From sequence record NC_054933.1: a stretch of DNA of 64,000 nt; one strand, written 5' to 3'. The notes beneath the pieces are model-generated. The model was given only the letters and a program-made list of their open reading frames with translations, searched no databases and was not told where the DNA came from. The stretch comes from Escherichia phage teqhad. This document shows positions 1 to 64,000 of the stretch, one piece after another. Numbering within the stretch: position 1 is the stretch's first letter; the number at the start of each line of letters is the position of its first letter. The translations under genes were made by a program, and so were the position numbers.

Positions 1-1338
1 TTTAGGAGCTGTTCCTGCGATATATTCATGAATTGGATAAACTTTAAACTGCCCACGAATAGTCTCAGGACTAATGTTAACCTGACGAATAATGCTCGGA
101 TACAAAGACGTCAAGTCAAAACTCATAATATATCGACGAGCAATTGGTTTAGGTTCAAATACAAATGCACCCGGAAAACTCTGTTTAACGTGCGAACCTT
201 GTTGAGGAATAACCTTGTGTTCACCTTTCAATGAGTTAAAAATAATAGCATCCCAGGTTTTAATAGGACTCATTACACCAGAAAAAGGCATTTTAGCGTA
301 ATAAGACATACTTAAAACTAGATCGATAAACCCGCGAATTTTATCAATTGCTTGAACTGATTCTACGTCAATGATGTTATAACTAATGTATCGTTGATGA
401 TTAGTCTCACGAAGTTTATTAATAGGACCGTCGTATGGTAATTTACCTTTTTTGGTTTCATGTTGAGCAACTGATTCCAAAGAGAATGACGGCAAATTAG
501 TAAATGCGAATTTCTTATACAAATCTAAATAATCAAGAATAGATACGCCATCAATAGAATAAATTTCTTTGCTACCGTACATATTTTGGATAAGTTTAGA
601 TTTTACTCGACCGATTGGAGAGAAGCGTTTCATACTACGTTCACCGAGAACCATTTTAACGCGATTCATGATATACGGAACGTCAAATCCCTCAATATTC
701 CAACCAGTAAAAATAGCAGGTCGTTTCTGTTCCCAGAGATTGATATATTCCATGAGCATATCACGCTCATTATCGAATGGCATATAAATTACTCGGTCAA
801 GAATTTCTTGAGGAACTTCATCACCACCTTCACAGTCAAGCTTAGCAGCTAACTTTGCATCCCATTTTGATACTGAACCATACATTGAATTCAAAAGGTC
901 GAAAACATAAAAACGATCATCAATTGAATCGTAATGAGTGATAGCATCAATTTCATATTCAGCTTTCATTGGGTCAGGAAATTTATCACCAGTAACCTCA
1001 ATGTCACAGTTAGCTACACGAACAAATTTTCGGTCATAAACAATTTCTGAACCGTATGTATCACTGATATAAGCGAGTTTAAAATCGTTCATACCGAGAG
1101 CTTCGAGACCGATGTCTTCCATTCGTTTCATCCAATCTCGAGCATCTTTCATTGATGGAAATTTTTGAGGAGCGCAGTTTTTACCATAGATGTCTTTGTA
1201 CTTTGACTCTTCCTTACAATGCCTAAACATAGTTGGAAGATATTCTACTTCACGAGTACGTTCCTTTCCATTTTCATCAATATAACGTTCAACAATATTA
1301 TTTCCGACTGTTTCAATAGAGATATAAAATTCTTTCAT
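1..1338 (-). CDS. 43: DNA polymerase (family B), N-terminal 446 codons; partial, continues beyond window start
   Basis: Minus-strand translation from ATG at 1338-1336 reads MKEFYISIETVGNNIVERYIDENGKERT..., recognised as T4-type gp43 N-terminus; in frame to position 1. Confidence 0.95.
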   Translation of the reverse strand, partial: MKEFYISIETVGNNIVERYIDENGKERTREVEYLPTMFRHCKEESKYKDIYGKNCAPQKFPSMKDARDWMKRMEDIGLEALGMNDFKLAYISDTYGSEIVYDRKFVRVANCDIEVTGDKFPDPMKAEYEIDAITHYDSIDDRFYVFDLLNSMYGSVSKWDAKLAAKLDCEGGDEVPQEILDRVIYMPFDNERDMLMEYINLWEQKRPAIFTGWNIEGFDVPYIMNRVKMVLGERSMKRFSPIGRVKSKLIQNMYGSKEIYSIDGVSILDYLDLYKKFAFTNLPSFSLESVAQHETKKGKLPYDGPINKLRETNHQRYISYNIIDVESVQAIDKIRGFIDLVLSMSYYAKMPFSGVMSPIKTWDAIIFNSLKGEHKVIPQQGSHVKQSFPGAFVFEPKPIARRYIMSFDLTSLYPSIIRQVNISPETIRGQFKVYPIHEYIAGTAPK

Positions 1339-1385
1339 AGATATTCCTTAGTTTATAGCCCGAGTTATTAGGCTCTTGATATATT
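1339..1385 (-). promoter_or_regulatory. gene 43 translational operator (hairpin plus Shine-Dalgarno)
   Basis: Minus-strand RNA reads GAGCC-UAAUAACUC-GGGCU hairpin followed by UAAGGAAUAUCU-AUG, as in the autogenous gp43 operator. Confidence 0.7.
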
Positions 1386-1396
1386 ATACTCCAAAT

Positions 1397-1415
1397 AAGG
1401 GGCCGAAGCCCCTTT
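1397..1415 (-). terminator. UUCG-tetraloop hairpin (terminator / RNA-stability element)
   Basis: Minus-strand RNA AAGGGGC-UUCG-GCCCCUU immediately after the stop of the upstream ORF. Confidence 0.6.
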
Positions 1416-1418
1416 GCT

Positions 1419-1655
1419 TTAAATTTCTATTGTACGACGCGATATAACGGACTTGCCATCTGTATTTGTGGTTTTGATAATCGCATGAAATGCGCGTTGG
1501 CGTGGGTAAACTAATCGTTGGAATTCTTTTTGGAATTCTATTTGTTTATCTTCCGGGAGGTCAAAAACCAGTTGGGTAGAAGACAGACCATATGTTTGTT
1601 TTAGATTTTCGAATATTAGAAAAGCTTCGGTAAACTGAATCTCTGATTGTGTCAT
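1419..1655 (-). CDS. hypothetical 78-aa protein between regA and gene 43 (track ORF extends to 1706 from a non-ATG start)
   Basis: ATG at 1655-1653 preceded by UAAGG that overlaps the regA stop; MTQSEIQFTEAF...; no recognisable motif. Confidence 0.5.
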   Translation of the reverse strand: MTQSEIQFTEAFLIFENLKQTYGLSSTQLVFDLPEDKQIEFQKEFQRLVYPRQRAFHAIIKTTNTDGKSVISRRTIEI

Positions 1656-1665
1656 ATAATTTACC

Positions 1666-2034
1666 TTAATTACCAATCGTATATTTAGGAACGAGTTTCC
1701 ATTCATGTTTTTGTTTAAAAGAAATAACTCGGAAGTTATTAGTTAAATCTTTCATAAAAGTTCTTTGTCCAGGAACGATTTCAATCAGTCCCCAATCTTC
1801 TAACAGCCATGCAATCGAATCACGACGAACTTCATCTTCTTCTGTCATTTCAACTTGACGGCCATCCATACGAAGCATTTCTTTAAAATGAACGATATAG
1901 TATAGTCCTTTTTTCTGAAGAATATGACAGGACTGATACAGAACTTTATCTTTATTATTAGCAATTCCCATACGAGTCAAAGTTTCTTTTACTTTCAGAA
2001 AATCTTCAGGTTTTTTAAGAGTAATTTCAATCAT
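1666..2034 (-). CDS. regA: RegA translational repressor
   Basis: 122 aa, MIEITLKKPEDFLKVKETLTRMGIANNKDK...; synteny 62-regA-43. Confidence 0.93.
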   Translation of the reverse strand: MIEITLKKPEDFLKVKETLTRMGIANNKDKVLYQSCHILQKKGLYYIVHFKEMLRMDGRQVEMTEEDEVRRDSIAWLLEDWGLIEIVPGQRTFMKDLTNNFRVISFKQKHEWKLVPKYTIGN

Positions 2035-2035
2035 T

Positions 2036-2599
2036 TTACCATTCCAATGCTAGTTTTTTGAGTTGTTTCTGTTCTTTTACGTTCTTAGTCACTTCTTTTA
2101 AAAAATCATCCGTGACTAATCCTTTAAGTTCTTTTAATACTAAAGGTAGTTTTCCATTTTTAGTAAGAATTGATTTATAGTTAATTGCATCATTTGTGTT
2201 AACTTGATACCGCTTAGCAAGTAACTTAATAATCAATACTTCGGTGGAATCTTCAACTAGTTTTGCCCATTTACCATATCTTTTACCACGAGGAACTGCA
2301 GCCATCAGATAATTAAAATGGGCTTCATCGCTTAAACCTGATCCAATTAAATTCATAGCATATACAGCTGGCATGCACTCCGGAAATTGTGATAATGCAT
2401 TTTCAACCATGAATTTTGAATAATCTTTTTGAGCAATAGAGCATTTAGTTTTATTATTAATAGCTCCAATTATTTCAAAAAACTCATTTTCAGCTTTTTC
2501 TTTAAAAGAATCAGCAGCGGATTGGACAGCTGTCCAATCTTTTGAATACCAAGCAACTTGATGCTCGTTTAATTGAATATCATCTTCAAATAAGCTCAT
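2036..2599 (-). CDS. 62: clamp loader small subunit
   Basis: 187 aa from [22 protein letters not shown]; synteny 44-62-regA; start overlaps stop of gene 44. Confidence 0.88.
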
Positions 2600-2600
2600 A

Positions 2601-3560
2601 TCACTTCCACTGCATTTCACATGCTAATTGAATGAAAAGATAAGCTAAATGCAATTCAGTATTAGCTGCAATACCATGATACTGATTATTTTCGCCGACA
2701 ATTTCGTACATACGAATAATACTCTGTGGAGTTACACGTGAATAGATTTCTTCGGCAAGTTTACCCACGAACCACGAATAATCGGCTGCATATTTTGGTG
2801 CTAAAGCTCTGAGTTGTTTAACATCTTTATTTTTGAGAGACTCAAGAACATCATCAATAGCACCACGATCGTTAGTAACCAGTGATAAAATACCAGCATC
2901 CAAAACACCTTTAGATGAATAACTATCGAGCTCGCCAATAGTTTTACGAAAATCAGGAAAATTCTTTTTAACCAAAGCTGCTACAACTTTCATATCAGCT
3001 ATAGCAATTCCTTCATGCTTACAGATTTCAGTCAATCGACGAATCATCTGCTTCATCATTTCAATTTTATCTTCATCGGTCGGTTGACCGAATGTAATAA
3101 CTCGACAGCGTGACTGAAGTGGTTTAATAATACCATCAATATTGTTAGCAGTAATAATAATACTACAGTTTGAACTATAAGCTTCCATAAAGGAACGAAG
3201 ATGTCGCTGAGACTCTGCTAACCCTGAGCGGTCAAATTCATCAATAACGATTACTTTTTGACGACCATCAAATGAAGCGGCGCTGGCAAAATTAGTCAAA
3301 GGACCACGAACGAAATCAATTTTACAATCTGATCCATTCACAAACATCATATCAGCATTTACATCATGACACAATGCTTTTGCTACAGTTGTTTTACCTG
3401 TTCCTGGAGAAGGAGAATGAAGAATAATATGTGGAATCTTACCTTTACTTGTAATAGATTTAAAGGTTTCTTTATCAAAGGCGGGAAGAATACATTCATC
3501 GATAGTAGATGGACGATATTTCTGTTCAAGAATGTGTTCTTTTTCATTTACGGTAATCAT
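2601..3560 (-). CDS. 44: clamp loader large subunit (AAA+ ATPase)
   Basis: 319 aa from [18 protein letters not shown]; Walker A SPGTGKTT; track start at 3575 is a TTG codon. Confidence 0.93.
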
Positions 3561-3595
3561 AATTTCCTCATTCAAGTTTTAGTGTAAATTATAAA

Positions 3596-3607
3596 GGGCC
3601 GAAGCCC
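3596..3607 (-). terminator. UUCG-tetraloop hairpin in the 45-44 intercistronic region
   Basis: Minus-strand RNA GGGC-UUCG-GCCC. Confidence 0.5.
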
Positions 3608-3611
3608 TCTA

Positions 3612-4298
3612 TTAAAAATCGTGGGTAGAATCAGCTTCAAGAGCTACTACATAATTCGCATGTTCACCTTCAAATTTAGCAGCACCTTGTTTACCTTTTG
3701 CCCAGAGCAGAAGTTTATAATTTCCTGGTTGCATTTTCATATTTGCCATATTGATAATGAAATTAAATGTATTTTCACCATCATAATCACCAAGAGTCAA
3801 AGAATATTTAACACGGGTCAGAGCAGAATCTTCTACTTTATTAAAACCGTTAATTACGATTTTACCTTCTTTTACCGTGATAGCAATTGTATCAATTTGC
3901 AGACCACGAGATACACGCAACAGCTGTTGAAGGTCTTCAGCTTTAATTTCAGTAACAACAGATGCTACCGGGAATGGAATTGGTTTATTAGGAGCAACTA
4001 CTGTACTCGGATCGGCTGCTGGCCAAAAAATTGTTGAACGAGCATCAGCAATTTTAATATTTCCATCTTCTGACTGGGAAATTTCTGCATCATCATTAAC
4101 TAGAGACAGAATACCGAGAAAACCGTTCAAATCGTAAATTGCTACATCAAAATCAATAGTGTCAGAAATATTTGCTTCCGCATAAGTTGTACCATTAACT
4201 GCACGAGTCATAATAAATTGACCTGATTTAAGCATAATACCAGAGTTAATAGTAGCGAAATTTTTAAGCAGAGCAGTAGTATCTTTAGACAGTTTCAT
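3612..4298 (-). CDS. 45: DNA polymerase sliding clamp
   Basis: 228 aa, MKLSKDTTALLKNFATINSGIMLKSGQFIMTRAVNGTTYAEANISD... recognised as gp45. Confidence 0.95.
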   Translation of the reverse strand: MKLSKDTTALLKNFATINSGIMLKSGQFIMTRAVNGTTYAEANISDTIDFDVAIYDLNGFLGILSLVNDDAEISQSEDGNIKIADARSTIFWPAADPSTVVAPNKPIPFPVASVVTEIKAEDLQQLLRVSRGLQIDTIAITVKEGKIVINGFNKVEDSALTRVKYSLTLGDYDGENTFNFIINMANMKMQPGNYKLLLWAKGKQGAAKFEGEHANYVVALEADSTHDF

Positions 4299-4353
4299 GT
4301 AATTTCCTTCAATTCAAATGAGATTTAATTTTATAACTAATTTAATAAAGCAA

Positions 4354-4743
4354 TTAACGATTAAAATCAGCCGCAATTGTTTCCGCAACAATTTGTGCAG
4401 CAACAATTAGACGTTCATCTGCATTACCGCAATAATCATCTTCAAGGCGTTCACCGCATGAAGTCATAATAAATTTAGCACCGGCGTTTAGGGATTCTGT
4501 AGTATGTTTGCGCATTAATTCAATCCATTTATTACTTACTTCACGATCGATAGCTTCATAATACGCATGACGAGCAGGTGCAGATTTAATTTTGTTCTGA
4601 ATAACTTCCATTGCATTATCAGAAAGAGACAAAACCCATGCTCGACGAATTTTATTTTGGTTTTGTGGATTTGATTCAGAACGCACGTGTTTTGGCTGAA
4701 TATCTTTTACATCAACAGTATAATTCACAGTAATTTTAGTCAT
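4354..4743 (-). CDS. rpbA: RNA polymerase binding protein A
   Basis: 129 aa; position directly downstream of gene 45. Confidence 0.85.
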
Positions 4744-4752
4744 AATACACCT

Positions 4753-4944
4753 TTAGTCATAATAATCAGTAACAGTCCAAGCTTCATTTCTATTGGACAT
4801 TATTTTTGTATATTCTGCTTTAAATGCATTCCTAAGCATAGATTCAGTAACTATATGCTCTTCATTAGAAAAATTATTTCTCAGAATATATCGTTTTATT
4901 TCAGGAAAAGTTAATAGATGCTGTCCGGTTGAATATTCTGCCAC
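4753..4944 (-). CDS. 45.2: small early protein 45.2-like
   Basis: 63 aa; synteny between rpbA and 46. Confidence 0.65.
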   Translation of the reverse strand: MAEYSTGQHLLTFPEIKRYILRNNFSNEEHIVTESMLRNAFKAEYTKIMSNRNEAWTVTDYYD

Positions 4945-4954
4945 AGTTCCTCCG

Positions 4955-4962
4955 TATAAATA
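4955..4962 (+). promoter_or_regulatory. late promoter TATAAATA (plus strand)
   Basis: Exact TATAAATA 34 bp upstream of the plus-strand HNH gene; AAGGA SD at 4986-4990. Confidence 0.55.
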
Positions 4963-4995
4963 TGTTTATCACTCGCTGTATCAAAAGGATATGTT

Positions 4996-5712
4996 ATGAA
5001 TTATAAACTAATTTATGAAAAGTTAATCTCTAATGCTAAATCTCGAAAACTTGATTGCTATACTGAATCTCATCACATTATACCACGCTGTTTAAATGGC
5101 AGCGATGATGCTTCAAACTTAGTAGAGTTAACACCAGAAGAGCACTATGTAGCTCATCAACTTTTAGTAAAAATTTATCCTTCTGAACCAAAATTAGTCT
5201 ATGCTGCTAACATGATGACAGTTTCCACGAAATACGCTAAACGCAACAATAAAACTTTCGGTTGGATTCGTCGTAAACTCTGGGAAATAGAAAAGAACAA
5301 AGAATTCTCCCAGGAGACACGAAAGAAAATGTCTGATGCAGTAGCTAATAAAGCAAGACTAACTTGTCCTCATTGCGGTAAGTCTGGATTAAGCGGGAAT
5401 ATGAATCGTTGGCATTTTGATAACTGCCCAAATCACCCTAATCCTAAAGTTAGACCACCAATGTCTAAAGAACACAGAAATAATATCTCAAACGGACTTA
5501 AAGCAATCGTTCTTGAAGAAACATCCTGCGAATTCTGCGGAATGATAGGCAAGAAATGCGTTATCGCAGCGCATAGAAATTTCTGCAAGAAAAATCCAAA
5601 TGGACGCAAGAAAACTGAAAAGACTGGTACTTGCGTCCATTGTGGTAAAGTTACCACTTTCGGAAATTTATCAAGATGGCATAATGATAACTGTAAATAT
5701 AAACCTAGCTAA
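4996..5712 (+). CDS. HNH homing endonuclease with C-terminal zinc-finger-like repeats
   Basis: 238 aa; HNH core HHIIPRCLNGSDDASNLVELTPEEHYVAH; repeated CxHCGK...RWHxDNC motifs; antisense to all flanking genes. Confidence 0.85.
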   Translation: MNYKLIYEKLISNAKSRKLDCYTESHHIIPRCLNGSDDASNLVELTPEEHYVAHQLLVKIYPSEPKLVYAANMMTVSTKYAKRNNKTFGWIRRKLWEIEKNKEFSQETRKKMSDAVANKARLTCPHCGKSGLSGNMNRWHFDNCPNHPNPKVRPPMSKEHRNNISNGLKAIVLEETSCEFCGMIGKKCVIAAHRNFCKKNPNGRKKTEKTGTCVHCGKVTTFGNLSRWHNDNCKYKPS

Positions 5713-7393
5713 TCTTAGCTAAACTAAATCTACCAACTTTTTCCATTTGAATATGCTGACCGTATTCTTGTGGGTCATGGTCTTTATGCGAAATTATGAA
5801 GAAGTTGGTATCCTTCAAACCATCTAAAATTTTAGCTACATTTTTAATACCTTCAGCATCAAATGCACCGTCATACACTTCATCAAGAAATAAACAACTT
5901 ATTTTAACACCTGAAACTTTTTCAGCAATATCACGCCAAGTAAATAAAAGAGCAATATCAATTCGTGCTTTTTCACCTTGACTGAATGAAGCATAACTAA
6001 AATCTTCACGACCACGGGATTTAATTGTCTCATTAAATTCTTCATCTAATGTAAACACATAATCCGCTTCCATTATTTTAAGATAATAATTAATCTGTTT
6101 ATTAAATAATGGAATGTACTTTTTAATAATAGCACCTTTAATACCAGAATCTTTGAGCATATCAGTCAAAATTCCTCGGTGGTATTTTTCCATTACTAAA
6201 TTAGTTTTTGTCTTAACAATTTTATCAAGTTCTTCTTGAAGCAGTGCTATTTCATCAGCATGGTCAATAAACTCAGAAGATGCTTTTTCTATAGCTGCTT
6301 TAACTTTTTTAGCTTTATCTACCGTCGTGATTAAGGATTGCTTTTTATTGCGAATATCATTTGCTAATGACTGTTGGGTTTTAATATTATCTCGGTATTC
6401 ATCAACAAGAACTTTTAAATTATCGCGATGCGTTGAAAGCTGTTCAAACGAATGCGTGCATTCAGAAACTTTATCTTTAATTTTAGAAACAACTTTATCA
6501 CCGGAACTTAATTGTGACAAACAGGTTGGACATAATCCACCTTCATGATACATATTAATGACTTTATTATACGAGTCAATTTTTGATTTAATTAAAACTG
6601 CTTCTTGACCGATTTTATTAAATGCATCAGTCGGGTCTTCGTCTAAAACAATATTAACTAATCTTTCATTAGCTTCTTCTATTTCTGATTTTAGCGTTCT
6701 AGCTTCTTTTGCCAAATCATCATACATATTTTGAAGACGAGTAAGGTTGTCACCAGACAATTTTTTCTGACGTTCAACATTATCATTATATATTTTAATT
6801 TGTTGGATAATACTATCTTTTTTAACATCAAGCACTTGGTTTTGTGAATTTAATTCACGTATTAGTGCTTTATTAAGCTTATCCATTTCAGCTAATGTTC
6901 CTACCTCAAGCAGGTCTTCCACAAGCTTTCTTCGTGCAGGGGTCGACAAACCCATGAAAGGGGTATACCCTGCTGTACCAAGGACAACAATCTGCTTGAA
7001 ACTGGCATATGACATTCCGATAAGCTGTTCAAATTCTGCTTGGAAATCTTTACTGCTGGCAGATTCATTAAGACGTGTACCGTTAACGGTGATTTCGAAA
7101 ACGTTTGGTTTTTGTCCTCTTTTGATATAGTACTTTTTCTCATCATATTCCATCCACAGTTCAACTAAAAGTTCTTTCTTATTTGTGCTGTTTATTAATT
7201 GACCTTTCTTTACATCACGAAATGGCTTGCCAAAAAGCCCAAACGTGATGGCTTCTAACATAGTAGACTTACCACCGCCATTTCGTCCAGTAATAAGAGT
7301 TTTTTGAACCTTATCTAATTGAATGTCAATAGGATTTCCACCTACTGACATTATATTTTGATACCTAACTCGGTTTAGTTTAAAATTCTTCAC
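5705..7393 (-). CDS. 46: recombination nuclease subunit (Rad50/SbcC-like ATPase)
   Basis: 562 aa; Walker A GRNGGGKST; long coiled-coil region; start codon is GTG at 7393-7391. Confidence 0.9.
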   Translation of the reverse strand: MKNFKLNRVRYQNIMSVGGNPIDIQLDKVQKTLITGRNGGGKSTMLEAITFGLFGKPFRDVKKGQLINSTNKKELLVELWMEYDEKKYYIKRGQKPNVFEITVNGTRLNESASSKDFQAEFEQLIGMSYASFKQIVVLGTAGYTPFMGLSTPARRKLVEDLLEVGTLAEMDKLNKALIRELNSQNQVLDVKKDSIIQQIKIYNDNVERQKKLSGDNLTRLQNMYDDLAKEARTLKSEIEEANERLVNIVLDEDPTDAFNKIGQEAVLIKSKIDSYNKVINMYHEGGLCPTCLSQLSSGDKVVSKIKDKVSECTHSFEQLSTHRDNLKVLVDEYRDNIKTQQSLANDIRNKKQSLITTVDKAKKVKAAIEKASSEFIDHADEIALLQEELDKIVKTKTNLVMEKYHRGILTDMLKDSGIKGAIIKKYIPLFNKQINYYLKIMEADYVFTLDEEFNETIKSRGREDFSYASFSQGEKARIDIALLFTWRDIAEKVSGVKISCLFLDEVYDGAFDAEGIKNVAKILDGLKDTNFFIISHKDHDPQEYGQHIQMEKVGRFSLAKIS

Positions 7394-7653
7394 AAAAGAT
7401 TCCTTTTAATGTATCTTTTAGACCATTCTATCATATCATCATAATCTAAAAAGTATTCATCAAATTCAGCCACGCAAACAACACCTTGTGCTGTTTTTGA
7501 TGTAATATAAATTATTCCAACATATCTAGAATCTTCTTCGGTATAATCAATATTTGCTATGAATTCATCATTAATGTCAAATGTCGAAAACTTCACAGTA
7601 TGCATCCTTAATACAAGATACAGCCATATCTTGTAATGATTTAGGTGTGTCAT
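7390..7653 (-). CDS. hypothetical small protein (46.1-like position); start uncertain
   Basis: ORF between 46 and 47; overlaps next ORF, true start probably internal. Confidence 0.45.
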   Translation of the reverse strand: MTHLNHYKIWLYLVLRMHTVKFSTFDINDEFIANIDYTEEDSRYVGIIYITSKTAQGVVCVAEFDEYFLDYDDMIEWSKRYIKRNLL

Positions 7654-7840
7654 TATCTAAAATGTTGAAGTTAAAAGATACAGCCCAGTCAGTGCAGACT
7701 GTAACCTTTTTAATACAATTATCTTCAACCTCTAGTGGTTCAAACCAATATTCAATAATTTCTTTATGCCCAATATCATCTTTTACTTCGCATTCAAAAT
7801 GCTGACTCATCATAACATTTTTAAATTCATCAAAAGTCAT
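7577..7840 (-). CDS. hypothetical small protein (46.2-like position)
   Basis: 87-aa ORF immediately downstream of gene 47. Confidence 0.5.
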   Translation of the reverse strand: MTFDEFKNVMMSQHFECEVKDDIGHKEIIEYWFEPLEVEDNCIKKVTVCTDWAVSFNFNILDNDTPKSLQDMAVSCIKDAYCEVFDI

Positions 7841-8856
7841 TGTGTTGCCTCTACATATAACTGATTTGCATATTGAATAAGTGCTTCACGGTCAGAATCA
7901 GTGATGTCTGGAATTGCATTAATGTATTCTTCCATCAACGTCTGAAGAGATTGAACTTCAACTTCTTCACTGTCATCTGACTCGACAGAGTTATCAATCT
8001 TTGACACAACTCGTAATGAATGCACAACTTTTTCTAGTTCAGATTCGAACTTCGTCAGATTTTTGTCTACTTCAGTTACTATAACACGTACTGATAGATT
8101 TGTAAAATCTTTATAGTCAATTTTTCCTTTAAACGGATAATGAATTCTACGATGCCAGGTAGTATTGTTTGGAATAAATTCCATTCGTTCTGTTTCTGTA
8201 TCAAACATCCAGAACCCACGAGGGTCATTCTCGTCACCTGCTGTTAGTGTCCATGGTGTCCCAATATATCTGACGTTAGCAGCCTCAGAGATAGTATGGA
8301 AGTGACCAGACCACACCTCTTTATAAGTCTTAAGGAAATCAGGTTCAAGACCGTGAGATTTCATTCCTTTATAAAAATAAAATCCATTCAGTTCCCAGTG
8401 ACCAACACAAAAAGAAGCAGATGAAGTTTTGATGTGTTCAAGAATTTCACCAGTATTTTCTTCGCACATCCAAGGAATCAAATCAATCAAACACCCGTCA
8501 AAATCTACTGTAGTAGGCTTATCATACACTTTAACATTATGATATTTAGCCAAAAGCTCAGTAGAGGCATTTGGATGCATTACATTTTTGTAGTGGAGAT
8601 CGTGATTTCCTACAATAGTATGTAATGTGATTCCAGCGTCATCAAGCATTTGAACTATTTCACGGGCAAACTCCATAGTTTTATGCGTGATTGCTTTTCG
8701 CACATCAAAAATATCACCATATTGAATCCATACAGTAATTCCATTTTTCTTAGAATATTCTATCGCTTGCTTAATTCCATCAATTTGAATACCGCGAATC
8801 CACTCATCATCAGCTTTAACGCCTAAATGCCAATCACCCAAGTTTAGTATTTTCAT
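7837..8856 (-). CDS. 47: recombination nuclease subunit (Mre11/SbcD-like phosphoesterase)
   Basis: 339 aa; GDWHLG and GNHD phosphoesterase motifs; ATG at 8856-8854. Confidence 0.92.
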   Translation of the reverse strand: MKILNLGDWHLGVKADDEWIRGIQIDGIKQAIEYSKKNGITVWIQYGDIFDVRKAITHKTMEFAREIVQMLDDAGITLHTIVGNHDLHYKNVMHPNASTELLAKYHNVKVYDKPTTVDFDGCLIDLIPWMCEENTGEILEHIKTSSASFCVGHWELNGFYFYKGMKSHGLEPDFLKTYKEVWSGHFHTISEAANVRYIGTPWTLTAGDENDPRGFWMFDTETERMEFIPNNTTWHRRIHYPFKGKIDYKDFTNLSVRVIVTEVDKNLTKFESELEKVVHSLRVVSKIDNSVESDDSEEVEVQSLQTLMEEYINAIPDITDSDREALIQYANQLYVEATQ

Positions 8857-9457
8857 GGTGTCTTTTCCATCCTAATTTAGCTGCTTTTGAAACCAGTTCT
8901 TTAATTTTTCCTTTTGTCCATTCAGGACCAGGAGGTTCATGACATAACATTTGCTTAACTCCGTTATTATACCATTTTTTACCTTTATTATGTGATGAAG
9001 CTTTAAATTTATTTGACCTTCCTTTTACATAACCTTCTGGAATATAAGGCAAAAAGGCAGATTTTCCTGTTAATGGATCATGTGAATGTATATTTCCTTT
9101 ACAATTATGAGAACCATATAATGGATGATTTTGTCCTTTATTATCTCTTCCAAATGAACCTTTTGGAGCAGCATATGACATATTAAAGAATAATGGATTT
9201 TTAACTGCATCATGCAATCGTTGATAATATAACTCGCATTTAATAGCTTCTTCACGCGTATCAAATTCAGCTAAAATGCATGAATCAAATAAGTGAGGAT
9301 TATCTGAAAGCTCTTTATTATAAATTTTCTTATACTTTTTAGATAAAACTGAACCATGATATCCAGCTAAATGCCTATCTAAAGACGTAGATCCAATATA
9401 AAAAGGAGGAAGTTTATCTCCACTATATATTGTTAAATAAGTTATATATTTTTTCAT
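8834..9457 (-). CDS. GIY-YIG-type (Seg-like) homing endonuclease
   Basis: 207 aa; N-terminal YITYLTIYSGDKLPPFYIGSTS matches GIY-(10 aa)-YIG spacing; NHPLYG element; lysine-rich C-terminal tail. Confidence 0.65.
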   Translation of the reverse strand: MKKYITYLTIYSGDKLPPFYIGSTSLDRHLAGYHGSVLSKKYKKIYNKELSDNPHLFDSCILAEFDTREEAIKCELYYQRLHDAVKNPLFFNMSYAAPKGSFGRDNKGQNHPLYGSHNCKGNIHSHDPLTGKSAFLPYIPEGYVKGRSNKFKASSHNKGKKWYNNGVKQMLCHEPPGPEWTKGKIKELVSKAAKLGWKRHHENTKLG

Positions 9458-9594
9458 ATATCAAGAACCGTCATTGAAATGCAAAATAAAATTATTGAAA
9501 TAAACCCATCTGGTGTGCTAAAGAACCCAATCCAACATGCTTTAGTGAATAGATAAAATGCAAGAAAAAGTATCACATATCCAAGAAATATCAT
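9454..9594 (-). CDS. small hydrophobic protein (46 aa), ATGA-coupled to the GIY-YIG gene; below track cutoff
   Basis: ATG at 9594-9592; MIFLGYVILFLAFYLFTKACWIGFFSTPDGFISIILFCISMTVLDI; stop TGA overlaps downstream ATG. Confidence 0.35.
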   Translation of the reverse strand: MIFLGYVILFLAFYLFTKACWIGFFSTPDGFISIILFCISMTVLDI

Positions 9595-9617
9595 TATATC
9601 AAACTCCGTATAAAGCT

Positions 9618-9636
9618 AAAGGGCCGAAGCCCTTTA
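9618..9636 (-). terminator. UUCG-tetraloop hairpin overlapping the a-gt stop codon
   Basis: Minus-strand RNA AAAGGGC-UUCG-GCCCUUU. Confidence 0.5.
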
Positions 9637-10836
9637 TTTTGTAATAATGTCAAACTGTTCTTTAAAGCAGAAGCTTGAATCTTGATGCTGATACAAAAAT
9701 TCATATGCTTTTTCTCGCTCACGGTCATAAAGAGCTCGGTCAGATGACAGTTCTTTAATACGCTCAAATGTTGATTCCATATCATTTTCATCAAACCAAA
9801 TGATACCGCTATCATGCGAGGTCAAAGGAGTATTATCAACACGGAATTTTAAATTTTCGCCAGTAGATTTCCAAAATACCGGAATTGTTCCACATGCACC
9901 AAGCTCGAGATGAGTATATTCTAAAGAACGTTGTAGATATTTTTTATCCAACTTACTCAACTGATAACCAAAACCGGATTTACTCATGCGTTCAAGCATT
10001 TCGCTATTTACATAACGATCAAGAATTTGCGTTGGCAAATTAGGAGCAATTTTAATTTGGTCTACTTGATGAAGACGATAATACTCGTATGGAATTCCTT
10101 TTTCTTTAATAGGAATGAACGCTGGAGAACGTTCCAGACCTTCCATAATAGTACTTAGTCCTGCAGGTTTAAGATGTTTTTCATGAAAATCAAACATCTG
10201 ATAAAAACCTTTCCATGTAGTCGTACGACCAATCCATCGGTTGACATTCATGTTAATTTCAGAAACATCTTTCCAGTAGGTTGACCGAACCTTCGCAATA
10301 TCCATAGGAGGCTGAAAGTTATATACGGTCGGCGCTTCTTCAATATCATCAAACAAAGAAACTGTTTCAGGATACCATTCTTTCATCAGAACTTTATTAA
10401 AATCGCCATTATCAGAATGACTAAAAATAACATCAGCTCGACGAACAGTTTCTTCTAATCCCAAATTTCGGCGCAAAGAAAGAGAAGAATGGTCATGTTG
10501 ATAAACTACAACACGAACCGAAGGTTTAATGTTATCAATAATTTTTTTATAGTTATTAATAGTGTCTTCTTCAACTGAAGTAGCAGGAACTGAATTGATA
10601 ATTAGAATATCACAATCATTTACCAGCTTAAGTGTTTTATCGTATTCTTTTGCCAATAAAACCGGAATTGAAAATGATTTATAATCATGTGCGCAATTAC
10701 GAGTAAATGATTTATCTTTAGCATAAACCAAAGTTACTTCATGACCATTTTTAATAAACCAATCACGTTGCTCAAGAGAAAATTTAGTTACACCACAACC
10801 TTCAAGACCTCGAGCCATAAAAATACATACTTTCAT
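9634..10836 (-). CDS. a-gt: DNA alpha-glucosyltransferase (hmC glucosylation)
   Basis: 400 aa; MKVCIFMARGLEGCGVTKFSLEQRDWFIKNGHEVTLVYAKDKSF... recognised as T4 a-gt. Confidence 0.92.
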   Translation of the reverse strand: MKVCIFMARGLEGCGVTKFSLEQRDWFIKNGHEVTLVYAKDKSFTRNCAHDYKSFSIPVLLAKEYDKTLKLVNDCDILIINSVPATSVEEDTINNYKKIIDNIKPSVRVVVYQHDHSSLSLRRNLGLEETVRRADVIFSHSDNGDFNKVLMKEWYPETVSLFDDIEEAPTVYNFQPPMDIAKVRSTYWKDVSEINMNVNRWIGRTTTWKGFYQMFDFHEKHLKPAGLSTIMEGLERSPAFIPIKEKGIPYEYYRLHQVDQIKIAPNLPTQILDRYVNSEMLERMSKSGFGYQLSKLDKKYLQRSLEYTHLELGACGTIPVFWKSTGENLKFRVDNTPLTSHDSGIIWFDENDMESTFERIKELSSDRALYDREREKAYEFLYQHQDSSFCFKEQFDIITK

Positions 10837-10903
10837 TTAATATCCTCATTGTTTTTGGTTTATTTTACCAAAAATTTATAAAGCAATATAGGAGCCGAAG
10901 CTC

Positions 10904-11077
10904 CTATCCGCATAATACGCCATACAAAGGCTCATTAGAGCTTCTAAATTTTATGCGCTTATATGTTATAGTTCCTTCTGCTTTAGCTTTATCGTAAGAC
11001 TCTTTAAAGCGTCTCATCATTTCTACTTTAGAGGAACGAATTTTATTATAATCTATTTCAGAAGTCTGGATGTTCAT
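10904..11077 (-). CDS. possible small ORF (57 aa), below track cutoff
   Basis: ATG 3 nt after the stop of the upstream ORF; stop sits inside a GGAGC-UUCG-GCUCC hairpin; weak SD. Confidence 0.3.
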   Translation of the reverse strand: MNIQTSEIDYNKIRSSKVEMMRRFKESYDKAKAEGTITYKRIKFRSSNEPLYGVLCG

Positions 11078-11080
11078 CTT

Positions 11081-11287
11081 TCATAACTGCCACCATTTTT
11101 TGACTTGATAAGAATCAACCCACACTTTCATATTAGGGTCTGCTCTTACAATAGGAGGATTAACTTCTTTAATTGAACTATCATGGTATTCTTTTTCAGA
11201 AATTTTCACACAAAGATGACCATTCAAAGATTCAGTAAATCCTGCATTAATTTTAAGACGCTTGAATTTTACGTGTGTAAGCATCAA
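11081..11287 (-). CDS. hypothetical small early protein
   Basis: 68-aa ORF between 55 and a-gt. Confidence 0.45.
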   Translation of the reverse strand: MMLTHVKFKRLKINAGFTESLNGHLCVKISEKEYHDSSIKEVNPPIVRADPNMKVWVDSYQVKKWWQL

Positions 11288-11570
11288 TCATATCCTCAAT
11301 TTGCGATCTAGTAGTCTTCCAAAGAATACTGATGAGTTCATCGTTATATGGCTGTTTTAGAATATCCCGACTTTTCTTGATAGCATATTCGTATTGAGCA
11401 AAATTATTGTTTTCAGCTGCGATCTGAGCGTGCTTATAAAGACGATTCAGTTCGCGTTTGTTTTTAGACAATAACTTATTTGCTTTTCTTTCTGCTTCAA
11501 GACGGTTCTTTTCTTCAATAGAAGAAATAAGCTTTTCCACTTCATCATTAATTTCGGGTTTATCAGTCAT
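11253..11570 (-). CDS. hypothetical small early protein
   Basis: 105-aa ORF; charged, helical composition. Confidence 0.5.
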   Translation of the reverse strand: MTDKPEINDEVEKLISSIEEKNRLEAERKANKLLSKNKRELNRLYKHAQIAAENNNFAQYEYAIKKSRDILKQPYNDELISILWKTTRSQIEDMIDAYTRKIQAS

Positions 11571-11571
11571 A

Positions 11572-11790
11572 TTATTTCTCTAATATAAAATAAAAATCAT
11601 CATCTGTTAAATGATACCTGTAATTTAATTCTACACCATTAGATTTAAAAGCGGTATCATACGGATTTTCTGGATCAATATCAATGTCAAGAGCTAAAAC
11701 TTCCCTGAGATACATTTTAAGTAAATAGGGAATAGCTTCAACTTCAGGTATTTCTTCCAAGAATCCGGAGAGGTTAATCGTTAGCCTCAT
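11572..11790 (-). CDS. hypothetical small early protein
   Basis: 72-aa ORF immediately downstream of gene 55. Confidence 0.5.
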
Positions 11791-12331
11791 ATAAAAAATC
11801 CAAACTAGGAGAATCGTCTACAACACTTTTCTTTTCAGCCCCCGGTGTTCTATAGGTTGATTCTTCGTAATGCGTCATTTTATCGTAGATGTCTTGAATA
11901 AAAGTTTCATCTACTAACGCAACCATATCGTCGTCACGACTGTCATAGACATTGTGAACGAAGTAACTATATTTCTTTGCAACTTCCTTACGTTCTTTTT
12001 TAATACGCTGGACGAATGCATTAAAACAAGCTTGAGTTATATATGCATGTGGGTTTTTATATTTCGTTTCATCAAAATTATGAAGCCCCTTAATAGAAGC
12101 TTCTATACCATCTGCAATCATTTCTTGTTTCCAAGACTGGGTGTATCCTGAAAAGTTGAAACGTTTAGATAAGCCTTCTGCAATAAGCATAATGGCTAAT
12201 CCGATAGTATCATTCTGACGAACTACTTTATTTGGGTCTTTATTATTTGCTAATTCTGTTTTCCAATCAATAATAGCTTGTAAAAGCTCTTTATTGTTTA
12301 CGTAATTATATTTAGGCTTAGTTTCTGACAT
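11774..12331 (-). CDS. 55: late-transcription sigma factor gp55
   Basis: 185 aa from [23 protein letters not shown]; ATG at 12331-12329 preceded by GAGGUG; track start is an upstream GTG. Confidence 0.9.
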
Positions 12332-12368
12332 TTTCACCTCTTAGCTCAATTCATAGATCTATTATATC

Positions 12369-12395
12369 ATAATATTTGAAGATCTATCTTAAAGC
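12369..12395 (-). promoter_or_regulatory. middle promoter candidate (MotA box TGCTTTA plus -10 TATTAT)
   Basis: Minus strand uaTGCTTTAag, 14 nt spacer, TATTAT; about 40 bp upstream of gene 55. Confidence 0.45.
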
Positions 12396-12409
12396 ATAGA
12401 GAATATCAG

Positions 12410-12679
12410 TTATCTAAGTAAACAGTATGCTTGGAATACTTTCTCCATCATCTTTTTAAATTCATGAATATCTATATAATGACTAGTTAAATCAGCATGA
12501 TATAAAAAGTCTAAAAACTTTTCATGTGTGCTAACATATTCACTTTCATTTAATTCAGAAACATGACTTTCCCAATATCCAACACCAGTCTTATTTGGGA
12601 AAAATGAAATTTTCATATATTGGTCAACATAGAAAATGCCATAATTTTCAATAGTAATAGAAATATTAATAAATTTCAT
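12410..12679 (-). CDS. hypothetical early protein
   Basis: 89-aa ORF, ATGA-type junction with the upstream ORF. Confidence 0.5.
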   Translation of the reverse strand: MKFINISITIENYGIFYVDQYMKISFFPNKTGVGYWESHVSELNESEYVSTHEKFLDFLYHADLTSHYIDIHEFKKMMEKVFQAYCLLR

Positions 12680-12891
12680 ACATTCATCAACTTAGCCGCT
12701 TCAAGAGCTGCATCTAGTGAATCAAATTGGTCAACATATTCAATCAATTCGCCATAATTGGCATATAACCACCATTGGCTAAATTCATACTCAAGGATGA
12801 ATCCGTTTCCTTCAATTTGAGTTAAACCAATGCCATTTGTATTTACTTCATATCCAGCAAGACGCAAATCGTTAATAAGAGCTTCGTTCAT
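12676..12891 (-). CDS. hypothetical early protein
   Basis: 71-aa acidic ORF. Confidence 0.5.
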   Translation of the reverse strand: MNEALINDLRLAGYEVNTNGIGLTQIEGNGFILEYEFSQWWLYANYGELIEYVDQFDSLDAALEAAKLMNV

Positions 12892-12893
12892 AA

Positions 12894-13220
12894 TTATACC
12901 TTAGTAATTTTCAGGTCTGCAAATTTTTTCTTGCGTTGATTTTTCATGCGACGAATAGTTTTATCGGAAATTTCATGCTTTTGATAAGCTTTAGATTCTA
13001 CACCAAAAGCTTTAACATCAAATTCTGACAAGATATATTGAACCAACAATTCACGGACAGTATTGCGTCCAATCTTCTGATCATTCTGTTTCATCGTTTG
13101 ATGAAGCTCTTTTTCCCATTTATCCAAACTTTGAGGAGTTACAATATCGCCTTTTTCTAGCAAAGAAACTACTTTATCATATGCGTAAGAATTAATGACG
13201 TTTTTAATTTGAATAGTCAT
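12894..13220 (-). CDS. hypothetical early protein
   Basis: 108-aa ORF with basic C-terminus. Confidence 0.5.
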   Translation of the reverse strand: MTIQIKNVINSYAYDKVVSLLEKGDIVTPQSLDKWEKELHQTMKQNDQKIGRNTVRELLVQYILSEFDVKAFGVESKAYQKHEISDKTIRRMKNQRKKKFADLKITKV

Positions 13221-13272
13221 ACATTATCCTCAATTACGTTAAAATTTTATTATCCAAAAAGGGCCGAAGCCC

Positions 13273-13473
13273 TTAGCTAAACTTTTTGGCACCCTTCCAG
13301 CCTTCATACATCATTGCGGCTGATATTAATATTGCTCCTGAGCAACTTGAATATTTGTGATTCCAAAACCAGTTCAGAAAAACTTCGTCATCAATACCTT
13401 GGGCTATCATATTTTCAAAGAACTGACGACGAGCTTCGGCAATTCGCTGCGATAATTTAGATTCAGGATTCAT
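13273..13473 (-). CDS. hypothetical early protein
   Basis: 66-aa ORF preceded by a UUCG hairpin at 13261-13276. Confidence 0.45.
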   Translation of the reverse strand: MNPESKLSQRIAEARRQFFENMIAQGIDDEVFLNWFWNHKYSSCSGAILISAAMMYEGWKGAKKFS

Positions 13474-13689
13474 TTAAATTTTCCAATTACCATTTTCATC
13501 AATAAATTTAATCCAGTCATTTACTGACCACTTAGTTGTATCACCTTTTGGAGTAACATTTAAAGTGTATAACCCCTGCTTAAAAAGCATTCGTTTGATA
13601 TTCATATTTTCCTCAGCTGTAACGATAACACTCGTTTGATTTACGTTTAGCAACTCGTTGAGAAGTATTATAATCAAAATCATCGTCAA
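13474..13689 (-). CDS. hypothetical early protein (start uncertain)
   Basis: 71-aa track ORF; N-terminal part overlaps the upstream gene. Confidence 0.4.
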   Translation of the reverse strand: MTMILIIILLNELLNVNQTSVIVTAEENMNIKRMLFKQGLYTLNVTPKGDTTKWSVNDWIKFIDENGNWKI

Positions 13690-13906
13690 TGTAAACTGAT
13701 TTTTTCAACTTTCTTACTTCACCGCGTAATTGACGATTTAGCTCATCTTTAACTTCTGAATCAATACCTTTCATTCTACGCCATTTATCTGAGCGAAAAA
13801 TGTTTTCAACCATATCTTTATGACTTACACCATCAGGAGCTTTACGCTTTCCGAAATAGTCATAATCACGTACTTTTAAATCTTTACGACGATACGTTTT
13901 ACCCAT
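13613..13906 (-). CDS. hypothetical basic protein (97 aa from MGKTYRRKDL)
   Basis: ATG at 13906-13904 overlaps the stop of the upstream small ORF. Confidence 0.45.
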   Translation of the reverse strand: MGKTYRRKDLKVRDYDYFGKRKAPDGVSHKDMVENIFRSDKWRRMKGIDSEVKDELNRQLRGEVRKLKKSVYIDDDFDYNTSQRVAKRKSNECYRYS

Positions 13907-14075
13907 GGAGTTTAATTTCCTTAGCAACTGAACTAAATACAGCACGATCACAAACCATGCGTTTGTTCCATTTAATCACAGTATAATGAACATCTAGATC
14001 ATCGACTGCTGTAACAATAACGATATGTCCGTTAACACGATAGTACTGGTCAATTTTAATCTCTTTATCAACCAT
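13899..14075 (-). CDS. small ORF (58 aa), below track cutoff
   Basis: ATG at 14075-14073 with GAGGA SD 6 nt upstream; MVDKEIKIDQYYRVNGHIVIVTAVDDLDVHYTVIKWNKRMVCDRAVFSSVAKEIKLHG. Confidence 0.5.
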   Translation of the reverse strand: MVDKEIKIDQYYRVNGHIVIVTAVDDLDVHYTVIKWNKRMVCDRAVFSSVAKEIKLHG

Positions 14076-14105
14076 ATCAATTCCTCAAAGGTAATTCATA
14101 TGTTA

Positions 14106-14135
14106 ATAATACCACGGTTTGAACCTGTTGTAAAC
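14106..14135 (-). promoter_or_regulatory. T4-type early promoter
   Basis: Minus strand GTTTAC - 18 nt - TATTAT with TG extension and A/T-rich upstream. Confidence 0.55.
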
Positions 14136-14217
14136 AACTTTGTGAAAAATATTTTAGGGAATGATAAGAAAGGAACGATAGCTTAGAATGGTAATATACA
14201 GAATGTGAGAAAGAAAG

Positions 14218-14231
14218 GCCCAGAGGGCCCG
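14218..14231 (-). terminator. GC-rich hairpin after the nrdH-like ORF
   Basis: GGCCC-AGA-GGGCC inverted repeat just 3' of the stop. Confidence 0.4.
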
Positions 14232-14233
14232 TC

Positions 14234-14541
14234 TTAATCTTCTATGATATCTCTATCATATCCAAGTGAAATGAGAGTTTCTTTGAAGTGTTTAATGTTC
14301 TTTTGTCTAGAATCATTAATGAAAATGACTGGATAACGAATGTTAAGAGATGTGAATCCAGCGCGTTTAGCAAGAGATACAATCAGAGGACGATCATACT
14401 CAATCTTACCGTTATTTGTAAGAACTTTATAGAAAGTAAAAGGAGCATTGAGCTCCTTTAGAAGTTTTGTAACTGATTGACATCCAGGACAACGACCTAC
14501 TTCATCTGGAATTCCATAGACTTCAATCTTATTCTTTAAGT
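14234..14541 (-). CDS. nrdH: glutaredoxin/NrdH-like redoxin; start codon uncertain (possible GTG)
   Basis: KIEVYGIPDEVGRCPGCQSVTKLLKEL with CPGC redox motif; no in-frame ATG near the conserved N-terminus; AAGGA 10 nt upstream of GTG at 14541. Confidence 0.55.
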
Positions 14542-14840
14542 TCGAGTTTTGTTCCACGAGAAATAATTCCTTGGTAAGCCCAATAAGGAGGATTAACAGA
14601 ATCCTCACCAGAGTTTTCTTCAGGAAAATAAACCTGGATAACAAATCCAGACGCATCAAAGGTAAAATAAACCGTAGGCAATTCACCTAACAATTCGGCA
14701 CGAGCATTAATTTCTTCTAGATCTCGTTCACGTCCAGCCCAAAAACTAGGATTTAGATTACATTCGTAAAAATAATAGTCATTACCGAACATATCAAAAC
14801 CCTTCCAACTCTCTACCACGTACCGCTCAAAACTAATCAT
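14529..14840 (-). CDS. hypothetical early protein
   Basis: 103-aa ORF between nrdG and the nrdH-like gene. Confidence 0.5.
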   Translation of the reverse strand: MISFERYVVESWKGFDMFGNDYYFYECNLNPSFWAGRERDLEEINARAELLGELPTVYFTFDASGFVIQVYFPEENSGEDSVNPPYWAYQGIISRGTKLELKE

Positions 14841-14842
14841 AA

Positions 14843-15058
14843 TTAAGCCTTTTTATCAAGAACAGAATTCAGTTTGTTAGTAATTTTATCCAGACGCTCA
14901 TTAAACTCACTAGAAGATAAGCCCTTTTCTGGAGAAATTAAACTAATAACGAAAAATATAGCAATAAAAGGAATAAGGAAAATAGCTCCAACTGCCATAA
15001 ACAGAAAGAATGTTACAGTTGTAAGAAAATCAGCTAAACCTTTACGAAATTTATACAT
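14843..15058 (-). CDS. small membrane protein
   Basis: 71 aa with a hydrophobic stretch FFLFMAVGAIFLIPFIAIFFVISLI. Confidence 0.5.
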   Translation of the reverse strand: MYKFRKGLADFLTTVTFFLFMAVGAIFLIPFIAIFFVISLISPEKGLSSSEFNERLDKITNKLNSVLDKKA

Positions 15059-15173
15059 ATTTTACCCTTAATTAATTAACAAAGCATTGATAAGTACTAA
15101 ACTATATTGGGAATAAAATTCTGGACCAAAATGAAAAATCATATCATTTATAGTATCCATAATGCAATTCAAT

Positions 15174-15644
15174 TTAATCATGTTTCCACACCCCATCGGT
15201 ATTTGACCAAAGTCGCTGATTATCTGATCCTCGCCACAGCTTTTTAGTCGGAAGATTTTTCTCATACTTCCCATCAATAATAACATCAACATATTTAAGC
15301 ATTTCTAGTTGTTTAATATCTTCAAACTTATATCCTGTCCACAACCAAATGCTTTTATTGGGATAAAGATTTTTAATAGTTTGAACCACAGAGTGAATCA
15401 CGTCTCTGTTATCAGGATAAAGAGGGTCACCTCCGGTTATAGTCAATCCTTCTATATAATCATTATTCAAACATTCAATTAATTGTTCTAGTGTTTCACC
15501 AGTGAATGGAACACCATTTCTAGCATTCCATGTTGATTTATTATAACACCCTTCGCATTTATGCAAACAACCTGTAACGAAAAGAACGACCCTGCATCCA
15601 GGGCCATTCACAAAATCACAGGGATAAAATCTATCGTAATTCAT
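15174..15644 (-). CDS. nrdG: anaerobic ribonucleotide reductase activase (radical SAM)
   Basis: 156 aa; CLHKCEGC (CX3CX2C) cluster motif; directly downstream of nrdD. Confidence 0.9.
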   Translation of the reverse strand: MNYDRFYPCDFVNGPGCRVVLFVTGCLHKCEGCYNKSTWNARNGVPFTGETLEQLIECLNNDYIEGLTITGGDPLYPDNRDVIHSVVQTIKNLYPNKSIWLWTGYKFEDIKQLEMLKYVDVIIDGKYEKNLPTKKLWRGSDNQRLWSNTDGVWKHD

Positions 15645-17458
15645 TGGTGTTTAACCCTATGCATGATTTCTTTATTTTTACCGAGATTAAATCCGCGTTC
15701 GTTCGGATTTCCCAAATAGCCGCATGTTCTTCTTATTGTGTTCATCTTTTTAGGATCAGTTTCTCCACAAATAGAACAAACAAATCCGTTTTCAGTAGGA
15801 GTCATTTCATGGGTACTTCCGCATGTAAAACACTTATCTACTGGCATATTAACACCAAAATAATCTAAATGCTGTGCAGCATAATCCCACACGGCCTCAA
15901 GACCTTTTAAGTTATTTTTCATATCAGGAAGTTCAACATAAGAAATGTGACCGCCGGTCGCAATGAAATGATACGGCGCTTCACGAGAAATCTTTTCAAA
16001 CGGAGTAATATTTTCTTCTACTGAAACATGGAAACTGTTGGTGTACCAACCTTTATCGGTAACATCCTTTACACTTCCATATTTTTCGGTATCAAGTTTA
16101 CAGAAGCGATAACAAAGGTTTTCAGCAGGAGTAGAATACAAGCTAAAAGCAAAACCAGTTCTTTCAGTCCACTGCTTAAGACGAGCATTCATTTTAGTTA
16201 AAATTTCTTGTCCAATATCACGACCGACAAGAATATTCAATTCGTGAATACCAATGTATCCTAAGGACACTGAACTTCTACCGTTTTTAAATAACTCAAT
16301 TATATCATCATCAGGTTTAAGACGAACCCCGAATGCACCTTCTTGGTAAAGAATAGGAGCAACAGTCGCTTTAACTCCTTTTAAGGAACTAATTCTACAC
16401 ATCAAAGCTTCAAAACATAAATCCATTCGCTCATTGAACAATTCGATAAATTTCTGTTCATTGAACTGTGTTCCAATATAAGAATCTAACGCGATACGAG
16501 GAAGATTCAGTGTTACAACACCGAGATTATTACGTCCATCAAGAATTTCATTACCAGTCGAATCTTTCCATACGCTCAAGAAACTACGGCAGCCCATTGG
16601 AGAAACAGGAACAGATGAACCAGTGATATCTTTATTGTTCTTAGCTGAAATAATATCAGGATACATTCTTTTGCTTGCGCACTCTAGAGCAAGCTGTTTA
16701 ATATCATAGTTCGGATCGTCTTTATAAAGATTAACACCTTCTTCAACAAACATAACAAGCTTAGGGAAAATAGGAGTTATCCCATCACGACCAAGACCTT
16801 TAATACGATTTTTCAGAATTGCTTTCTGAATCATTCGTTCAGTCCAGTCAGTTCCTGTACCAAATGTAATTGTTACAAAAGGTGTTTGTCCGTTTGAACT
16901 AAAGAGAGTATTTACTTCATATTCATAAGCTTGGAATGCATCGTATACATCTTTTTCTGTTTTAGATTGAGCATAATTCAACGCATCAGCGATTTGCCAT
17001 TTTTCTGCATCCTCAATATGTTTTGCATAGGTGCGTTTAACATAAGGAGAAAGTACTTTATCTACATTCGCAAAAGTCGTTCCGCCGTATTGGTGAGAAG
17101 CAACTTGCGCAGTAATTTGCGCCATAATTGCAGTAGCAACTCCAATTGATTTAGGAGTTTCAATCTGTGCATTACCTAGCTTAAATCCGTTCTCAAGCAT
17201 TCCTTTTAAATCTACTAAACAACAATTAGTAAATGGAAGAGCAGGGGAATAATCAATATCGTGGAAATGGATAATTCCGCTTTCATGCGCTTTCATAATA
17301 AAAGACGGGACCATATTTTTGGCAATGTGTTTAGACACAATACCAGCCATAAGGTCCCGTTGAGTTGGAAAAACACGAGAATCTTTATTAGCATTCTCGT
17401 TCAAAAGGTCTTTATTAGTTTTATGAATCAATCCTTCAATTTCTTTTTCAATTGTCAT
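15641..17458 (-). CDS. nrdD: anaerobic ribonucleoside-triphosphate reductase, uninterrupted
   Basis: 605 aa; C-terminal glycyl radical motif RRTCGYLG and Zn ribbon CFTCGS...CSICG; single continuous ORF. Confidence 0.92.
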   Translation of the reverse strand: MTIEKEIEGLIHKTNKDLLNENANKDSRVFPTQRDLMAGIVSKHIAKNMVPSFIMKAHESGIIHFHDIDYSPALPFTNCCLVDLKGMLENGFKLGNAQIETPKSIGVATAIMAQITAQVASHQYGGTTFANVDKVLSPYVKRTYAKHIEDAEKWQIADALNYAQSKTEKDVYDAFQAYEYEVNTLFSSNGQTPFVTITFGTGTDWTERMIQKAILKNRIKGLGRDGITPIFPKLVMFVEEGVNLYKDDPNYDIKQLALECASKRMYPDIISAKNNKDITGSSVPVSPMGCRSFLSVWKDSTGNEILDGRNNLGVVTLNLPRIALDSYIGTQFNEQKFIELFNERMDLCFEALMCRISSLKGVKATVAPILYQEGAFGVRLKPDDDIIELFKNGRSSVSLGYIGIHELNILVGRDIGQEILTKMNARLKQWTERTGFAFSLYSTPAENLCYRFCKLDTEKYGSVKDVTDKGWYTNSFHVSVEENITPFEKISREAPYHFIATGGHISYVELPDMKNNLKGLEAVWDYAAQHLDYFGVNMPVDKCFTCGSTHEMTPTENGFVCSICGETDPKKMNTIRRTCGYLGNPNERGFNLGKNKEIMHRVKHQ

Positions 17459-17928
17459 TTTAAACTCTTTCTAAGCTGCTTCTTGAATGAAGCTATTAAT
17501 TGTGTTTTGGTGTCAGATTCATTATATTCAAATCCTCTTTGAAGCATCTCGGCCATCATTTCCTCTTTTCCTAAACGAGAAAATTCCTTTGATTTATCTC
17601 CAACGAAGTTAGGGTGAATATTATTTTGGGTGTAATCGGATTTTAAATAAGTAAGTAAATTTTCTAACCATTCAAGATAATCAACACCTTGTCCCTTTAA
17701 GCCAGAACGATTAAATTTATGCTTCATTTGACCTTCTGCGGCATTGCAGAGATTACAAAGCAATCCACGTACCTTTCCTGCTTTTGGTCCATTTAATTCA
17801 TGGTCATGGTCGAGGTGATTAGCTTGAACGTCAGGATTTAGTTCTCGTTGGCAAATTAAGCATTTACCATTTTGTGCATCATAAAATTTCTGTTTTTCTT
17901 CTTTGTATAATTTGCCAGTCAATAACAT
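17455..17928 (-). CDS. 49: endonuclease VII (Holliday junction resolvase)
   Basis: 157 aa, MLLTGKLYKEEKQKFYDAQNGKCLICQRELNPDVQANHLDHDHELNGPKAGKVRGLLCNLCN recognised as gp49. Confidence 0.92.
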   Translation of the reverse strand: MLLTGKLYKEEKQKFYDAQNGKCLICQRELNPDVQANHLDHDHELNGPKAGKVRGLLCNLCNAAEGQMKHKFNRSGLKGQGVDYLEWLENLLTYLKSDYTQNNIHPNFVGDKSKEFSRLGKEEMMAEMLQRGFEYNESDTKTQLIASFKKQLRKSLK

Positions 17929-17970
17929 AATAAAACCCTTACCTTAAATAGATAAGGGTATTTATTATTT

Positions 17971-18456
17971 TCAAGTATTGTAAAACATTTGATTCAATCG
18001 CTTATATTGCCGAATCTTTTGGTCAGAAAAAGAAATTTGGGTTTCAAGCCATTCAATATATTCTGCCGCAGCTTGCATCAAATTTCCTTCATAGCCATCG
18101 TTATTTTCTTGTGCAGCTAATTTAGCTAATGCGTATGAAATACGTTCACCTTGAAAATCAGCTTTAGGCTTCTGAACAACTTGATTAGTTCTCTCTACAA
18201 CTTCTTCAATTTCGCCATTTTCTACTGATTCAGTATTCCACAAGCACCAATACGTAATTGGCTTATCGTAGATGTTAATAATCTTTCCATCAGAAAGTTC
18301 AATTTCAATAATTCCAGTGTCAGGCTCTATATCATCTTCACATTCTTTTGCAAGTTCACGAACTTTAAAGACAGTACCTGCACTAAGTTCCGGCCAGTAA
18401 TTACACAGCCCTGTATCAGCACGATTAATTCTAAACCACTTATCTACTGTAATCAT
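17971..18456 (-). CDS. pin: protease inhibitor Pin-like
   Basis: Synteny downstream of 49; about 161 aa from MITVDKWF. Confidence 0.6.
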   Translation of the reverse strand: MITVDKWFRINRADTGLCNYWPELSAGTVFKVRELAKECEDDIEPDTGIIEIELSDGKIINIYDKPITYWCLWNTESVENGEIEEVVERTNQVVQKPKADFQGERISYALAKLAAQENNDGYEGNLMQAAAEYIEWLETQISFSDQKIRQYKRLNQMFYNT

Positions 18457-18579
18457 GTCCCATCTCCATATCAATTAAGTCATTTATCGTTGGTTCATTA
18501 TATACTGTTTCTTCATCAGTGTAAACCGGTTCTTCCGGCTCTGGCTCTACAGTTTCCCATCTAGCCGCCCACCAAGGTT

Positions 18580-18900
18580 TTATAGCGTAATCCATTCTCG
18601 TACTATCTGAGTTACTACACGTTCACGGGGCTCGACTAGTTCAACAGTCGGAACTGCATAATACCAGTCAGAATGATAAGAACCTGACCGAGATTCATTT
18701 ACCGCTACATGTACATTATGTTTTGGACTAAAGTAAACACACTGACGATATTGGCATTTACCATCTTGCACCCAGTCTTCTATTTCGATAGGTTTAAGAT
18801 AATCGGAAAAATCGAAATCATAGTTTTCCGAAAATGCATCATGGTCTTCAATGATTTCGCTCAGAACTGCATCAACATCTAATTTATTTTCAATAGTCAT
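18580..18900 (-). CDS. hypothetical early protein
   Basis: 106-aa ORF. Confidence 0.5.
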   Translation of the reverse strand: MTIENKLDVDAVLSEIIEDHDAFSENYDFDFSDYLKPIEIEDWVQDGKCQYRQCVYFSPKHNVHVAVNESRSGSYHSDWYYAVPTVELVEPRERVVTQIVREWITL

Positions 18901-18910
18901 TTTTCACCAA

Positions 18911-19120
18911 TTAATTTCGCAATTTATTAAGTTCTTCATCATCAATCCAGGATTCTAGTCCTGTTGGCAGGTCACATTCAATTTCCCAAAGAAGTTCTTC
19001 AATTTTATGAAGACGATCTAGTTCTTCAGCAGGAATAGTAACCATTGACGGAGCTCTTGCTACATTAATATCGTAAATCATATTTACCCCAGTTTGACCA
19101 TACAATCGCCGTATTTCCAC
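18911..19120 (-). CDS. hypothetical early protein
   Basis: 69-aa ORF. Confidence 0.45.
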   Translation of the reverse strand: MEIRRLYGQTGVNMIYDINVARAPSMVTIPAEELDRLHKIEELLWEIECDLPTGLESWIDDEELNKLRN

Positions 19121-19299
19121 TTAGAAATAGACTTTTCACCATTAGAATAATAAACTTCGAGTTTAGCACGATTATTTTTAATTTGAATAACCTTGGCTGT
19201 CATCAAAGTTCCATACCCATAATAAACTGCAACTTCATCACCTACATATACCGCGCTTCCGCGGTAATCATGAATATAGTCATTTCCTTCGAGCATCAT
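19084..19299 (-). CDS. hypothetical early protein
   Basis: 71-aa ORF, ATGA-type junction with nrdC. Confidence 0.45.
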   Translation of the reverse strand: MMLEGNDYIHDYRGSAVYVGDEVAVYYGYGTLMTAKVIQIKNNRAKLEVYYSNGEKSISKWKYGDCMVKLG

Positions 19300-19559
19300 T
19301 TAAAATATTCTCGCAGTTGGTCAAATCCACCAATATGACTTCCATCAGGAGCAAATACTTGTGGCATTGTCAAACCAATTTGAGTATCACGACCTAGTTT
19401 AGTCAGAAGCTCAGCGATTTTCTCATCATCAAAAACACCTTTTTCCGGCATAATGTTGATAAATTCAAACGGCTGTTTCTTCACGGTCAAAAGACGTTTT
19501 GCATTATCGCAATACACACATTTATGAATGTTGCTATCATAACCATATACTTTAAACAT
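19296..19559 (-). CDS. nrdC: thioredoxin/glutaredoxin
   Basis: 87 aa; CVYC redox motif (HKCVYCDNAK). Confidence 0.85.
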   Translation of the reverse strand: MFKVYGYDSNIHKCVYCDNAKRLLTVKKQPFEFINIMPEKGVFDDEKIAELLTKLGRDTQIGLTMPQVFAPDGSHIGGFDQLREYFK

Positions 19560-19560
19560 A

Positions 19561-19962
19561 TTATTCCTTAATTCCTAGTACTTGTTTAAAAGTCTCGTCG
19601 TAATCAAGACTTTGGCCCGTTTGTTCTTTATGTTTGTATATAATATCACTTACTTCTGATAGCATATTTTTATATGAACGAGTTAAAGCAGATTTAAGCA
19701 CGCTGTATCTATCAGGAAATTTACCATGTTCATTATAATACGCTATTGCTAATTCACGGACTGCCTTTTCAGCAGTCTCCATATATTCTTTACGCTTTGT
19801 CATTTTCTTCTCGGTCAAATCGGTGTTTACAATGGCGGCATTTATAACGAAGATTACTAGTCTGCCAATGAACCAATTGCACCTGTTCAGTTCCACATTC
19901 AGGGCAATTAGGAACGTTTTTAGAAGCCCTTTCGCGACGTTTAACCATAGCCATAATGGCAT
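19561..19962 (-). CDS. hypothetical protein (probably starts internally near [13 protein letters not shown])
   Basis: Track ORF overlaps the upstream gene; C-terminal part soluble and helical. Confidence 0.4.
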
Positions 19963-20086
19963 CCCATGCTGGAGGTTTAAAATCTAAATCGTCAGTAACT
20001 AGCAGTCCTTTATCAAACCCAACGCATGGAGTCCATTCAGGAAAATCTGAAGCTTCGGCAATATCTTCTAATAAACGCTTTTTCAT
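19790..20086 (-). CDS. zinc-ribbon protein
   Basis: 98 aa; CPECG...CRHCKH four-cysteine ribbon. Confidence 0.5.
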
Positions 20087-21009
20087 TTCAGTACCTCAAT
20101 AGCATCACGTAAACCATTTGCTTTGGCGGTTAAAGCCTTAATAACTTTAGTATGCTCTTCAATCTGTTTTTCAACTTCAATCAAACGGGCACTGAGATAT
20201 TCGCGTTCTTCTTTCATAGTATCATTCCCATGATTGGGCTTTGGCGTAGGTTTAAATTTATTAGGGTCCTTTAACTTAATAACAACTTTAGTTTCAAACA
20301 GTGAAAGACCATAATTCGTATTATCATCAAAGGATTCAACTACGTCCATTTTAGACAATAACGTACGAAGATTATAAGTCAAAGAACGAATCGTTTTATT
20401 ATGTTTATTAGCTTCACATGGTTTCATATATGGAAGATTTTTATATATTTCATGCGGAGCACAAACAATAATTGACAATTCAAATGGTCCATTCTGTGAT
20501 GATGGAATGAATTTAGCCGTAACCCAATCTTTTACATTTACATTAATAGTACGATCATCGCCATGACAAAACAGTCTACGAGAATGCTTAAAAATCATAT
20601 TCACATTATTATTAAATTCGTGTGAAAACTCGCTGGCAAATTTTTCTTTACTATTTTTAGAAAACCATTCTTCTAAATAAGTTCTTTTCACGTCATTAAT
20701 AATATTAAATGTAACAACATTAGCATTTGATACATTAGTCTCAATGTAGCTTGGATACATAAATTTTTTAACATTATTAACAGCTATCACAGAAGATAGT
20801 AATCGGGAACGTTTGAACCACTCGAGCAAAGAACCAAGAGAATGTGAATACGCATTTTGTGTATCTTTACAAATATGGTTTTCCCATCCAATATAGTCTA
20901 AAAAATCACGAAGAATATTATTGATTACTGCTCTGTGTCCTATCTGATAATTACGATGTTTAGTAATAAGACTGTCAAAATAATCAATATAATGTTTACG
21001 AGTTTTCAT
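20083..21009 (-). CDS. hypothetical protein, member 1 of a tandem coiled-coil paralog family
   Basis: 308 aa; C-terminal heptad-rich segment; shares S-T-x-L...MDVV motif with the next three ORFs. Confidence 0.6.
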   Translation of the reverse strand: MKTRKHYIDYFDSLITKHRNYQIGHRAVINNILRDFLDYIGWENHICKDTQNAYSHSLGSLLEWFKRSRLLSSVIAVNNVKKFMYPSYIETNVSNANVVTFNIINDVKRTYLEEWFSKNSKEKFASEFSHEFNNNVNMIFKHSRRLFCHGDDRTINVNVKDWVTAKFIPSSQNGPFELSIIVCAPHEIYKNLPYMKPCEANKHNKTIRSLTYNLRTLLSKMDVVESFDDNTNYGLSLFETKVVIKLKDPNKFKPTPKPNHGNDTMKEEREYLSARLIEVEKQIEEHTKVIKALTAKANGLRDAIEVLK

Positions 21010-21061
21010 GTTCTTCTCACTTGGTTAATGATTTATACTCCGAGCCATCCTTGGCTTTAAA

Positions 21062-22063
21062 TTACTTAATTAACTGTAAAGCTTGTTCAAGACGATCCAG
21101 GCGATTAACAGATTCTTCCCAAATCCTTTTAGCCTGCTCATATTCTTTCTGCGCTTTATTAGAAATTTCTAGAACTTCTTTATAAGCTTTTTCTAATGCA
21201 ATAACTTCTGGACGAATTTCTACCGGTTCAGGCGAATCATCAAGATTATCCATTAGTTCCTCAAGTGTAGTTTCTTCTTTAGGAGTATTCACAATTTCTT
21301 CACATTTTTGTTGGTAAATTTCTTTATCAGTTAGTGAATAAGCACATTTCACTTCACGAAGGCTAATTACGAGTTTATATCCTTCCCAACCGCATATATT
21401 CTTAAAAGGATATGTATGAATATTTTCTACTGTTTCCATACAAAGTAATGCGGTCTCTAATTGACGAGTTATAGTGCTAGCAATTGAGAAAAATTTATTA
21501 ATATTCTTTTGGTTAGTTTCTGGTGTAAAAAATCCATAATTCACAAAAATAGCTACTTTATTTTTATCAAGTTCATATTCTTTTATGATAATCATATCAG
21601 AAGCCAAAGGATGAATTTGACGATAATCGCCATAACATAATTTAGAAGCTGATTTTAGAATTTGCTTCTTGAAAAGTCTGAAATTACTAATCCAACGACG
21701 AGTAAAAATATTCTCAGGGTCTTCTTTATTATTGAGATGATAAGAATTAACATCACCGAACCAATTATATCCTACTACATCTTTAGTTCGTTTAATTTCT
21801 TTCCCAAAATTACCAAGAATATCCCGATTAACCAAATATGAAAGAAGACGAGACTCTTTAAAGGTTTTCTTGATAACATCTTTATCTACACGGCTAGAAA
21901 TTTTACGAATTTCATGAATAAATTTAGTAGAAGAAACAATACCTGCATCAACACTATTGAGCCATTGATTGATAATAGAAAGAACGCTATTTTGGCCAAA
22001 CATCGGTATAGCTTTATCATCAATAACGCTATTGAATGATTTGATATATTCGTTACGAGTCAT
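21062..22063 (-). CDS. hypothetical protein, member 2 of the tandem coiled-coil paralog family
   Basis: 333 aa from MTRNEYIKSF (ATG 22063-22061, GAGGAG SD); the track start lies upstream of the promoter -10. Confidence 0.6.
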   Translation of the reverse strand: MTRNEYIKSFNSVIDDKAIPMFGQNSVLSIINQWLNSVDAGIVSSTKFIHEIRKISSRVDKDVIKKTFKESRLLSYLVNRDILGNFGKEIKRTKDVVGYNWFGDVNSYHLNNKEDPENIFTRRWISNFRLFKKQILKSASKLCYGDYRQIHPLASDMIIIKEYELDKNKVAIFVNYGFFTPETNQKNINKFFSIASTITRQLETALLCMETVENIHTYPFKNICGWEGYKLVISLREVKCAYSLTDKEIYQQKCEEIVNTPKEETTLEELMDNLDDSPEPVEIRPEVIALEKAYKEVLEISNKAQKEYEQAKRIWEESVNRLDRLEQALQLIK

Positions 22064-22091
22064 ATTAATCTCCTCAGTAGAAAGTAAGAAC

Positions 22092-22121
22092 ATTATACCA
22101 CATCCTTGTGGCAAAGTAAAC
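22092..22121 (-). promoter_or_regulatory. T4-type early promoter
   Basis: Minus strand GTTTAC - 18 nt - TATAAT with TG extension; -35 abuts the upstream stop codon. Confidence 0.6.
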
Positions 22122-23140
22122 TAGTTCAGTGCATTTAGTGCATTGTTCAGTTTAGAACGTTGCTTCATGAGATTTTTGACTTTTTCTTGTGCTTTTTCTA
22201 GCATCTTTTCAGCTTCTAGCACTTCATTGGTCGCTTTAACGAGTTCATCATCTACTGCCTTAAGGGACTTCTCAATCGCATCCGCGTGCCATTTTTCAAC
22301 AGGTTTAAGACTCGGATTTTCAATAGGAAGAAAATTCACTTTATTGAATTTCCATGCATCTTTATTGCCTGAACTATACATCCAAAATTTAGGATCGTTT
22401 GATGAGTAATTAGATAAATTTAAGTTATCTTGCACTTCTTGCTTTTTCTCTTGCGGGACTTCGTCCTTTCTCAAAAAATCGTATTTAAATGAAACGATCA
22501 TATCAAGTTCATATGTTGTTGTATGTTCCCAATTTCGCTCAAAACGAGGTAAAATCTTAGAATGAACAGCGGCAACAACATCCATATACTTAAATGCTTC
22601 TGTCAACTGCGATTTAAGGCATTCGCAAATTGAAAGAGAATTTTTTGTATTAGGTTTAAAGCTAATTCGTGCAGTTCTATTATTTTCTTTTAATGGTCTT
22701 ACTTCCATCTGAAGAGTATAACCATCAAATTTCAGGTTCTTTAAGTTAATGTCAGAACCTTTTAATCGACTAGCCGTCGACAAAATTTGCTTTAATTGTT
22801 TACGGAATAGAGCAATAAATCTCCATTCAATACGATAATGATTTGGATTGAAAAATCCAGATGATAAATCGACCTTACTCTGACCAACACCTTGAACAAA
22901 CAGAGGATTTTTATAATCAATAGTTTTACAGAAATCGGTGAGCTGCTCACGAGCAGTCATTTGTGTAATATACCCCGCTTTACTAAAATGACGTAACCAT
23001 TCACTGCTATTCATATATTTAAAGTGAATATCACGATTAACTTTATCAGGGTCTAAATTATTTTGGCACAAAAATGTCATAACATCACGAGTATAGCTGG
23101 CATTACGAACCATATCTTCAATTTGAGAACGAGTTTTCAT
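22121..23140 (-). CDS. hypothetical protein, member 3 of the tandem coiled-coil paralog family
   Basis: 339 aa; EWRFIALFRKQLKQILSTASRL similar to RWISNFRLFKKQILKSASKL in member 2. Confidence 0.6.
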   Translation of the reverse strand: MKTRSQIEDMVRNASYTRDVMTFLCQNNLDPDKVNRDIHFKYMNSSEWLRHFSKAGYITQMTAREQLTDFCKTIDYKNPLFVQGVGQSKVDLSSGFFNPNHYRIEWRFIALFRKQLKQILSTASRLKGSDINLKNLKFDGYTLQMEVRPLKENNRTARISFKPNTKNSLSICECLKSQLTEAFKYMDVVAAVHSKILPRFERNWEHTTTYELDMIVSFKYDFLRKDEVPQEKKQEVQDNLNLSNYSSNDPKFWMYSSGNKDAWKFNKVNFLPIENPSLKPVEKWHADAIEKSLKAVDDELVKATNEVLEAEKMLEKAQEKVKNLMKQRSKLNNALNALN

Positions 23141-23148
23141 GGTGTTCC

Positions 23149-24036
23149 TTAAGATTTAAGTAAATCAACAATTTTAATTAACTTTTCACGCTCAGATTTA
23201 GCTTTACTACTCAATCCAGATAGTCTAAAGATTTCATCGTCATATTGTTGAATAGAAATATTCAGCTCTTCAATTTGCTTATTAAAATAATCAATTTGTT
23301 CAGAATGTTTTTCGTTACTACGAACTGGTACAGGTTTTGTAGGAAATTTAGTTAAACTGGATTCATCCGGGCGATAAATTAAAATACAATTTGAACCAAT
23401 CGGGCATTTAGCACCAGACACATATTCTAATGTTCCAGCTTCCTTTAAAACTTCAAAAGCTAAACAGAGATGATGCCCCATATTGACATAATCTGTAGAG
23501 TGAGCTCTGACGTAATAATCATCTCCACGAGTGCTAAATTTAAAGCATTTAAGGTCTTCTGTATTATTAGTTTTAAAAATCATTTGTTTATCTAAACCTT
23601 TAGCTAATCGAGCGCCTAATGCTAATAATCGTCGTTGATTTTCCCACAAATCCGCAATCATTTGATCGAATGACAATTTCGGCATTAGTCGACCATAAAG
23701 GTCATATCCTTTATTATAATTGCGAAGGATTTCACTCGCATTAATACGAGACAACGCTCCAATTTTATTAAGGGCTTTCATGATGCGATTAGATAAACCC
23801 ATTCCAGACCCATTTGTTCGTTGTAAATGTTTTTCTAATCCAAATCCAATATCAACTTTAAATTTATCTAAAATTTCAGCATGAACATCTCTGTCAATAA
23901 CATTCAAATCCAAAGTTGGGTTAAATCTATGAAAAAATTTATCTGGCTCTCCACGACGAAGTACAGTCCATTCATTTAATTTTTTATTAACTAAAGATTT
24001 AATTACTGCATTGACATTATTAATTACTACTGACAT
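23149..24036 (-). CDS. hypothetical protein, member 4 of the tandem coiled-coil paralog family
   Basis: About 295 aa from MSVVINNVNAV (ATG 24036-24034; track start is TTG); C-terminal coiled coil. Confidence 0.55.
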   Translation of the reverse strand: MSVVINNVNAVIKSLVNKKLNEWTVLRRGEPDKFFHRFNPTLDLNVIDRDVHAEILDKFKVDIGFGLEKHLQRTNGSGMGLSNRIMKALNKIGALSRINASEILRNYNKGYDLYGRLMPKLSFDQMIADLWENQRRLLALGARLAKGLDKQMIFKTNNTEDLKCFKFSTRGDDYYVRAHSTDYVNMGHHLCLAFEVLKEAGTLEYVSGAKCPIGSNCILIYRPDESSLTKFPTKPVPVRSNEKHSEQIDYFNKQIEELNISIQQYDDEIFRLSGLSSKAKSEREKLIKIVDLLKS

Positions 24037-24047
24037 ATTTTTCTCAC

Positions 24048-24452
24048 TCAATTTTCAATTTTACTAAATACACAGAATATGATGGAAAAGACTATATAAG
24101 CACCGCATACAGATTGAACTAATACCATTCCAAAGAACCAAACAATATTATCAAACAATGTCTGTTTTACGTCGAAAGGACGTAAACTTACAGTAATATT
24201 ATCGCCTTTTTCTATTGATGAATACATCTCTGGTGAAATATATTCACTAAATCTATAACCGTCTTTGAGTTCATATACGGCAATAAACGATAAACTAGAC
24301 CCCTTTCCTTGAGTTCCTGTAAGGGTATTAACTACAGTAACATCATAATCTTTATAATGCATATAATCATTAATTGCGTAATAACCATATGCAACTACTA
24401 CACATAAACAACATATCAATAAATTCAATCTTTTAATTATCAACTGTTTCAT
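24048..24452 (-). CDS. membrane protein with N- and C-terminal hydrophobic segments
   Basis: 134 aa; LLICCLCVVVAYGYYAI and FFGMVLVQSVCGAYIVFSIIFCVF. Confidence 0.5.
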   Translation of the reverse strand: MKQLIIKRLNLLICCLCVVVAYGYYAINDYMHYKDYDVTVVNTLTGTQGKGSSLSFIAVYELKDGYRFSEYISPEMYSSIEKGDNITVSLRPFDVKQTLFDNIVWFFGMVLVQSVCGAYIVFSIIFCVFSKIEN

Positions 24453-24481
24453 AATAATCTCAATTAAAAGGGCTTAGAACC

Positions 24482-24504
24482 ATTATACCATCCTTGGTAT
24501 AAAG
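24482..24504 (-). promoter_or_regulatory. promoter candidate (MotA-box-like GCTTTA plus -10 TATAAT)
   Basis: Minus strand cGCTTTAta, 12 nt spacer, TATAAT. Confidence 0.4.
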
Positions 24505-24507
24505 CGG

Positions 24508-25035
24508 TTATGCGAGTACCGTCTTTAACCGTTCTTCAAACTTCCGAAGAGTATTCTGGCGTTCAGCTCTTTGCTTTTTGTAAGTTTCAATACGCTCTGA
24601 AATGAGAGTGTATCGTTCATTTACTGATTCTTTCATAAAATCAGGAATTTCACGAGAAGCTTTAATCTCATCAAATTTATCAATAACAGCTTGCTCTTCA
24701 GCAATTAAGTTATCATACATCAAAATATCTTTCTTGATGAACTCAATATCTTCTTGAGTTACACGAGATAATTTAGATGCTTTATCCTTTTTGTACTGTT
24801 CGTTAGTATCACGAGACCAGTGTAATGTACGATTTTTATTCGTATTTTTGTAAATTTCTACAATACCAATCTCATCAATAATAACGATCCAATTCCAACG
24901 GGATTTGTAAATTTGTCCTCCATCAACCGTGATTTCACCTCCGATTGAGATGTCATTAAAGAACTTGCTTTGTGCTTCTGATTTAAATTTACCATCATTG
25001 TAATTTACCAGGTTGAAAATATCTTTAGCGTTCAT
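24508..25035 (-). CDS. hypothetical early protein
   Basis: 175 aa; ATG at 25035-25033 with GGAGG SD. Confidence 0.55.
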   Translation of the reverse strand: MNAKDIFNLVNYNDGKFKSEAQSKFFNDISIGGEITVDGGQIYKSRWNWIVIIDEIGIVEIYKNTNKNRTLHWSRDTNEQYKKDKASKLSRVTQEDIEFIKKDILMYDNLIAEEQAVIDKFDEIKASREIPDFMKESVNERYTLISERIETYKKQRAERQNTLRKFEERLKTVLA

Positions 25036-25063
25036 TTTCTGTTCCTCCGTAGTTGATAGTTGT

Positions 25064-25093
25064 ATAGTACCACAGAGGAACAGTCTTGTAAAC
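25064..25093 (-). promoter_or_regulatory. T4-type early promoter
   Basis: Minus strand GTTTAC - 18 nt - TACTAT followed by ACAACTATCAACT leader. Confidence 0.55.
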
Positions 25094-25095
25094 CA

Positions 25096-25410
25096 CTAAA
25101 AGAAACTTCTTTCACAATTTTTTCCACTGAACCATGCGCTCACTGCTTTCTTAGTCTCAGGAGCAGTGTTATCCATAAACCATTCAAAGGCAGCCTTTTT
25201 ATGATTCTGGAGGGCTTCTCGGGCTTTAATCTGCTCACGGTCTATTAACACTAACATATGAGCCTTTCTTGTCACCAAGGGCTTCTTATGATTCTTGGAG
25301 TATTCCCAGTCATTTGTCCAACGCATTGTCGTTGCGAACTGAAATACTGCTTCTTTAATTTTAGTTTCGTAAATTTCACGAGCCTTTGAGTATAACATCA
25401 TTACCTCCAT
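25096..25410 (-). CDS. hypothetical early protein (start probably at the 5th codon)
   Basis: 104-aa track ORF; GGAGGU lies 5 nt upstream of the internal ATG. Confidence 0.5.
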   Translation of the reverse strand: MEVMMLYSKAREIYETKIKEAVFQFATTMRWTNDWEYSKNHKKPLVTRKAHMLVLIDREQIKAREALQNHKKAAFEWFMDNTAPETKKAVSAWFSGKNCERSFF

Positions 25411-25499
25411 TTATCAGTTTAATTCTAGTCATCTTTTTGATGGCAGTCCATATAATCTATTTCTGAACTGCCTTTTTATCTTAGAAGGCCTCTTATGAA

Positions 25500-26468
25500 T
25501 TATTTCAGAAGAGTAACCTCAGCGATTTCTTCCCAACCGTTTTTGTCGGTCATAATAAAGTCAGCAAGATAAAGAGCAGTACGCAGTGAAACATTGCGTA
25601 AACGATTAACATTGACTTTCATCCATGATAATGCTTTATAAGTTTCTTCATCAGAAAGACCACGCTTTTGCATCATGTCAGTTGAAAGAATAACATCTTC
25701 AACCCTGACCATAATTTCTTCATTAGTGTGAACACCCAAATCCAAATAAACTGAGCGGGACACTAATGCTTGTAAATGTGGAGCAAGTTTAGTACCACGG
25801 TCTAATTCGCGGTCAATGTCAACGTTTGTGATAAAAACAATCGTTCCTTTAAATTCAAACTCACGCTCAATGCCTTTTTCTTCTAAGTAAGAAGATGCAG
25901 TGCTCCAGCAGACTTTACGGGTCTCTCCAGTGTCCAGAGCAGCTTTCAGAAGATTAAGAATGTCCATATCAGAGAAAACATCCACATCATCAATCAAAAG
26001 GACAGAATTCTCTTCACGATTATTCCAAAGTTGTTCATAAAGACCGATACCGGAGATTTTACCGTTAATGCTTTTATATTCAATGTATCCATTATCATTT
26101 GCTTTATTTAAAGCTTTATCTAAAGAATACGTTTTACCAATACCTGCTGCTCCCGAGATAATTAATGAACGAATGTTTCCGTTAATAATACCATTCGTCA
26201 TCATTCCCATAACATTAAATCTTTTATTAATGCGGGTTTTCATATCTTCATATGATTCTTTAACTTCTTCAACTTTTACACCATCATATGAAATGTCTGA
26301 TTTGTAAACCCAAACACCGCGACGTTTACCGTCAATTTCAACAAAAACTTTACCATCTCCTTGTGCATCTACCGGAGCATTATCTGGGAACCATTCACCT
26401 AAGAGCTCAAAAGTTCCAGAGATTTCTTTACCGAAGTAGATACCCTTATTGATAGTTACAGTTTTCAT
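25500..26468 (-). CDS. P-loop NTPase (AAA-like)
   Basis: 322 aa from MKTVTINKG; Walker A GAAGIGKT and Walker B VLLIDDVD; GGAG SD. Confidence 0.65.
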   Translation of the reverse strand: MKTVTINKGIYFGKEISGTFELLGEWFPDNAPVDAQGDGKVFVEIDGKRRGVWVYKSDISYDGVKVEEVKESYEDMKTRINKRFNVMGMMTNGIINGNIRSLIISGAAGIGKTYSLDKALNKANDNGYIEYKSINGKISGIGLYEQLWNNREENSVLLIDDVDVFSDMDILNLLKAALDTGETRKVCWSTASSYLEEKGIEREFEFKGTIVFITNVDIDRELDRGTKLAPHLQALVSRSVYLDLGVHTNEEIMVRVEDVILSTDMMQKRGLSDEETYKALSWMKVNVNRLRNVSLRTALYLADFIMTDKNGWEEIAEVTLLK

Positions 26469-26502
26469 TTTATTCTCCAAATCCGTATCAGTTGATAGTT
26501 GT

Positions 26503-26532
26503 ATAGTACCATAAAGCTTTATGCTTGTAAAC
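26503..26532 (-). promoter_or_regulatory. T4-type early promoter
   Basis: Minus strand GTTTAC - 18 nt - TACTAT with A/T-rich UP-like tract. Confidence 0.55.
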
Positions 26533-26562
26533 CGTTTTGTGAAAAATTTTTGAAATAAAAAA

Positions 26563-26580
26563 GGGAGCCCGAAGGCTCCC
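26563..26580 (-). terminator. UUCG-tetraloop hairpin followed by a U-run
   Basis: Minus-strand RNA GGGAGCC-UUCG-GGCUCCC then UUUUUU. Confidence 0.6.
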
Positions 26581-26582
26581 TA

Positions 26583-27596
26583 TCATTTATAATAACTTCG
26601 GTGGTTTTCAAGATAGACCTTCTCAAGGAAGTCATCCCAGAAACCCATGTCTACTTTTTGCTGCATACCGTTCTTAGAAGCTTCAGTAGATGCTGCTTCT
26701 ACTTGATCGACCACATCTTCCAAAAACTTTTGAACCGTTTTAAATGGATGTTTACCCAACTTCACGTCGAGAATAAATGGAGCGTCTTGAAGTGGATAAA
26801 CCAAGTCACCAGTTTTGTAAATTTCCAATAGTTGAAGTCCACCACGACAAGCATGGCTCAGAGCTTTCCAGTCAATGCCTTCATTGGCTTCGGCCTTTCG
26901 AGCGCGTTCACCATATTCAGCATCTAATTTGTTCAGTGACTGCTTAAGCTCAATAAGAGAAAGCGTTGTCTGATATTTACGACCCAGCACTGTATAGAAC
27001 GTTTGTGGACCTGTTTTCTCATGATTATGGAACACCCATTCACAGAATTCGTTTTCTGGAAGACGATGCTTAATATCTTCAACTTTAGTACGACGCTGCT
27101 TAATGGAACCGTCTTCTTGGTAATCAACCCATTGCTCAGGGATTTGATTAACTACTTTCAATACATCACGTAATGCAGCCAAACGAGAACCCTTGACGCC
27201 GTATTTAGAAGCTTGCTTGCGGACATATCCTAAATAGGATTTCATGTTAGTCGTATAAAAACGAGAACGGTTGTCTTGAATAAACTTCCACACATCAGGC
27301 AAATCAGATTTAACCACTAGTTCAGGTGGAGTGTGAAGCATATCCAATGCTACAGTTTCACCATCTGCTGCTAATTTAAAGAAATATTTAAGACTGTATA
27401 GTTCATGGTCAATATCATCTTTAGTGTTTTTAGATGATGTGTTGTTAGTGTTTTTACTCATGTGCTCTTTGACATTTCCGACAAGAATATCGCGAGCAGG
27501 AGGAACAAAGATTTCTTTAAAATCTACATCAGATTCTGGGGTAGAAGTTCCATAAAGATGACTACCAAAATAGCTTTTCATTACTGTTTTCATCAT
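26583..27596 (-). CDS. protein with minimal nucleotidyltransferase-fold (pol-beta-type) motif
   Basis: 337 aa; N-terminal FGSHLYGTSTPESDVDF matches the hG[GS]x9-13DxD motif, third acidic residue in VALDMLH. Confidence 0.6.
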   Translation of the reverse strand: MMKTVMKSYFGSHLYGTSTPESDVDFKEIFVPPARDILVGNVKEHMSKNTNNTSSKNTKDDIDHELYSLKYFFKLAADGETVALDMLHTPPELVVKSDLPDVWKFIQDNRSRFYTTNMKSYLGYVRKQASKYGVKGSRLAALRDVLKVVNQIPEQWVDYQEDGSIKQRRTKVEDIKHRLPENEFCEWVFHNHEKTGPQTFYTVLGRKYQTTLSLIELKQSLNKLDAEYGERARKAEANEGIDWKALSHACRGGLQLLEIYKTGDLVYPLQDAPFILDVKLGKHPFKTVQKFLEDVVDQVEAASTEASKNGMQQKVDMGFWDDFLEKVYLENHRSYYK

Positions 27597-28054
27597 TCAG
27601 CCTTATATTCAATAACAGGACATACTTTAGCTTTACGAGCTTTTAAAAATTCAACGATAATCGATTTCTTGGGTTGAATAGGAGGTAAACCTTTATTTTT
27701 CCTATCAATGTTTTCTACGTGTAAAGCATAATCCTTTTTCCATTTATAATCTTTATATTTTTCACGCAAATGTACAGGAATAACAAATGAACCAATAATA
27801 AGTAAAACAACCAAAAGCGCAAGTATAAATGCTGATGGAAGCAAAGTCCATAAACTACCAAAAATAAGCCAACGCTGTAAACTTTCTGCACAAATAATTG
27901 TTAGCCCTACGAGTATAGCACATCCAAAAATAGAAACGAAAAATGTAGGAATGGCAATAGACCAAAAATATGCGCATAGTGTCTTAGGTCGTTGCCATTC
28001 ATCGTTAAACAATTTGAATAATTTATAATGCCAAGAGTTTTCATTAATAATCAT
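27593..28054 (-). CDS. polytopic membrane protein
   Basis: 153 aa with three or more hydrophobic helices. Confidence 0.55.
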   Translation of the reverse strand: MIINENSWHYKLFKLFNDEWQRPKTLCAYFWSIAIPTFFVSIFGCAILVGLTIICAESLQRWLIFGSLWTLLPSAFILALLVVLLIIGSFVIPVHLREKYKDYKWKKDYALHVENIDRKNKGLPPIQPKKSIIVEFLKARKAKVCPVIEYKAE

Positions 28055-28056
28055 AA

Positions 28057-28578
28057 TTATCCTTTCATTGAAGGTGTAACAGTTGTTAAATACTTAATCA
28101 TAGCCTCAGCTTCTGATTTTGATAGTGAAATTTCTTCACCGTTTTGGCGAATAGAAACAAAATCTGGATGACGATCACCACCAGCTTTTAAAACACACAT
28201 ATAAGTATCAGCTTCGCCTTCAATATTTGAAATGATTGAAGCAGTTCCACACGAATGTGGTTTTTGATAAATCAATACAGCTTTTCTTCCACCATTTGAC
28301 TGTTCATAGGCTTTTAATACATCAAACAAATCAGTTCTTTTATCAATAGCTAAGATGTTATTTTCATCTTCAATATTAAATCCTTCGGATACTTCATAAA
28401 GAGTTACCCATAAATCACCGATGTCAATAACAGCATTTACTTTTCCACGGCTTTCAAGAGTATGACAAATTTTCTTGATTTCGTCATAACTCATTTTAAT
28501 AATATCATCTCCTTGACTAAGGAAGATGTCATTTTTAAATTCAACACGAATTAAACCACTTCCACTTGAAATAAACAT
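28057..28578 (-). CDS. hypothetical protein (paralog pair A)
   Basis: 173 aa; C-terminal VSIRQ...SEAEAMIKYLTTVTPSM similar to the next ORF. Confidence 0.5.
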   Translation of the reverse strand: MFISSGSGLIRVEFKNDIFLSQGDDIIKMSYDEIKKICHTLESRGKVNAVIDIGDLWVTLYEVSEGFNIEDENNILAIDKRTDLFDVLKAYEQSNGGRKAVLIYQKPHSCGTASIISNIEGEADTYMCVLKAGGDRHPDFVSIRQNGEEISLSKSEAEAMIKYLTTVTPSMKG

Positions 28579-28584
28579 ATTTCC

Positions 28585-29139
28585 TCACTTTGAAATCATA
28601 ATTGGAATGACAGAATCAAGATAAGTCTTTAGCGCAATAGCTTCGTCTTTGGTAAATGTGACAATATGTGCTCGAAAATCGTCAATTTGACGAATAGATA
28701 CTACATCTCCCTCTTCATAGCATTTTGACACATTTAAAATAGTTTCATCATTCTGATTGCAAGCGTTAGTAATAATAGCATTGCAATTTTTAAACCATTT
28801 TAAACTGTGTTTTCTTTCATTAGAATAATAAAAATATTTAATCTTATCTATAAAACTATCCCAATGGATAACTGATAAGCATATTGACTCGCTTTCAATA
28901 TTAAATCCTGGGCATGAAGAATAAAAATGAATTTTATGCTCATCATTAATGCTTACAATTTTATCAGTATAAGGATTTTCAATTTGGGTTAAATGAATGA
29001 TTTCACTAGGCGTAAAATATAGCATATCATCTTCTTGTGTCAAACGATACATATTATTTACTTTTTCTATAGCCAATTCACCAAAAAGTGAACTAACTTC
29101 TAATACTAATCGTTTCATATTAATCCTTTTTATTGGCAC
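28585..29139 (-). CDS. hypothetical protein (paralog pair B)
   Basis: 184 aa; C-terminal VSIRQ...KDEAIALKTYLDSVIPIM. Confidence 0.5.
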   Translation of the reverse strand: MPIKRINMKRLVLEVSSLFGELAIEKVNNMYRLTQEDDMLYFTPSEIIHLTQIENPYTDKIVSINDEHKIHFYSSCPGFNIESESICLSVIHWDSFIDKIKYFYYSNERKHSLKWFKNCNAIITNACNQNDETILNVSKCYEEGDVVSIRQIDDFRAHIVTFTKDEAIALKTYLDSVIPIMISK

Positions 29140-29398
29140 GAATTTGTTCTAAAATTTTAGAGTATTCCTTTGTATCAGATTTACGTACAATCGATACACT
29201 ATACGGCATACTATCGGTGTCTTTTATAAAGCGTTCCAAATGACACTCTAATAAAATTTCTGGATTATAAATCGTGTACATCAAATTACCTGTTGCTCCA
29301 CGATATTGACAGATTTCTACTGATTGAACACCATTCCATAATTTTGTTAAGACCAAATCACCTACTTCTAATTTAGGAAAGCCCATGTTATTCACCAA
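29120..29398 (-). CDS. hypothetical protein
   Basis: 92-aa ORF. Confidence 0.45.
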   Translation of the reverse strand: MVNNMGFPKLEVGDLVLTKLWNGVQSVEICQYRGATGNLMYTIYNPEILLECHLERFIKDTDSMPYSVSIVRKSDTKEYSKILEQIRANKKD

Positions 29399-29573
29399 TT
29401 AAAGTTTCAATATAAGAATCAAGATTTACTTTAGCTTCTTCCATAAGAGTTTTGTATTTAATCTTGTTAGCATGTCCGGAGAAAGCTGATTCATCAATAA
29501 CTGTTGATGTATGAACAGCTCTACTATACGTCTCAATTAATTCTCTTAATTTAAAAGCCTGCTCACTTGTCAT
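29388..29573 (-). CDS. small protein, ~60-aa paralog family member
   Basis: 61 aa, MTSEQAFKLRELIETYSRAV... Confidence 0.5.
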   Translation of the reverse strand: MTSEQAFKLRELIETYSRAVHTSTVIDESAFSGHANKIKYKTLMEEAKVNLDSYIETLIGE

Positions 29574-29705
29574 TACATACTCCTTTGAATCATATCAATA
29601 ATATTGTTCACCAGATTATAGGTAAACATTGGGTAATTATATTGAATCATCACATATATAACAAACAAAACTTTCATTCTCTTCTCCTTGACAGTTGACA
29701 AGATT

Positions 29706-29735
29706 ACTATACCATAACCTTGCCAACTTGTAAAC
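29706..29735 (-). promoter_or_regulatory. T4-type early promoter
   Basis: Minus strand GTTTAC - 18 nt - TATAGT. Confidence 0.55.
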
Positions 29736-29737
29736 CG

Positions 29738-29911
29738 TTAAATGTTGTTTTCAATAAAATTCTGAAGCTTTGTGTGAGCATCAACCATGATTTTCATTTC
29801 TTCCTTTGCGAAAGCTGTACCTCTTTCCCGAGCAGAATACTCATAGTCAGAAACTGCATTAGCATATTCTTCAATTAGCTTCATTAAAAACATCTGCTTT
29901 TCAGTTTTCAT
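29738..29911 (-). CDS. small protein (57 aa), ~60-aa paralog family member; below track cutoff
   Basis: ATG 29911-29909 with AGGUGG SD; MKTEKQMFLMKLIEEYANAVSDYEYSAREGTAFAKEEMKIMVDAHTKLQNFIENNI. Confidence 0.5.
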   Translation of the reverse strand: MKTEKQMFLMKLIEEYANAVSDYEYSARERGTAFAKEEMKIMVDAHTKLQNFIENNI

Positions 29912-30095
29912 TATTCCACCTAATCATTTCAAGATATTGAACTAACTTAGCTTTAGATTTATCCAAATCCTTTTTAGCTGCTTCTATACCGTCGTATGAA
30001 TATCCTTCACAATGCTCAACTGCTAATTGATATGAATCTATTTCAATATCACGTGCTAATTTAATGATTTTTTCAAACTGTTCACGTGTTAGCAT
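29901..30095 (-). CDS. small protein, ~60-aa paralog family member
   Basis: 64 aa, MLTREQFEKIIKLARDIEIDSY... Confidence 0.5.
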   Translation of the reverse strand: MLTREQFEKIIKLARDIEIDSYQLAVEHCEGYSYDGIEAAKKDLDKSKAKLVQYLEMIRWNNEN

Positions 30096-30097
30096 AC

Positions 30098-30301
30098 TTA
30101 AACTCTCGTATTATGATCGATAATTTCATCAAGAAACATATCTAACGCTTCTAAAGCATTATCAACTTTAGCTTCAAGTTCATCAATGCCTTTATTTGCA
30201 ATGCCTGACGAAAACCAAGCAAAGTCACTAAGTTCCTCGTCTGCTTTACGAATTAAAGCTACCAATTCTTTAATCTTATCCGCTTGTTCGATACTAATCA
30301 T
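30098..30301 (-). CDS. small protein, ~60-aa paralog family member (start at [13 protein letters not shown])
   Basis: Internal ATG gives 67 aa and an ATGA-type junction with the upstream ORF. Confidence 0.45.
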   Translation of the reverse strand: MISIEQADKIKELVALIRKADEELSDFAWFSSGIANKGIDELEAKVDNALEALDMFLDEIIDHNTRV

Positions 30302-30489
30302 TATTCCACCACATATGAAAGAGAGAATATTGCACACGCCATGTGAGTTGCAACTTCATCACACATATTATAACGTTTCTTAAGAAGTTCTACAAGTTCT
30401 TCACTAGTAACTTCATCCATGTCGACGAAAAAATCACCATTAATGATGACGTAGATATTTCCTTCTTGATTAAGTGCTTCAATTTTCAT
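30301..30489 (-). CDS. small acidic protein
   Basis: 62 aa; GAGGAG SD. Confidence 0.5.
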
Positions 30490-30517
30490 GATGTTCTCCT
30501 CTTTATCCGATGGTTGT

Positions 30518-30547
30518 ATAGTACCACGGCTCAGACGGAAAGTAAAC
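30518..30547 (-). promoter_or_regulatory. T4-type early promoter
   Basis: Minus strand GTTTAC - 18 nt - TACTAT. Confidence 0.55.
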
Positions 30548-30562
30548 CGGTAAAATGAAAAA

Positions 30563-30580
30563 AGTCTCCCGAAGGAGACT
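30563..30580 (-). terminator. UUCG-tetraloop hairpin
   Basis: Minus-strand RNA AGUCUCC-UUCG-GGAGACU upstream of rI.-1. Confidence 0.5.
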
Positions 30581-30584
30581 AATG

Positions 30585-30971
30585 TTATTCGAGGGAAAGA
30601 AGATACTTACTCTGGTAAAACATTCCAGTAATATCATCTATCGTGCTTTGAATGGCTGGAGGCATTTCTTTATAAATGCTGTTAGATTGGTCTAGTATGC
30701 GATCAATCATTTTAATTATGTCGGTAGGAAGTTTACTGGCATCTGGAATTGAAGGTGTGTATTTTCTACCAGAATACCCCAAATATTGCTCACCAAATTT
30801 ATCAATCAAATCTGGCAACTCGGAGAAAATAAAATCGTATGCTTTGTGTCTAGCATAACTTTTAGTTTCAAAATGTGCAGAATGAAAATAAGCTTGTGCA
30901 GCCATTAATAAACCTAAGTATTCATCTGCCTTTGAAGGTTTTCCACTTTGTGAAAAGTCGCTGAATTTCAT
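30585..30971 (-). CDS. rI.-1: rI.-1-like protein
   Basis: 128 aa; position immediately downstream of rI. Confidence 0.6.
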
Positions 30972-31261
30972 TCAGTCTCCAATTTAATGTTCATAATTCT
31001 AGCGTATGATTGTGCCATCTCCGCGCCTCGTTCTATACATTCAAAATCAGAAGAGCACGGGTCATTTTTATAGGTCGTTCTCATAAAACTATAGAACTGT
31101 TCAGATGATTCTACACTTTTATTTTCAAAAAGCATATAAACGTGTCTAATACCAGATTCCATAAATTTATCAAAATGAGGATCGACATTCGCTTCAATCG
31201 ATGGAGATAAAACAAATGACAATCCTAGCATGGCAAATAGTGCCGTTGCTTTTAAGGCCAT
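30968..31261 (-). CDS. rI: lysis-inhibition regulator RI (periplasmic antiholin)
   Basis: 97 aa; N-terminal signal-anchor MALKATALFAMLGLSFVLSPSIEA. Confidence 0.85.
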   Translation of the reverse strand: MALKATALFAMLGLSFVLSPSIEANVDPHFDKFMESGIRHVYMLFENKSVESSEQFYSFMRTTYKNDPCSSDFECIERGAEMAQSYARIMNIKLETE

Positions 31262-31273
31262 AAAGGCCTCCTA

Positions 31274-31486
31274 TCATTTTTGTCCTGTATTTACTTTATG
31301 CCGATGCACGGCCTTAACTTTATCAAGGTATTTTTCAAAATTTCGCAATCTAGTATAGTCTGCCGGAGATTGGTTGAGTGATACTTCTCGACGCAAAGCT
31401 GAAATAACATTTCCAACTTCCCTACGAATTTCATCTAATTGAAGAACAGTAAGATTGCGAAGTTGCTTTTCAGTTAATTGTAGCAT
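31274..31486 (-). CDS. rI.1: rI.1-like small protein
   Basis: 70 aa; synteny between tk and rI. Confidence 0.55.
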
Positions 31487-31528
31487 ATATACCCCTTTAG
31501 TTAGATAAACCTATTTATAACTTTTGCA

Positions 31529-32110
31529 CTAACCAAGCTTTTTAGTTAATTCATTCCAATGTTTTCTACACAAAGAAACATAAATTTCATCACCAATACA
31601 GATTTGATTACCTTCTTTAACTGGTGTTCCATCTTCCATTAATCGAGCTGTCATAATCGCTTTTTTACCACAATGACAAACTGCCTTTAGTTCAATAAGT
31701 TTATCTGCAATCGCTAAAAGTTCTTTAGAACCTTCAAACAATTTTCCAGCGAAATCAGTCCTTAATCCATAAGCCATAACAGGAACATTATATGTATCAA
31801 CAATTCGACTCAATTGATGCACTTGTTCAGTTTTTAAAAACTGAGCTTCATCTACAAATACGCAATGAATATCTTTTTGTGCTTCAGCCCATTTATAGAA
31901 CTCAAAAATATCCATATCATCCGTAATAATATTCGCTTCCTGCTTAATTCCAATACGAGAAACGACTTCACAGACAGAATCGCGAGTATCAATAGCAGGC
32001 TTAAGAACTAATACACTCATTCCACGTTCTTTATAATTATGTGCAGCAGTCAAAAGAGAAGCAGATTTTCCAGCATTCATTGCTGCATAAGTAAAAATTA
32101 AACTCGCCAT
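31529..32110 (-). CDS. tk: thymidine kinase
   Basis: 193 aa; P-loop AAMNAGKS; Zn-binding CHCGKK...C..H. Confidence 0.92.
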   Translation of the reverse strand: MASLIFTYAAMNAGKSASLLTAAHNYKERGMSVLVLKPAIDTRDSVCEVVSRIGIKQEANIITDDMDIFEFYKWAEAQKDIHCVFVDEAQFLKTEQVHQLSRIVDTYNVPVMAYGLRTDFAGKLFEGSKELLAIADKLIELKAVCHCGKKAIMTARLMEDGTPVKEGNQICIGDEIYVSLCRKHWNELTKKLG

Positions 32111-32111
32111 T

Positions 32112-32300
32112 TTAGTCCTTAGTTAAATTTTCTAAATATGTTTCTAAATCATTTTCAGCTTTATCGATAGATTTTACTAATTCGTAATATGTTTCGGCAT
32201 CTCCATAATCAGAAGATATTTCAAAAGACAAATCCTTTTCTAAACTAATAATTTCACCAACTAAAAATAATATTTCGTTCTTTTGTTCGCGAGTAATCAT
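32112..32300 (-). CDS. small protein, ~60-aa paralog family member
   Basis: 62 aa, MITREQKNEILFLVGEIISLEKD... Confidence 0.5.
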   Translation of the reverse strand: MITREQKNEILFLVGEIISLEKDLSFEISSDYGDAETYYELVKSIDKAENDLETYLENLTKD

Positions 32301-32482
32301 AAGGAATTTATATAATTAATAAGTTCTTGTTCTTTATTATCGAATTCTTTAGAAAGTTCTTCGTACTCGTTTGCACTAAAAGGACCGCATTCATTACAAA
32401 CTTTTTCCAATTCACTATTTTTATCCATAACTTCGTGGATAAGAGAAAAGAGTTTGTCTTTTTGTTCTTTGCTTAGGCTCAT
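32297..32482 (-). CDS. small protein, ~60-aa paralog family member
   Basis: 61 aa, MSLSKEQKDKLFSLIHEVMDKNSELEK... Confidence 0.5.
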   Translation of the reverse strand: MSLSKEQKDKLFSLIHEVMDKNSELEKVCNECGPFSANEYEELSKEFDNKEQELINYINSL

Positions 32483-32652
32483 ATATTAATTTCCAGAAGT
32501 TTTAAAATAATTCGCTTTTGCTTAAATATTTCCACAGTTAAATGATCAGTATCTTTTTGACCAATTCCAATGGCAAAACCTTTATTAACAGCGAGTTCAA
32601 TTAAATTATCAAGTTCACGTAACACTTCATATTGTAACTCAGAACTATTCAT
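32479..32652 (-). CDS. small ORF (57 aa), ATGA-coupled on both sides; below track cutoff
   Basis: ATG 32652-32650 overlaps the upstream stop; MNSSELQYEVLRELDNLIELAVNKGFAIGIGQKDTDHLTVEIFKQKRIILKLLEINI. Confidence 0.45.
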   Translation of the reverse strand: MNSSELQYEVLRELDNLIELAVNKGFAIGIGQKDTDHLTVEIFKQKRIILKLLEINI

Positions 32653-32882
32653 TTTGGTTCACCTTGTTTTACAAAGTCTGGATACGGTTGAAACCCGGAA
32701 TAGAAACCTTCACCGGTATGATTTGTACATCCTTTATTGGAGCAATAGCAATAGCACCAATAATCAAAATCACATATCATTTCATCGTTACATAAAGTAA
32801 AAACAACAGGCCATTTACACTTTTCACAATGGGCATTTTTAAGAATACTAGTTTGGCTCATAACCATGTAACCTTTAAGCAA
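32649..32882 (-). CDS. cysteine-rich small protein
   Basis: 77 aa with 10 Cys (CEKCKW...CYCYCSNKGC). Confidence 0.5.
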   Translation of the reverse strand: MLKGYMVMSQTSILKNAHCEKCKWPVVFTLCNDEMICDFDYWCYCYCSNKGCTNHTGEGFYSGFQPYPDFVKQGEPK

Positions 32883-33070
32883 TATTCTTCTACATGTTGT
32901 TTACGACCTTTCTTATCAATAAAGGTATATTCAACGAATGTTCCAATGTAGTCTTTATCTACATCATGTGGACTATTAATTGGACATTTAGTACGGCAAA
33001 TGCGTTCCCATTGACGAATAATTTCCACTTTGTTTTTAGGATCAAACGGATGTGGGTAATGTACTTTCAT
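32858..33070 (-). CDS. hypothetical small protein
   Basis: 70-aa ORF. Confidence 0.45.
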   Translation of the reverse strand: MKVHYPHPFDPKNKVEIIRQWERICRTKCPINSPHDVDKDYIGTFVEYTFIDKKGRKQHVEEYCLKVTWL

Positions 33071-33521
33071 AATCCACCACTATTAAATCAATATCAGGAG
33101 TAAACATGTCGATTAATTTAGAAACCTTATCCCAATCGCCGCCAGCAATACCACAACCTATGCGTGGAATGTAAATTACCGGTTTAAACAAAAGGGTTTC
33201 TGCCTGTAGATTTAATTCTATCATGCAGTTTACTAAAGCACCATAATCAAGATTAGGACCCGGTTCGTATTGCGTATACAAATTATAGCATATACTAAAT
33301 CCTGTGGGATTATGTTTAAAAACAATAGACATATCGCCTAATTTATCACGAGAACCGTACTCAGTAGTGGTTTTATCTATTTCTAAAATTTTGGGATAGG
33401 CTCTTGCTAATTGACCAGCTACACCTGAACCCATAGTATGAAAACAATTGCACCCGTGCGCAATAATATTACCTTGAAGAAATAGGGCGACAATATCGCC
33501 CTTGATATATTTTACAATCAT
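33042..33521 (-). CDS. macro-domain protein (ADP-ribose binding/processing fold)
   Basis: 159 aa; KGDIV...IIAHGCNCFHTMGSGVAGQLARAYP and PRIGCGIAGGDW match macro-domain glycine-rich motifs. Confidence 0.65.
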   Translation of the reverse strand: MIVKYIKGDIVALFLQGNIIAHGCNCFHTMGSGVAGQLARAYPKILEIDKTTTEYGSRDKLGDMSIVFKHNPTGFSICYNLYTQYEPGPNLDYGALVNCMIELNLQAETLLFKPVIYIPRIGCGIAGGDWDKVSKLIDMFTPDIDLIVVDYESTLPTSV

Positions 33522-33859
33522 CTAGTACTCAATCCTCGATTATAAGAATCTACCAAACGGTCAACCATTGAATGACAAGCGGCTTTATCTTTCTCCTCCG
33601 CAACTGAACATTCTAAGGTATTCCACTTTTTAGCATATCGTTTTAACAATGTATCATTTTTGTATCTGCTTGATTTATCTCTTTCTCCGTCTTTATATGC
33701 ATATATTAATTTCTGCGCAAATTCAGCTTGGCATGCTTTATTTTTCCCGCAATAATCCGCTGCAGTACGGTTTACATACTCTCTAATTTCAGTATATGAT
33801 GTATCTGCTAACGCAGAAAATGAAATTAATCCTATACATAAAACCAAAATTTTAGTCAT
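33518..33859 (-). CDS. small secreted Cys-containing protein
   Basis: 113 aa; signal peptide MTKILVLCIGLISFSALA; four Cys. Confidence 0.5.
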   Translation of the reverse strand: MTKILVLCIGLISFSALADTSYTEIREYVNRTAADYCGKNKACQAEFAQKLIYAYKDGERDKSSRYKNDTLLKRYAKKWNTLECSVAEEKDKAACHSMVDRLVDSYNRGLSTR

Positions 33860-34397
33860 TTACTATTTCCAAAAGTTTATTATTTTTAAGGTAATTAGCC
33901 TTTTCTAGGACTTCAGAAGCATATTTAGAACCTGCTTTAACATTCCATCCCGAATTATAAGAGGATATTGCTTTTCTTATATCGCCCTTATGTATATTTA
34001 ACCAATAAGAAAGTTCAATGTACGCCCAGGAAGCTGAATTGGACCGTTTATTCAACATTCTTTTTATTTCAGCATCGGTCATATTATAACCAAGTTCCTT
34101 AACTCTTGCTCGCATAGTAGGCAAATAATTTTGGAACATTCCATAAGCGTGATGCTTTGGTTTAGATTTTAAATTAACTCCGCCAGAGCTTTCTTGCCAT
34201 AAAATAGCAGCCATTATATGACCCAATCCGCTCTTGTGGATATTTTTGTGTGTTTTATATTTTCCATCCTTAGAAAATTGTTCCCCGAATTGATACGCGT
34301 AACGCATGTTATCGAGTTGGACATTACTGAAAGTATGCTCGGAGCTATGTGCCATCATTGAAATGGCCAATAGACCAGCGAGTAGTGCTTTTCTCAT
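33852..34397 (-). CDS. secreted lytic-transglycosylase-like (SLT-domain) protein
   Basis: 181 aa; signal peptide MRKALLAGLLAISMMAHS; ILWQESSGG...YGMFQ resembles the SLT catalytic ES...GLMQ motif. Confidence 0.55.
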   Translation of the reverse strand: MRKALLAGLLAISMMAHSSEHTFSNVQLDNMRYAYQFGEQFSKDGKYKTHKNIHKSGLGHIMAAILWQESSGGVNLKSKPKHHAYGMFQNYLPTMRARVKELGYNMTDAEIKRMLNKRSNSASWAYIELSYWLNIHKGDIRKAISSYNSGWNVKAGSKYASEVLEKANYLKNNKLLEIVND

Positions 34398-34404
34398 GCT
34401 TACC

Positions 34405-34866
34405 TCATTGAGTTTTAATTACTGCTTTAGAAGCCTTTCCTGGTAAACGACGACTGTTGATAATTGCCATCCTGCATTGAAGTGACGGGTCTTTGAACTT
34501 CTCATTAGGCTTACAAACCGTAAATCCAAGCCAAAGATTTCCATCTGTGATTTCTAAACGTCCAGGACGATATTCAACCCCATCAATAAAATCCTCGTCA
34601 ATGTCAGGACGCGGAGGCATACTCAGGAATTCATTAACTTCTAAAACATGGTCTTTTATTTTATGGAATAATTCAAAAACATATGTCTCATCAATCTCCC
34701 GTTGAATTGCACGATCAAGAAGATGTTGAGAATATTTTAGATGAAACGATGAGACTCCTGCTGCTTTTGATGCCTCACGAATCTCATTGTTAATTTGACG
34801 AAACTCCGACTCAAAGTGACGACGAAGCTTATTTCGACGGATAAAAACTTCTGTATTGATAGTCAT
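34405..34866 (-). CDS. regB: RegB endoribonuclease
   Basis: 153 aa, MTINTEVFIRRNKLRRHFESEFRQINNEIREASK... recognised as T4 RegB. Confidence 0.9.
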   Translation of the reverse strand: MTINTEVFIRRNKLRRHFESEFRQINNEIREASKAAGVSSFHLKYSQHLLDRAIQREIDETYVFELFHKIKDHVLEVNEFLSMPPRPDIDEDFIDGVEYRPGRLEITDGNLWLGFTVCKPNEKFKDPSLQCRMAIINSRRLPGKASKAVIKTQ

Positions 34867-34925
34867 GTTGTTCTCCTCTTAACTGATAGAAAAATTATAC
34901 CACAGTCAAGAGGAAAAGTAAACAG

Positions 34926-35246
34926 TTATTCTTTAAATCTAATCAATTTATTCATAGACTTTGAAACTTCTGCACGAACCTCATGTAAGTTTTTAAGCTG
35001 TTCAAGACGCTGCTCATAGTAAGCAATTTCATCTTCTTCGAGACAGTCCTGTGAATCTTCTTTAAGATAGCGTGCATAGTCCTGGAAAGCTTTACGGACT
35101 ACTTCCTGGAAGTCATCAAGACTTTGAATTTTCTTAGGAGCGGCAGATACACGACGAGGGGCAGTATAATACTCATAACCAAACCCTGCACTTAATTGAG
35201 CCATTATTATTTTTCCTCTGGTTGGAACACTGCACGACAAGCCCAC
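34926..35246 (-). CDS. hypothetical early protein (likely starts at [13 protein letters not shown])
   Basis: 106-aa track ORF. Confidence 0.45.
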
Positions 35247-35506
35247 ATACTGGCTTCTTTGAGTTTCGTTTTAGCAATAGTTAACTGATCGAGGCTTTCG
35301 GCATAATTCTTCGCGAATTCACAATCTTCACAATTATCTAGTGCTTCCCAGAATTCATCATACAAAGCATCAAAGATAAGTCCTAAACGAACTTCAGCGT
35401 CTTTGATAGCATTCACTTTACCGATTTTCTCTTCAGTATGTGGTTTATAACCCTTAATATCTTCAATCATATTTGACTTCCTCACCAGTACATAAATCAT
35501 ATTCAA
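35207..35506 (-). CDS. hypothetical early protein (likely starts at [10 protein letters not shown])
   Basis: 99-aa track ORF. Confidence 0.45.
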
Positions 35507-35684
35507 CTAAACGAATAGGTTCATGAATGCCATATCCCTGAACAGAAATTTCTGTCGTAGGATAAATTCCACTAATATCACCCATATTCCACGCTTCATT
35601 AAATTGCTGTTCGCCTGAATTACTAAACCATTCTGCGAAAGCATTTAGCACATCTTTAGAACCTTCAATAATTATCTTTGCCAT
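35463..35684 (-). CDS. hypothetical small protein
   Basis: 73-aa ORF. Confidence 0.45.
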   Translation of the reverse strand: MAKIIIEGSKDVLNAFAEWFSNSGEQQFNEAWNMGDISGIYPTTEISVQGYGIHEPIRLVEYDLCTGEEVKYD

Positions 35685-36046
35685 TACAAACTCTCGGTAA
35701 AGGTACGAGCGATAACGTCGCGCTGCTGTTCCGGAGTCAGAGAGTTAAAGCGAACTGCATAACCGGATACACGGATGGTCAGCTGCGGATATTTTTCCGG
35801 ATGCTTAACTGCATCTTCCAGAGTTTCACGACGCAGAACGTTAACGTTCAGGTGTTGACCACCTTCAATTTTAACTGTAGGCTGTGGCTCAATTTCAATT
35901 TCACGGGCATGCAAACCGTAGAAAATTTCTGGGTCTACAAAAGAGTCCTCTTTAAAGGTTTTAGAGACAATAATTCGTGCTTGAATACCATCTTCAAAAT
36001 AAATAGTACCTTTATGTGTGCCTTCAAGAATTTGATATGCTTTCAT
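35684..36046 (-). CDS. autonomous glycyl-radical cofactor (GrcA/YfiD-like)
   Basis: 120 aa; C-terminal [60 protein letters not shown] carries the RVSGYAVRF glycyl-radical motif. Confidence 0.85.
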
Positions 36047-36053
36047 ATAAACC

Positions 36054-36380
36054 TCAATTAGAAAATAAATTTATCCAAGATTGTTCTTTAATTAAAAATG
36101 GCTCAGAATCATATGCCATTAAACTTTGGGTGATTAGTCCTTTAAAAGGTCCATCAATAAATTCCATGGTAAAATATGGAATTTTATTCATTAACTGTGC
36201 GTTAGGAGCAGTGCACAAAACTCTGCATCCTTTGAATACACCTTTTTGTAATTTGTATTGCTTGGGATAAAATTCGCTTAAAATGTTGTTATTTGCCAAA
36301 ATTTCAAAATGATTTACCAATTTATTTTTAATAGTTTTTGGCGAAAAATAGAGATATTCGAAAAGCTGTGTGTCTGTCAT
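36054..36380 (-). CDS. hypothetical protein (from [12 protein letters not shown])
   Basis: About 108 aa. Confidence 0.45.
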
Positions 36381-36967
36381 TATTGCATTCCGATTACGAA
36401 AAACTGTGGACGAGTAATACCACCAATGCAACATTTACTATTACAGCAGTAGTGTACAGTGTCAATATGGACGCTATAAATCTTATCCATATCAGGAGAT
36501 TTGACAGGCTCATCAATTATATACAAAATTCGCGAAAGCGATAAACCTCTGAACTTGCTTCCTTTATTACCAATAAAACTGCGTACAGAATCAGTAAATA
36601 AACGAAAACGTATATCATCATTAGAATAACGCGAAAATTCCTTTTTAATGTTATTTGCAGAAATTTTAGCGTAAGCTGAAGTATTAGAAAGAACAATAAC
36701 TGTTCCGCCATCATACAGCCAATTAGCAGCAAAGTTAGTCACAGCAATTGATTTACCAGATTGACGTCCACCATCTATACGAAGTGTGCAGTACTGTTTA
36801 AGTAATTCTTCAAATGGCGGGATATATTCGTTTTTACAAATTTCTTCTACTCTAGCATCAGAATGGTGTGTAAAAGCATTCATCAGGGATAGATAAGGAC
36901 CAGTTAAAAATGTTCTCATTTTATTCTCTCTAAATTTGGGCCATTCCATGGCGCATGAATTGTCCAT
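36380..36967 (-). CDS. P-loop protein (start probably at MRTFLTGPYL near 36919)
   Basis: Walker A GGRQSGKS and Walker-B-like ILYIIDE. Confidence 0.5.
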   Translation of the reverse strand: MDNSCAMEWPKFRENKMRTFLTGPYLSLMNAFTHHSDARVEEICKNEYIPPFEELLKQYCTLRIDGGRQSGKSIAVTNFAANWLYDGGTVIVLSNTSAYAKISANNIKKEFSRYSNDDIRFRLFTDSVRSFIGNKGSKFRGLSLSRILYIIDEPVKSPDMDKIYSVHIDTVHYCCNSKCCIGGITRPQFFVIGMQ

Positions 36968-37060
36968 TTCTGTATTTACCCATTACCGCACTCAGGCTCG
37001 ACCTTATTACAGGTTGGCGGGAATCCCTCATAGAATCATGAGGTCCAGGCTGTTCCCATA

Positions 37061-37534
37061 TTATTTGAACGATTTAACGTACTGAATAGAACCTTTACTA
37101 TTTACAAAGGCAATTTTACCATTTTTATTATACATGGTAGCAGTACGTTGATAACCATAAGTTTGTTTACCAGATTGATAACCAACTAATGCGAAATTAT
37201 CTTCGCCCATTTTATTCTGTTTAGCGCGAATGCGTTCATGACCATGTGCCATAAGAACCTTAGCATCACCGGTTGCAATGGATCTACGAGTTTTTTCATC
37301 TTCAACTGTATTAACAAAGTCGTCAAATGAATCAAATTTAGCATGAGATTTATTATACAGTTTTCCATCTACTGCATAATTATATCCCTGTACATCCATC
37401 TCAACTTCTGTACCATCATCCAATACAGCAGTGATTTTTTGACCTTTTTTAAATTTCAAAAGATCAGTAAAAGATTCAGCAATAATTTGAGAATTAATAG
37501 CTGCTTCAGTGATAAATTCTTGATATGTTTTCAT
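37061..37534 (-). CDS. internal head protein (IP) with capsid-targeting sequence
   Basis: 157 aa; N-terminus MKTYQEFITEA is the T4-type CTS cleaved by prohead protease. Confidence 0.75.
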   Translation of the reverse strand: MKTYQEFITEAAINSQIIAESFTDLLKFKKGQKITAVLDDGTEVEMDVQGYNYAVDGKLYNKSHAKFDSFDDFVNTVEDEKTRRSIATGDAKVLMAHGHERIRAKQNKMGEDNFALVGYQSGKQTYGYQRTATMYNKNGKIAFVNSKGSIQYVKSFK

Positions 37535-37543
37535 ATGTTTCCT

Positions 37544-37960
37544 TTAAATGTAAATATTTTTACCGTAATACTTATACCAATGTGGTTTCATTAAAATTTT
37601 TTCATCAAGTCGTTGTTGACTCAATTTAATAGCTGATTTGCATGGATTATAATCATTTTTCCATTCTACTGGAATATCGCTGATGTCAGGAACTTCAGTA
37701 TCTTTTATACTGAACCCTCGTTTTAAGCATTCCGTTATAATGTCTAATTGACGCTTTCGCAAAAATTCTAACTTATCGTAAAAGAACGTAACATGGCCAG
37801 AACCTAAAATAAACTCGGAAGATATTTTAAAATCTTTAACGCGCTTACCATTTGCCACATGCTTACGAACTATACCAAAAACACGTGGCAATTCACGATA
37901 TTCTGCAATTAAATGCTGATCAGTAAGTTCAGATACTAAAGTCAAATTAATACGAGTCAT
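37544..37960 (-). CDS. denV: endonuclease V (pyrimidine-dimer DNA glycosylase)
   Basis: 138 aa; [12 protein letters not shown]...[10 protein letters not shown]...; diverged from T4 denV. Confidence 0.88.
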
Positions 37961-38019
37961 TTTATCCCTCCAAATAACTGTGAATATACTATCACAATTC
38001 TAGGAGAAAGTAAACAACT

Positions 38020-38988
<969 letters not shown>

Positions 38989-39007
<19 letters not shown>

Positions 39008-39477
39008 TCAGTGATAAAGTTATTTAAATTTTGAGTATATTTCTTTTCATCAAAAATCTTTTGCTGTCTGCGTAAACGCCATGGCATTTCAATGAACGTG
39101 TACCATATCCCAGATAATATTGCTGCTGTAAAAATATTAACAAGTATGGTTAAAATAATCCAATCTCCCGTTCTGTCTACTGGACTTTCTCCAAAGAAGC
39201 AAAATACAAATGATGTCACAGGAAAACTAATAATGTACCACAGAATCATAATTTTATCTGTGAACCAATCAGCATTTGTTAACTTAGCACGACCATTATG
39301 AATACACACGAATTTATCATCTGTTATAATAGATGGCTTAGCTGCTTGATATCCCATTCTAAACTCCCTAATCAACAAATTTTTCATATCTTCGGAACAA
39401 CCATTCCAGTCAACTCTATTAACTGAAATGCCATCATCCCCATCATCTAAATCATACCAGCGAGTTTTTAAAATCAT
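38989..39477 (-). CDS. membrane protein, member of a tandem family
   Basis: 162 aa; hydrophobic helices; C-terminal ...FITECRKLK. Confidence 0.5.
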
Positions 39478-39836
39478 TTAATTTTCCTACAATCACTCAC
39501 AAACTCTTCCATTGATTCTTTTTCAATATAAGACATGTAGCTATTATATTCCTTTAATTGTATTTTGTAATCCTTTTTTCTTTGCCAATTTATTTTAAAA
39601 TTATCATAATGAAAATATAACATGGTACCAAAGAATGAAAATAATGAAATAATTTTAGTATAGTGAAGTTCACTCCAAACTTCTATTATATTTACTGTGC
39701 CGTCAATGTTTAAAATAAGACAGTCAATTAACAATCCAAAAAGACTACCCGCAAGAGCTGCAGCCAACGCTACAGCAAAAATTAAAAATGACTCAGGAAG
39801 AGAATATTTGACTTTATTTAGTTTTGGCTTTTGCAT
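39474..39836 (-). CDS. membrane protein, member of a tandem family
   Basis: 120 aa; C-terminal ...FVSDCRKIK. Confidence 0.5.
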   Translation of the reverse strand: MQKPKLNKVKYSLPESFLIFAVALAAALAGSLFGLLIDCLILNIDGTVNIIEVWSELHYTKIISLFSFFGTMLYFHYDNFKINWQRKKDYKIQLKEYNSYMSYIEKESMEEFVSDCRKIK

Positions 39837-40231
39837 CGTGATTCCTTAACAAATTTCATAATTTCATCAAATTCATGCGCAGCAAGTTTAAGCTGATGTT
39901 CCTTTTTAATCTTTTTACACTGAGCTTTCCAATCACGTACACGTTTACGATAGTGTCTTCCTTGATACCAGTATCCTATCCAATTTATAGGTACTAATAA
40001 AAGCGGAACTACCAATGGAAGAATTAGTGTTGCTCCAAATATTGCACCAGATTCAATATCAGTCATAACGTCTATAACTATTCCAGCAATCAGCAGAATC
40101 ACAAATGATACGGCTACCACAGGACCTATTAACACATCAGTAGAAATTATCTGACGCTTTAATTCATACTTCAACGGTTTACTTGGAAGGTATAGTGATG
40201 GCTTTGACATATTCTCTACATTCCTTAACAA
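39818..40231 (-). CDS. membrane protein, member of a tandem family (start uncertain)
   Basis: 137 aa; C-terminal ...FVKESRCKSQN. Confidence 0.5.
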   Translation of the reverse strand: MLRNVENMSKPSLYLPSKPLKYELKRQIISTDVLIGPVVAVSFVILLIAGIVIDVMTDIESGAIFGATLILPLVVPLLLVPINWIGYWYQGRHYRKRVRDWKAQCKKIKKEHQLKLAAHEFDEIMKFVKESRCKSQN

Positions 40232-40784
40232 ATTTTTCTAATAATAAATCGCTTTCAAAATTGGGATTTTCTACGAATTTATCAAAAAGATCATCAACAA
40301 TAGTTAAGATATTCTTTTTACTAAGAATACGTTTATTTTCATGCTTCGTTTCAGAATCAACTATAAGAGTAAAGAAATATTTCTTGCCCTGAAATTTTAC
40401 AGTAGTATCAATATAGAATAAATTTGACTTTTGTAAATTACGTTTAAACCATGCATCACTTAAACTATAAACACCAAGATAATCATAATCGTCGTTTAAA
40501 TAACATACTGTCCATTCAGGAGAAATGAAATCAGTAAATTCAACATCAAAATCACATGTTAATGAATGAATTGATTCAATACTGTTAATAAGTATTCCAG
40601 GACGTATTAAAGACTTTTTACCTTTATAAAATCCAGAAAGACTTTCATCAGTTTCATATGAAGAACCCCAATAATAATTACGTCCTTCTGCCATACGTTT
40701 AAGAGCATTTAATAATTGGTCTGGAACATCAACCTGTCTTTGGAACTCTTCAAACATTGAATTGAAATCACTTTGCATTTTCAT
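40179..40784 (-). CDS. hypothetical protein
   Basis: 201 aa; C-terminal ...FVKECREYVK. Confidence 0.5.
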   Translation of the reverse strand: MKMQSDFNSMFEEFQRQVDVPDQLLNALKRMAEGRNYYWGSSYETDESLSGFYKGKKSLIRPGILINSIESIHSLTCDFDVEFTDFISPEWTVCYLNDDYDYLGVYSLSDAWFKRNLQKSNLFYIDTTVKFQGKKYFFTLIVDSETKHENKRILSKKNILTIVDDLFDKFVENPNFESDLLLEKFVKECREYVKAITIPSK

Positions 40785-40806
40785 TCCTACTTACTCCAAG
40801 TAATAG

Positions 40807-40820
40807 GGGCCGAAGCCCCT
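40807..40820 (-). terminator. UUCG-tetraloop hairpin
   Basis: Minus-strand RNA GGGGC-UUCG-GCCCC. Confidence 0.5.
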
Positions 40821-40825
40821 TATCA

Positions 40826-41419
40826 TTATTTCAGAGAATTAATATATTCCTGAACATCGGCAGAGGTAGTTTCAACCCCAGAAATATTACCATTAAAGGT
40901 TTCAACTCGGGCGAGAGTATCTTCAATATCAACCTTAGTCAGCGCTGCAATTTCAACTACATCATCGGCAGTACTAATTCCAAGGGCATTCGCTGCACGA
41001 GTTTCACGGATATATTCCAATTTAACTGCAAGTTCTTGGCGAGCATCATCCAATTCAACTACTTTCTTGGCGATTTCAATTCGCATTTCAGCATAACCAT
41101 CAGCTTTAGTAGTCAACTGTTCAGCTGTTCGACGATATAGCAAGCCGAGTTTAGCATGCATTGTTACATCTTGACCTTCAGAAAGAAGCTTGCGAATTTC
41201 ACGCTCTTTTGATTCGGCCTGTCGATTCTTTTCGACAATAAGTTCACGAATACGTTTTTCTTCATTAATAGATTTAACAGAAGCAGTTTTTAGATCTTTA
41301 ATCTTATCAAGTAGTTTTGCTGCCGCAGCAGTATACTGTTCTTCAACAGATAGATTTTTAGCCATAGCAGAACCAAGTTTAGTGCGAATAAACTCAACAA
41401 TTTTCTTCAGTGTGTTCAT
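40826..41419 (-). CDS. coiled-coil protein
   Basis: 197 aa, largely heptad-repeat helical. Confidence 0.5.
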
Positions 41420-41476
41420 AGTATTTCCTTAGGTTGGTATAATTAGATAATATCACGTTTCTAATAGATTGTAAAC

Positions 41477-41812
41477 TTATTCTTCGTCTAGCTCGTCGAT
41501 AAAGGCGTCGATGGCCTCGACAACGGCATCATTGATAGCCAATAAAATAAAATCATCGTCAGTACCTTTAGAAGATTTTAAAGCATTGATATATGCTTGG
41601 TTGGCGAGTTCCCAAGCCTTTTTAAAATAAGGAGCTTCATCATCGGGGCCAACGAAACGTACGCCTTCAAAGATACGGTTAGCATAATCCAATACCCACT
41701 GTACAGGCATGTTTTGAGAACGTTCGTTAAACTCTTTAAATTCCTTAGATTCAAAAAGCTCTTCAGGATAATCATTTCTATTACAAAAAGCTTTACTAAA
41801 GTTACGTTTCAT
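41477..41812 (-). CDS. hypothetical acidic protein
   Basis: 111 aa. Confidence 0.5.
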   Translation of the reverse strand: MKRNFSKAFCNRNDYPEELFESKEFKEFNERSQNMPVQWVLDYANRIFEGVRFVGPDDEAPYFKKAWELANQAYINALKSSKGTDDDFILLAINDAVVEAIDAFIDELDEE

Positions 41813-41838
41813 AATGTTTTCCTTGTGATGATAAGTCT

Positions 41839-41868
41839 ATAGTAACGCCTTCATACTTAGATGTAAAC
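41839..41868 (-). promoter_or_regulatory. T4-type early promoter
   Basis: Minus strand GTTTAC - 18 nt - TACTAT; -35 overlaps the stop of the upstream small ORF. Confidence 0.5.
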
Positions 41869-42021
41869 TATTTCAACATCGCCTTTTGCTGTTTTATAAC
41901 CTTCAGCCCAAGATACAACCGAGTTTTTATCTGAAGATTCAAATTCTGGCATTGGGCTTTCGCCAATGTTCACGCAGTATGTTTCTTCATTTTCGTCGAA
42001 CCAAATAATTAAAGTAGTCAT
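41857..42021 (-). CDS. small ORF (54 aa), below track cutoff
   Basis: ATG 42021-42019 with GGAG SD 7 nt upstream; MTTLIIWFDENEETYCVNIGESPMPEFESSDKNSVVSWAEGYKTAKGDVEIVYI. Confidence 0.5.
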   Translation of the reverse strand: MTTLIIWFDENEETYCVNIGESPMPEFESSDKNSVVSWAEGYKTAKGDVEIVYI

Positions 42022-42057
42022 TTATTTCTCCGTTTCTGTATTTGTTTTGATAAGTCT

Positions 42058-42087
42058 ATAATAACACCATCCTTGGTGTTTGTACAC
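42058..42087 (-). promoter_or_regulatory. early-promoter-like element
   Basis: Minus strand GTGTAC - 18 nt - TATTAT. Confidence 0.4.
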
Positions 42088-42089
42088 AA

Positions 42090-42355
42090 TTATTTCATAT
42101 TATTGAAATATTCTTCTGCGATTTCGTCGTTATCATGGTAAACTTTAGAAGACAGTTTAACATAACCTTCAGCAGTGAACATGTTAATCACAACCTTTAC
42201 AGTATACCACTGACCATCTTCATTACCCATTACTGCGTAAGTTTCAAACATCGGATGGTCAGGACCGATAACTTTAATATCATTCACTGTACGACCGAAA
42301 TCTTCTGAAACACATTTCATAAAGAAGTTGAACAGCTCACCGTAATTATCCATTT
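42090..42355 (-). CDS. hypothetical protein (88 aa from MDNYGELF)
   Basis: GGAG SD upstream of the internal ATG; the track start lies upstream of the promoter. Confidence 0.5.
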
Positions 42356-42396
42356 CATTCTCCAAGTTGTTTTCTGTATCAGTAGTTGATAGTTGT

Positions 42397-42426
42397 ATAG
42401 TACCATGGAAGGGCAAGGATGTAAAC
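42397..42426 (-). promoter_or_regulatory. T4-type early promoter
   Basis: Minus strand GTTTAC - 18 nt - TACTAT, with A/T-rich UP-like tract. Confidence 0.55.
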
Positions 42427-42563
42427 CGTTTTGTGAAAAAATTTTTAAAAAGTTTTGGGGAATTCTAGGGCAGGAAGGGGAAATCAAAGGATAGGATAAT
42501 ATATTATAAAGGGTAGAAACTAAATGATGTCTAGAGAGGCCCGGAAAGGCCTAGATACCAAAA

Positions 42564-42587
42564 AGCCCCAACCTTTCGGCTAGGGCT
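42564..42587 (-). terminator. GAAA-loop hairpin downstream of the IP-like gene
   Basis: Minus-strand RNA AGCCCUAGCC-GAAA-GGUUGGGGCU followed by U-run. Confidence 0.55.
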
Positions 42588-42594
42588 AAGAATG

Positions 42595-43068
42595 TTATTT
42601 GATTTGTTTAGCAGACCAAATGCGATCTTTAATAATTTTTTGGATGTCTTCAACATACTCTAGGTCATGAGCATGTGGATTATCTTTGAAACTATGAGCT
42701 CGCGCAAGTTTCTGGCCTTCGGTCTTAATTATCAAAAGTTCTTTAAGAATTGCTTCATACCTAGAGATAATTCCTTTAGCAATATTTTTTTCTTGTGCTG
42801 CTTTAGGGTCAGCCTTAGGAGCAGGTTTACCTGAAGCCTTTGCAAAAGCAGCTCCAGTAGCAACTAAACTTTTCCAGGCCATACTAACTGCATTTCCCGT
42901 AAATCCTTCTGCTTTCATGTCGCGAGCAAATTGGAATCGTGATTCATCAGAAGCATCTTTATAGGAATATTTACCCGCTGCAATGGCTGCTTTTGCGACA
43001 GCTTGAATTTCGGTGCTAAACGCTTCATTTAACACCGCTTCATTTAAAAATTGAGTATATGATTTCAT
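42595..43068 (-). CDS. internal-protein-like protein with CTS-like N-terminus
   Basis: 157 aa; MKSYTQFLNEA resembles the CTS MKTYQEFIAEA; Ala/Lys-rich. Confidence 0.6.
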   Translation of the reverse strand: MKSYTQFLNEAVLNEAFSTEIQAVAKAAIAAGKYSYKDASDESRFQFARDMKAEGFTGNAVSMAWKSLVATGAAFAKASGKPAPKADPKAAQEKNIAKGIISRYEAILKELLIIKTEGQKLARAHSFKDNPHAHDLEYVEDIQKIIKDRIWSAKQIK

Positions 43069-43104
43069 CTTATTTCCTGTTTTAATTTGTAGATTTAATA
43101 TACT

Positions 43105-43112
43105 TATTTATA
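43105..43112 (-). promoter_or_regulatory. late promoter TATAAATA
   Basis: Minus-strand TATAAATA about 37 bp upstream of the IP-like ATG. Confidence 0.5.
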
Positions 43113-43118
43113 CTAAAA

Positions 43119-43142
43119 AGCCCCAACCTTTCGGCTGGGGCT
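43119..43142 (-). terminator. GAAA-loop hairpin, near-identical copy of the 42564-42587 element
   Basis: Minus-strand RNA AGCCCCAGCC-GAAA-GGUUGGGGCU followed by U-run. Confidence 0.55.
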
Positions 43143-43458
43143 AAGCCTTGCGGCAACCTTGTCGGGGTTCCACCTGCTAAGGCAAGTGTTTGTACGAAAC
43201 GCCGGGATTCGAACCCGGTTATCAAGCAGTTGACGCTACTCAATATTTTTAAAAGGCCATATCTCGACCATATCCGAACGTTCCGTCAAAAACGCTACTC
43301 GGCTTACGGCAAAGATATTTCCTCGAATCGATAATTCGGTGCGCCGTTTCTGCTGTGATGTAAGGGGATATTAACAAATCATAAAGATTTATTAAGACCA
43401 GTCCTTACTCAGGGAACATCAGTCCGACGTCTTGCCGGTAGCGACCCGGCTTCTTGTT

Positions 43459-43534
43459 TGGTCGAGGCAGTAGGGATCGAACCTACGACCCAGGACTTAG
43501 AAGGTCCTTGCTCTTCCTTCTGAGCTATGCCCCG
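43459..43534 (-). tRNA. tRNA-Arg (anticodon UCU)
   Basis: Manual fold: acceptor CGGGGCA/UGCCUCG, anticodon loop CUUCUAA, T-arm GUAGG-UUCGAUC-CCUAC, CCA encoded. Confidence 0.8.
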
Positions 43535-43538
43535 TAAT

Positions 43539-43614
43539 TGGGGTGACCGATGGGAGTCGAACCCATGACTACGAGAATCACAATCTCGAGTTCTACCAAC
43601 TGAACTACGGCCAC
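43539..43614 (-). tRNA. tRNA with anticodon GUG (His by anticodon; C73 present, no encoded G-1)
   Basis: Manual fold: acceptor GUGGCCG/CGGUCAC, D-stem GUUC/GAAC, anticodon stem CGAGA/UCUCG, loop UUGUGAU, T-loop UUCGACU, CCA encoded. Confidence 0.6.
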
Positions 43615-43728
43615 ATTAATACCTACTCCAACAATCAAGATGTCTTCACACGAAATTAAGAGAAGAGTGATCAGTTCAACCCCTATAATCGCGTCAAGTA
43701 GATATTAATGTGACAGTTGTCACAAATT

Positions 43729-43803
43729 TGGCGGACGTGATAGGATTCGAACCTATAACCAATCGCTTAACAGGCGATCGCTCTGCCATTGAGCTACACA
43801 TCC
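43729..43803 (-). tRNA. tRNA-Asn (anticodon GUU)
   Basis: Manual fold: acceptor GGAUGUG/CACGUCC, anticodon stem AUCGC/GCGAU, loop CUGUUAA, T-arm AUAGG-UUCGAAU-CCUAU, CCA encoded. Confidence 0.7.
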
Positions 43804-43807
43804 AAAT

Positions 43808-43894
43808 TGGTGGGGAGTGGTGGAGTCGAACCACCCGAGTCGCAATGACAATGGATTTACAGTCCACACCGCTACCTCTACGGGATAACTCCCC
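43808..43894 (-). tRNA. tRNA-Tyr (anticodon GUA), long variable arm
   Basis: Manual fold: acceptor GGGGAGU/ACUCCCC, anticodon stem GUGGA/UCCAU, loop CUGUAAA, T-arm GGUGG-UUCGACU-CCACC, CCA encoded. Confidence 0.65.
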
Positions 43895-43907
43895 TTAATT
43901 CTTAATT

Positions 43908-43982
43908 TGGTGGCCCTGGGTGGAATTGAACCACCATCTGGCGATTATGAGTCGCTTGCTTGAACCTTCCAGCTACAGGGCC
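43908..43982 (-). tRNA. tRNA with anticodon CAU (Ile-type as in T4, or Met)
   Basis: Manual fold: acceptor GGCCCUG/CAGGGCC, anticodon loop CUCAUAA, T-arm GGUGG-UUCAAUU-CCACC, CCA encoded. Confidence 0.65.
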
Positions 43983-43983
43983 T

Positions 43984-44059
43984 TGGTGCTGATTGACGGA
44001 ATCGAACCGCCGACCTTCTCATTACAAGTGAGTTGCTCTACCTACTGAGCTAAATCAGC
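43984..44059 (-). tRNA. tRNA-Thr (anticodon UGU)
   Basis: Manual fold: acceptor GCUGAUU/AAUCAGC, D-stem GCUC/GAGC, anticodon loop CUUGUAA, T-loop UUCGAUU, CCA encoded. Confidence 0.75.
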
Positions 44060-44064
44060 AAAAC

Positions 44065-44154
44065 TGGCGGAGGCGATAGGATTTGAACCTATGAGTCGCC
44101 GGAGCGACTGCCGGTTTTCAAGACCGGTGCATTAAACCACTCTGCCACGCCTCC
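44065..44154 (-). tRNA. tRNA-Ser (anticodon UGA), long variable arm
   Basis: Manual fold: acceptor GGAGGCG/CGCCUCC, anticodon stem CCGGU/ACCGG, loop CUUGAAA, T-arm AUAGG-UUCAAAU-CCUAU. Confidence 0.75.
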
Positions 44155-44156
44155 AG

Positions 44157-44230
44157 TCTCCATACAAGGATTTGAACCTTGGACCTCCTGATCCCAAATC
44201 AGGCGCTCTACCAAACTGAGCTACACGGAG
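44157..44230 (-). tRNA. tRNA-Pro (anticodon UGG), CCA not encoded
   Basis: Manual fold: acceptor CUCCGUG/UAUGGAG (G-U pairs), anticodon stem CCUGA/UCAGG, loop UUUGGGA, T-arm CAAGG-UUCAAAU-CCUUG; 2 nt from tRNA-Ser. Confidence 0.7.
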
Positions 44231-44240
44231 TAAATTAAAT

Positions 44241-44314
<74 letters not shown>

Positions 44315-44319
44315 AAATT

Positions 44320-44406
44320 TGGTGCGAGAAGTGGGACTCGAACCCACAAGGAAATCATTCCGCAGCATTTTAAGTGCTGTGCCTTTACCAATTTGACCAT
44401 TCTCGC
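44320..44406 (-). tRNA. tRNA-Leu (anticodon UAA), long variable arm
   Basis: Manual fold: acceptor GCGAGAA/UUCUCGC, anticodon stem CAGCA/UGCUG, loop CUUAAAA, T-arm GUGGG-UUCGAGU-CCCAC, CCA encoded. Confidence 0.75.
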
Positions 44407-44412
44407 TCTATA

Positions 44413-45021
44413 TTATTTATTACGTGAAAAAGATTGTTCTATCAATTCTGGACACTTTCGTTCTATCCATTTTCTAGCTTTTTGTGGGCTTATACCTATT
44501 ATTTTAGCAGCTTTACTAACCCATCCAAATTTAGAATAATCGATTTTAACTAATTCTTCGTAAATTTCATCAGTTAAAATCTTTTCATTAATATTTACCA
44601 GTAAATGATATAATTTATTATCATTAGCAATTTTAATGAATCTTTTATAGTTTCCGCCTTTACTTAAACCTAATGAAGTAATTGCAGATGATATAGTAGC
44701 CGAATTTAATAATGCGTTTAAAATTTCTTCATCACTAACATTATAACGCTTTTTATTATTTTTAATATTTTTACCAGCAAAAGTATCAGTTTGCGAATGG
44801 CAATTTGGACATAATAATCTTAAATTTGATTTAAGATGATTTTTATTATTTCCATCAATATGGTCTAATTGCAGAACAATATGCTTATTTTGCCATTTTG
44901 AAATTTTACAAATTGCACACTCATATGGAAAAATATTTTCTTTTATTATTTTGTCTTTCAGCTTTCCTGTACTAAAATTTGGATGTTTTCCTTCAAAAAT
45001 TTCAGCTAATTTAGTATCCAT
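44413..45021 (-). CDS. HNH homing endonuclease with C-terminal helix-turn-helix, abutting tRNA-Leu
   Basis: About 202 aa from MDTKLAEIF; HNH core CAICK...QLDHIDGNNKNH...NLRLLCPNCHS; stop is 6 nt from the tRNA-Leu 5' end. Confidence 0.8.
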   Translation of the reverse strand: MDTKLAEIFEGKHPNFSTGKLKDKIIKENIFPYECAICKISKWQNKHIVLQLDHIDGNNKNHLKSNLRLLCPNCHSQTDTFAGKNIKNNKKRYNVSDEEILNALLNSATISSAITSLGLSKGGNYKRFIKIANDNKLYHLLVNINEKILTDEIYEELVKIDYSKFGWVSKAAKIIGISPQKARKWIERKCPELIEQSFSRNK

Positions 45022-45120
45022 AATATAATTCCCAATTATTAACAAAGGCTCTCAAACAAGAGCCCTTGATGATAGAGGGTATTAATCAGTGCGGTATGAG
45101 TTAATAATAACAAATAATTC

Positions 45121-45645
45121 TTAAAGCAAATTAAACATTTTAACGGTCGGCAAAACAATTTCTTCTTCTATATAAGAGTATTTAACACTCTCAACTACAC
45201 GCAAAAAATCATAATCATAATACTCAGAAGCATTACCTAAAATATTAATAAGTCCTTCAAGCACTTTATTACCATTCACAAAGAATAAGTCAAATACACG
45301 TTCTTCGTCTTCTTCGGATTTATTACCAAGGTCAACTTCTATGTCAAAGACCTTTTTAATGAATTCTGGATAAAGTTGTTCTGAGAACAGTCCTTCAACC
45401 AAGTATTCATAAATAAAAAGCGATTGCTCGCTGAACAAGCCATTACCACAATAACGTTCAGCTTTAGTACTAGAATGTCTGCTTTTAAACTTCTTTAAAA
45501 GATATTGGAATTGTAAGATTTCATGCTCTTCTACGCCAAACAGTGTTTTAGTTTTATAGTTGTCACCATCATTTTCCCAGGTAGTGACATCAATTACGTA
45601 ACCCTGCGGAATTGTAGTACCTAAACAAATATTCATTTTCACCAC
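45121..45645 (-). CDS. hypothetical protein
   Basis: 174-aa ORF followed by hairpin GGCUCU-N6-AGAGCC at 45068-45085. Confidence 0.5.
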   Translation of the reverse strand: MVKMNICLGTTIPQGYVIDVTTWENDGDNYKTKTLFGVEEHEILQFQYLLKKFKSRHSSTKAERYCGNGLFSEQSLFIYEYLVEGLFSEQLYPEFIKKVFDIEVDLGNKSEEDEERVFDLFFVNGNKVLEGLINILGNASEYYDYDFLRVVESVKYSYIEEEIVLPTVKMFNLL

Positions 45646-45929
45646 GCTGCATTAATATACGTTTTCTGAATACATTCAAGACCCAAAGGATTCTTGAAAA
45701 TATCATATTCAAGAGGACCTTTTTCTGTTTCAATAAAGAAATCAAAATTTACTGTATTAAATTTACGGTCTTCCTTCACTAATTTAACCTGAGAAGATGA
45801 ACGGTCAATGTAAACCTTTTCAACTTCAAAACATGTTAAAATGCCATAATCATCAATCAAGGCTTTAGCTGCTTCTTGATCATATTTATATCCATTTTCA
45901 ACGGATGATACTTTAGCATAAAGAATCAT
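45639..45929 (-). CDS. hypothetical protein
   Basis: 96-aa ORF. Confidence 0.5.
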   Translation of the reverse strand: MILYAKVSSVENGYKYDQEAAKALIDDYGILTCFEVEKVYIDRSSSQVKLVKEDRKFNTVNFDFFIETEKGPLEYDIFKNPLGLECIQKTYINAAW

Positions 45930-45931
45930 TA

Positions 45932-46342
45932 TCAGCCTCTATCAACGATAGTATGAGTATGGGCATTTACGATTTGCCACCAGTCAAAGCGATTAGAACC
46001 ATAATCTGGTTTATTTTCATTTTCTTTAATGATATCACGCAGTTTATCTTCTGTTTCAGCATACGCAATTAAATCATCATATCCACCACAAGGGTAATAA
46101 TTATCACCTGCGAATAAAAGAAAATTTACCTTAGATGGATTTAAGTAATAATGGTCTTTAGGATATTTAGTTCCTCTCCAATCAGTTACTTCAACATAAC
46201 GGTAAGAAAATCCATTTTTACTTTCAATCCAACTCCACGCTTCAAAAGGAGTATTAAAAACTTTATCAGGTATTAAATTACCTTCAAAATGAGAAGGATT
46301 TGCATAATCCCCAGCATAAACATAATATTCGTTAATACTCAT
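45932..46342 (-). CDS. hypothetical protein
   Basis: 136-aa ORF rich in aromatic residues. Confidence 0.5.
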   Translation of the reverse strand: MSINEYYVYAGDYANPSHFEGNLIPDKVFNTPFEAWSWIESKNGFSYRYVEVTDWRGTKYPKDHYYLNPSKVNFLLFAGDNYYPCGGYDDLIAYAETEDKLRDIIKENENKPDYGSNRFDWWQIVNAHTHTIVDRG

Positions 46343-46528
46343 TTATTCACCTTTAGAAATTTTATCCATAACGATAGCAATTAAACCAATTAAAAATGCT
46401 ACTACAAGTGAAAAAACATTTTCTGCTGTAGTCAATAATCCGCATATAAATCCAACAAACATTGAAAAACTAAAAGCAGAAGCAGAAATTGCAATAGCAA
46501 CATTTCGAATTAATTCACAACGTTTCAT
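46343..46528 (-). CDS. small membrane protein
   Basis: 61 aa with two hydrophobic helices. Confidence 0.5.
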   Translation of the reverse strand: MKRCELIRNVAIAISASAFSFSMFVGFICGLLTTAENVFSLVVAFLIGLIAIVMDKISKGE

Positions 46529-46556
46529 TTTATTCTCCTCAGTAGTAGATAGGGTA

Positions 46557-46586
46557 ATAGTATCACTACCCTATCTAAAAGTAAAC
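46557..46586 (-). promoter_or_regulatory. T4-type early promoter (duplicate of the 46857-46886 element)
   Basis: Minus strand GTTTAC - 18 nt - TACTAT; lies inside an 11-bp inverted repeat TAGATAGGGTA...TACCCTATCTA. Confidence 0.5.
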
Positions 46587-46838
46587 TTATTTTTTACGAA
46601 AAATTGATTTATATTTATCAGCCCATTTCTCGATGACTTTTTCTGGTCCATAGATAACAAAATAATCACCAAACTCTTCACCACCGAGTTGACCGAAATT
46701 ATCTAATGCATCACGAAGAACTCCATGAGGCATTTCGCCCATTTTATCTTTCTTACCAATGTAAATAAACTCAACTTTTACATCAGCAGCTTCAGCAATA
46801 AATTCTTGATACGTTTTCATTTTATTCTCCAATTTCAC
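46587..46838 (-). CDS. small internal-protein (IPI-like) with CTS
   Basis: CTS MKTYQEFIAEA beginning at the internal Met (76 aa from that start); position upstream of 57B as for T4 ipI. Confidence 0.7.
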   Translation of the reverse strand: MKLENKMKTYQEFIAEAADVKVEFIYIGKKDKMGEMPHGVLRDALDNFGQLGGEEFGDYFVIYGPEKVIEKWADKYKSIFRKK

Positions 46839-46856
46839 ATTTGTTTTGATAGGGTA

Positions 46857-46886
46857 ATAGTATCACTACTAAAACCCCGTGTAAAC
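46857..46886 (-). promoter_or_regulatory. T4-type early promoter
   Basis: Minus strand GTTTAC - 18 nt - TACTAT. Confidence 0.5.
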
Positions 46887-46898
46887 AACTTTGTGAAA

Positions 46899-47595
<697 letters not shown>

Positions 47596-47596
<1 letters not shown>

Positions 47597-48309
47597 TATA
47601 GTACCTTTAGTGTATTTTTAATTTTAGAAAAAAGTTCTTCAAGAGAACCATCGTTTGTAATTACTAAATCACCATCACGAATTGGCAATCCAGCTTCTGT
47701 AATATGTGTATCATTGGATTTTTGACCAGGACGAACTACATGAATTACTGTAGCACCCATCGCCCTAGCCGCATCCATTTCATGATCTTGACGAGTATCA
47801 GGAACAATATAATAATCATAACCTGAGTTAAATTTATCAAGATAATCTAAAGCAAATAATTTTACCCAGTACATGCGGTCGAAGTTATTAACAATCAAAT
47901 CCGTACCTAGGGCTTGCATCAGACGACGGACTGACCATTGATCTTCAATATTATTTATAACGTCAGCAATCTTGTTAAATGCTACGAAATTAACTACGTC
48001 ATCAAAAACAAACACACCTTTAATTGGGCTTTTACTATTAAGATAGCAAAATGCTTGTTCCATAATCGTAATTACTTCTAATTTAGTCAGATTTAAATTA
48101 GTTTCACGATCATAGTCAATTCCTTCAAACTCTTTACGAGTTAAACAAGGATAGTCAGTGTTTGCTGCAAATACACCCCATGCATAAGCCAATGCATCTT
48201 TAATAGGACCAGCAAGTTGATATTTAACTGCAGAATAATTGCTCATGATAAAATCTGCAGTAGTATCTTTTCCACTACGCTTTACACCGCTTAAAAAGAT
48301 TAGTTTCAT
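47596..48309 (-). CDS. 1: deoxynucleoside monophosphate kinase
   Basis: 237 aa from MKLIFLSGVKRSGKDTT (P-loop); strong GAGGAG SD; track start is upstream. Confidence 0.85.
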
Positions 48310-48358
48310 GTGTTTCTCCTCAAATTTAATTAAGATTATAACACACAAAACTGAAGCA

Positions 48359-48889
48359 TTAAACTTCTGCTATAATTTTTCCATCTTTTTCTACTTGAAA
48401 ATATGTGTAAGGAATCGTTGCAGTACATACTAAAGCCGGGTCTGAATCTTCTGTGTAGCTAAATTCTACTTCAGATAGGTCAGAAACCCAAGGCTTATAA
48501 AAATTTATTGACATCACGATTTCAGTTTTGCTATTATCTAAGATGTAAAGCGTAATGTACTCAGGACCTGTTTTTTGGGCAGTATTTTCACCTGTAAGAT
48601 AGTTGCTAGTTCCTAGCATCCATTCATACATTCCTATCCACGACTTAAGTTCTTCATCAACTATAAATCTCACAATGAGTGGATCATACTCAAATGTAAC
48701 ACCTGGACGTTGTGCTCGGCCCAGTCCAAACGGCCCAGTCACGGTATCAGTAACAGGTATTCTAATTCCTGGAATAGGAACTGACTGAGCATTTAAAGTA
48801 AAAGCAGATGTAGTATTACTATGTGGTATTGATACTACAAAGTTAGTTGTATTTGCTTGGTTAAAAATTTGTTGCAGAGCTTGCGACAT
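48359..48889 (-). CDS. 3: tail completion / sheath stabiliser protein
   Basis: 176 aa from MSQALQQIF; synteny 1-3-2-4. Confidence 0.7.
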   Translation of the reverse strand: MSQALQQIFNQANTTNFVVSIPHSNTTSAFTLNAQSVPIPGIRIPVTDTVTGPFGLGRAQRPGVTFEYDPLIVRFIVDEELKSWIGMYEWMLGTSNYLTGENTAQKTGPEYITLYILDNSKTEIVMSINFYKPWVSDLSEVEFSYTEDSDPALVCTATIPYTYFQVEKDGKIIAEV

Positions 48890-48995
48890 ATATTCCTCAT
48901 AATGCTTTATAACTGTTGGTGGTATAATGGGTCTAAGTCTCTTCCATTCAATTCCATTTAGAACAAACAACAGAAAAGAATGGAAGATAATAGAA

Positions 48996-49820
48996 TTAGA
49001 TATTTGACCAGACTTTGTTTGCAGAGAAACGTTTTCCTTTTGAAACGAACTGTTGAAGTGGCATCAACACAACGTTCGCCCAGTCTTTCGGGGCGATTTC
49101 AACAAGGCTACCCATAATATTACCGGGTATATATGCCTTAATCATTTGGTCTGCACCCCTAAATCCTTTCACTTGACTCCAATCAATTTTTAATTTCGTT
49201 TTATTAGTAATAGTAGGTGTATTTGCATATTGCTTTAAAAGCTCTTCTAGAAATTGCTGACGAGCTTTAGGTGGAATATAGTGCAAGTTCAATCCGTACA
49301 TTAAATTATGCTTACCTAAACCAAGGTAAATTATCAAAGGAAATTTATCCCAGTAAGGAAGAGTTTCCTTGTGTTTAGCATCATAAGCAAAAGCATATAT
49401 TCGTCCCGGCTGCGGGCGAACAACTTTATGTCCTTTTACTTGCTTAATAGTTTCAGCAAACCACTTTCTGGTTTTATTATTAATTGCTGCACCTTCATTA
49501 CGAATTTTATCACGCAATGTTTGCCTGAATGAATTTATCATAAGCAGTTGTCTTTCTTGCTTATTGAGTTTATTCATTGGTTTTGATTCAAGCTTTTGAA
49601 TCTTTTCAGCTGTTTTAATTCCTGAAGCATATTTTGACATTGCCGAAGTAAACGTAGAGTATTTGATTCCTCTTTCTTCAGCAAATTGCTTTCCTGTCAT
49701 TCCTTTTGCTTTGGCCTTTTTGTATTCAAGACCTATCTGAATCCATTTCTTTTCGTTTAATGATTGCTTAACCTTTGGAACTTGGGGAGTGCTTTCATTA
49801 ATTATTTGAAAAATAGCCAT
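48996..49820 (-). CDS. 2: DNA end-protector protein
   Basis: 274 aa; synteny. Confidence 0.75.
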
Positions 49821-50272
49821 TATGCCCCCTTAAAGCCAAGAGCTCGTAATCCATCTTCTGTTAGAATTCTAAATTTTATTCCACGCTTTTCAGCTAAAGC
49901 TTGCGCTGCTTTCCATTTATCAGTATTAACGGAATATGTATAAATTTCATTCATAAATCTTTTCTTCGCTGCAGTTGTTAGATGTGCTGGTTTAACTGGT
50001 GGTTGTGTTTCTTTTTTAGGTTTTATTTCAATAAAAAATTCTTGTCCAGAAGAATCTTTCATCCAAATATCCATGAAGTATCTACGTTTTTTCCCTTCTG
50101 CATTACAAAAATAAGGAATTACTGCTGTTTCACTACCCCATGCAATAATTTCTGGATTTTTATCTAACCATTCAAAAAAGAATTTTTCCCAATTTGATCT
50201 ATACGTAATTTTTTTAGGGTCACCTCTATATTTTGATATATTTTTAGGAACCCATTTTCCAGAATATGCCAT
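49820..50272 (-). CDS. 4: head completion protein
   Basis: 150 aa; synteny. Confidence 0.75.
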
Positions 50273-50283
50273 TGGATTCTCCT

Positions 50284-50291
50284 TATAAATA
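50284..50291 (+). promoter_or_regulatory. late promoter TATAAATA for gene 53
   Basis: Plus-strand TATAAATA 29 bp upstream of the gene 53 ATG. Confidence 0.55.
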
Positions 50292-50298
50292 GATAATA

Positions 50299-50306
50299 TA
50301 TTTATA
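50299..50306 (-). promoter_or_regulatory. late promoter TATAAATA for gene 4 (divergent)
   Basis: Minus-strand TATAAATA 27 bp upstream of the gene 4 ATG. Confidence 0.5.
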
Positions 50307-50319
50307 AACAGGAGGGCCC

Positions 50320-50910
50320 ATGCTCTTTACATTTTTTGATCCGATTGAATATGCGGCCAAAACGGTGAATAAAAACGCGCCGACTATTCCTATGACAGAT
50401 ATTTTTAGAAACTATAAAGACTATTTCAAACGTGCTCTTGCGGGATACCGCTTACGTACTTATTATATTAAAGGTTCACCACGCCCGGAAGAATTAGCAA
50501 ATACTATATATGGAAATCCACAGTTGTATTGGGTTTTATTGATGTGTAATGATAATTATGACCCGTATTATGGATGGATTACTTCGCAAGAAGCTGCTTA
50601 TCAAGCATCTATACAAAAATACAAAAACGTAGGTGGAGACCAAATAGTATATCATGTAAATGAGAACGGTGAAAAATTTTATAATTTAATATCATACGAT
50701 GATAATCCATATGTTTGGTATGACAAAGGTGATAAAGCTAGAAAATATCCTCAATATGAAGGAGCACTTGCTGCGGTCGATACGTATGAAGCTGCTGTTC
50801 TTGAAAATGAAAAACTTCGTCAAATAAAAATAATAGCAAAATCAGACATTAATTCATTTATGAACGACCTTATACGTATAATGGAGAAATCTTATGGAAA
50901 TGATAAGTAA
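50320..50910 (+). CDS. 53: baseplate wedge protein gp53
   Basis: 196 aa; synteny upstream of gene 5. Confidence 0.8.
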   Translation: MLFTFFDPIEYAAKTVNKNAPTIPMTDIFRNYKDYFKRALAGYRLRTYYIKGSPRPEELANTIYGNPQLYWVLLMCNDNYDPYYGWITSQEAAYQASIQKYKNVGGDQIVYHVNENGEKFYNLISYDDNPYVWYDKGDKARKYPQYEGALAAVDTYEAAVLENEKLRQIKIIAKSDINSFMNDLIRIMEKSYGNDK

Positions 50911-52621
50911 TAACCTTAATTGGTTTGTTGGTGTTGTTGAAGATAGAATGGACCCATTAAAATTAGGTCGTGTTCGTGTTCGTGTTGTTGGTCTGCATCC
51001 ACCTCAAAGAGCACAAGGTGATGTAATGGGTATTCCAACTGAAAAATTACCATGGATGTCAGTTATTCAACCTATAACTTCTGCAGCAATGTCTGGAATT
51101 GGAGGCTCCGTTACTGGACCGGTAGAAGGAACTAGAGTTTATGGTCATTTTTTGGACAAATGGAAAACTAACGGAATTGTCCTTGGCACGTATGGTGGAA
51201 TAGTTCGCGAAAAGCCTAATAGACTTGAAGGATTTTCTGACCCAACTGGACAGTATCCTAGACGTCTAGGAAATGATACTAACGTATTAAACCAAGGCGG
51301 AGAAGTAGGATATGATTCGTCTTCTAATATTATCCAAGATAGTAATCTAGACACTGCAATAAATCCCGATGATAGACCACTATCAGAAATTCCAACTGAT
51401 GATAATCCAAATATGTCAATGGCTGAAATGCTTCGCCGTGATGAAGGATTAAGACTAAAAGTTTATTGGGATACCGAAGGATATCCGACAATTGGTATTG
51501 GTCATCTTATCATGAAGCAGCCAGTTCGTGATATGGCTCAAATTAATAAAGTTTTATCAAAACAAGTTGGTCGTGAAATTACTGGAAACCCAGGTTCTAT
51601 TACAATGGAAGAAGCGACGACTTTATTTGAGCGTGATTTGGCTGATATGCAACGTGACATTAAATCACATTCTAAAGTAGGACCAGTCTGGCAAGCTGTC
51701 AACCGTTCTCGTCAAATGGCATTAGAAAATATGGCATTTCAGATGGGTGTTGGCGGTGTAGCTAAATTTAACACAATGTTAACTGCCATGTTAGCAGGAG
51801 ATTGGGAAAAAGCATATAAAGCCGGTCGTGATTCATTGTGGTATCAACAAACAAAAGGCCGTGCATCCCGTGTTACCATGATTATTCTTACGGGGAATTT
51901 GGAATCATATGGTGTTGAAGTGAAAACTCCAGCTAGGTCTTTATCGGCAATGGCTGCGACTGTAGCTAAATCTTCTGACCCTGCTGACCCTCCTATTCCA
52001 AATGACTCGAGAATTTTATTCAAAGAACCAGTTTCTTCATATAAAGGCGAATATCCTTATGTGCATACAATGGAAACTGAAAGCGGACATATTCAGGAAT
52101 TTGATGATACCCCTGGGCAAGAACGATACAGATTAGTTCATCCAACTGGAACTTATGAAGAAGTATCACCGTCAGGAAGAAGAACAAGAAAAACTGTTGA
52201 TAATTTGTATGATATAACCAACGCTGATGGTAATTTTTTGGTAGCCGGTGATAAAAAGACTAACGTCGGTGGATCAGAAATTTATTACAACATGGATAAT
52301 CGTCTTCACCAAATAGATGGAAGCAATACGATATTTGTTCGAGGCGATGAAACTAAGACGGTTGAAGGTAATGGAACTATCCTAGTTAAAGGTAATGTTA
52401 CTATTGTAGTTGAAGGTAATGCTGACATTACAGTTAAAGGAGATGCTACCACTTTAGTTGAAGGAAATCAGACTAATACAGTAAATGGAAATCTTTCTTG
52501 GAAAGTTGCTGGGACAGTTGATTGGGACGTTGGTGGTGATTGGACAGAAAAAATGGCATCTATGAGTTCTATTTCATCTGGTCAATACACAATTGATGGA
52601 TCGAGGATTGACATTGGCTAA
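50894..52621 (+). CDS. 5: baseplate hub / tail-associated lysozyme gp5
   Basis: 575 aa; internal lysozyme domain MAEMLRRDEGLRLKVYWDTEGYPTIGIGHLI; C-terminal beta-helix repeats VKGNVTIVVEGNADITVKGDATTLVEGN. Confidence 0.93.
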   Translation: MEMISNNLNWFVGVVEDRMDPLKLGRVRVRVVGLHPPQRAQGDVMGIPTEKLPWMSVIQPITSAAMSGIGGSVTGPVEGTRVYGHFLDKWKTNGIVLGTYGGIVREKPNRLEGFSDPTGQYPRRLGNDTNVLNQGGEVGYDSSSNIIQDSNLDTAINPDDRPLSEIPTDDNPNMSMAEMLRRDEGLRLKVYWDTEGYPTIGIGHLIMKQPVRDMAQINKVLSKQVGREITGNPGSITMEEATTLFERDLADMQRDIKSHSKVGPVWQAVNRSRQMALENMAFQMGVGGVAKFNTMLTAMLAGDWEKAYKAGRDSLWYQQTKGRASRVTMIILTGNLESYGVEVKTPARSLSAMAATVAKSSDPADPPIPNDSRILFKEPVSSYKGEYPYVHTMETESGHIQEFDDTPGQERYRLVHPTGTYEEVSPSGRRTRKTVDNLYDITNADGNFLVAGDKKTNVGGSEIYYNMDNRLHQIDGSNTIFVRGDETKTVEGNGTILVKGNVTIVVEGNADITVKGDATTLVEGNQTNTVNGNLSWKVAGTVDWDVGGDWTEKMASMSSISSGQYTIDGSRIDIG

Positions 52622-52655
52622 TATACTTCCAATGAGCGCTGATTTAGGAGAATCC

Positions 52656-53150
52656 ATGGAAGGTTCTTCTATCGACGTCACCTTTACCGCTCAATTAGAA
52701 ACAGGTGAAACGTTAGTATCTATAAATATAACTAGTTACGAAGAAACTCCTGGGGTTTTAGTAGAAGAAAATCGCTTATATGGAACATATGAATCTGTAT
52801 TTGGTTTCGGAAATGATGCGTTGAAATATCGTTTAGGCGATGAATTTAAAACTGCTGCTTCATGGGAAGAACTTCCTACTGATTCTGATACTCAGCTGTA
52901 TTTGTGGAAAGCTCCTCAAAATCTCCAGAAGACATTCACTTACGAAGTAACATTAATATATGACTACCAAGAACAAAGTGAATCTGGAGGTTCTGGCAGT
53001 AATTCTAGGTCATCTTCTGATACTACTGAACCGACAGATCCTCCTGCTCCAGTAAGAAAAACTCTCGTTAAAAATTATACTAAAACTATAGTTGGAAATT
53101 GGAGTCGTTGGGCTAATAAATTGAGAAGCTATGTGTATGAGAGGCCATAA
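52656..53150 (+). CDS. 5.1: gp5.1-like protein (start chosen at the AGGAG-preceded ATG)
   Basis: Track ORF begins at 52593 inside gene 5; ATG at 52656 has SD AGGAG. Confidence 0.5.
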
Positions 53151-53444
53151 ATGTCAGGATTAAGTTATGATAAGTGTGTTACTGCTGGCCATGAAGCGTG
53201 GCCTCCAACAGTTGTGAATGCTACACAAAGTAAAGTATTCACTGGAGGAATTGCTGTTCTCGTAGCAGGTGATCCAATTACAGAACATACAGAAATTAAA
53301 AAGCCATATGAAACACATGGCGGAGTGACACAACCCAGAACTTCTAAGGTATATGTCACTGGAAAGAAAGCTGTTCAAATGGCTGATCCAATATCATGCG
53401 GTGATACTGTGGCTCAGGCATCATCTAAAGTATTCATTAAATAG
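53151..53444 (+). CDS. 5.4: PAAR-like baseplate spike tip protein gp5.4
   Basis: 97 aa; position between 5.1 and 6. Confidence 0.7.
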
Positions 53445-53452
53445 GATTTAAA

Positions 53453-55435
53453 ATGGCAAATACCCCTGTAAATTATCAATTAACAAGAACAGCAAATGCT
53501 ATTCCCGAGATATTCGTCGGGGGTACGTTTGCTGAAATAAAACAAAACCTCATTGAATGGCTTAATGGCCAAAATGAATTTTTGGATTATGATTTTGAAG
53601 GCTCAAGATTAAACGTTCTGTGTGACCTTTTAGCTTATAATACATTATACATTCAGCAGTTTGGTAATGCTGCTGTGTATGAAAGCTTTATGCGTACTGC
53701 TAACTTACGAAGTTCAGTTGTTCAAGCTGCACAAGATAACGGATATTTACCTACTTCAAAATCCGCTGCGCAGACCGAAATTATGTTAACATGCACTGAC
53801 GCATTGAATAGGAATTACATTACTATTCCTCGCGGAACTCGCTTTTTAGCATATGCAAAAGATACTTCTGTTAATCCATATAACTTCGTTTCTACCGAAG
53901 ATGTTATTGCTATTCGTGATAAAAATAACCAATATTTTCCACGTTTAAAATTGGCCCAGGGACGTATAGTAAGAACTGAAATCATTTATGATAAATTAAC
54001 ACCTATTATCATTTATGACAAAAATATAGATAGAAACCAGGTTAAATTATATGTTGATGGAGCGGAATGGATTAACTGGACGAGAAAGTCAATGGTTCAT
54101 GCTGGTTCAACATCAACGATTTACTATATGCGTGAAACTATTGATGGAAACACTGAATTCTATTTTGGCGAAGGTGAAATTTCTGTTAATGCTTCTGAAG
54201 GAGCTTTGACCGCTAATTATATCGGAGGTCTTAAACCTACTCAGAACTCTACGATTGTTATTGAGTACATCAGTACTAATGGTGCTGACGCGAACGGAGC
54301 AGTCGGATTTTCATACGCAGATACATTAACAAATATAACTGTCATCAATATTAATGAAAATCCAAACGATGACCCAGATTTTGTTGGGGCAGATGGTGGT
54401 GGTGATCCGGAAGATATTGAGCGTATTCGCGAATTGGGTACTATTAAACGCGAAACCCAGCAACGCTGCGTAACTGCAACTGATTATGATACATTCGTTT
54501 CAGAGAGATTTGGTTCTATTATTCAAGCAGTTCAGACTTTCACTGATTCTACTAAACCTGGTTATGCATTTATTGCTGCTAAACCTAAATCAGGTCTGTA
54601 TTTAACTACCGTACAGCGCGAAGATATTAAAAATTATCTCAAAGACTATAATTTAGCTCCTATTACGCCATCAATTATTTCTCCTAATTATCTTTTTATT
54701 AAGACTAATTTAAAAGTCACATATGCTTTAAATAAACTGCAAGAATCCGAGCAGTGGCTTGAAGGTCAAATAATTGATAAAATTGATCGCTATTATACCG
54801 AAGATGTAGAAATTTTTAACTCGTCTTTTGCCAAGTCTAAGATGTTGACATATGTAGATGATGCAGATCATTCTGTCATTGGTTCATCAGCGACTATTCA
54901 AATGGTTCGTGAAGTACAAAACTTCTATAAAACGCCTGAAGCAGGTATTAAATACAATAATCAAATAAAAGATCGTTCTATGGAATCTAATACGTTTTCA
55001 TTTAATTCTGGACGAAAGGTTGTAAATCCTGATACTGGTTTAGAAGAAGATGTATTATATGACGTTCGTATAGTATCAACAGACCGAGATTCTAAAGGAA
55101 TTGGTAAAGTTATTATTGGTCCATTTGCTTCTGGCGATGTTACAGAAAATGAAAACATTCAGCCGTATACAGGCAACGATTTTAACAAATTAGCAAATTC
55201 TGATGGACGCGACAAATACTATGTTATCGGTGAAATAAATTATCCGGCTGACATGATTTATTGGAATATCGCTAAAATTAATTTAACATCTGAAAAATTT
55301 GAAGTTCAGACTATTGAATTATATTCTGATCCAACCGATGATGTTATCTTTACTCGCGATGGTTCACTGATTGTATTTGAAAATGACTTACGTCCACAAT
55401 ACTTAACTATCGATTTGGAGCCTATATCACAATGA
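53453..55435 (+). CDS. 6: baseplate wedge protein gp6
   Basis: 660 aa, same length and position as T4 gp6. Confidence 0.85.
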   Translation: MANTPVNYQLTRTANAIPEIFVGGTFAEIKQNLIEWLNGQNEFLDYDFEGSRLNVLCDLLAYNTLYIQQFGNAAVYESFMRTANLRSSVVQAAQDNGYLPTSKSAAQTEIMLTCTDALNRNYITIPRGTRFLAYAKDTSVNPYNFVSTEDVIAIRDKNNQYFPRLKLAQGRIVRTEIIYDKLTPIIIYDKNIDRNQVKLYVDGAEWINWTRKSMVHAGSTSTIYYMRETIDGNTEFYFGEGEISVNASEGALTANYIGGLKPTQNSTIVIEYISTNGADANGAVGFSYADTLTNITVININENPNDDPDFVGADGGGDPEDIERIRELGTIKRETQQRCVTATDYDTFVSERFGSIIQAVQTFTDSTKPGYAFIAAKPKSGLYLTTVQREDIKNYLKDYNLAPITPSIISPNYLFIKTNLKVTYALNKLQESEQWLEGQIIDKIDRYYTEDVEIFNSSFAKSKMLTYVDDADHSVIGSSATIQMVREVQNFYKTPEAGIKYNNQIKDRSMESNTFSFNSGRKVVNPDTGLEEDVLYDVRIVSTDRDSKGIGKVIIGPFASGDVTENENIQPYTGNDFNKLANSDGRDKYYVIGEINYPADMIYWNIAKINLTSEKFEVQTIELYSDPTDDVIFTRDGSLIVFENDLRPQYLTIDLEPISQ

Positions 55436-58400
55436 CAGTAAAAGCACCTTCAGTCACTAGTCTCAGAATTTCCAAGTTATCCGCAAATCAGGTGCAAGTA
55501 CGCTGGGATGACGTTGGTGCTAATTTCTACTATTTTGTAGAAATCGCTGAGACAAAAACAAACTCGGGGGAAAAACTCCCGAGTAATCAATATCGTTGGA
55601 TTAATTTAGGATATACAGCAAATAATAGTTTCTTTTTTGACGATGCTGATCCATTAACAACATACATTATTAGAGTAGCCACAGCTGCGCAAGATTTTGA
55701 GCAGTCTGATTGGATTTATACCGAAGAGTTTGAAACTTTTGCTACAAATGCTTATACATTTCAAAACATGATTGAAATGCAATTAGCCAATAAATTCATT
55801 CAGGAAAAATTTACTCTTAATAATTCTGATTATGTTAATTTTAATAATGATACTATAATGGCTGCATTGATGAATGAATCATTCCAATTCAGCCCATCGT
55901 ATGTTGATGTTTCATCAATAAGTAATTTTATTATTGGTGAAAATGAGTATCATGAAATACAAGGTTCTATTCAGCAAGTATGTAAGGATATTAACCGAGT
56001 TTATTTGATGGAATCAGAAGGAATTCTATATCTTTTTGAGCGCTATCAACCTGTAGTTAAAGTATCCAATGATAAAGGACAAACCTGGAAAGCTGTAAAG
56101 CTCTTCAATGACCGTGTAGGATATCCTTTATCTAAGACAGTATATTACCAATCTGCGAACACAACATACGTTCTAGGATACGACAAGATTTTCTATGGCC
56201 GCAAATCTACTGATGTTAGATGGTCAGCTGATGATGTCAGATTTAGTTCGCAAGATATAACATTTGCTAAACTTGGTGACCAATTACATCTAGGATTTGA
56301 TGTAGAAATTTTTGCCACTTACGCGACTTTACCAGCGAATGTATACCGCATTGCAGAAGCTATTACTTGTACAGATGATTACATTTACGTTGTCGCCAGA
56401 GACAAAGTTAGATACATAAAAACGAGTAATGCACCTATAGATTCTGATCCATTATCTCCAACATATTCGGAAAGACTTTTTGAACCCGATACAATGACTA
56501 TAACTGGAAATCCTAAAGCAGTATGCTATAAAATGGATTCTATCGGTGATAAAGTTTTTGCGCTTATTATTGGTGAAGTTGAAACATTAAATGCTAATCC
56601 TAGAACATCAAAAATAATTGATTCCGCTGATAAAGGAATATATGTTTTAAATCATGACGAAAAGACATGGAAAAGAGTTTTCGGTAATACCGAAGAAGAA
56701 AGAAGACGTATTCAACCCGGATATGCGAATATGTCAACTGATGGTAAATTAGTTTCTCTGTCTTCGAGTAATTTTAAATTTTTAAGTGATAATGTTGTTA
56801 ATGACCCTGAAACTGTGGTGAAATATCAGTTAATCGGTGCTGTTAAATATGAATTTCCTCGTGAATGGTTAACTGATAAGCATTATCATATGATGGCATT
56901 TATAGCGGATGAAACATCTGATTGGGAGACTTTTACTCCTCAACCAATGAAATACTACGCAGAACCATTCTTTAACTGGTCTAAAAAATCTAACACACGT
57001 TGTTGGATAAACAACTCTGATAGAGCTGTAGTAGTTTATGCTGATTTAAAATACACCAAAGTTATAGAAAATATTCCAGAAACATCACCAGATAGATTAG
57101 TTCATGAATACTGGGATGATGGTGATTGCACTATAGTAATGCCAAATGTTAAATTCACTGGATTTAAAAAATATGCGTCTGGGATGCTTTTCTATAAAGC
57201 CTCCGGCGAAATAATTTCTTACTATGATTTTAACTATCGTGTGAGAGATACAGTAGAAATTATTTGGAAGCCAACTGAAGTATTTTTAAAAGCATTTTTA
57301 CAAAACCAAGAGCACGAGACTCCTTGGTCACCAGAAGAAGAGCGTGGATTAGCTGACCCCGATTTAAGACCATTAATTGGAACAATGATGCCTGATTCTT
57401 ATTTGTTACAGGATTCGAATTTTGAAGCATTTTGCGAAGCATATATTCAGTATCTTTCTGATGGGTATGGAACTCAGTATAACAATTTACGAAATTTAAT
57501 TCGTAATCAGTATCCTAGAGAAGAGCATGCATGGGAATATTTGTGGTCAGAGATATATAAAAGAAACATTTATTTAAATGCTGATAAACGTGATGCTGTT
57601 GCGAGATTCTTTGAATCACGTAGCTATGATTTTTATTCTACTAAAGGAATTGAAGCATCATACAAGTTTCTTTTTAAAGTTCTTTATAATGAAGAAGTTG
57701 AAATTGAAATTGAATCTGGGGCTGGTACTGAATATGATATAATCGTTCAATCTGATTCTTTGACTGAAGATTTAGTAGGACAAACGATTTATACAGCCAC
57801 AGGAAGATGTAATGTTACTTATATAGAAAGAAGCTATTCTAATGGTAAATTGCAATGGACCGTAACTATTCATAATCTTTTGGGAAGATTAATTGCTGGT
57901 CAAGAAGTTAAAGCAGAAAGACTCCCTAGTTTTGAAGGCGAAATTATTCGTGGCGTTAAAGGAAAGGATTTGCTTCAAAACAATATAGACTATATTAATA
58001 GAAGTAGATCATACTATGTAATGAAAATTAAATCCAATTTACCTTCTTCTCGTTGGAAATCTGACGTTATTCGTTTTGTTCATCCAGTAGGATTTGGATT
58101 TATAGCAATTACTCTTTTAACGATGTTTATTAATGTTGGTTTAACTCTTAAACATACAGAGACTATAATTAATAAATACAAAAACTATAAATGGGATTCT
58201 GGATTGCCTACTGAATATGCCGATAGAGTAGCTAAATTGACTCCAACTGGTGAAATTGAGCATGATTCAGTAACAGGCGAAGCAATTTATGAGCCTGGCC
58301 CAATGGCTGGTGTAGAATATCCTCTTCCTGATGACTATAATGCTGAAAATAATAATTCAATATTTCAAGGTCAATTGCCGTCTGAACGACGTAAATTAAT

Positions 58401-58530
58401 GAGTCCTTTATTTGATGCATCTGGAACAACATTTGCGCAATTTAGAGATTTAGTTAATAAACGTCTAAAAGACAATATAGGAAATCCAAGAGACCCTGAA
58501 AATCCAACACAGGTTAAAATAGATGAATGA
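55432..58530 (+). CDS. 7: baseplate wedge protein gp7
   Basis: 1032 aa, same length and position as T4 gp7. Confidence 0.85.
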   Translation: MTVKAPSVTSLRISKLSANQVQVRWDDVGANFYYFVEIAETKTNSGEKLPSNQYRWINLGYTANNSFFFDDADPLTTYIIRVATAAQDFEQSDWIYTEEFETFATNAYTFQNMIEMQLANKFIQEKFTLNNSDYVNFNNDTIMAALMNESFQFSPSYVDVSSISNFIIGENEYHEIQGSIQQVCKDINRVYLMESEGILYLFERYQPVVKVSNDKGQTWKAVKLFNDRVGYPLSKTVYYQSANTTYVLGYDKIFYGRKSTDVRWSADDVRFSSQDITFAKLGDQLHLGFDVEIFATYATLPANVYRIAEAITCTDDYIYVVARDKVRYIKTSNAPIDSDPLSPTYSERLFEPDTMTITGNPKAVCYKMDSIGDKVFALIIGEVETLNANPRTSKIIDSADKGIYVLNHDEKTWKRVFGNTEEERRRIQPGYANMSTDGKLVSLSSSNFKFLSDNVVNDPETVVKYQLIGAVKYEFPREWLTDKHYHMMAFIADETSDWETFTPQPMKYYAEPFFNWSKKSNTRCWINNSDRAVVVYADLKYTKVIENIPETSPDRLVHEYWDDGDCTIVMPNVKFTGFKKYASGMLFYKASGEIISYYDFNYRVRDTVEIIWKPTEVFLKAFLQNQEHETPWSPEEERGLADPDLRPLIGTMMPDSYLLQDSNFEAFCEAYIQYLSDGYGTQYNNLRNLIRNQYPREEHAWEYLWSEIYKRNIYLNADKRDAVARFFESRSYDFYSTKGIEASYKFLFKVLYNEEVEIEIESGAGTEYDIIVQSDSLTEDLVGQTIYTATGRCNVTYIERSYSNGKLQWTVTIHNLLGRLIAGQEVKAERLPSFEGEIIRGVKGKDLLQNNIDYINRSRSYYVMKIKSNLPSSRWKSDVIRFVHPVGFGFIAITLLTMFINVGLTLKHTETIINKYKNYKWDSGLPTEYADRVAKLTPTGEIEHDSVTGEAIYEPGPMAGVEYPLPDDYNAENNNSIFQGQLPSERRKLMSPLFDASGTTFAQFRDLVNKRLKDNIGNPRDPENPTQVKIDE

Positions 58531-59527
58531 TTCAAGTGTTATCTATCGTGCGATAGTTACTTCAAAATTTAGAACAGAAAAAATGTTGAATTTTTATAAT
58601 TCAATTGGAAGTGGTCCGGATAAAAACACTATCTTTATCACATTTGGAAGATCAGAACCGTGGTCATCAAATGAAAATGAGGTGGGCTTTGCCCCACCTT
58701 ATCCAACCGATTCTGTATTAGGCGTAACTGACATGTGGACGCATATGATGGGAACAGTGAAGGTTCTTCCATCAATGCTTGATGCAGTTATTCCTCGCAG
58801 AGATTGGGGAGATACTCGATATCCTGATCCATACACATTTAGAATTAATGACATTGTAGTGTGTAACTCAGCTCCTTACAACGCTACTGAATCAGGCGCA
58901 GGCTGGTTAGTATATCGTTGTTTAGATGTTCCTGATACCGGAATGTGTTCAATCGCATCTTTAACTGATAAGGATGAATGTCTTAAGTTAGGTGGAAAAT
59001 GGACTCCTTCTGCTAGGTCAATGACTCCTCCTGAAGGTCGAGGAGATGCTGAAGGAACAATTGAACCTGGGGACGGGTATGTGTGGGAATATCTATTTGA
59101 GATTCCGCCTGATGTATCTATAAATAGATGCACGAATGAATATATCGTGGTTCCTTGGCCTGAGGAATTAAAAGAAGACCCGACTAGATGGGGGTATGAA
59201 GATAATCTCACTTGGCAGCAAGATGATTTTGGATTAATTTACCGTGTTAAGGCAAATACTATCCGTTTTAAAGCATATTTAGATTCAGTTTATTTTCCTG
59301 AAGCTGCATTGCCAGGAAATAAAGGATTTAGACAAATATCAATAATCACGAATCCTCTTGAAGCTAAAGCTCATCCAAATGACCCAAACGTTAAAGCTGA
59401 AAAGGATTATTATGATCCGGAAGATTTAATGAGGCATTCGGGCGAAATGATTTATATGGAAAATAGGCCACCTATTATTATGGCAATGGATCAGACAGAA
59501 GAAATCAATATTCTGTTTACATTTTAA
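58523..59527 (+). CDS. 8: baseplate wedge protein gp8
   Basis: 334 aa, same length and position as T4 gp8. Confidence 0.85.
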   Translation: MNDSSVIYRAIVTSKFRTEKMLNFYNSIGSGPDKNTIFITFGRSEPWSSNENEVGFAPPYPTDSVLGVTDMWTHMMGTVKVLPSMLDAVIPRRDWGDTRYPDPYTFRINDIVVCNSAPYNATESGAGWLVYRCLDVPDTGMCSIASLTDKDECLKLGGKWTPSARSMTPPEGRGDAEGTIEPGDGYVWEYLFEIPPDVSINRCTNEYIVVPWPEELKEDPTRWGYEDNLTWQQDDFGLIYRVKANTIRFKAYLDSVYFPEAALPGNKGFRQISIITNPLEAKAHPNDPNVKAEKDYYDPEDLMRHSGEMIYMENRPPIIMAMDQTEEINILFTF

Positions 59528-59532
59528 ATTAA

Positions 59533-59556
59533 GGGAGCCCATGGGCTCCCTTTTTC
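59533..59556 (+). terminator. intrinsic terminator hairpin after gene 8
   Basis: GGGAGCCC-AUG-GGCUCCC followed by UUUUUCUUU on the plus strand. Confidence 0.6.
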
Positions 59557-59558
59557 TT

Positions 59559-59566
59559 TATAAATA
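59559..59566 (+). promoter_or_regulatory. late promoter TATAAATA for gene 9
   Basis: Plus-strand TATAAATA 25 bp upstream of the gene 9 ATG. Confidence 0.55.
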
Positions 59567-59590
59567 CTATAAACTCATAAGGAAACCGCT

Positions 59591-60457
59591 ATGTTCATTC
59601 AAGAACCAAAGAAATTGATTGATACCGGCGAAATTGGTAACGCTTCTACTGGTGATATCTTATTCGACGGTGGTAATAAAATTAATAGTGATTTTAACGC
59701 AATTTATAATGCGTTTGGCGATCAACGTAAAATGGCAGTAGCAAATGGCACCGGAGCAGATGGTCAAATTATCCATGCTACTGGATATTATCAAAAACAC
59801 TCTATTGCAGAGTATGCAACTCCAGTAAAAGTTGGCACTAGGCATGATATTGATACCTCTACCGTAGGTGTTAAAGTTATCATTGAAAGAGGCGAACTCG
59901 GCGATTGTGTTGAATTCATTAATTCTAACGGATCAATATCAGTTACTAATCCTTTGACAATTCAAGCTATTGATTCAATTAAAGGTGTTTCAGGTAATTT
60001 AGTAGTAACTAGCCCATATAGTAAAGTTACTTTACGCTGTATTTCATCTGATAATTCTACGTCGGTTTGGAATTATTCTATTGAAAGTATGTTTGGACAA
60101 AAGGAATCACCAGCTGAAGGTACATGGAATATTTCTACATCTGGATCAGTTGATATTCCACTATTTCATCGCACTGAATACAATATGGCTAAATTACTAG
60201 TTACATGCCAATCGGTAGATGGAAGAAAAATTAAAACAGCAGAAATAAATATTCTTGTGGATACTGTCAATTCAGAGGTAATTTCTTCTGAATATGCTGT
60301 CATGCGAGTTGGGAATGAAACCGAAGAAGACGAAATCGCTAATATTGCATTTAGTATTAAAGAAAATTACGTAACGGCGACTATAAGTTCTTCAACTGTC
60401 GGTATGAGAGCAGCAGTTAAAGTTATCGCTACGCAGAAAATCGGGGTGGCTCAATAA
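59591..60457 (+). CDS. 9: baseplate wedge / long-tail-fibre socket protein gp9
   Basis: 288 aa, same length and position as T4 gp9. Confidence 0.85.
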   Translation: MFIQEPKKLIDTGEIGNASTGDILFDGGNKINSDFNAIYNAFGDQRKMAVANGTGADGQIIHATGYYQKHSIAEYATPVKVGTRHDIDTSTVGVKVIIERGELGDCVEFINSNGSISVTNPLTIQAIDSIKGVSGNLVVTSPYSKVTLRCISSDNSTSVWNYSIESMFGQKESPAEGTWNISTSGSVDIPLFHRTEYNMAKLLVTCQSVDGRKIKTAEINILVDTVNSEVISSEYAVMRVGNETEEDEIANIAFSIKENYVTATISSSTVGMRAAVKVIATQKIGVAQ

Positions 60458-62265
60458 TGAAACAAAATATTAATATCGGTAATGTTGTAGATGATGGTAC
60501 CGGTGACTACCTGCGTAAAGGTGGTATAAAAATAAATGAAAACTTTGATGAGCTTTATTATGAACTCGGTGATGGTGATGTTCCATATTCAGCCGGTGCC
60601 TGGAAAACTTATAATGCTTCATCAGGACAAACATTAACAGCAGAATGGGGAAAATCGTACGCTATTAATACATCTTCTGGAAGAGTGACTATAAATCTTC
60701 CAAAGGGCACAGTTAATGATTACAACAAGGTAATTAGAGCTAGAGACGTATTTGCTACATGGAACGTCAACCCAGTTACACTAGTAGCTGCTTCCGGCGA
60801 TACGATTAAAGGGTCTGCAGTGCCAGTTGAAATTAATGTTCAATTCAGCGATTTAGAACTAGTGTATTGTGCCCCAGGACGTTGGGAATATGTCAAAAAT
60901 AAACAAATCGACAAAATTACCAGTTCAGACATTAGTAATGTAGCTCGCAAAGAATTTTTAGTTGAAGTTCAAGGACAAACGGACTTTTTAGATGTTTTCC
61001 GTGGAACTAGTTATAATGTAAATAACATCAGAGTAAAACATCGCGGTAACGAATTGTATTACGGTGATGTGTTTAGCGAAAACAGCGATTTTGGCTCTCC
61101 GGGCGAAAATGAAGGAGAACTAGTTCCTCTTGATGGATTTAATATTCGATTAAGACAGCCTTGTAATATTGGTGACACTGTTCAAATTGAAACATTTATG
61201 GATGGTGTATCGCAGTGGAGAAGTTCATATACAAGACGTCAAATTAGATTGTTAGATTCAAAATTAACGTCAAAAACTTCTTTAGAAGGAAGCATTTACG
61301 TTACTGATTTATCAACAATGAAATCAATTCCATTTTCTGCTTTTGGATTAATTCCAGGAGAACCTATTAATCCTAACTCTCTTGAGGTTCGTTTTAATGG
61401 AATTTTACAAGAATTGGCTGGAACAGTTGGAATGCCGTTATTTCATTGTGTTGGTGCCGATTCAGACGATGAAGTAGAATGTTCTGTTTTAGGTGGAACT
61501 TGGGAACAATCTCATACCGATTATTCAGTTGAAACTGATGAAAACGGCATACCGGAAATTTTACATTTCGATAGAGTATTTGAGCATGGTGACATTATCA
61601 ATATCACCTGGTTTAATAATGATTTGGGTACATTATTAACGAAAGATGAGATTATTGATGAAACTGATAATCTCTATGTATCGCAAGGACCAGGAGTAGA
61701 TATTTCCGGTGATGTAAATTTAACAGACTTTGATAAAATTGGTTGGCCAAATGTAGAAGCAGTTCAATCTTATCAACGCGAATTTAATGCTGTTTCAAAT
61801 ATCTTTGATACGATTTATCCTATTGGAACTATATATGAAAACGCTGTTAATCCAAACAACCCTGTTACATATATGGGATTCGGCTCATGGAAATTATTTG
61901 GGCAAGGAAAAGTTTTAGTTGGATGGAATGAAGATATTTCGGATCCGAATTTTGCTCTAAATAACAACGATTTAGATTCTGGCGGAAATCCTTCGCATAC
62001 TGCAGGTGGAACAGGTGGTTCTACTTCTGTTACATTGGAAAATGCTAATCTTCCTGCAACTGAAACAGATGAAGAAGTTCTAATAGTTGATGAAAATGGA
62101 TCAGTCATTGTTGGTGGGTGTCAATACGATCCAGATGAATCCGGTCCAATTTACACTAAATACCGTGAAGCTAAAGCATCTACTAACTCTACTCACACTC
62201 CGCCAACATCAATAACTAACATTCAACCATATATTACAGTTTATCGTTGGATAAGGATTGCATAA
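60457..62265 (+). CDS. 10: baseplate wedge protein gp10
   Basis: 602 aa, same length and position as T4 gp10. Confidence 0.85.
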
Positions 62266-62924
62266 TGAGTTTACTTAATAATAAAGCGGGAGTTATTTCC
62301 CGCTTAGCCGATTTTCTTGGTTTTAGACCTAAAGCTGGTAATATAGATGTAATGAATCGTCAATCAGTTGGGTCAGTGACAATTTCTCAATTAGCGAAAG
62401 GATTTTATGAACCAAACGTAGAATCAGCTATTAATGACGTTCACAATTTTTCTATAAAAGACGTTGGTACAATTATTACTAATAAAACTGGTGTTTCTCC
62501 TGAGGGTGTTTCTCAAACTGATTATTGGGCATTTTCTGGAACTGTAACAGACGATTCTCTTCCTCCGGGTTCTCCTGTTACAGTATTAGTATTTGGTCTT
62601 CCAGTTTCAGCAACAACTGGAATGACGGCAATTGAGTTTGTTGCAAAAGTTCGTGTTGCCCTTCAAGAAGCTATTGCGTCATTTACTGCTATCAACTCAT
62701 ATAAAGACCATCCGACAGATGGTAGTAAATTAGAAGTTACTTATTTAGATAATCAAAAACATGTATTAAGCACATATTCTACATATGGAATAACTATTTC
62801 ACAGGAAATTATTTCTGAATCTAAACCTGGCTATGGTACATGGAATTTATTAGGCGCACAAACTGTAACTTTAGATAATCAGCAGACTCCTACAGTACTT
62901 TATCATTTTGAGAGAACAGCATGA
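62265..62924 (+). CDS. 11: baseplate wedge / short-tail-fibre attachment protein gp11
   Basis: 219 aa from [14 protein letters not shown]; TAATG junction with gene 10. Confidence 0.85.
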
Positions 62925-64000
62925 GTAATAATACATATCAACACGTTTCTAATGAATCTCGTTATGTAAAATTTGATCCAACTGGTACAAATTTTCCGGA
63001 AGAGATTACTGATGTTCAGGCTGCTATAGCAGCCATTTCTCCTGCTGGCGTAAATGGAGTTCCTGATGCATCGTCAACAACAAAGGGAATTTTATTTCTT
63101 GCCACTGAACAGGAAGTTATAGATGGAACTAATAATACCAAAGCAGTTACACCAGCAACGTTGGCAACAAGATTATCATACCCAAATGCTACCGAAGAAG
63201 TTTATGGACTTACACGTTATTCAACAGACGATGAAGCTGTAGCTGGTGTTAATAATGAATCATCTATAACTCCGGCTAAATTTACTACAGCAATTAATCA
63301 CATTTTTGATACACGAATTTCTTCTGAAAGTTCACTTGGCGTTATTAAGTTATCATCTCTACCGCAAGCATTAGCTGGTGCAGATGATACTACTGCAATG
63401 ACTCCATTAAAAACGCAGCAGTTAGCTATTAAATTAATTGCGCAAATTGCTCCTTCTGAAACCACAGCTACCGAATCGGACCAAGGTGTTGTTCAATTAG
63501 CAACAGTAGCACAGGTTCGTCAGGGAACTTTAAGAGAAGGCTATGCAATTTCTCCTTATACGTTTATGAATTCATCTGCTACTGAAGAATATAAAGGCGT
63601 AATTAAATTAGGAACACAGTCAGAAGTTAACTCGAATAATGCTTCTGTTGCTGTTACTGGTGCAACTCTTAATGGTCGTGGTTCTACAACGTCAATGAGA
63701 GGCGTAGTTAAATTAACTACAACTGCCGGCTCACAGAGTGGAGGTGATGCTTCATCAGCACTAGCTTGGAATGCTGACGTTATCCATCAAAGAGGCGGTC
63801 AAACTATTAATGGAACACTCCGCATTAATAACACGCTTACAATAGCTTCAGGTGGAGCAAATATTACCGGAACAGTTAACATGACCGGTGGTTATATTCA
63901 AGGTAAGCGTGTCGTAACACAAAATGAAATTGATAGAACTATTCCTGTCGGAGCTATTATGATGTGGGCCGCTGATAGTCTTCCTAGTGATGCTTGGCGT
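62921..64000 (+). CDS. 12: short tail fibre gp12, N-terminal 360 codons; partial, continues beyond window end
   Basis: ATGA junction with gene 11; [22 protein letters not shown]...; repeated GV(I/V)(K/Q)L motifs. Confidence 0.85.

Follow-up and report, generated by a model that had tools for sequence, protein, structure and literature searches.

Between regA, the gene of a translational repressor, and gene 43, the gene of DNA polymerase, Escherichia phage teqhad carries a small open reading frame (ORF) beside elements that control the translation of its neighbors. The locus raises the question of whether new DNA was inserted here, as the first-pass annotation had proposed, or whether the ORF belongs to the established gene stock of T4-like phages, and what its product might do. 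In this study, we analyzed the window, i.e., the whole stretch of 64,000 nucleotides from sequence record NC_054933.1, by comparing the junctions between regA and gene 43, by family and record searches, by estimates of selection, and by structure modeling. Judged by its sequence, the ORF is orf43.1, an already known variable gene of T4-like phages.

Layout of the locus

The genes regA, orf43.1, and gene 43 are all encoded on the minus strand at the left end of the window. The following features were assigned:

2034..1666, minus strand: regA (translational repressor) coding sequence with stop codon TAA at 1668..1666; from the ORF list, matched records being annotated as translation repressor
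1667..1664, minus strand: AAGG Shine-Dalgarno sequence (SD) of orf43.1, overlapping the regA stop and 8 nt before the ATG; read from the sequence
1655..1419, minus strand: orf43.1, RB51-type allele, 78 codons plus stop, ATG at 1655..1653 and TAA at 1421..1419; from translation, Pfam, and PHROG
1414..1397, minus strand: terminator-like hairpin AAGGGGC-UUCG-GCCCCUU of 7 bp with UUCG tetraloop, directly 3′ of the orf43.1 stop; from fold and scan
1388..1383, minus strand: TATAAT box, candidate −10 element for gene 43 transcription, downstream of the UUCG hairpin; from sequence conservation
1374..1339, minus strand: gp43 translational operator, comprising the hairpin AGCCUAAUAACUCGGGCU (1374..1357) and a single-stranded stretch including the gene 43 SD
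1349..1345, minus strand: SD of gene 43, part of the single-stranded stretch of the operator
1338..1, minus strand: 5′ part of gene 43 (DNA polymerase) with ATG at 1338..1336, leaving the window; from the annotation of matches

The regA gene of the window is 98.4% identical to that of T4 and 99.7% identical to that of RB51, and gene 43 is 97–99% identical to its counterparts in T4, RB32, and RB51. The ATG of orf43.1 lies 10 nt past the regA stop. The first-pass annotation had described a 78-aa ORF between regA and the gp43 operator, an SD overlapping the regA stop, and a UUCG hairpin following the stop of the ORF, and all three were found at the positions listed. Its end coordinate of 1706 is the ATG of a longer reading of 95 aa within regA and not the real start. 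This longer reading was rejected, as it starts inside regA and its extension is absent from the homologues except for over-extended gene calls such as P0010.

Comparison with the junctions of T4 and RB69

The gap between regA and gene 43 measures 78 bp in T4 (NC_000866) and 327 bp in the window, a difference of 249 bp. The distance of about 110 bp earlier given for T4 and the insertion of about 220 bp derived from it need to be replaced by these values. Alignment of the junctions showed that the 78 bp of T4 are wholly present 3′ of orf43.1 in the window, save two additional A residues, and that the extra 249 bp consist of the 10-nt spacer, the 237-nt ORF, and these two A's. The pairwise comparison thereby bore out that the ORF is extra relative to T4. 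In T4, the UUCG hairpin directly follows the regA stop, whereas in the window orf43.1 stands between the two. The hairpin, the TATAAT box, and the gp43 operator are otherwise found in both phages, the operator being identical base for base. The spacer of RB69 is likewise empty and measures 81 bp. Removal of exactly 223 bp, those lying between the two TAA codons, turns the RB32 junction into that of T4; TTAA stands at the end of both borders.

Another difference from T4 was observed farther along the window. An ORF of 238 aa (4996–5712, plus strand) is located on the opposite strand between 45.2 (4753..4944, minus strand) and gene 46, at a spot where T4 has no gene. Over 212 aa it is 99% identical to RB32ORF054w, annotated as 'homing endonuclease, similar to mobB'. 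It contains an internal repeat of a zinc-finger-like motif (C-x-x-C...RWH..NC), and in Pfam it gave a weak, sub-threshold match to HNH (E=0.0056).

Identity of the ORF

The 78-aa protein matched the Pfam family PF25760 (Phage_RB18_ORF43, 'Phage RB18 ORF43.1 protein') with 108.9 bits at a gathering cut-off of 27 (E=1.1e-31), the match spanning profile positions 3–69 of 69, and also matched PHROG 3826 (function unknown; E=8e-34). It is 97% identical to ORF050 of RB51, which carries the GenBank note 'similar to RB18 43.1'; the full annotation of this ORF in RB51 reads 'RB32ORF047c hypothetical protein; similar to RB18 43.1'. The RB32 version, with 73 aa, bears the same note of similarity to RB18 43.1. 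Compared with orf43.1 of RB18 and RB51, the gene of the window shares the position (regA – orf43.1 – hairpin – gene 43) and the HMM family, and differs in nothing of substance. The proposal of a novel insertion gives way at this point to a catalogued variable gene. The first description reportedly goes back to Miller and Jozwik in J Bacteriol in 1990, on 'conserved regA and variable orf43.1 genes in T4-like bacteriophages', and our full-text literature searches found no paper on orf43.1 or PF25760.

Two types of the gene have to be distinguished in Tequatrovirus. The commoner RB32/RB18-type allele encodes 73 aa and has its ATG 1 nt past the regA stop, whereas the RB51-type allele of the window encodes 78 aa and has its own SD and the 10-nt spacer.

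Distribution and synteny

A megablast search with the region matched 515 T4-like phage records, only 67 of them covering the ORF, and tblastn detected the orf43.1 family in 311 phage records, where these and the following record counts include duplicate RefSeq and GenBank entries. Three states of the locus together account for 501 of the 515 flank-sharing records: the empty T4-type junction (256 records, counted with a 72-nt probe across the T4 junction at an E-value limit that a contiguous match alone can pass), the RB32/RB18-type allele (178 records with at least 80% identity to P0008), and the less common RB51-type allele of the window (67 records with at least 90% identity). About half of the Tequatrovirus records carry orf43.1. 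As to the earlier expectation that T4 and its relatives would not have the ORF here, it holds for T4 and fails for the relatives.

The family is small. When 1.8 billion representatives were scanned all-against-all with HMMER, no more than about seven clusters at 50% identity proved genuine, and a profile search returned 32 homologue clusters at 90% identity, all 32 of them with PF25760. Two further hits, P0011 (1157 aa, E=2e-10) and P0015 (2317 aa, E=4e-5), are tandem-repeat proteins whose scores come from several short repeated segments; they were discarded as probable false positives inflated by these repeats.

Genomic contexts were opened for RB51, RB32, JS10, IME341, dhabil, RZ, TH15, KM16, CkP1, IME523, and one metagenomic contig. 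In all 11 of them orf43.1 lies directly 3′ of regA, and gene 43 comes next in the nine that are annotated; the records of TH15 and KM16 lack annotation, and the metagenomic contig stops just past orf43.1. The slot is occupied in five genera of the Tevenvirinae, namely Tequatro-, Dhaka-, Gapriver-, Moon-, and Karamvirus.

Coding status, selection, and decay

The family alignment showed that the reading frame is kept across these five genera at 38–58% amino acid identity to the protein of the window, so that the check for in-frame conservation suggested in the first-pass annotation came out in favor of a real gene. K19, L24, F31, and L33 are invariant, and Y22, D32, E35, Q38, Q42, P51, F56, G67, R73, and E77 are nearly so. 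For the unsaturated pairs, i.e., the window against JS10, IME341, dhabil, and RZ, Nei-Gojobori dN/dS values of 0.18–0.27 were obtained, and by this measure the frame is under purifying selection.

Some alleles are damaged. JB75 encodes 55 aa (1468–1635 of the JB75 sequence) and PhiZZ23 40 aa, REP1 and NBEco003 have in-frame deletions of 4 aa, and TadeuszReichstein (MZ501106) may carry a frameshift. These truncated, deleted, or possibly frameshifted alleles sit in otherwise intact Tequatroviruses. Such alleles suggest ongoing decay of a dispensable gene. Because of the 256 records with an empty junction, the 81-bp gap of RB69, and the decayed alleles, orf43.1 appears to be dispensable. Taking the evidence together, we regard orf43.1 as an accessory gene, known and dispensable, that T-even-type phages carry in one fixed place between regA and gene 43, and assign this reading a probability of roughly 85%.

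The selection estimates also bear on the idea that the ORF arose by chance in a non-coding spacer or is left over from a mobile element, for example a homing-endonuclease cassette. The shortness of the ORF, the AT-rich genome, the variable presence, and a mobB-like HNH gene 3.3 kb away could be taken to favor this idea, but it is very improbable given the conserved frame (this in itself refutes the idea), the dN/dS of about 0.2, the invariant residues, the confident fold model, and indel borders that are stop codons and lack terminal repeats. A nuclease domain was absent from the protein, PF25760 being its sole Pfam match and none being obtained in NCBIfam or PADLOC; a derivation from a homing endonuclease was rejected for this 78-aa protein with a helix-helix-hairpin fold.

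Allele mosaicism and origin

Compared with orf43.1 of RB32, the gene of the window has 56% nucleotide identity, a pS of 0.72 (synonymous sites saturated), and 43% amino acid identity, while the flanks of the same two phages are nearly the same (regA 99.2%, first 1.3 kb of gene 43 97% identical). The divergent segment extends between two stop codons, that of regA and that of the ORF. As read from the sequences, this is the pattern of a classical mosaic cassette between conserved flanks. In presence and absence, deeply diverged alleles, near-identical flanks, and the lack of an essential role, orf43.1 resembles other small, variably present early/middle ORFs of T-even phages that are exchanged as cassettes; it differs from them in holding a strictly fixed slot, tightly abutting regA in five genera.

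The window allele is nearer to the alleles of Dhaka- and Gaprivervirus (52–58% amino acid identity) than to the RB32-type found in Tequatrovirus itself (43%). At the 3′ end of the RB51-type allele, the final ~35 nt (window 1419–1455, minus strand) and the following AAAG-CAAAGGG junction are identical to Gaprivervirus RZ (~1700–1745), whereas the rest of the gene is only ~50–70% identical to that of RZ. The shared 3′ end may be a recombination joint left by exchange between genera. Because of the nearness to the Dhaka-/Gaprivervirus alleles and the RZ-matching 3′ end and junction, the window allele as a whole may have been imported by recombination.

For the origin of the size difference, a recent insertion or lateral gain of ~250 bp into a T4-like empty spacer in the lineage of the window was weighed. 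The short empty spacers of T4 and RB69 are compatible with such an event, as is the standing of the RB51-type as a minority allele (67 of ~500 records), and the affinity to Dhaka-/Gaprivervirus together with the exact match to RZ suggests import by recombination. An import of the window allele would, however, be an allele replacement and not a de novo insertion. The slot is filled in five genera, and its alleles have reached saturation at synonymous sites, which argues for an old family at this place, the T4 junction corresponds exactly to the RB32-type locus without the ORF between the two TAA codons, and the flanking regulatory elements are unchanged. A recent insertion is therefore considered unlikely, and it is more likely that the T4 lineage lost the gene or that recombination exchanged alleles than that a new insertion arose in one lineage. 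We infer that the three states of the locus would be swapped by homologous recombination in the conserved flanks, and that T4 and RB69 would have lost the gene; the absence of orf43.1 from both T4 and RB69 and the affinity of the window allele to those of Dhaka-/Gaprivervirus count against taking loss as the settled direction of the indel.

Expression context

In every other allele, a single base separates the start codon from the regA stop, as in TAA-T-ATG and TGA-T-ATG, or the two codons overlap, as in CkP1 (TAATG), and geometrically this corresponds to termination-reinitiation coupling. The window allele alone departs from this arrangement through its 10-nt spacer and a proper AAGG SD. Translation of orf43.1 would be coupled to that of regA, in the window allele via its own SD overlapping the regA stop. 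Expression of the gene is supported indirectly, by the SD and coupling geometry and by purifying selection. Since its translation would need ribosomes finishing regA, synthesis of Orf43.1 should follow the autogenous repression by RegA, i.e., it would track regA translation directly and RegA autorepression indirectly. The gene is located upstream of the UUCG hairpin and so on the regA side of a terminator- or stabilizer-like element, and it would be co-transcribed with 45-44-62-regA as the last cistron.

RegA sites are A+U-rich and unstructured with a 5′ A tract, and as a general rule they overlap or sit just 5′ of a start codon (PMC3014915). As this rule places RegA's own target at the regA start, the target should lie ~370 nt upstream of orf43.1 and not adjacent to it. 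The earlier description of the ORF as lying next to two autoregulatory elements is therefore right for the gp43 operator, which is close and identical to that of T4, and not for the RegA target. The start region of orf43.1, AAAUUAUAUGA, resembles the RegA site of gene 44, AAAUUAUGAUU (PMC3014915), in sharing AAAUUAU, but in this genome chance would be expected to produce an AU-rich match of 7 nt.

Hairpin, TATAAT box, and gp43 operator

The core of the UUCG hairpin is identical in the window, T4, and RB32. Its 3′ tail, UUAUUUGG, is an imperfect U tract, a terminator scanner flagged the site on the plus strand only, and other phage records annotate the hairpin as a terminator by prediction. From its geometry, this strong hairpin is a putative terminator. 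The stem reads GGGGC/GCCCC in Tequatrovirus, GGGAC/GUCCC in Dhaka- and Gaprivervirus, and GGGCC/GGCCC in Moonvirus, while the UUCG loop and the downstream TATAAT box do not change. The fourth stem pair covaries on both sides (G-C, A-U, and C-G, respectively), and this compensatory change suggests that the structure as such, in RNA or DNA, is under selection.

The TATAAT box is kept as (G)AGTATAAT in Tequatro-, Dhaka-, and Gaprivervirus, and a putative promoter role for gene 43 is ascribed to it. According to its published description, the gp43 operator consists of an 18-nt hairpin, which carries UAAC in its loop and lies ~40 nt upstream of the gene 43 AUG, and of adjoining sequence as far as the SD (PMC3014915). 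The operator of the window agrees with this description; it is identical to that of T4, and its predicted fold has a stem of 5 bp and a loop of 8 nt. In Dhaka- and Gaprivervirus, the hairpin and the TATAAT box are kept, but a different sequence (…AAAAGACAAUCACUCGUCUAUAAAGGAAA…) replaces the T4-type gp43 operator hairpin. Moonvirus KM16 has a T4-like gp43 operator hairpin, GAGACUAAUAACUCGGUCU.

Protein, structure, and possible role

The product of orf43.1 is a soluble 9-kDa protein with a pI of 4.6–6.6 in the family, near-neutral in the window allele and acidic in the relatives. An AlphaFold2 model based on a 25-sequence family alignment reached a pLDDT of 93.6 and a pTM of 0.80. The modeled fold comprises a helix (3–21), a conserved loop (22–34; YGLSxxQxxFDLxE), a second helix (35–49), and a beta-hairpin (55–63/69–77). 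A profile search of PDB sequences gave no relative of the protein, PADLOC gave no match, and NCBIfam gave a sub-threshold match alone (E=0.078). In BFVD, the structure matched only family members and a 72-aa protein of the T4-like Edwardsiella phage PEi26 with 26% identity.

The solubility and the pI range of the family disfavor a nucleic-acid-binding role. Orf43.1 would probably bind another protein through the invariant YGLSxxQxxFDLxE loop, and is likely to be a conditionally useful accessory factor of the early/middle phase and not a nucleic-acid-binding regulator. Our best guess is a small protein-binding accessory factor that is made alongside the replication proteins and benefits the phage in certain hosts only.

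A more specific idea is that Orf43.1 is a working part of replication or translation control, modulating the repression by RegA or gp43 or binding a sliding clamp via the Q-x-x-F-D-L loop. The gene always adjoins regA, is apparently coupled to it, and lies inside the cluster of clamp, clamp-loader, and polymerase genes; its start region shares AAAUUAU with the gene 44 RegA site, and the most conserved segment of the protein is Q(L/T)(V/I/L)FDL. We take this segment to resemble, loosely, the clamp-binding hexapeptides of bacteria. T4, RB69, and half of the Tequatroviruses, however, run the same circuits without orf43.1, the motif is in a well-ordered, high-confidence part of the model in which F31 and L33 may be core residues, and the shared heptamer is what chance would give. 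A part in this control is thus improbable. The variant in which a small adaptor, translationally slaved to RegA, binds a sliding clamp through the Q-x-x-F-D-L loop, or else RegA or gp43, is an equally long shot. Were it true, Orf43.1 would tune the regulatory circuit of the replication genes in phages that carry it, and the two diverged alleles would be matched to different partners or hosts.

Implications

With the accessory-gene reading, the correct label for the ORF is orf43.1 (PF25760) and not a new insertion, and the translational operators of gp43 and RegA are undisturbed by it. With a fixed slot that is either empty or filled by one of two ancient alleles, orf43.1 would offer a clean natural system for studying the role of a conditionally useful small phage protein.

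Follow-up and report, generated by a model that had tools for sequence, protein, structure and literature searches.

The question raised by this locus is whether a plus-strand gene located between genes 45.2 and 46, in a region where the surrounding genes are all encoded on the other strand, is a mobile homing endonuclease and, if so, which sequence it attacks. The DNA comes from a Tequatrovirus and is referred to here as the window, which means the whole stretch of 64,000 nucleotides that was analysed. The coordinates of the features are collected in the table below.

Table. Features of the 45.2-46 region, with positions counted from the first nucleotide of the window
Feature	Position	Strand	Remark
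Gene 45.2	4753..4944	-	start altered by the cassette: GTG plus an extra Ala codon, ATG in T4
Cassette relative to T4	4939..5724 (approximate)		786 bp for a 73-bp segment of T4 (45.2 start, spacer and gene 46 tail); alignment with T4 AF158101 and RB32
T4-type late promoter motif TATAAATA	4955..4962	+	exact match; motif starts 41 nt before the ATG
Conserved 5'-UTR element TTTATC-N4-GCTGTATCAAA	4965..4984	+	kept in the orthologues of other genera
Shine-Dalgarno AAGGA	4985..4989	+	6 nt before the ATG
Mob-like HNH homing endonuclease gene	4996..5712	+	238 aa, ATG start
HNH catalytic core, E24-S-H26-H27...N41...H50	5065..5145	+	residues invariant in the 67-sequence alignment
Zinc finger 1, CPHC-X12-H-X3-C, C124-C144	5365..5427	+	motif; predicted strand-strand-helix unit
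Zinc finger 2, CEFC-X11-H-X3-C, C178-C197	5527..5586	+	motif; predicted strand-strand-helix unit
Zinc finger 3, CVHC-X12-H-X3-C, C213-C233	5632..5694	+	motif; ligands invariant in 67 homologues
Convergent overlap of the stop-proximal ends of the endonuclease gene and gene 46	5705..5712		8 nt
Gene 46, Rad50/SbcC-like recombination nuclease subunit	5705..7393	-	562 aa
Endonuclease-linked diverged patch of gene 46, Walker B through H-loop to C-terminus	5725..5925	-	62-87% identity to non-carriers
Candidate immunity/target codon of gene 46	5750..5752	-	Ile ATT here; Leu CTT/CTC in sampled non-carriers
H-loop of gene 46	5780..5794	-	within the patch
Walker B motif of gene 46	5876..5893	-	within the patch

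The original prediction placed a plus-strand gene between 45.2 and 46, described it as the only one in about 50 kb and had its 3' end overlap convergently with that of gene 46, and all three statements agree with what is observed. Indeed, the open reading frame scan of the window gives an ATG-initiated frame of 238 codons at this place and no further convincing plus-strand frame before 50.3 kb, where the late baseplate genes begin. In REP2, the closest annotated relative (97.2% identity over 25 kb), no feature other than the homologous gene is encoded on the opposite strand across ~ 47 kb. The left-hand neighbours 45.2, rpbA and gene 45 all lie on the minus strand, and an overlap of 4 to 14 nt with gene 46 is found at every orthologous locus. 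Both adjacent genes, 45.2 and 46, are intact and uninterrupted, so the endonuclease gene is free-standing and intergenic, and no interruption of a host gene of the type seen in the group I intron setting of I-TevIII was found, the frame being located between two complete genes.

The HNH core that had been claimed for the protein is well supported. In an alignment of 67 homologues, residues E24, H26, H27, P30, G35, N41, L45, H50, H54, L57, A70 and W90 are invariant, and the alignment profile matches the HNH motif of McrA (E 6.6e-4), residues 21-50 being aligned to the HNH motifs of McrA, a group II intron maturase and Cas8-HNH. The conserved His (general base), the Asn and the His/Asn metal ligand of the beta-beta-alpha-metal motif that define the HNH / His-Me finger nucleases are all present. 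PHROG 655 'homing endonuclease' matches the protein at E 1e-68 and 2256 homologues are found at E<=1e-5 in a large protein database; the Pfam HNH match is sub-threshold, with 17.3 bits against a gathering score of 21.4 bits. Tandem zinc-finger-like repeats had also been described, and fingers are indeed present, but there are three of them instead of two and the RWH signature is absent from the middle one. The three C-terminal motifs follow the pattern CX2CX11-12HX3C, and the zinc ligands of finger 3 (C213, C216, H229 and C233) are likewise invariant in the 67 homologues. The AlphaFold2 model, with a mean pLDDT of 93.2, displays an N-terminal strand-strand-helix core, then helices, then three strand-strand-helix units that coincide with the three zinc-finger motifs. 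Whole-chain fold searches returned weak matches to zinc-finger arrays and HNH domains, as expected for a protein made of small domains in a string.

Furthermore, dN/dS among the orthologues ranges from 0.01 to 0.19, and the endonuclease is under purifying selection. The N-terminal domain is homologous to those of MobB, MobC and MobE, and the family-specific C-terminal region consists of three zinc fingers related to those of MobE/I-TevIII, both of which characterise the Mob family. Judged from its sequence, the protein is an intact and constrained Mob-type HNH enzyme with a predicted I-TevIII-type zinc-finger DNA-binding domain.

The gene had moreover been credited with a late promoter and a good Shine-Dalgarno sequence, and both are found. 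The TATAAATA motif matches exactly, with 33 nt between it and the ATG. In T4, late promoters depend on gp55, gp33 and gp45 and consist of this motif at about -10, without the need for a -35 element. Over the whole window this motif displays no enrichment (12 found versus 11.2 expected); enrichment was hence rejected as evidence for a promoter, and position and conservation were relied on instead. The copy upstream of the endonuclease gene is the single one on the plus strand within the first 50 kb, and we estimate from the shuffle mean that a given 60-nt stretch would contain a copy by chance with a probability of ~ 0.005. RB32, RB51, MHG19 and the Mosigvirus G2469 all retain it, at -41 to -53, and the two most distant orthologues, PF-CE2 and Squirrel, carry a degenerate C/TTAAATAG in its place. 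Given this sole plus-strand copy, its position and its conservation in orthologues, the gene may be transcribed late from its own putative promoter. The T4 endonuclease genes are expressed from middle or late promoters and never from early ones (PMC2988022), and the inverted orientation observed here would prevent early read-through expression of the endonuclease.

Between the promoter and the Shine-Dalgarno sequence, the element TTTATC-N4-GCTGTATCAAA is conserved in cross-genus orthologues although the rest of the spacer has diverged. The late 5' UTR was examined for a hairpin of the I-TevI/mobE kind that would sequester the RBS, and none was found (MFE -7 kcal/mol, z -0.40), and an operator of the I-TevI style, in which the promoter/UTR would resemble the T4 target region, was rejected with a score of 9, below the shuffle mean of 11.3. 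No terminator-like site was found 3' of the endonuclease gene on the plus strand, and for this reason transcripts made late probably continue into gene 46 in antisense.

The distribution of the gene was determined with a 2.1-kb query spanning the locus against GenBank phage records. The endonuclease is present in 58 of the 590 records matching this query, including RB32, RB33 and RB51 (58 by DNA and 58 also by tblastn at >=95%). Its suspected absence from T4 is confirmed, since the 73-bp 45.2/46 junction occupies the place, and T4 and most other matching records are 714 nt shorter. The occurrence of the same gene in all close relatives including T4 would speak against a mobile element; the distribution found is instead patchy, as expected of a mobile endonuclease gene. 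All of the Tequatrovirus loci from two IMG/VR scans (6 and 3) are non-carriers. Outside this genus, carriers are found among the Mosigviruses (14 of ~ 155 records) and the Pseudotevenvirus/Slopekvirus-type phages (74/176 records), being a minority in each of the three T4-like groups, and the architecture is identical across the groups, with the gene inverted between a 45.2-like gene and the 3' end of gene 46. The protein identity of the orthologues is 63% for Yersinia phage MHG19 (Tevenvirinae), 57% for the Mosigvirus-type G2469 and F2, 44% for the Pseudotevenviruses PF-CE2 and leE and 42% for the Klebsiella phage Squirrel. The gene is thus either present or absent at one fixed site in closely related phages, a polymorphism that is typical of homing endonucleases.

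The element is already catalogued and is a member of a known family, common to about a tenth of T4's close relatives. RB32ORF054w is annotated as 'putative site-specific intron-like DNA endonuclease, similar to mobB', as is its counterpart in RB51, and a mobB-like putative endonuclease has been in GenBank since the RB32 record and is annotated in dozens of records. Two mob-like genes have been listed in RB32 (Petrov et al. 2010), and the list of T4 endonucleases in the review of Edgell, Gibb and Belfort (PMC2988022) has no entry at the 45.2/46 site. No publication characterising the 45.2/46 endonuclease was found in the literature.

Alignment of the 45.2-46 interval with T4 and its relatives, which had been proposed as a way to define the insertion, does delimit a cassette. 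T4 homology ends at the second codon of 45.2 and restarts in gene 46, some five codons from its end. The extra Ala codon at the start of 45.2 is also seen in Mosigvirus carriers, and the tail of gp46 reads ...GRFSLAKIS in the window versus ...GRFTVMV in T4. The T4 spacer, with its MotA-box-like middle-promoter sequence upstream of 45.2, is missing from the cassette phage. The architecture of a mobile insertion that had been assigned to the locus therefore stands as far as the patchy occurrence and the fixed site are concerned, but it is not a clean insertion: it is a replacement cassette that alters the ends of both neighbours.

The two flanks of the cassette differ in their relation to the endonuclease. 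The rpbA/45.2 flank is not endonuclease-linked, the window being 99.0% identical to T4 and 96.8% to RB32. On the gene 46 side, the first 676 bp of the flank are 97.3-97.5% identical to carriers and 90.7-91.6% to seven non-carrier loci over the full length; an eighth non-carrier locus (L009) aligned over 364 bp only, at 85.7%. The divergence lies in the patch at the end of gene 46, which is 80% identical in T4, and identity to non-carriers is back at 97-100% beyond position 6000. A search with this 206-bp patch gave 58 records at >=95% identity, none at 90-95%, 59 at 80-90% and 904 at 60-80%. By record counts (58 and 58), the linkage between the endonuclease and the diverged gene 46 end is complete; it is drawn from the counts per identity band, and the sampled RB32, RB51, REP2 and SH_GT all agree with it. 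In Pseudotevenvirus, comparison of carriers with 98%-identical non-carriers independently displays a linked patch of ~ 180 bp in the same place, ending at the Walker B region. Carrier-linked differences in the neighbouring gene, as looked for in a homing system, are thus present in gene 46 of Tequatrovirus, Pseudotevenvirus and Mosigvirus. Gene 46 had been named as the candidate target, and the endonuclease-linked patch in its last ~ 200 bp, together with the recurrence in Pseudotevenvirus, supports this.

Within the 78 nt of gene 46 compared, from the H-loop to the junction, position 5752 (the first base of its codon) is the only one that separates all 4 carrier lineages from 13 distinct non-carrier sequences. 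The codon is ATT (Ile) in 5 Tequatrovirus carriers and MHG19, and TTG (Leu) in the carriers G2469 and F2; it is CTT (Leu) in 16 T-even-type non-carrier genomes and CTC (Leu) in the non-carrier ime09. This comparison is based on 8 carrier and 17 non-carrier sequences (25), which are phylogenetically non-independent. Of the 17 non-carriers, 12 are Tequatroviruses and 3 are Mosigviruses, and the other two are a Gelderlandvirus and a Dhakavirus. At least two independent codon changes (ATT and TTG) are implied. When the Mosigvirus carriers G2469 and F2 are compared with the near-identical HX01 and mar005, gene 46 differs at the junction codons and at one Leu codon, located 11 codons upstream of the junction, which changes from CTT in non-carriers to TTG in carriers, a synonymous difference of two bases. 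The non-carrier sequence CAT CTT CAA ATG AAG AAA GTT GG is almost invariant, synonymous sites included. Among the Pseudotevenviruses and Slopekviruses, Ile is found at this codon in the non-carriers too, and it is at the next codon that the carriers differ from them, which suggests that the distant orthologues may read a shifted or different site.

A similar arrangement has been described for MobE, which nicks nrdB of mobE-less phages and for which nick-site polymorphisms split mobE+ from mobE- phages (PMC2790892). There, a conserved block for the binding domain adjoins the polymorphic nick region (Wilson & Edgell, PMC2790892). Since the pattern in gene 46 mirrors that of MobE/nrdB, we propose that the fingers would sit at the stop region and that the HNH domain would cut inside the gene. 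From the alignment, cleavage would fall near the Leu codon at 5752, and the C-to-A/T change in this codon appears to be the best single candidate for immunity.

Taken together, the locus probably encodes a late-expressed free-standing HNH homing endonuclease of the Mob family, carried on an inverted cassette of ~ 0.8 kb and attacking the gene 46 of phages devoid of the endonuclease. According to this model, the endonuclease would not be expressed early, since the early and middle transcripts are made in the opposite direction, and its late transcription would start at the TATAAATA promoter of the gene itself. When a carrier and a non-carrier infect the same cell, the zinc-finger array would bind the 3' end of the endonuclease-less gene 46, around the stop codon, and the HNH domain would nick or cut 30-40 bp inside the gene, near ...CAG CAT CTT CAA ATG AAG AAA GTT GG.... 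Recombinational repair from the carrier genome would then transfer the endonuclease along with the resistant end of gene 46, and the patch substitutions and the disrupted stop-codon region would protect the gene 46 of the carrier itself.

The main alternative, which we regard as unlikely, is that the element is a relic that is no longer mobile. The 45.2/46 junction would then be an ancient alternative allele, passed on vertically and shuffled by ordinary recombination, with an endonuclease that is inactive on the targets of today or kept for another reason. Several observations would fit such a history. Each allele has a unique junction sequence and cannot be derived from the other by a plain insertion or deletion, and among the non-carriers themselves the 3' end of gene 46 is a mosaic with two haplotypes. 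The cross-genus identity of the endonuclease is just 42-63% and does not exceed that of the flanking genes, which suggests that the lineages are old and did not spread recently. Hence, the two alleles may be old. The relic reading is however at odds with the invariance of all catalytic and zinc-ligand residues, with the low dN/dS values and with a linkage to the short diverged patch that is complete by record counts. Moreover, the same codon is altered in independent carrier lineages, as expected if the enzyme still cuts.

It is more improbable still that the protein is a domesticated nuclease or regulator, acting through late antisense transcription across gene 46, through control of 45.2/rpbA/45 or through competitor exclusion, and for which self-propagation would be secondary. 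Late transcripts entering gene 46 antisense, as the apparent lack of a terminator-like site would allow, and the conserved 5'-UTR element could both be accommodated by such a role. The loss of the T4 MotA-box-like sequence could be as well, given that a comparable motif lies on the opposite strand within the open reading frame of the Tequatrovirus copies (5480-5505). This antisense MotA-box-like promoter was considered as a stand-in for the displaced one of T4 and rejected, since it is found in Tequatrovirus only and could be due to chance: the motif is missing from the orthologues of other genera, and one is expected by chance about 1 time in ten per 760 nt (own estimate; shuffle mean 19 per 128 kb, both strands). 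As for competitor exclusion, it relies on the same molecular mechanism as homing and is no alternative to it, and a gene required by the phage would not be absent from ~ 90% of close relatives. Finally, although antisense frames do arise in AT-rich phage DNA, such as the one at 3621-4037 (+) within gene 45, the reading of 4996-5712 as a chance antisense open reading frame and no gene can be dismissed with near certainty, as this segment has no gene on the opposite strand and the homologues, the invariant residues, the confident AlphaFold2 fold and the strong purifying selection refute it.

Within the homing endonuclease reading that we favour, a further and speculative possibility, which we hold to be rather doubtful, is that the last ~ 200 bp of gene 46 have co-adapted with the endonuclease, the two making up a poison-and-antidote cassette directed against the essential Rad50-like recombination nuclease of rival T-even phages. 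The candidate target is nearly invariant in endonuclease-less Tequatro-, Mosig-, Gelderland- and Dhakaviruses, so that one enzyme could attack across genera. If this were true, a single C-to-A/T change would give immunity, and the three fingers with the HNH domain would constitute a natural modular zinc-finger nickase. The conserved 5'-UTR element might then serve for autoregulation as an operator, as is known for I-TevI.

The gene is a member of the best-studied family of phage selfish elements and, as a find, adds little. What is added here are the boundaries of the cassette, the linkage to the gene 46 end in two genera, the recurrence of the site in several lineages and a one-base candidate for immunity and target. 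The locus is a clean model, given that carriers and non-carriers are 97-99% identical outside the 0.8-kb cassette and that the presumed target is an essential recombination gene, and the sequences compared leave ~ 40 bp, with a single diagnostic base, as the candidate recognition/immunity determinant. It could yield a new Mob enzyme with a defined site, alongside MobE and MobA, and would show how three zinc fingers read glucosyl-hydroxymethylcytosine DNA. For phage-therapy cocktails, local marker exclusion is predicted between co-infecting T4-like phages.

Among the known systems, MobA with the bypass element of gene 60 is reported to form a mobile cassette (Bonocora et al. 2011) in which the endonuclease gene travels with an altered piece of its target, leaving the carrier immune. 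The two cases differ in the nature of the immunity element, which is a translational bypass insert in gene 60 and, at the present locus, would be a diverged coding patch with a new C-terminal tail of gp46. MobA also nicks its target (Edgell 2010 review).

The T4 genome holds 5 places that match the endonuclease protein, and the suspected relationship to Mob-family HNH proteins is found in the N-terminal domain. This domain, the first ~ 110-120 residues, is 44% identical to that of MobB over 126 aligned positions (E 3e-29) and 37% identical to that of MobC (E 7e-22). MobB differs in its C-terminal half, which is unrelated and has no zinc fingers, and in its location, since it lies between a-gt and a-gt.2 and all three share one strand. 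The wording 'similar to mobB' used for RB32 consequently holds for the N-terminal domain alone, and the best full-length T4 match is the mobE region beside nrdA.

With I-TevIII of phage RB3 the protein shares tandem CX2CX11-13HX3C fingers, fingers 2 and 3 being 38% identical over 63 aa to the T4 I-TevIII remnant, as well as a catalytic HNH domain that is distinct from the binding domain and, as predicted here, cutting away from the insertion site. The I-TevIII fingers have been shown experimentally to bind zinc and to be needed for DNA binding (Robbins et al. 2007, PMC1865063). I-TevIII is however intron-encoded, with two fingers, and acts as a dimer that cuts 14/16 bp from the insertion site (PMC1865063), whereas the gene studied here is free-standing and encodes three fingers.

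The closest parallel over the full length is MobE of T4, which is free-standing between nrdA and nrdB. Its N-terminal HNH domain is 43% identical over 120 aa (E 1e-26), zinc finger 1 is 44% identical over 41 aa to T4 nrdB.1, the C-terminal part of MobE, and finger 3 is 58% identical to the C-terminal CxxC...RWHxDxC finger encoded by nrdB.1, which continues mobE. Both genes are free-standing and patchy in T-even phages, and both adjoin a conserved DNA-metabolism gene that differs between carriers and non-carriers. The presumed target is gene 46 here instead of nrdB, and the protein has three fingers compared to one finger match in the T4 MobE/nrdB.1 region. Moreover, mobE is promoterless and co-transcribed with nrdA (PMC2790892), whereas the gene at the 45.2/46 site lies opposite to its neighbours with its own late-promoter motif, and overlaps and rewrites the stop region of its presumed target gene.

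Genes 46 and 47 of the window have an endonuclease gene on either side, namely the HNH ORF and a second free-standing gene, and are therefore bracketed by two unrelated homing-endonuclease genes. The N-terminus of the second product is GIY-YIG (Seg-like), the Pfam match (PF01541) having an E-value of 3e-4, slightly under threshold, and at this interval T4 has the small gene 47.1 in place of the endonuclease gene. In REP2, the closest annotated relative, the homologue bears the label "HNH endonuclease", apparently an annotation error.

Features of the window within or near the two endonuclease genes
Feature	Window position	Strand	Location and description
5'-UTR element, TTTATC-N4-GCTGTATCAAA	4965-4984	+	between late-promoter motif and Shine-Dalgarno of the HNH ORF
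MotA-box-like middle-promoter motif, GATTGCTTTA-N13-TATTAT	5480-5505	-	inside the HNH ORF, directed at 45.2/rpbA/45
Free-standing endonuclease gene	8834-9457	-	between gene 47 and a-gt; 207-aa product

At the end of gene 46, two junction variants are observed among the Tequatrovirus carriers. In the window (5705-5724), RB32 and SH_GT, gp46 terminates in ...GRFSLAKIS and the overlap with the endonuclease gene is 8 nt, while in RB51 (locus L017, 1781-1790) and REP2 (locus L003, 44458-44470) the terminus is ...GRFSVATIN and the overlap is 4 nt; the endonuclease C-terminus also differs slightly between the two variants. For endonuclease-less Tequatroviruses, the 3' end of gene 46 was compared between window 5725-5925 and L004, L008, L009 and L028-L031, loci that have no HNH ORF at this junction. 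Two haplotypes are found, a T4-type and a T2/L004-type, the protein of the latter being similar to the Mosigvirus version; hence, recombination has made a mosaic of the gene 46 3' end even among phages that lack the endonuclease.

The 46/45.2 spacer of T4 contains TTATGCTTTA-N11-TATAAT, which is lost through the cassette in the window. The MotA-box-like motif within the HNH ORF is restricted to Tequatrovirus carriers and could be a chance occurrence. Upstream of the ORF, the 5'-UTR element is conserved and still discernible in other-genus orthologues despite spacer divergence elsewhere; a hairpin was sought in this element and none formed, and its comparison with the T4 target region displayed no resemblance.

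Elsewhere in the window, a plus-strand ORF of 127 aa (35678-36061) is almost coextensive with a minus-strand ORF of 120 aa (35684-36046); of the two, the REP2 annotation retains just the ORF that shares the strand of the early genes. Moreover, TATAAATA motifs occur in pairs at two sites: two minus-strand copies with a spacing of 13 nt near 38.5 kb (38528-38548), and a divergent, back-to-back pair (50284-50306; 50284, plus, and 50299, minus) where minus-strand genes give way to plus-strand baseplate genes.

Regarding the Mob-type endonucleases of T4 itself, mobE (141 aa) and nrdB.1 (83 aa) are separate annotations in the old T4 record (AF158101 139716-140416; locus L019, 4717-5417), and a newer T4 record displays a single uninterrupted 231-aa tblastn match adjoining nrdA. 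A Mob-type zinc finger is present in the T4 nrdB.1 product. These observations are consistent with one longer MobE.

Follow-up and report, generated by a model that had tools for sequence, protein, structure and literature searches.

A probable SegE-like GIY-YIG homing endonuclease gene at the 47.1/47 junction of Escherichia phage teqhad

The 207-aa open reading frame (ORF) that lies between genes 47.1 and 47 of Escherichia phage teqhad appears to be a Seg-type GIY-YIG homing endonuclease gene, closest to SegE, that was inserted precisely at the 47.1/47 junction. We regard this explanation as likely when taken as a whole, that is, together with the cleavage and homing that it predicts. The window analyzed here is a stretch of 64,000 nucleotides of the phage sequence (NC_054933.1), to which all coordinates refer. 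The endonuclease is an uncharacterised, ordinary member of the known Seg class and reveals no new mechanism; literature searches yielded no paper that describes an endonuclease at 47.1/47. It adds to the T-even system of homing and marker exclusion a Seg-type enzyme with a testable candidate target, namely, the first ~30 nt of gene 47. To judge from the sequence comparisons, endonuclease-driven gene conversion might affect the 46/47 recombination-nuclease region of T4-like phages that are used in therapy or as models, which is relevant for the interpretation of mosaicism and for predicting the outcomes of co-infection by phage cocktails.

Organization of the locus

Both ORFs described in the initial annotation, the 207-aa ORF (8834..9457) and a 46-aa hydrophobic ORF (9454..9594), are present in the ORF list and in the sequence, on the minus strand. 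Downstream, on the same strand, is gene 47 (7837..8856), which according to the T4 annotation encodes the SbcD/Mre11-like subunit of the recombination nuclease and is the presumed target of the endonuclease. Upstream is the alpha-glucosyltransferase gene a-gt (9634-10836 in the ORF list). Just past the a-gt stop codon lies a GC-rich UUCG hairpin (9617..9636, minus strand), which is identical in T4; several related records label it a terminator. It sets a-gt apart from the translation unit formed by 47.1, the endonuclease and gene 47.

The endonuclease gene overlaps both of its neighbours, as had been read from the sequence. At the upstream end, an ATGA (9454..9457, minus strand) combines the stop codon of 47.1 with the start codon of the endonuclease; at the downstream end, the final 7 codons and the stop codon of the endonuclease, read in a different frame, share 23 nt (8834..8856, minus strand) with codons 1-8 of gene 47. 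Given that no Shine-Dalgarno sequence is evident upstream of its start codon, the endonuclease is probably translated by coupling to 47.1 at the ATGA. Among the free-standing endonuclease ORFs of T4, 5 of 12 overlap the upstream ORF, which suggests translational coupling (PMC2988022). A scan for sigma-70 promoters and terminators detected fewer promoter-like sites than in shuffled controls, with none convincing upstream of the endonuclease, and the T4 late-promoter sequence TATAAATA is absent anywhere near the locus; hence no dedicated endonuclease promoter is claimed.

In T4, a single ATGA serves as the stop codon of 47.1 and the start codon of gene 47, so that 47.1 leads straight into gene 47, whereas in the window it leads into the endonuclease gene. 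Alignment of the two genomes reveals a clean 601-bp insertion (8857-9457) at exactly this ATGA junction, between flanks that are otherwise near-identical (99% amino acid identity between the two gp47 sequences); the 7-nt sequence ATGAAAA is found at both edges of the insertion, which renders the edge placement ambiguous by 7 nt. The endonuclease gene thus sits between resident phage genes and not in an intron or intein, with boundaries that are clean in comparison with relatives. The statement in the initial annotation that T4 has no seg gene at this position is borne out by the T4 annotation and by the alignment, and the interval that was proposed for comparison is not identical in the two phages, the endonuclease being the 601-bp insertion.

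The 46-aa ORF corresponds to T4 gene 47.1

The ORF upstream of the endonuclease is real and ends in the ATGA overlap as described, but it is not a new endonuclease-associated peptide: sequence comparison identifies it as T4 gene 47.1, which is conserved in hundreds of endonuclease-free phages. The two are identical at 45 of 46 amino acids (the single substitution, R18K, is conservative) and at 138 of 141 nucleotides, and both follow a-gt and its hairpin. The ORF also matches phrog_6693 (E 7.6e-31); the T4 product is annotated as a "predicted membrane protein" (NP_813808). Since 47.1 is found whether or not a phage carries the endonuclease, it does not belong to the mobile element. The ATGA coupling to the endonuclease gene could suggest that the ORF is an accessory part of that element, such as a co-mobilised immunity or regulatory peptide. 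This possibility is highly improbable, considering that 47.1 is ATGA-coupled to gene 47 in T4, in ~435 other records and in Gaprivervirus VR20, all of which lack the endonuclease, and that the orthologous endonucleases of phages SEA1, IME08, NC-G and avDM2 are preceded by a terminator hairpin instead of such an ORF.

Neither ORF arose by chance, as indicated by the PHROG matches (for the 207-aa protein, phrog_10820, E 1e-94), the 170 database homologues of the 207-aa protein and the low dN/dS values, which are 0.12 for 47.1 against its Gaprivervirus VR20 homologue and 0.10-0.22 for the endonuclease against its orthologues in other genera. The latter values (~0.1-0.2) indicate that the endonuclease is under purifying selection.

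Fold, catalytic residues and family assignment

The original assignment of the 207-aa protein to the Seg-like GIY-YIG endonucleases is backed by the predicted fold, by profile comparison and by the fact that some relatives carry the gene while others lack it. The N-terminal domain (approximately residues 1-105; 9143..9457, minus strand) is predicted to adopt the GIY-YIG (beta-beta-alpha-alpha-beta-alpha) fold, with the catalytic domain of I-TevI as the best structural match, followed by other GIY-YIG nucleases. The motif string TIYSGDKLPPFYIGST is indeed present, at residues 9-24, but TIY (9-11) and YIG (20-22) are separated by 8 residues and not by 10 as had been counted; the usual separation is 10-11 residues. 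In the model, these two motifs are located on strands 4-11 and 19-25, which form the N-terminal beta-hairpin. In an alignment of 47 homologues, Y11, Y20, I21 and G22 are at least 90% conserved and E75 and N92 are invariant. E75 lies inside the Pfam match (residues 4-84) and aligns, in a low-confidence hhalign comparison, with E75 of I-TevI, the metal-binding glutamate; the conserved asparagine of I-TevI is N90. The counterpart of the canonical arginine (R27 of I-TevI), R28 in helix 26-30, is less well conserved, being K or R in only ~80% of the homologues and Q, N or S in some.

As a single sequence, the protein matches Pfam PF01541 with 21.4 bits (E 3.1e-4), just under the gathering cut-off of 22.6, and the same family is matched by 14 of the 47 family members at E<0.01; accordingly, the GIY-YIG assignment rests on structure prediction and profile-profile comparison, and the Pfam near miss is outweighed by the fold and Seg-profile evidence. 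HMM searches of PDB sequences with the single sequence and with the family profile returned nothing useful (no match for the family profile), the hhalign alignment to I-TevI was insignificant, and NCBIfam contains no model for either ORF. Among T4 proteins, by contrast, hhalign detected SegE at 96.9% probability (E 1.4e-10, residues 18-190 versus 15-198), followed by SegG (95.2%), SegC (92.4%), SegB (89%) and SegA (84%), with no signal for SegF, I-TevI or I-TevII.

The C-terminal region (approximately residues 106-207; 8837..9142, minus strand) is basic, in agreement with the lysine-rich tail reported earlier (19 K+R versus 6 D+E), and is presumed to bind DNA. Its sequence contains an NHPLYG (NUMOD3-like) motif, and the model places in it a pair of beta-hairpins (KGKKWYNNG...) as well as a helix at the very end (186-203); the Pfam NUMOD3 domain is detected in this region of 24 of the 47 homologues, and the region aligns with the C-terminal part of SegE in hhalign. 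When every ORF of 60 aa or more in the 64-kb window was searched by profile, no paralogue of this endonuclease subfamily was identified.

Relationship to characterised endonucleases

SegE is the best profile match among all GIY-YIG proteins of T4, the alignment spanning almost the entire protein, with a pairwise BLASTP identity of 28% over 193 aa. The two proteins are similar in size (205 aa in SegE, 207 aa here) and combine an N-terminal GIY-YIG domain with a basic C-terminal region. Moreover, in both cases, the endonuclease gene is located directly upstream of its target, which is uvsW for SegE (PMC2988022, Table 1) and presumably gene 47 here; the insertion sites are inh/uvsW and 47.1/47, respectively. 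What distinguishes the present gene from segE is its overlap with the genes on either side and the apparent absence of a ribosome-binding site of its own. SegG, SegC, SegB and SegA belong to the same Seg clade by profile, the similarity being mostly limited to the catalytic domain, and differ in their targets (gene 32, 5.1/5.3, the tRNA region and uvsX). All four are free-standing genes of patchy occurrence that promote marker exclusion when T4 is crossed with T2 (PMC2988022). A tblastn search with the 207-aa protein (E<=1e-3) matched only 173 records, a number far below the 500+ of Tequatrovirus, and thus evidently missed the seg genes resident in these phages. Intronless homing and marker exclusion have been shown experimentally for SegA, SegB, SegC, SegE, SegF and SegG. 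I-TevI, the td intron endonuclease (PDB 1LN0/1MK0), is intron-encoded whereas the present protein is free-standing; in addition, its GIY-to-YIG loop consists of 10 residues compared to 8 here, and the zinc finger and helix-turn-helix are absent here.

Distribution of the endonuclease and the gene 47 alleles

In short-query megablast searches of the phage collection, the endonuclease/47 junction was found in 67 phage records and the uninterrupted junction in ~435 Tequatrovirus records, such that ~13% of the sequenced Tequatrovirus records (67 of ~500) carry the endonuclease; the records behind these junction counts, as well as the allele counts below, are phylogenetically non-independent and include RefSeq/GenBank duplicates. 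A pattern scan of IMG/VR for endonuclease-free junctions yielded 6 contigs, all with the T4 allele, which is too few, and the megablast counts were used instead. The carriers share more than 98.6% nucleotide identity; one of them, the BASEL phage FriedrichMiescher (Bas39), shows 99.3% identity across the locus. Outside this genus, orthologues immediately precede gene 47 and extend into its start in Gelderlandvirus, Dhakavirus, Jiaodavirus and Biquartavirus; the shared stretch measures 23 nt in both Salmonella phage SEA1 and the Aeromonas phage avDM2, and 14 nt in IME08 and NC-G. Across genera, the amino acid identities of the endonuclease (79, 61 and 51%) and of gp47 (73, 72 and 53%) indicate divergences that roughly track each other.

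The 5' end of gene 47 in teqhad differs from that of T4 at nucleotides +9, +10, +15 and +18 (8839..8848, minus strand), where T4 has TTTA and the window has ACCG. All four differences are synonymous, fall in codons 3-6 and are a candidate self-protection polymorphism in the presumed target site. No other site between -47 and +45 is variable among 13 aligned loci. Endonuclease-free phages from three genera have the same nucleotides 1-29 of gene 47, although the surrounding sequence has diverged, whereas all five endonuclease-bearing genera differ at nucleotides 9-18, each with different substitutions. Within Tequatrovirus, the ACCG allele is present in 66 of the 67 endonuclease-bearing records compared to ~9 of ~444 endonuclease-free ones (SHFML-26 is an example of the latter with ACCG), a strong association, repeated across genera, that could reflect linkage; the single carrier with a different allele, ERS-1, has a frameshifted endonuclease ORF. 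We infer that the gene encodes a homing endonuclease of the free-standing type, directed at the 5' end of gene 47.

Proposed scenario and alternatives

Under the explanation that we favor, the endonuclease gene has taken over the ATGA that in T4 links 47.1 to gene 47 as a stop/start overlap, and what now precedes gene 47 is the 3' end of the endonuclease gene. When a carrier and an endonuclease-free relative, for example T4 or T2, infect the same cell, the enzyme would introduce a double-strand break in or near the highly conserved 5' end of the relative's gene 47, and recombinational repair from the carrier genome would copy the endonuclease gene along with flanking markers into the cut genome. 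The carrier itself would be protected by the four synonymous changes, by the insertion splitting the site, or by both.

Characterised Seg enzymes usually cleave hundreds of bp from their own genes, and T4 free-standing endonucleases typically far from theirs (PMC2988022), so the cluster at nucleotides 9-18 need not be the cleavage site. Because the four changes also lie in the 3' coding end of the endonuclease and in the translation-initiation region of gene 47, they could have been selected for other reasons or could hitch-hike with the insert. An active homing endonuclease might cleave elsewhere in gene 47, in 47.1 or in a-gt, at a distance of tens to hundreds of bp; ACCG would then have hitch-hiked as a donor haplotype or would be adaptive for the overlapping endonuclease tail or for translation initiation at gene 47. 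This variant, which we consider rather unlikely, is compatible with the existence of the nine endonuclease-free records with ACCG, with the alteration of the tail by the four changes (HENTKLG versus HENFKFR, each followed by the stop codon) and with the loss of the ATGA coupling of gene 47. It is less readily reconciled with the restriction of all variability between -47 and +45 to these four sites, with the contrast between the single allele shared by endonuclease-free phages and the changes of all five bearing genera within the same 10-nt stretch, and with the tail residues, which are not conserved among the orthologues. Still less probable is a domesticated or inactive relic that no longer homes and is kept because its 3' end supplies the translation-initiation context for the essential gene 47, so that only precise deletion would be tolerated. 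Retention of endonuclease genes through embedded signals required by downstream genes has been described (PMC2988022), the overlap with the gene 47 start is present in every genus examined, and the parallel divergence of the endonuclease and gp47 is what long residence predicts. However, the whole-protein dN/dS and the invariance of the catalytic E75 and N92 argue for a function at the protein level, the presence/absence polymorphism within one genus, with nearly identical carriers, looks like recent spread, and gene 47 is expressed without the endonuclease in endonuclease-free phages.

If the homing scenario is extended to the other genera, a broader possibility emerges, which we propose tentatively and rate at somewhat below an even chance: a single endonuclease lineage would have kept its place at the start of gene 47 in five or more genera (Tequatrovirus, Gelderlandvirus, Dhakavirus, Jiaodavirus and Biquartavirus), with a rate of divergence close to that of gp47 and with its stop codon set within the gene 47 codons for the GDxH metal-binding motif. 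It would recognise the otherwise invariant nucleotides 1-29, and each carrier lineage would have escaped self-cleavage through its own changes at nucleotides 9-18, which are synonymous in the window. Such a lineage would offer naturally matched sets of enzymes, targets and resistant alleles with which to study the co-evolution of GIY-YIG endonucleases with their targets, and would constitute a marker-exclusion locus, not mapped before, that spans the essential recombination nuclease genes 46 and 47.

Annotation of the family in databases

Many RefSeq records, as well as phrog_10820, name the product "HNH endonuclease". The chance that the 207-aa protein belongs to the HNH class is practically negligible: no Pfam HNH family is matched at E<=1, the fold neighbours are GIY-YIG nucleases only, with no HNH structures among them, and there is no profile relation to the T4 HNH protein MobB, as opposed to the clear relation to SegE, SegG, SegC, SegB and SegA. 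The HNH label was therefore rejected, and its use for a GIY-YIG protein in RefSeq and PHROG 10820 represents a systematic annotation error. Apart from this frequent mislabelling, some records leave the gene without annotation or fuse it with gp47.

Insertion of an endonuclease gene between 47.1 and gene 47

The genes on the minus strand of this part of the window follow the order a-gt, hairpin, 46-aa ORF, 207-aa ORF, 47, 46.2, 46.1 and 46. According to both the ORF listing and the sequence, the alpha-glucosyltransferase gene a-gt (9634-10836, minus strand) is followed by the 46-aa hydrophobic ORF (9454-9594, minus strand), the 207-aa ORF (8834-9457, minus strand) and gene 47 (7837-8856, minus strand); a GC-rich UUCG hairpin (9617-9636, minus strand) is apparent in the sequence. 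A single ATGA comprises the stop of the 46-aa ORF and the start of the 207-aa ORF, which overlaps gene 47 by 23 nt. The sequence bears out the coordinates and description of both ORFs in the initial annotation, including the motif string TIYSGDKLPPFYIGST in the 207-aa protein, with the exception of the GIY-YIG spacing, where the gap from TIY to YIG measures 8 residues instead of 10. The GC content is 0.25-0.31 in the inserted gene and about 0.35 in the flanks (window 8900-9500); high AT is common among mobile endonuclease genes.

In the annotated T4 genome (NC_000866), the order is a-gt, 47.1 (‘hypothetical predicted membrane protein’, 46 aa) and gene 47, and the stop of 47.1 overlaps the start of gene 47 in the same ATGA that forms the 47.1/endonuclease junction of the window. 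Alignment of the two sequences shows that the window carries 601 bp inserted cleanly at the 47.1/47 junction, with near-identical flanks and an ATGAAAA heptamer at each edge. In agreement with the initial annotation, T4 has no seg gene in this interval, its 47.1 being directly joined to gene 47. The 46-aa ORF is, on sequence comparison, T4 gene 47.1 (45/46 aa and 138/141 nt identical; phrog_6693, E 7.6e-31), a resident gene outside the inserted element. It is likewise ATGA-coupled to gene 47 in Gaprivervirus VR20, which lacks the insertion, and its dN/dS is 0.12 (window vs VR20 homologue). Since the insertion falls exactly at the T4 ATGA junction, the endonuclease gene occupies the translational-coupling position held by gene 47 in T4. 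No Shine-Dalgarno sequence was seen ahead of the endonuclease gene, and promoter scans at the locus yielded nothing convincing for it. The overlap is typical rather than odd, given that 5 of the 12 free-standing endonuclease ORFs of T4 overlap the upstream ORF, suggesting translational coupling (PMC2988022).

A SegE-like GIY-YIG protein

The 207-aa protein matches the Pfam GIY-YIG profile with E 3.1e-4 and 21.4 bits, slightly under the 22.6-bit cut-off, and two PHROGs, phrog_10820 (‘HNH endonuclease’, E 1e-94) and phrog_314 (‘homing endonuclease’, 5e-18). The protein database holds 170 homologues. In a 47-member alignment of homologues, E75 and N92 are fully conserved, with near-complete conservation of Y11, Y20, I21 and G22; PF01541 is detected in 14 members and NUMOD3 in 24, and NUMOD3 DNA-binding repeats occupy the C-terminal halves of many homologues. 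HMM searches against PDB sequences with the protein or its family gave no match, and the hhalign alignment to I-TevI was insignificant, although E75 falls opposite E75 of I-TevI.

When the family profile was compared with every GIY-YIG protein of the T4 genome, the best match was SegE (96.9%, E 1.4e-10, residues 18-190 vs SegE 15-198), both domains of which align with the 207-aa protein, followed by SegG (95.2%), SegC (92.4%), SegB (89%), SegA (84%) and SegD (41%); SegF, I-TevI, I-TevII, EndoII and the HNH protein MobB gave no signal. This comparison supports the earlier proposal of a Seg-like GIY-YIG endonuclease and sharpens it, at the level of sequence profiles, to SegE-like.

Dozens of GenBank records already contain the gene, as ‘putative homing endonuclease’ in the BASEL phages, ‘HNH endonuclease’ in RefSeq and ‘hypothetical protein’ in others, and literature searches found no paper describing or naming it. 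The protein belongs to a familiar class but is itself uncharacterised. The present analysis relates it to SegE, equates the small ORF with 47.1, and adds an attachment to the start of gene 47 that is conserved across genera, a specific candidate target for which candidate resistant alleles exist in nature, and an annotation correction: the name ‘HNH endonuclease’ (RefSeq, PHROG 10820) is wrong, the fold and profile relationships being those of GIY-YIG, with no MobB signal. The label is attached to orthologues in NC_054911, NC_055723, NC_054919 and other RefSeq records. In IME08 (HM071924), the endonuclease gene is unannotated and the start of gp47 is extended into it.

Distribution and orthologues

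A megablast search with the 1.1-kb locus matched 515 phage records, only 64 of them with full coverage, all at ≥98.6% identity. Two 66-nt junction probes were used: the uninterrupted T4 junction (end of 47.1 plus start of 47) matched 462 records end to end (27 from more distant genera; 9 with four mismatches), and the endonuclease/47 junction of the window matched 67. From these counts, roughly 13% of sequenced Tequatrovirus records carry the gene, a figure that refers to records, RefSeq/GenBank duplicates included, not to independent events. With tblastn (E<=1e-3), 173 records in all contained a relative; since Tequatrovirus alone accounts for 500+ records, the resident seg genes were evidently missed at this threshold, and the endonuclease represents a separate subfamily from them at the sequence level.

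Four further genera have orthologues directly upstream of gene 47, whose start they overlap: Gelderlandvirus SEA1 (79% aa identity, 23-nt overlap), Dhakavirus IME08 and NC-G (61-63%, 14-nt overlap), Jiaodavirus KPV15 (69%; endonuclease and gene 47 both frameshifted in the record) and Biquartavirus Aeromonas phage avDM2 (51%, 23-nt overlap). No 47.1 ORF was found upstream of the orthologue in any of the four; in SEA1, IME08 and avDM2 a terminator hairpin and a short spacer precede the endonuclease gene. The dN/dS values of 0.10-0.22 point to clear purifying selection and are taken no further, dS being near saturation. Endonuclease identity (79/61/51%) roughly follows that of gp47 (73/72/53%), a parallel divergence that fits a long association with the locus. 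In KPV15 (KY000080, 1998-3610 of the extracted locus, L015), the frameshifts split both the orthologue and the essential gene 47, which points to errors in sequencing more than to genuine pseudogenes.

A candidate target in gene 47

Nucleotides 1-29 of gene 47 (window 8828-8856) are identical among endonuclease-free phages of three genera (Tequatrovirus T4 and six IMG/VR contigs; Gaprivervirus VR20 and CJ20; Mosigvirus PNJ-9 and phi25-307; loci L003, L018, L019, L021 and L022), though the sequence on both sides has diverged. The stretch encodes MKILNLGDWH, with the GDxH phosphoesterase motif. Such nucleotide-level conservation is unusually strong; in Mosigvirus the upstream context is wholly different and lacks 47.1, yet nt 1-29 are the same. 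Beside the insertion, codons 3-6 read ATA CTA AAC TTG in the window vs ATT TTA AAT TTA in T4, that is, four synonymous differences (nt +9, +10, +15 and +18; ACCG and TTTA alleles), which are the only variable positions from -47 to +45 among 13 aligned Tequatrovirus loci. All five endonuclease-bearing genera differ inside nt 9-18, with changes particular to each genus.

The ACCG allele occurs in 66 of the 67 Tequatrovirus carrier records. The sole exception, ERS-1 (PP337211, an ‘UNVERIFIED_ORG’ record; L010 931-1554), has the T4 allele at codons 3-6 and an endonuclease ORF interrupted by two pairs of compensating frameshifts, explained either by decay of this copy or by an assembly that is poor or chimeric. 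ACCG is also found in nine endonuclease-free records, three of them verified; because their junction is the exact product expected of deletion between the two ATGAAAA repeats, these may be loss derivatives.

Recognition or cleavage of the conserved 5′ end of gene 47 by the enzyme, with the carriers protected by the silent changes, would be expected to produce this allele pattern. However, the four changes also lie within the last codons of the endonuclease itself and the initiation region of gene 47, and are tightly linked to the insert; moreover, the cleavage sites of characterised Seg enzymes are often hundreds of bp away from the genes that encode them (PMC2988022). On these grounds, the 207-aa protein is quite probably a homing endonuclease that targets the gene 47 region, whereas the more specific proposal, that its site lies at nt 1-30 and that ACCG makes carriers immune, is tentative, its likelihood falling a little short of even.

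By analogy with the behaviour of the family, homing might proceed in four steps. The endonuclease gene would share a transcript with 47.1 and gene 47, and its translation would be coupled to that of 47.1; the GIY-YIG domain would be tethered by the basic, presumably DNA-binding C-terminal region, which has an NHPLYG motif resembling NUMOD3 and, in the predicted structure, two beta-hairpins followed by a terminal helix; in mixed infection, the enzyme would break the endonuclease-free allele; and T4 recombination-dependent repair would use the carrier genome as the source from which the endonuclease gene and its flanking markers are copied, a process demonstrated for SegA, B, C, E, F and G (PMC2988022).

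Other mobile genes near the locus

The window (10837-11077) lacks the HNH homing endonuclease gene mobB, found in T4 between a-gt and a-gt.2, where T4 (L003 2828-3731) has about 860 bp extra. The a-gt.2 product (10904-11077) shares 91% identity with its T4 counterpart, and the first codons of a-gt beside the indel encode MKVC in the window and MRIC in T4. With mobB absent from the window and the endonuclease gene from T4, the two sides of a-gt are mobB+/seg- in T4 and mobB-/seg+ in the window phage.

Mobile endonuclease genes seem to have a hot spot in the 46/47 region, where relatives have further inserts. In SHFML-26 (L012 2964-3034), a gene annotated as a homing endonuclease lies between 46.1 and 46, BCPEco_001 (L013 2964-3034) has at that place an ORF with identical coordinates and size annotated as hypothetical only, and SEA1 (L014 3615-4457) has a 280-aa ORF between 47 and 46.

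Follow-up and report, generated by a model that had tools for sequence, protein, structure and literature searches.

T4 is the best-studied phage, and much of its early accessory genome is without an assigned function. The locus examined here raises the question of whether four consecutive genes are diverged copies of one ancestor and, if so, what such a family does for the phage. A sequence-only reading of the window (the whole 64,000-nucleotide stretch of Escherichia phage teqhad analyzed, NC_054933.1) had proposed a tandem array of four diverged paralogs with C-terminal coiled coils, possibly directed at variable host factors.

Layout and expression signals of the nrdC.3 to nrdC.6 array

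The genome carrying the array is a Tequatrovirus (T4-like), with 96.4 to 98.4% DNA identity to T4 and fPS-65, and three of the four array proteins are identical to phage teqhad proteins. The four consecutive ORFs are present within 20083 to 24036 as proposed, all on the minus strand. In coordinate order, and with names taken from the T4 annotation, they are as follows.

20083 to 21009, minus strand: nrdC.3 (paralog A), ORF of 308 aa, 96% identical to T4 NrdC.3 and exactly identical to phage teqhad QHR63441
21062 to 22063, minus strand: nrdC.4 (paralog B), 333 aa from the ATG at 22063, which is preceded by a GAGGAG Shine-Dalgarno (SD) sequence
22121 to 23140, minus strand: nrdC.5 (paralog C), ORF of 339 aa, 93% identical to T4 NrdC.5
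23149 to 24036, minus strand: nrdC.6 (paralog D), ORF of 295 aa

Each gene had been described as separated from the next by promoter or SD signals. SD sequences were found at the junctions, but the array contains just one canonical promoter, ahead of nrdC.4.

22092 to 22120, minus strand: T4 early-type promoter, TTTACT-17-TATAAT with TG, between nrdC.5 and nrdC.4 and upstream of nrdC.4 (promoter scan, 10/12)

In phage fPS-65, this site carries the annotation "predicted early promoter," and the remaining junctions of the array hold SD sequences only. The nrdC.4 start used in many records, which gives a protein of 343 aa, would overlap the −10 hexamer of this promoter. Since the nrdC.6 stop is only 8 nt from the nrdC.5 start, these two genes are probably translationally coupled. 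As read from the promoter and junction sequences, the array genes are co-transcribed as two adjacent units; given the early promoter ahead of nrdC.4 and a middle promoter predicted to lie upstream of nrdC.7, the array would be transcribed at early or middle times.

Common ancestry and architecture of the four proteins

Pfam and PHROGs keep the array proteins as three unrelated families of unassigned function. NrdC.3 and NrdC.4 match phrog_1435 over their full length (E 5.9e-101 and 9e-168, respectively). PF26897 (Phage_T4_Y04OP) is carried by all NrdC.4 homologs and by the NrdC.3-derived part of the chimera P0119, a membership read from the annotation of the homologs, as this family was not in the local Pfam copy scanned. 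Because both proteins fall in one existing family (PF26897/PHROG 1435), the NrdC.3/NrdC.4 paralogy is already recorded in databases. NrdC.5 belongs to DUF7235 (PF23882, Y05A), with 418.4 bits (E 2.6e-125) against the Pfam gathering threshold of 30 bits; in the same scan, NrdC.3 reached 12.7 bits, below the threshold, and NrdC.4 and NrdC.6 gave no match to DUF7235. NrdC.6 is a member of PHROG 2257 (phrog_2257, E 2.5e-152), and PF26899 (Phage_T4_Y05B) is found on all 105 of its homologs retrieved.

If only NrdC.3 and NrdC.4 were paralogs, NrdC.5, NrdC.6, or both would be unrelated proteins that had converged on a globular domain followed by a C-terminal helix, and any shared motifs would be due to chance. 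The division into three database families speaks for such convergence, as do several sequence comparisons. Pairwise BLASTP was significant for NrdC.3-NrdC.4 (E 3e-4) and for no other pair, so that a check by pairwise alignment upholds one pair and leaves the others similar only at the level of profiles or structure. Profiles of low diversity gave weak links only (P 0.009 to 0.036, with the NrdC.5 comparison at P 0.009), and when the NrdC.3/4 profile was used in an exhaustive HMM search, it retrieved only 10 clusters, with neither NrdC.5 nor NrdC.6 among them. The short motifs noticed initially were also less general than first described: MKTR/MTRN starts are shared by three of the four proteins but not by NrdC.6, which begins MSVVIN, and the MDVV motif attributed to all four occurs only in NrdC.3 and NrdC.5, with METV in NrdC.4 and neither in NrdC.6.

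Profiles built from diverse homologs, however, argue against convergence. By hhalign, NrdC.3 and NrdC.4 were aligned with a probability of 98% (E 2.6e-13), and the NrdC.3/4 family was aligned with the NrdC.5 family over 232 columns with a probability of 96.7% (E 3.5e-10); the globular domains alone gave 80% (P 1.4e-5). NrdC.6 was aligned with NrdC.3/4 at 67.8% (E 4.9e-5) and with NrdC.5 at E 6.6e-4 in the same register, and the three pairwise profile alignments are mutually consistent in register. As a background control, 17 to 18 unrelated families from the same loci scored 20 or less at best, compared with 41 to 52 for NrdC.4-NrdC.5. One single-copy Klebsiella phage protein was matched by both the NrdC.3/4 HMM and the NrdC.5 HMM. 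The weakest sequence link is that of NrdC.6 to NrdC.3/4, which became significant only once two distant members were added, one of them, phiR1-RT g087, being a marginal member (family-HMM E 0.0012 against 77 pooled ORFs).

For NrdC.6, predicted structures were more informative. Modeled with AF2, NrdC.4 and NrdC.6 (pLDDT, 77.6 and 77.0, respectively) have an identical order of secondary-structure elements and share matches to full-length BFVD proteins (E 1e-4 to 1e-8); their Foldseek lists have eight Straboviridae proteins in common. The NrdC.6 model also matches NrdC.3 of fPS-65 (Foldseek E 9.7e-4). Thus, the proposal of diverged tandem paralogs is borne out: sequence profiles support paralogy of NrdC.3, NrdC.4, and NrdC.5, comparison of predicted structures supports the inclusion of NrdC.6, and profile comparison supports a fold for NrdC.5 like that predicted for NrdC.4 and NrdC.6. 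We regard convergence of unrelated proteins as very unlikely. A homologous globular domain, recognized by profile or by fold, joins the four proteins in one proposed superfamily, within which NrdC.3, NrdC.4, and NrdC.6 are distant paralogs of NrdC.5 (about 20 to 27% identity in alignments) that lie outside DUF7235 by the Pfam threshold. The genes themselves are known; what is modestly new is their union in a single superfamily, together with the function predicted below.

The common plan consists of a helical N-terminal part and an alpha/beta core, together forming a basic globular domain of about 225 to 260 aa; a flexible linker rich in Pro or acidic residues connects this domain to an amphipathic heptad helix of some 46 to 57 aa at the C terminus. 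The globular domains of all four proteins have a pI of 9.1 to 9.6 and a net charge of +7 to +12. Heptad-repeat segments had been predicted at all four C termini, and their periodicity was significant against shuffled sequences in every case.

20086 to 20223, minus strand: NrdC.3 C-terminal heptad helix, aa 263 to 308 (P = 0.02)
21065 to 21208, minus strand: NrdC.4 C-terminal heptad helix, aa 286 to 333; a single helix, 285 to 332, in the AF2 model (P = 0.006)
22124 to 22294, minus strand: NrdC.5 C-terminal heptad helix, aa 283 to 339; a/d positions all hydrophobic in the best 28-aa window (P < 0.001)
23152 to 23313, minus strand: NrdC.6 C-terminal heptad helix, aa 242 to 295, interrupted at SGLSS; helices 242 to 271 and 277 to 294 in the AF2 model (P = 0.001)

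As modeled by AF2, NrdC.4 and NrdC.6 have low-confidence linkers that lead into long terminal helices; the NrdC.4 linker (aa 261 to 285) is acidic and disordered, with a charge of −7 and a pLDDT below 50. The same C-terminal pattern occurs in remote relatives. The heptad helices end in a similar pattern, L-x-x-[AI]-[ILV]-x-x-L-K, and comparison of the helices between paralogs detected no sequence similarity. The helices may form an oligomeric coiled coil, of homo- or hetero-oligomeric type.

Copy number and divergence at the locus

A comparison of copy number at this locus across T4-like phages, which had been suggested as a check, showed variation from 1 to 4. In many Straboviridae, the family is located between nrdC.10 and nrdC, with one copy in Klebsiella P545, Acj9, and fHyAci03, two in Acj61, three in Mosig-, Dhaka-, and Gaprivervirus-type loci, and four in Tequatrovirus. 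Among T4-like phages, those of Acinetobacter and Klebsiella were confirmed to carry relatives of about 300 to 370 aa at this locus; in those of Pectobacterium, Erwinia, Serratia, and Yersinia, such relatives were found by fold search only. The proposed superfamily takes in all of these proteins. All four genes occur together in about 460 to 500 Tequatrovirus genomes; natural variants include loss of nrdC.4 and disruption of nrdC.5.

Between genera, the array proteins are 24 to 55% identical, compared with 67 to 92% for NrdC, NrdC.8, NrdC.10, and NrdC.11. In every orthologous group, divergence is faster in the globular domain than in the C-terminal helix, and far faster than in flanking genes. 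Tequatrovirus nrdC.3 exists as two alleles, about 61% identical, and the window carries the minor one. This rapid divergence, especially of the globular domain, fits the expectation for an arms race.

Candidate roles in evasion of host immunity

T4 nrdC.5 counteracts Dsr1, a sirtuin defense; the evidence is genetic, in that a deletion phage plates again on dsr1+ cells when nrdC.5 is expressed from a plasmid (PMC9391042, Srikant, Guegler & Laub 2022). NrdC.5 of the window is the ortholog of this protein, at the 93% identity listed above and in the same position, and nothing material differs between them. Neighboring genes also encode defense inhibitors: gp49.2 inhibits OLD (PMC13096335), NrdC.1 inhibits Septu, and bas37_0203, which falls in the same 90% cluster as NrdC.8 of the window, inhibits Druantia III (bioRxiv 10.1101/2025.11.20.689424). 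The array is part of the accessory nrdC-mobD block, a region that behaves as an anti-defense island. The literature searched contained no function for NrdC.3, NrdC.4, or NrdC.6.

On balance, we favor the interpretation that these old, strongly diverged, Straboviridae-specific paralogs are diversified early inhibitors, each with its own target among host immune proteins. The targeting of variable host factors envisaged initially thus holds for NrdC.5 through its T4 ortholog, and NrdC.3, NrdC.4, and NrdC.6 would have corresponding anti-defense roles. Target binding would reside in the fast-evolving globular domain, and the better-conserved, paralog-specific C-terminal helix would oligomerize the inhibitor, providing avidity against oligomeric defense proteins. 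NrdC.5 would most plausibly act on Dsr1 directly, perhaps at its TPR sensor, though the genetic result could also reflect indirect action.

The basic globular domains and the purely genetic nature of the Dsr1 evidence are compatible with general early host-takeover or nucleic-acid-binding proteins, acting on host or phage DNA or RNA, or with proteins that mask a phage component, with an indirect effect on Dsr1 such as concealment of its trigger. Masking of a trigger is conceivable, since the major capsid protein reportedly triggers Dsr1-type sensors (PMC12803255). However, Pfam, NCBIfam, and PDB sequence searches revealed no nucleic-acid-binding domain, the surrounding genes are specific defense inhibitors, and the very fast divergence and allele replacement are a better fit to a protein-protein arms race than to housekeeping. 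We therefore judge such general functions unlikely.

Alternatively, the C-terminal helices might join the paralogs into a single hetero-oligomer with one job, whether against Dsr1 or in some other early host takeover. The shared architecture with its similar terminal pattern, co-transcription in two adjacent units, and the joint presence of the four genes in so many Tequatrovirus genomes are in keeping with a single complex. Nevertheless, NrdC.5 alone was sufficient for rescue from a plasmid (PMC9391042), the helix sequences are paralog specific and not cross-detectable, one to three copies suffice in related phages, and natural variants exist that have lost nrdC.4 and carry a disrupted nrdC.5. 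A single complex is, on this evidence, improbable.

A more far-reaching extension of the inhibitor model, which we consider a long shot, is that the superfamily constitutes a modular "sensor-jamming" toolkit, in which globular decoys fill the ligand-binding grooves of different sensors for phage structural proteins. In their alpha/beta core, these domains resemble phage tail-terminator proteins, and the candidate targets would be the TPR sensor family of Dsr1, Avs7, and thousands of other defense proteins. If this were true, avidity would come from the paralog-specific coiled coil, the four T-even copies would correspond to as many sensor lineages in Enterobacteria, and in phages of Acinetobacter and Klebsiella the one copy would correspond to the sensors of the respective hosts.

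Thioredoxin-like redox activity is supported only by the labels "thioredoxin" and "Thioredoxin, phage-associated," which many GenBank and UniProt records carry, and can be dismissed, along with thioredoxin or glutaredoxin identity: none of the four proteins has a CxxC motif, the Pfam scan gave no thioredoxin or glutaredoxin match, and the predicted folds are unrelated. The nrdC.x gene names, which mark only position beside nrdC, are evidently where the label came from. Assignment to the tail terminator or tail completion proteins (lambda gpU-like fold; PDB 3fz2, 2gjv, and 6tba), considered on fold, structural-module context, and sequence family together, was also rejected.

The preferred model, diversified inhibitors of different immune proteins, has parallels in other phage systems. 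DSAD1 of phage SPbeta is a functional analogue of NrdC.5, neutralizing a defense-associated SIR2 NADase by binding (PMC10973363, PMC11087589). It differs in targeting DSR2 rather than Dsr1 and in having no C-terminal heptad helix or tandem paralog array; the comparison is one of function, and homology is not expected. Another diversified, dispensable set of T4 proteins likewise combines one conserved module with opposition to different host defenses (PMC9391042; bioRxiv 10.1101/2025.11.20.689424). In contrast to NrdC.3 to NrdC.6, that set is packaged in the capsid and injected, has only an N-terminal targeting sequence as its common part, and is unrelated in sequence and architecture.

These results correct the widespread misannotation of NrdC.3 to NrdC.6 as thioredoxins. 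The pairing of a variable globular domain with a conserved helix offers a natural domain-swap design for finding targets and for examining the blocking of Dsr1-type sensors. Given that NrdC.5 is known to disable Dsr1, NrdC.3, NrdC.4, and NrdC.6 are good candidates for immune-evasion factors, and three "hypothetical proteins" thereby become specific candidates for new members of that class.

Layout and expression signals of the nrdC.3 to nrdC.6 array

The four ORFs, named by T4 annotation, lie inside the dispensable nrdC-mobD block. The 3.95-kb stretch that they occupy had nucleotide matches in more than 500 Tequatrovirus genomes, with Yersinia phage fPS-65 as the best match (98.4%) and T4 at 96.4-96.5%, and three of the four array proteins were matched exactly by proteins of Escherichia phage teqhad.

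Features of the array and its flanks (window coordinates)
18580-18900, minus: gp49.2, 97% identical to T4, flanking the array on the side opposite NrdC.8
19561-19803, minus: NrdC.1, 100% identical to T4, on the same flank as gp49.2
20083-21009, minus: nrdC.3, 308 aa
21062-22063, minus: nrdC.4, 333 aa
22120-22092: canonical T4 early promoter between nrdC.5 and nrdC.4, TTTACT-17-TATAAT with TG
22121-23140, minus: nrdC.5, 339 aa
23149-24036, minus: nrdC.6, 295 aa
24508-25035, minus: NrdC.8, 175 aa, two genes upstream of the array

The fPS-65 record carries an annotated early promoter at the equivalent of window 22120-22092 and a predicted middle promoter upstream of nrdC.7. A GAGGAG Shine-Dalgarno (SD) sequence precedes the nrdC.4 ATG at 22063, and the longer start used in many records (343 aa) overlaps the -10 hexamer of the early promoter. 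The nrdC.6-nrdC.5 gap is 8 nt, and here the SD and the stop codon overlap; the SDs of nrdC.3 and nrdC.6 are weaker and purine-rich. In the comparison loci L007-L015, a gene for a 71-aa predicted membrane protein lies between the nrdC.6-like and nrdC.5-like genes, the pair that this gap separates in Tequatrovirus, as in the following examples.

L007, 5844-6059: 71-aa predicted membrane protein
L010, 5857-6072: 71-aa predicted membrane protein
L014, 5942-6157: 71-aa predicted membrane protein

Compared with the window, the T4 reference (AF158101.6, 9064-9140, near window 23215) lacks 1 nt of nrdC.6, so that its annotated NrdC.6 is truncated at 275 aa, with half of the C-terminal helix lost. NrdC.6 is 296 aa in other T4 records, such as T4T, and a sequencing error or a laboratory-strain mutation is the probable cause of the truncation.

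Elsewhere in the window, 10 tRNA genes (Arg, His, Asn, Tyr, Met, Thr, Ser, Pro, Gly, and Leu; 43459-44406, minus strand) coincide with a GC-rich bin at 42-44 kb. This set appears to differ from the eight tRNAs of T4, and its tRNA-Tyr is reportedly the Septu target in T6. Near 50 kb (window ~50000) the GC skew reverses sign, consistent with a change of coding strand where the early-gene block gives way to genes transcribed in the opposite direction.

Relationship among the four proteins

The sequence-only reading had proposed that the four genes are diverged tandem paralogs with C-terminal coiled coils. By pairwise BLASTP, only NrdC.3 and NrdC.4 were significantly similar (E 3e-4), and a MAFFT alignment of the four sequences alone (19-27% identity) was uninformative. 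NrdC.3 and NrdC.4 share one database family (phrog_1435; PF26897, 'Phage_T4_Y04OP'), while NrdC.5 (DUF7235) and NrdC.6 (PF26899) are separate families in PHROGs/Pfam. Pfam/NCBIfam scans returned DUF7235 for NrdC.5 only and no further domain, and no solved relative turned up when the PDB was searched by sequence with NrdC.5 itself and with profiles of NrdC.3/4 and NrdC.6. An exhaustive HMM search of the NrdC.3/4 profile against 1.84 billion representatives yielded 10 clusters, none bridging to NrdC.5 or NrdC.6.

Profile-profile comparisons were made with orthologs gathered from other genera, and significance was reached only once these members were included; low-diversity comparisons were weak (A2 versus A3, P 0.009). 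The NrdC.3 and NrdC.4 profiles matched at 98% probability (E about 1e-13), and the NrdC.3/4 profile matched that of NrdC.5 at 96.7% (E 3.5e-10) over 232 columns. With the C-terminal helices and a bridging Klebsiella sequence removed, the latter match stood at 80% (P 1.4e-5, 165 columns). As an empirical control, 17-18 unrelated families from the same loci scored at most 20, against 41-52 for NrdC.4/NrdC.5. NrdC.6 was the outlier: its own profile alone gave P 0.036 and 0.021 against two diverse alignments, and a profile enlarged with the Mosigvirus ortholog and Yersinia phage phiR1-RT g087 matched NrdC.3/4 at 67.8% (E 4.9e-5) and NrdC.5 at E 6.6e-4.

AlphaFold2 models of NrdC.4 (pLDDT 77.6, pTM 0.62) and NrdC.6 (pLDDT 77.0, pTM 0.65), both of moderate confidence, share one arrangement: helices at the N terminus, then a helix pair, a beta-hairpin, a helix, and a second beta-hairpin, followed by a linker of low confidence and a long terminal helix. 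The 'RWISNFRLFKKQILKSASKL' motif picked out in the sequence-only reading sits on the helix pair in both. Foldseek searches of BFVD matched the NrdC.4 model to NrdC.3 of fPS-65 (E 7.8e-8) and the NrdC.6 model to the same entry (E 9.7e-4, probability 0.99). Both models also matched full-length uncharacterized proteins of about 310-375 aa (E 1e-4 to 1e-8) from Acinetobacter phages fHyAci03 and Acj9, Pectobacterium phage PM2, Klebsiella phage Mineola, Enterobacter phage IME523, and Erwinia phage Cronus, and more weakly a protein of Serratia phage CBH8 (E 2.0e-4 and 1.7e-3). These matches between predicted structures support a link between NrdC.4 and NrdC.6. The proposed paralogy is supported for all four proteins, by profiles for NrdC.3, NrdC.4, and NrdC.5 and chiefly by predicted structure for NrdC.6, although pairwise similarity reaches significance only for NrdC.3/NrdC.4.

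The C-terminal heptad segments were borne out, with significant 3-4 hydrophobic periodicity in every paralog (p = 0.02, 0.006, <0.001, and 0.001 for NrdC.3, NrdC.4, NrdC.5, and NrdC.6, respectively). HMMs of these helices did not detect the other paralogs, the one cross-match being NrdC.5 with the protein of Klebsiella phage P545; the helices therefore represent a shared architecture for which sequence homology is undemonstrable. The helix probably oligomerizes each paralog. A CxxC motif was absent from the globular domains of all four proteins.

The 'thioredoxin' label on nrdC.x genes was rejected as an annotation artifact, there being neither CxxC nor a thioredoxin Pfam match. In many GenBank/UniProt entries it is attached to nearly all of these genes (window 20083-27596), including those for the nucleotidyltransferase NrdC.11 and the membrane protein NrdC.7, and it evidently spread from the gene names.

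Copy number, divergence, and alleles

Across Straboviridae the family occupies a fixed interval, nrdC.10 to nrdC. Tequatrovirus has four copies. Dhaka- and Gaprivervirus-type loci have three (resembling NrdC.6, NrdC.5, and NrdC.4), as does Mosigvirus (resembling NrdC.6, NrdC.5, and NrdC.3); Acinetobacter phage Acj61 carries two in tandem, and Acj9, fHyAci03, and P545 carry one each. At the locus downstream of nrdC.11, no member was found in Enterobacter phage EBPL or Klebsiella phage Lemur (Pseudoteven-/Slopek-type). In the single protein of vB_Kpn_P545 (L018, 16699-17646), the match to the NrdC.3/4 HMM comes from the globular domain (E 8e-11) and that to the NrdC.5 HMM chiefly from linker and helix (E 3e-10; C-terminal ends …QRGKLLRAIQALK in P545 versus …QRSKLNNALNALN in NrdC.5). 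This mixture hints at module exchange among paralogs or at an ancestral combination.

Between genera, the four array proteins are 24-55% identical, and NrdC, NrdC.8, NrdC.10, and NrdC.11 are 67-92% identical. In every orthologous group, conservation is higher in the C-terminal helix than in the globular domain. Among otherwise near-identical Tequatroviruses, nrdC.3 occurs as two alleles about 61% identical; tblastn found 135 records at ≥90% to the window's allele (20083-21009), the rarer one, and 329 in the 60-80% band. nrdC.2 (19790-20086) likewise has two alleles (about 61-66% protein identity); the comparison loci for both genes are L004 and L006. The flanking genes are 97-100% identical among those phages, a pattern that suggests allele replacement by recombination. 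Metagenomic T4-like contigs were also found in which nrdC.4 is deleted and an nrdC.5 fragment is fused to nrdC.3.

L023, 3570-4900: deletion variant, 115-aa N-terminal nrdC.5 fragment, then 299-aa fusion ORF
L024, 1931-3261: deletion variant, same arrangement

The fusion ORF consists of approximately residues 146-270 of NrdC.5 joined to approximately residues 139-308 of NrdC.3, and its junction (NKVN/NNVN) lies at non-homologous positions.

Demonstrated and proposed anti-defense functions of the array and its neighbors

A T4 clone with compensatory deletions does not grow on ECOR17 or on dsr1-carrying MG1655, and plasmid-borne nrdC.5 restores its plating (Srikant, Guegler & Laub, PMC9391042). 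The TPR sensor domain of Dsr1, a sirtuin-type defense, is reportedly common to Avs7 and about 9,000 other defense proteins and triggered by a phage major capsid protein (PMC12803255, 2026 preprint). Nearby, OLD is blocked by Gp49.2 of T6 (PMC13096335), Septu is blocked by T4 NrdC.1, and Druantia type III is inhibited by bas37_0203 of phage KarlGJung (both in a 2025 preprint, bioRxiv 10.1101/2025.11.20.689424). Given these reported inhibitors, the stretch from 49.2 to nrdC.8 behaves as an anti-defense island.

Consideration of bas37_0203 as one of the four paralogs was rejected: it is the NrdC.8 homolog, in one 90%-identity cluster with the window's NrdC.8. The NrdC.8 C terminus is a long charged helix (…KKQRAERQNTLRKFEERLKTVLA), and no significant profile link joined NrdC.8 to the four paralogs.

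The best-supported reading of the array is a diversified family of early anti-defense proteins. This role has been demonstrated for NrdC.5; for NrdC.3, NrdC.4, and NrdC.6 we infer it from homology, location in the anti-defense island, early/middle expression, and arms-race-like evolution, which is concentrated in the globular domain. An indirect or nucleic acid-binding role would be permitted by the basic globular domains (pI 9.1-9.6) but is improbable. Slightly less probable still is a single hetero-oligomeric complex of the four paralogs, a reading disfavored by the activity of NrdC.5 on its own and by the variation in copy number. Convergence instead of homology is unlikely, and the NrdC.3/4, NrdC.5, and NrdC.6 profile alignments fall in one common register.

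The genes themselves were already known, as were the NrdC.3/4 family and the function of NrdC.5. What appears new is the union of three database families and distant Straboviridae relatives in one superfamily, with the functional prediction that results, and both represent incremental advances.
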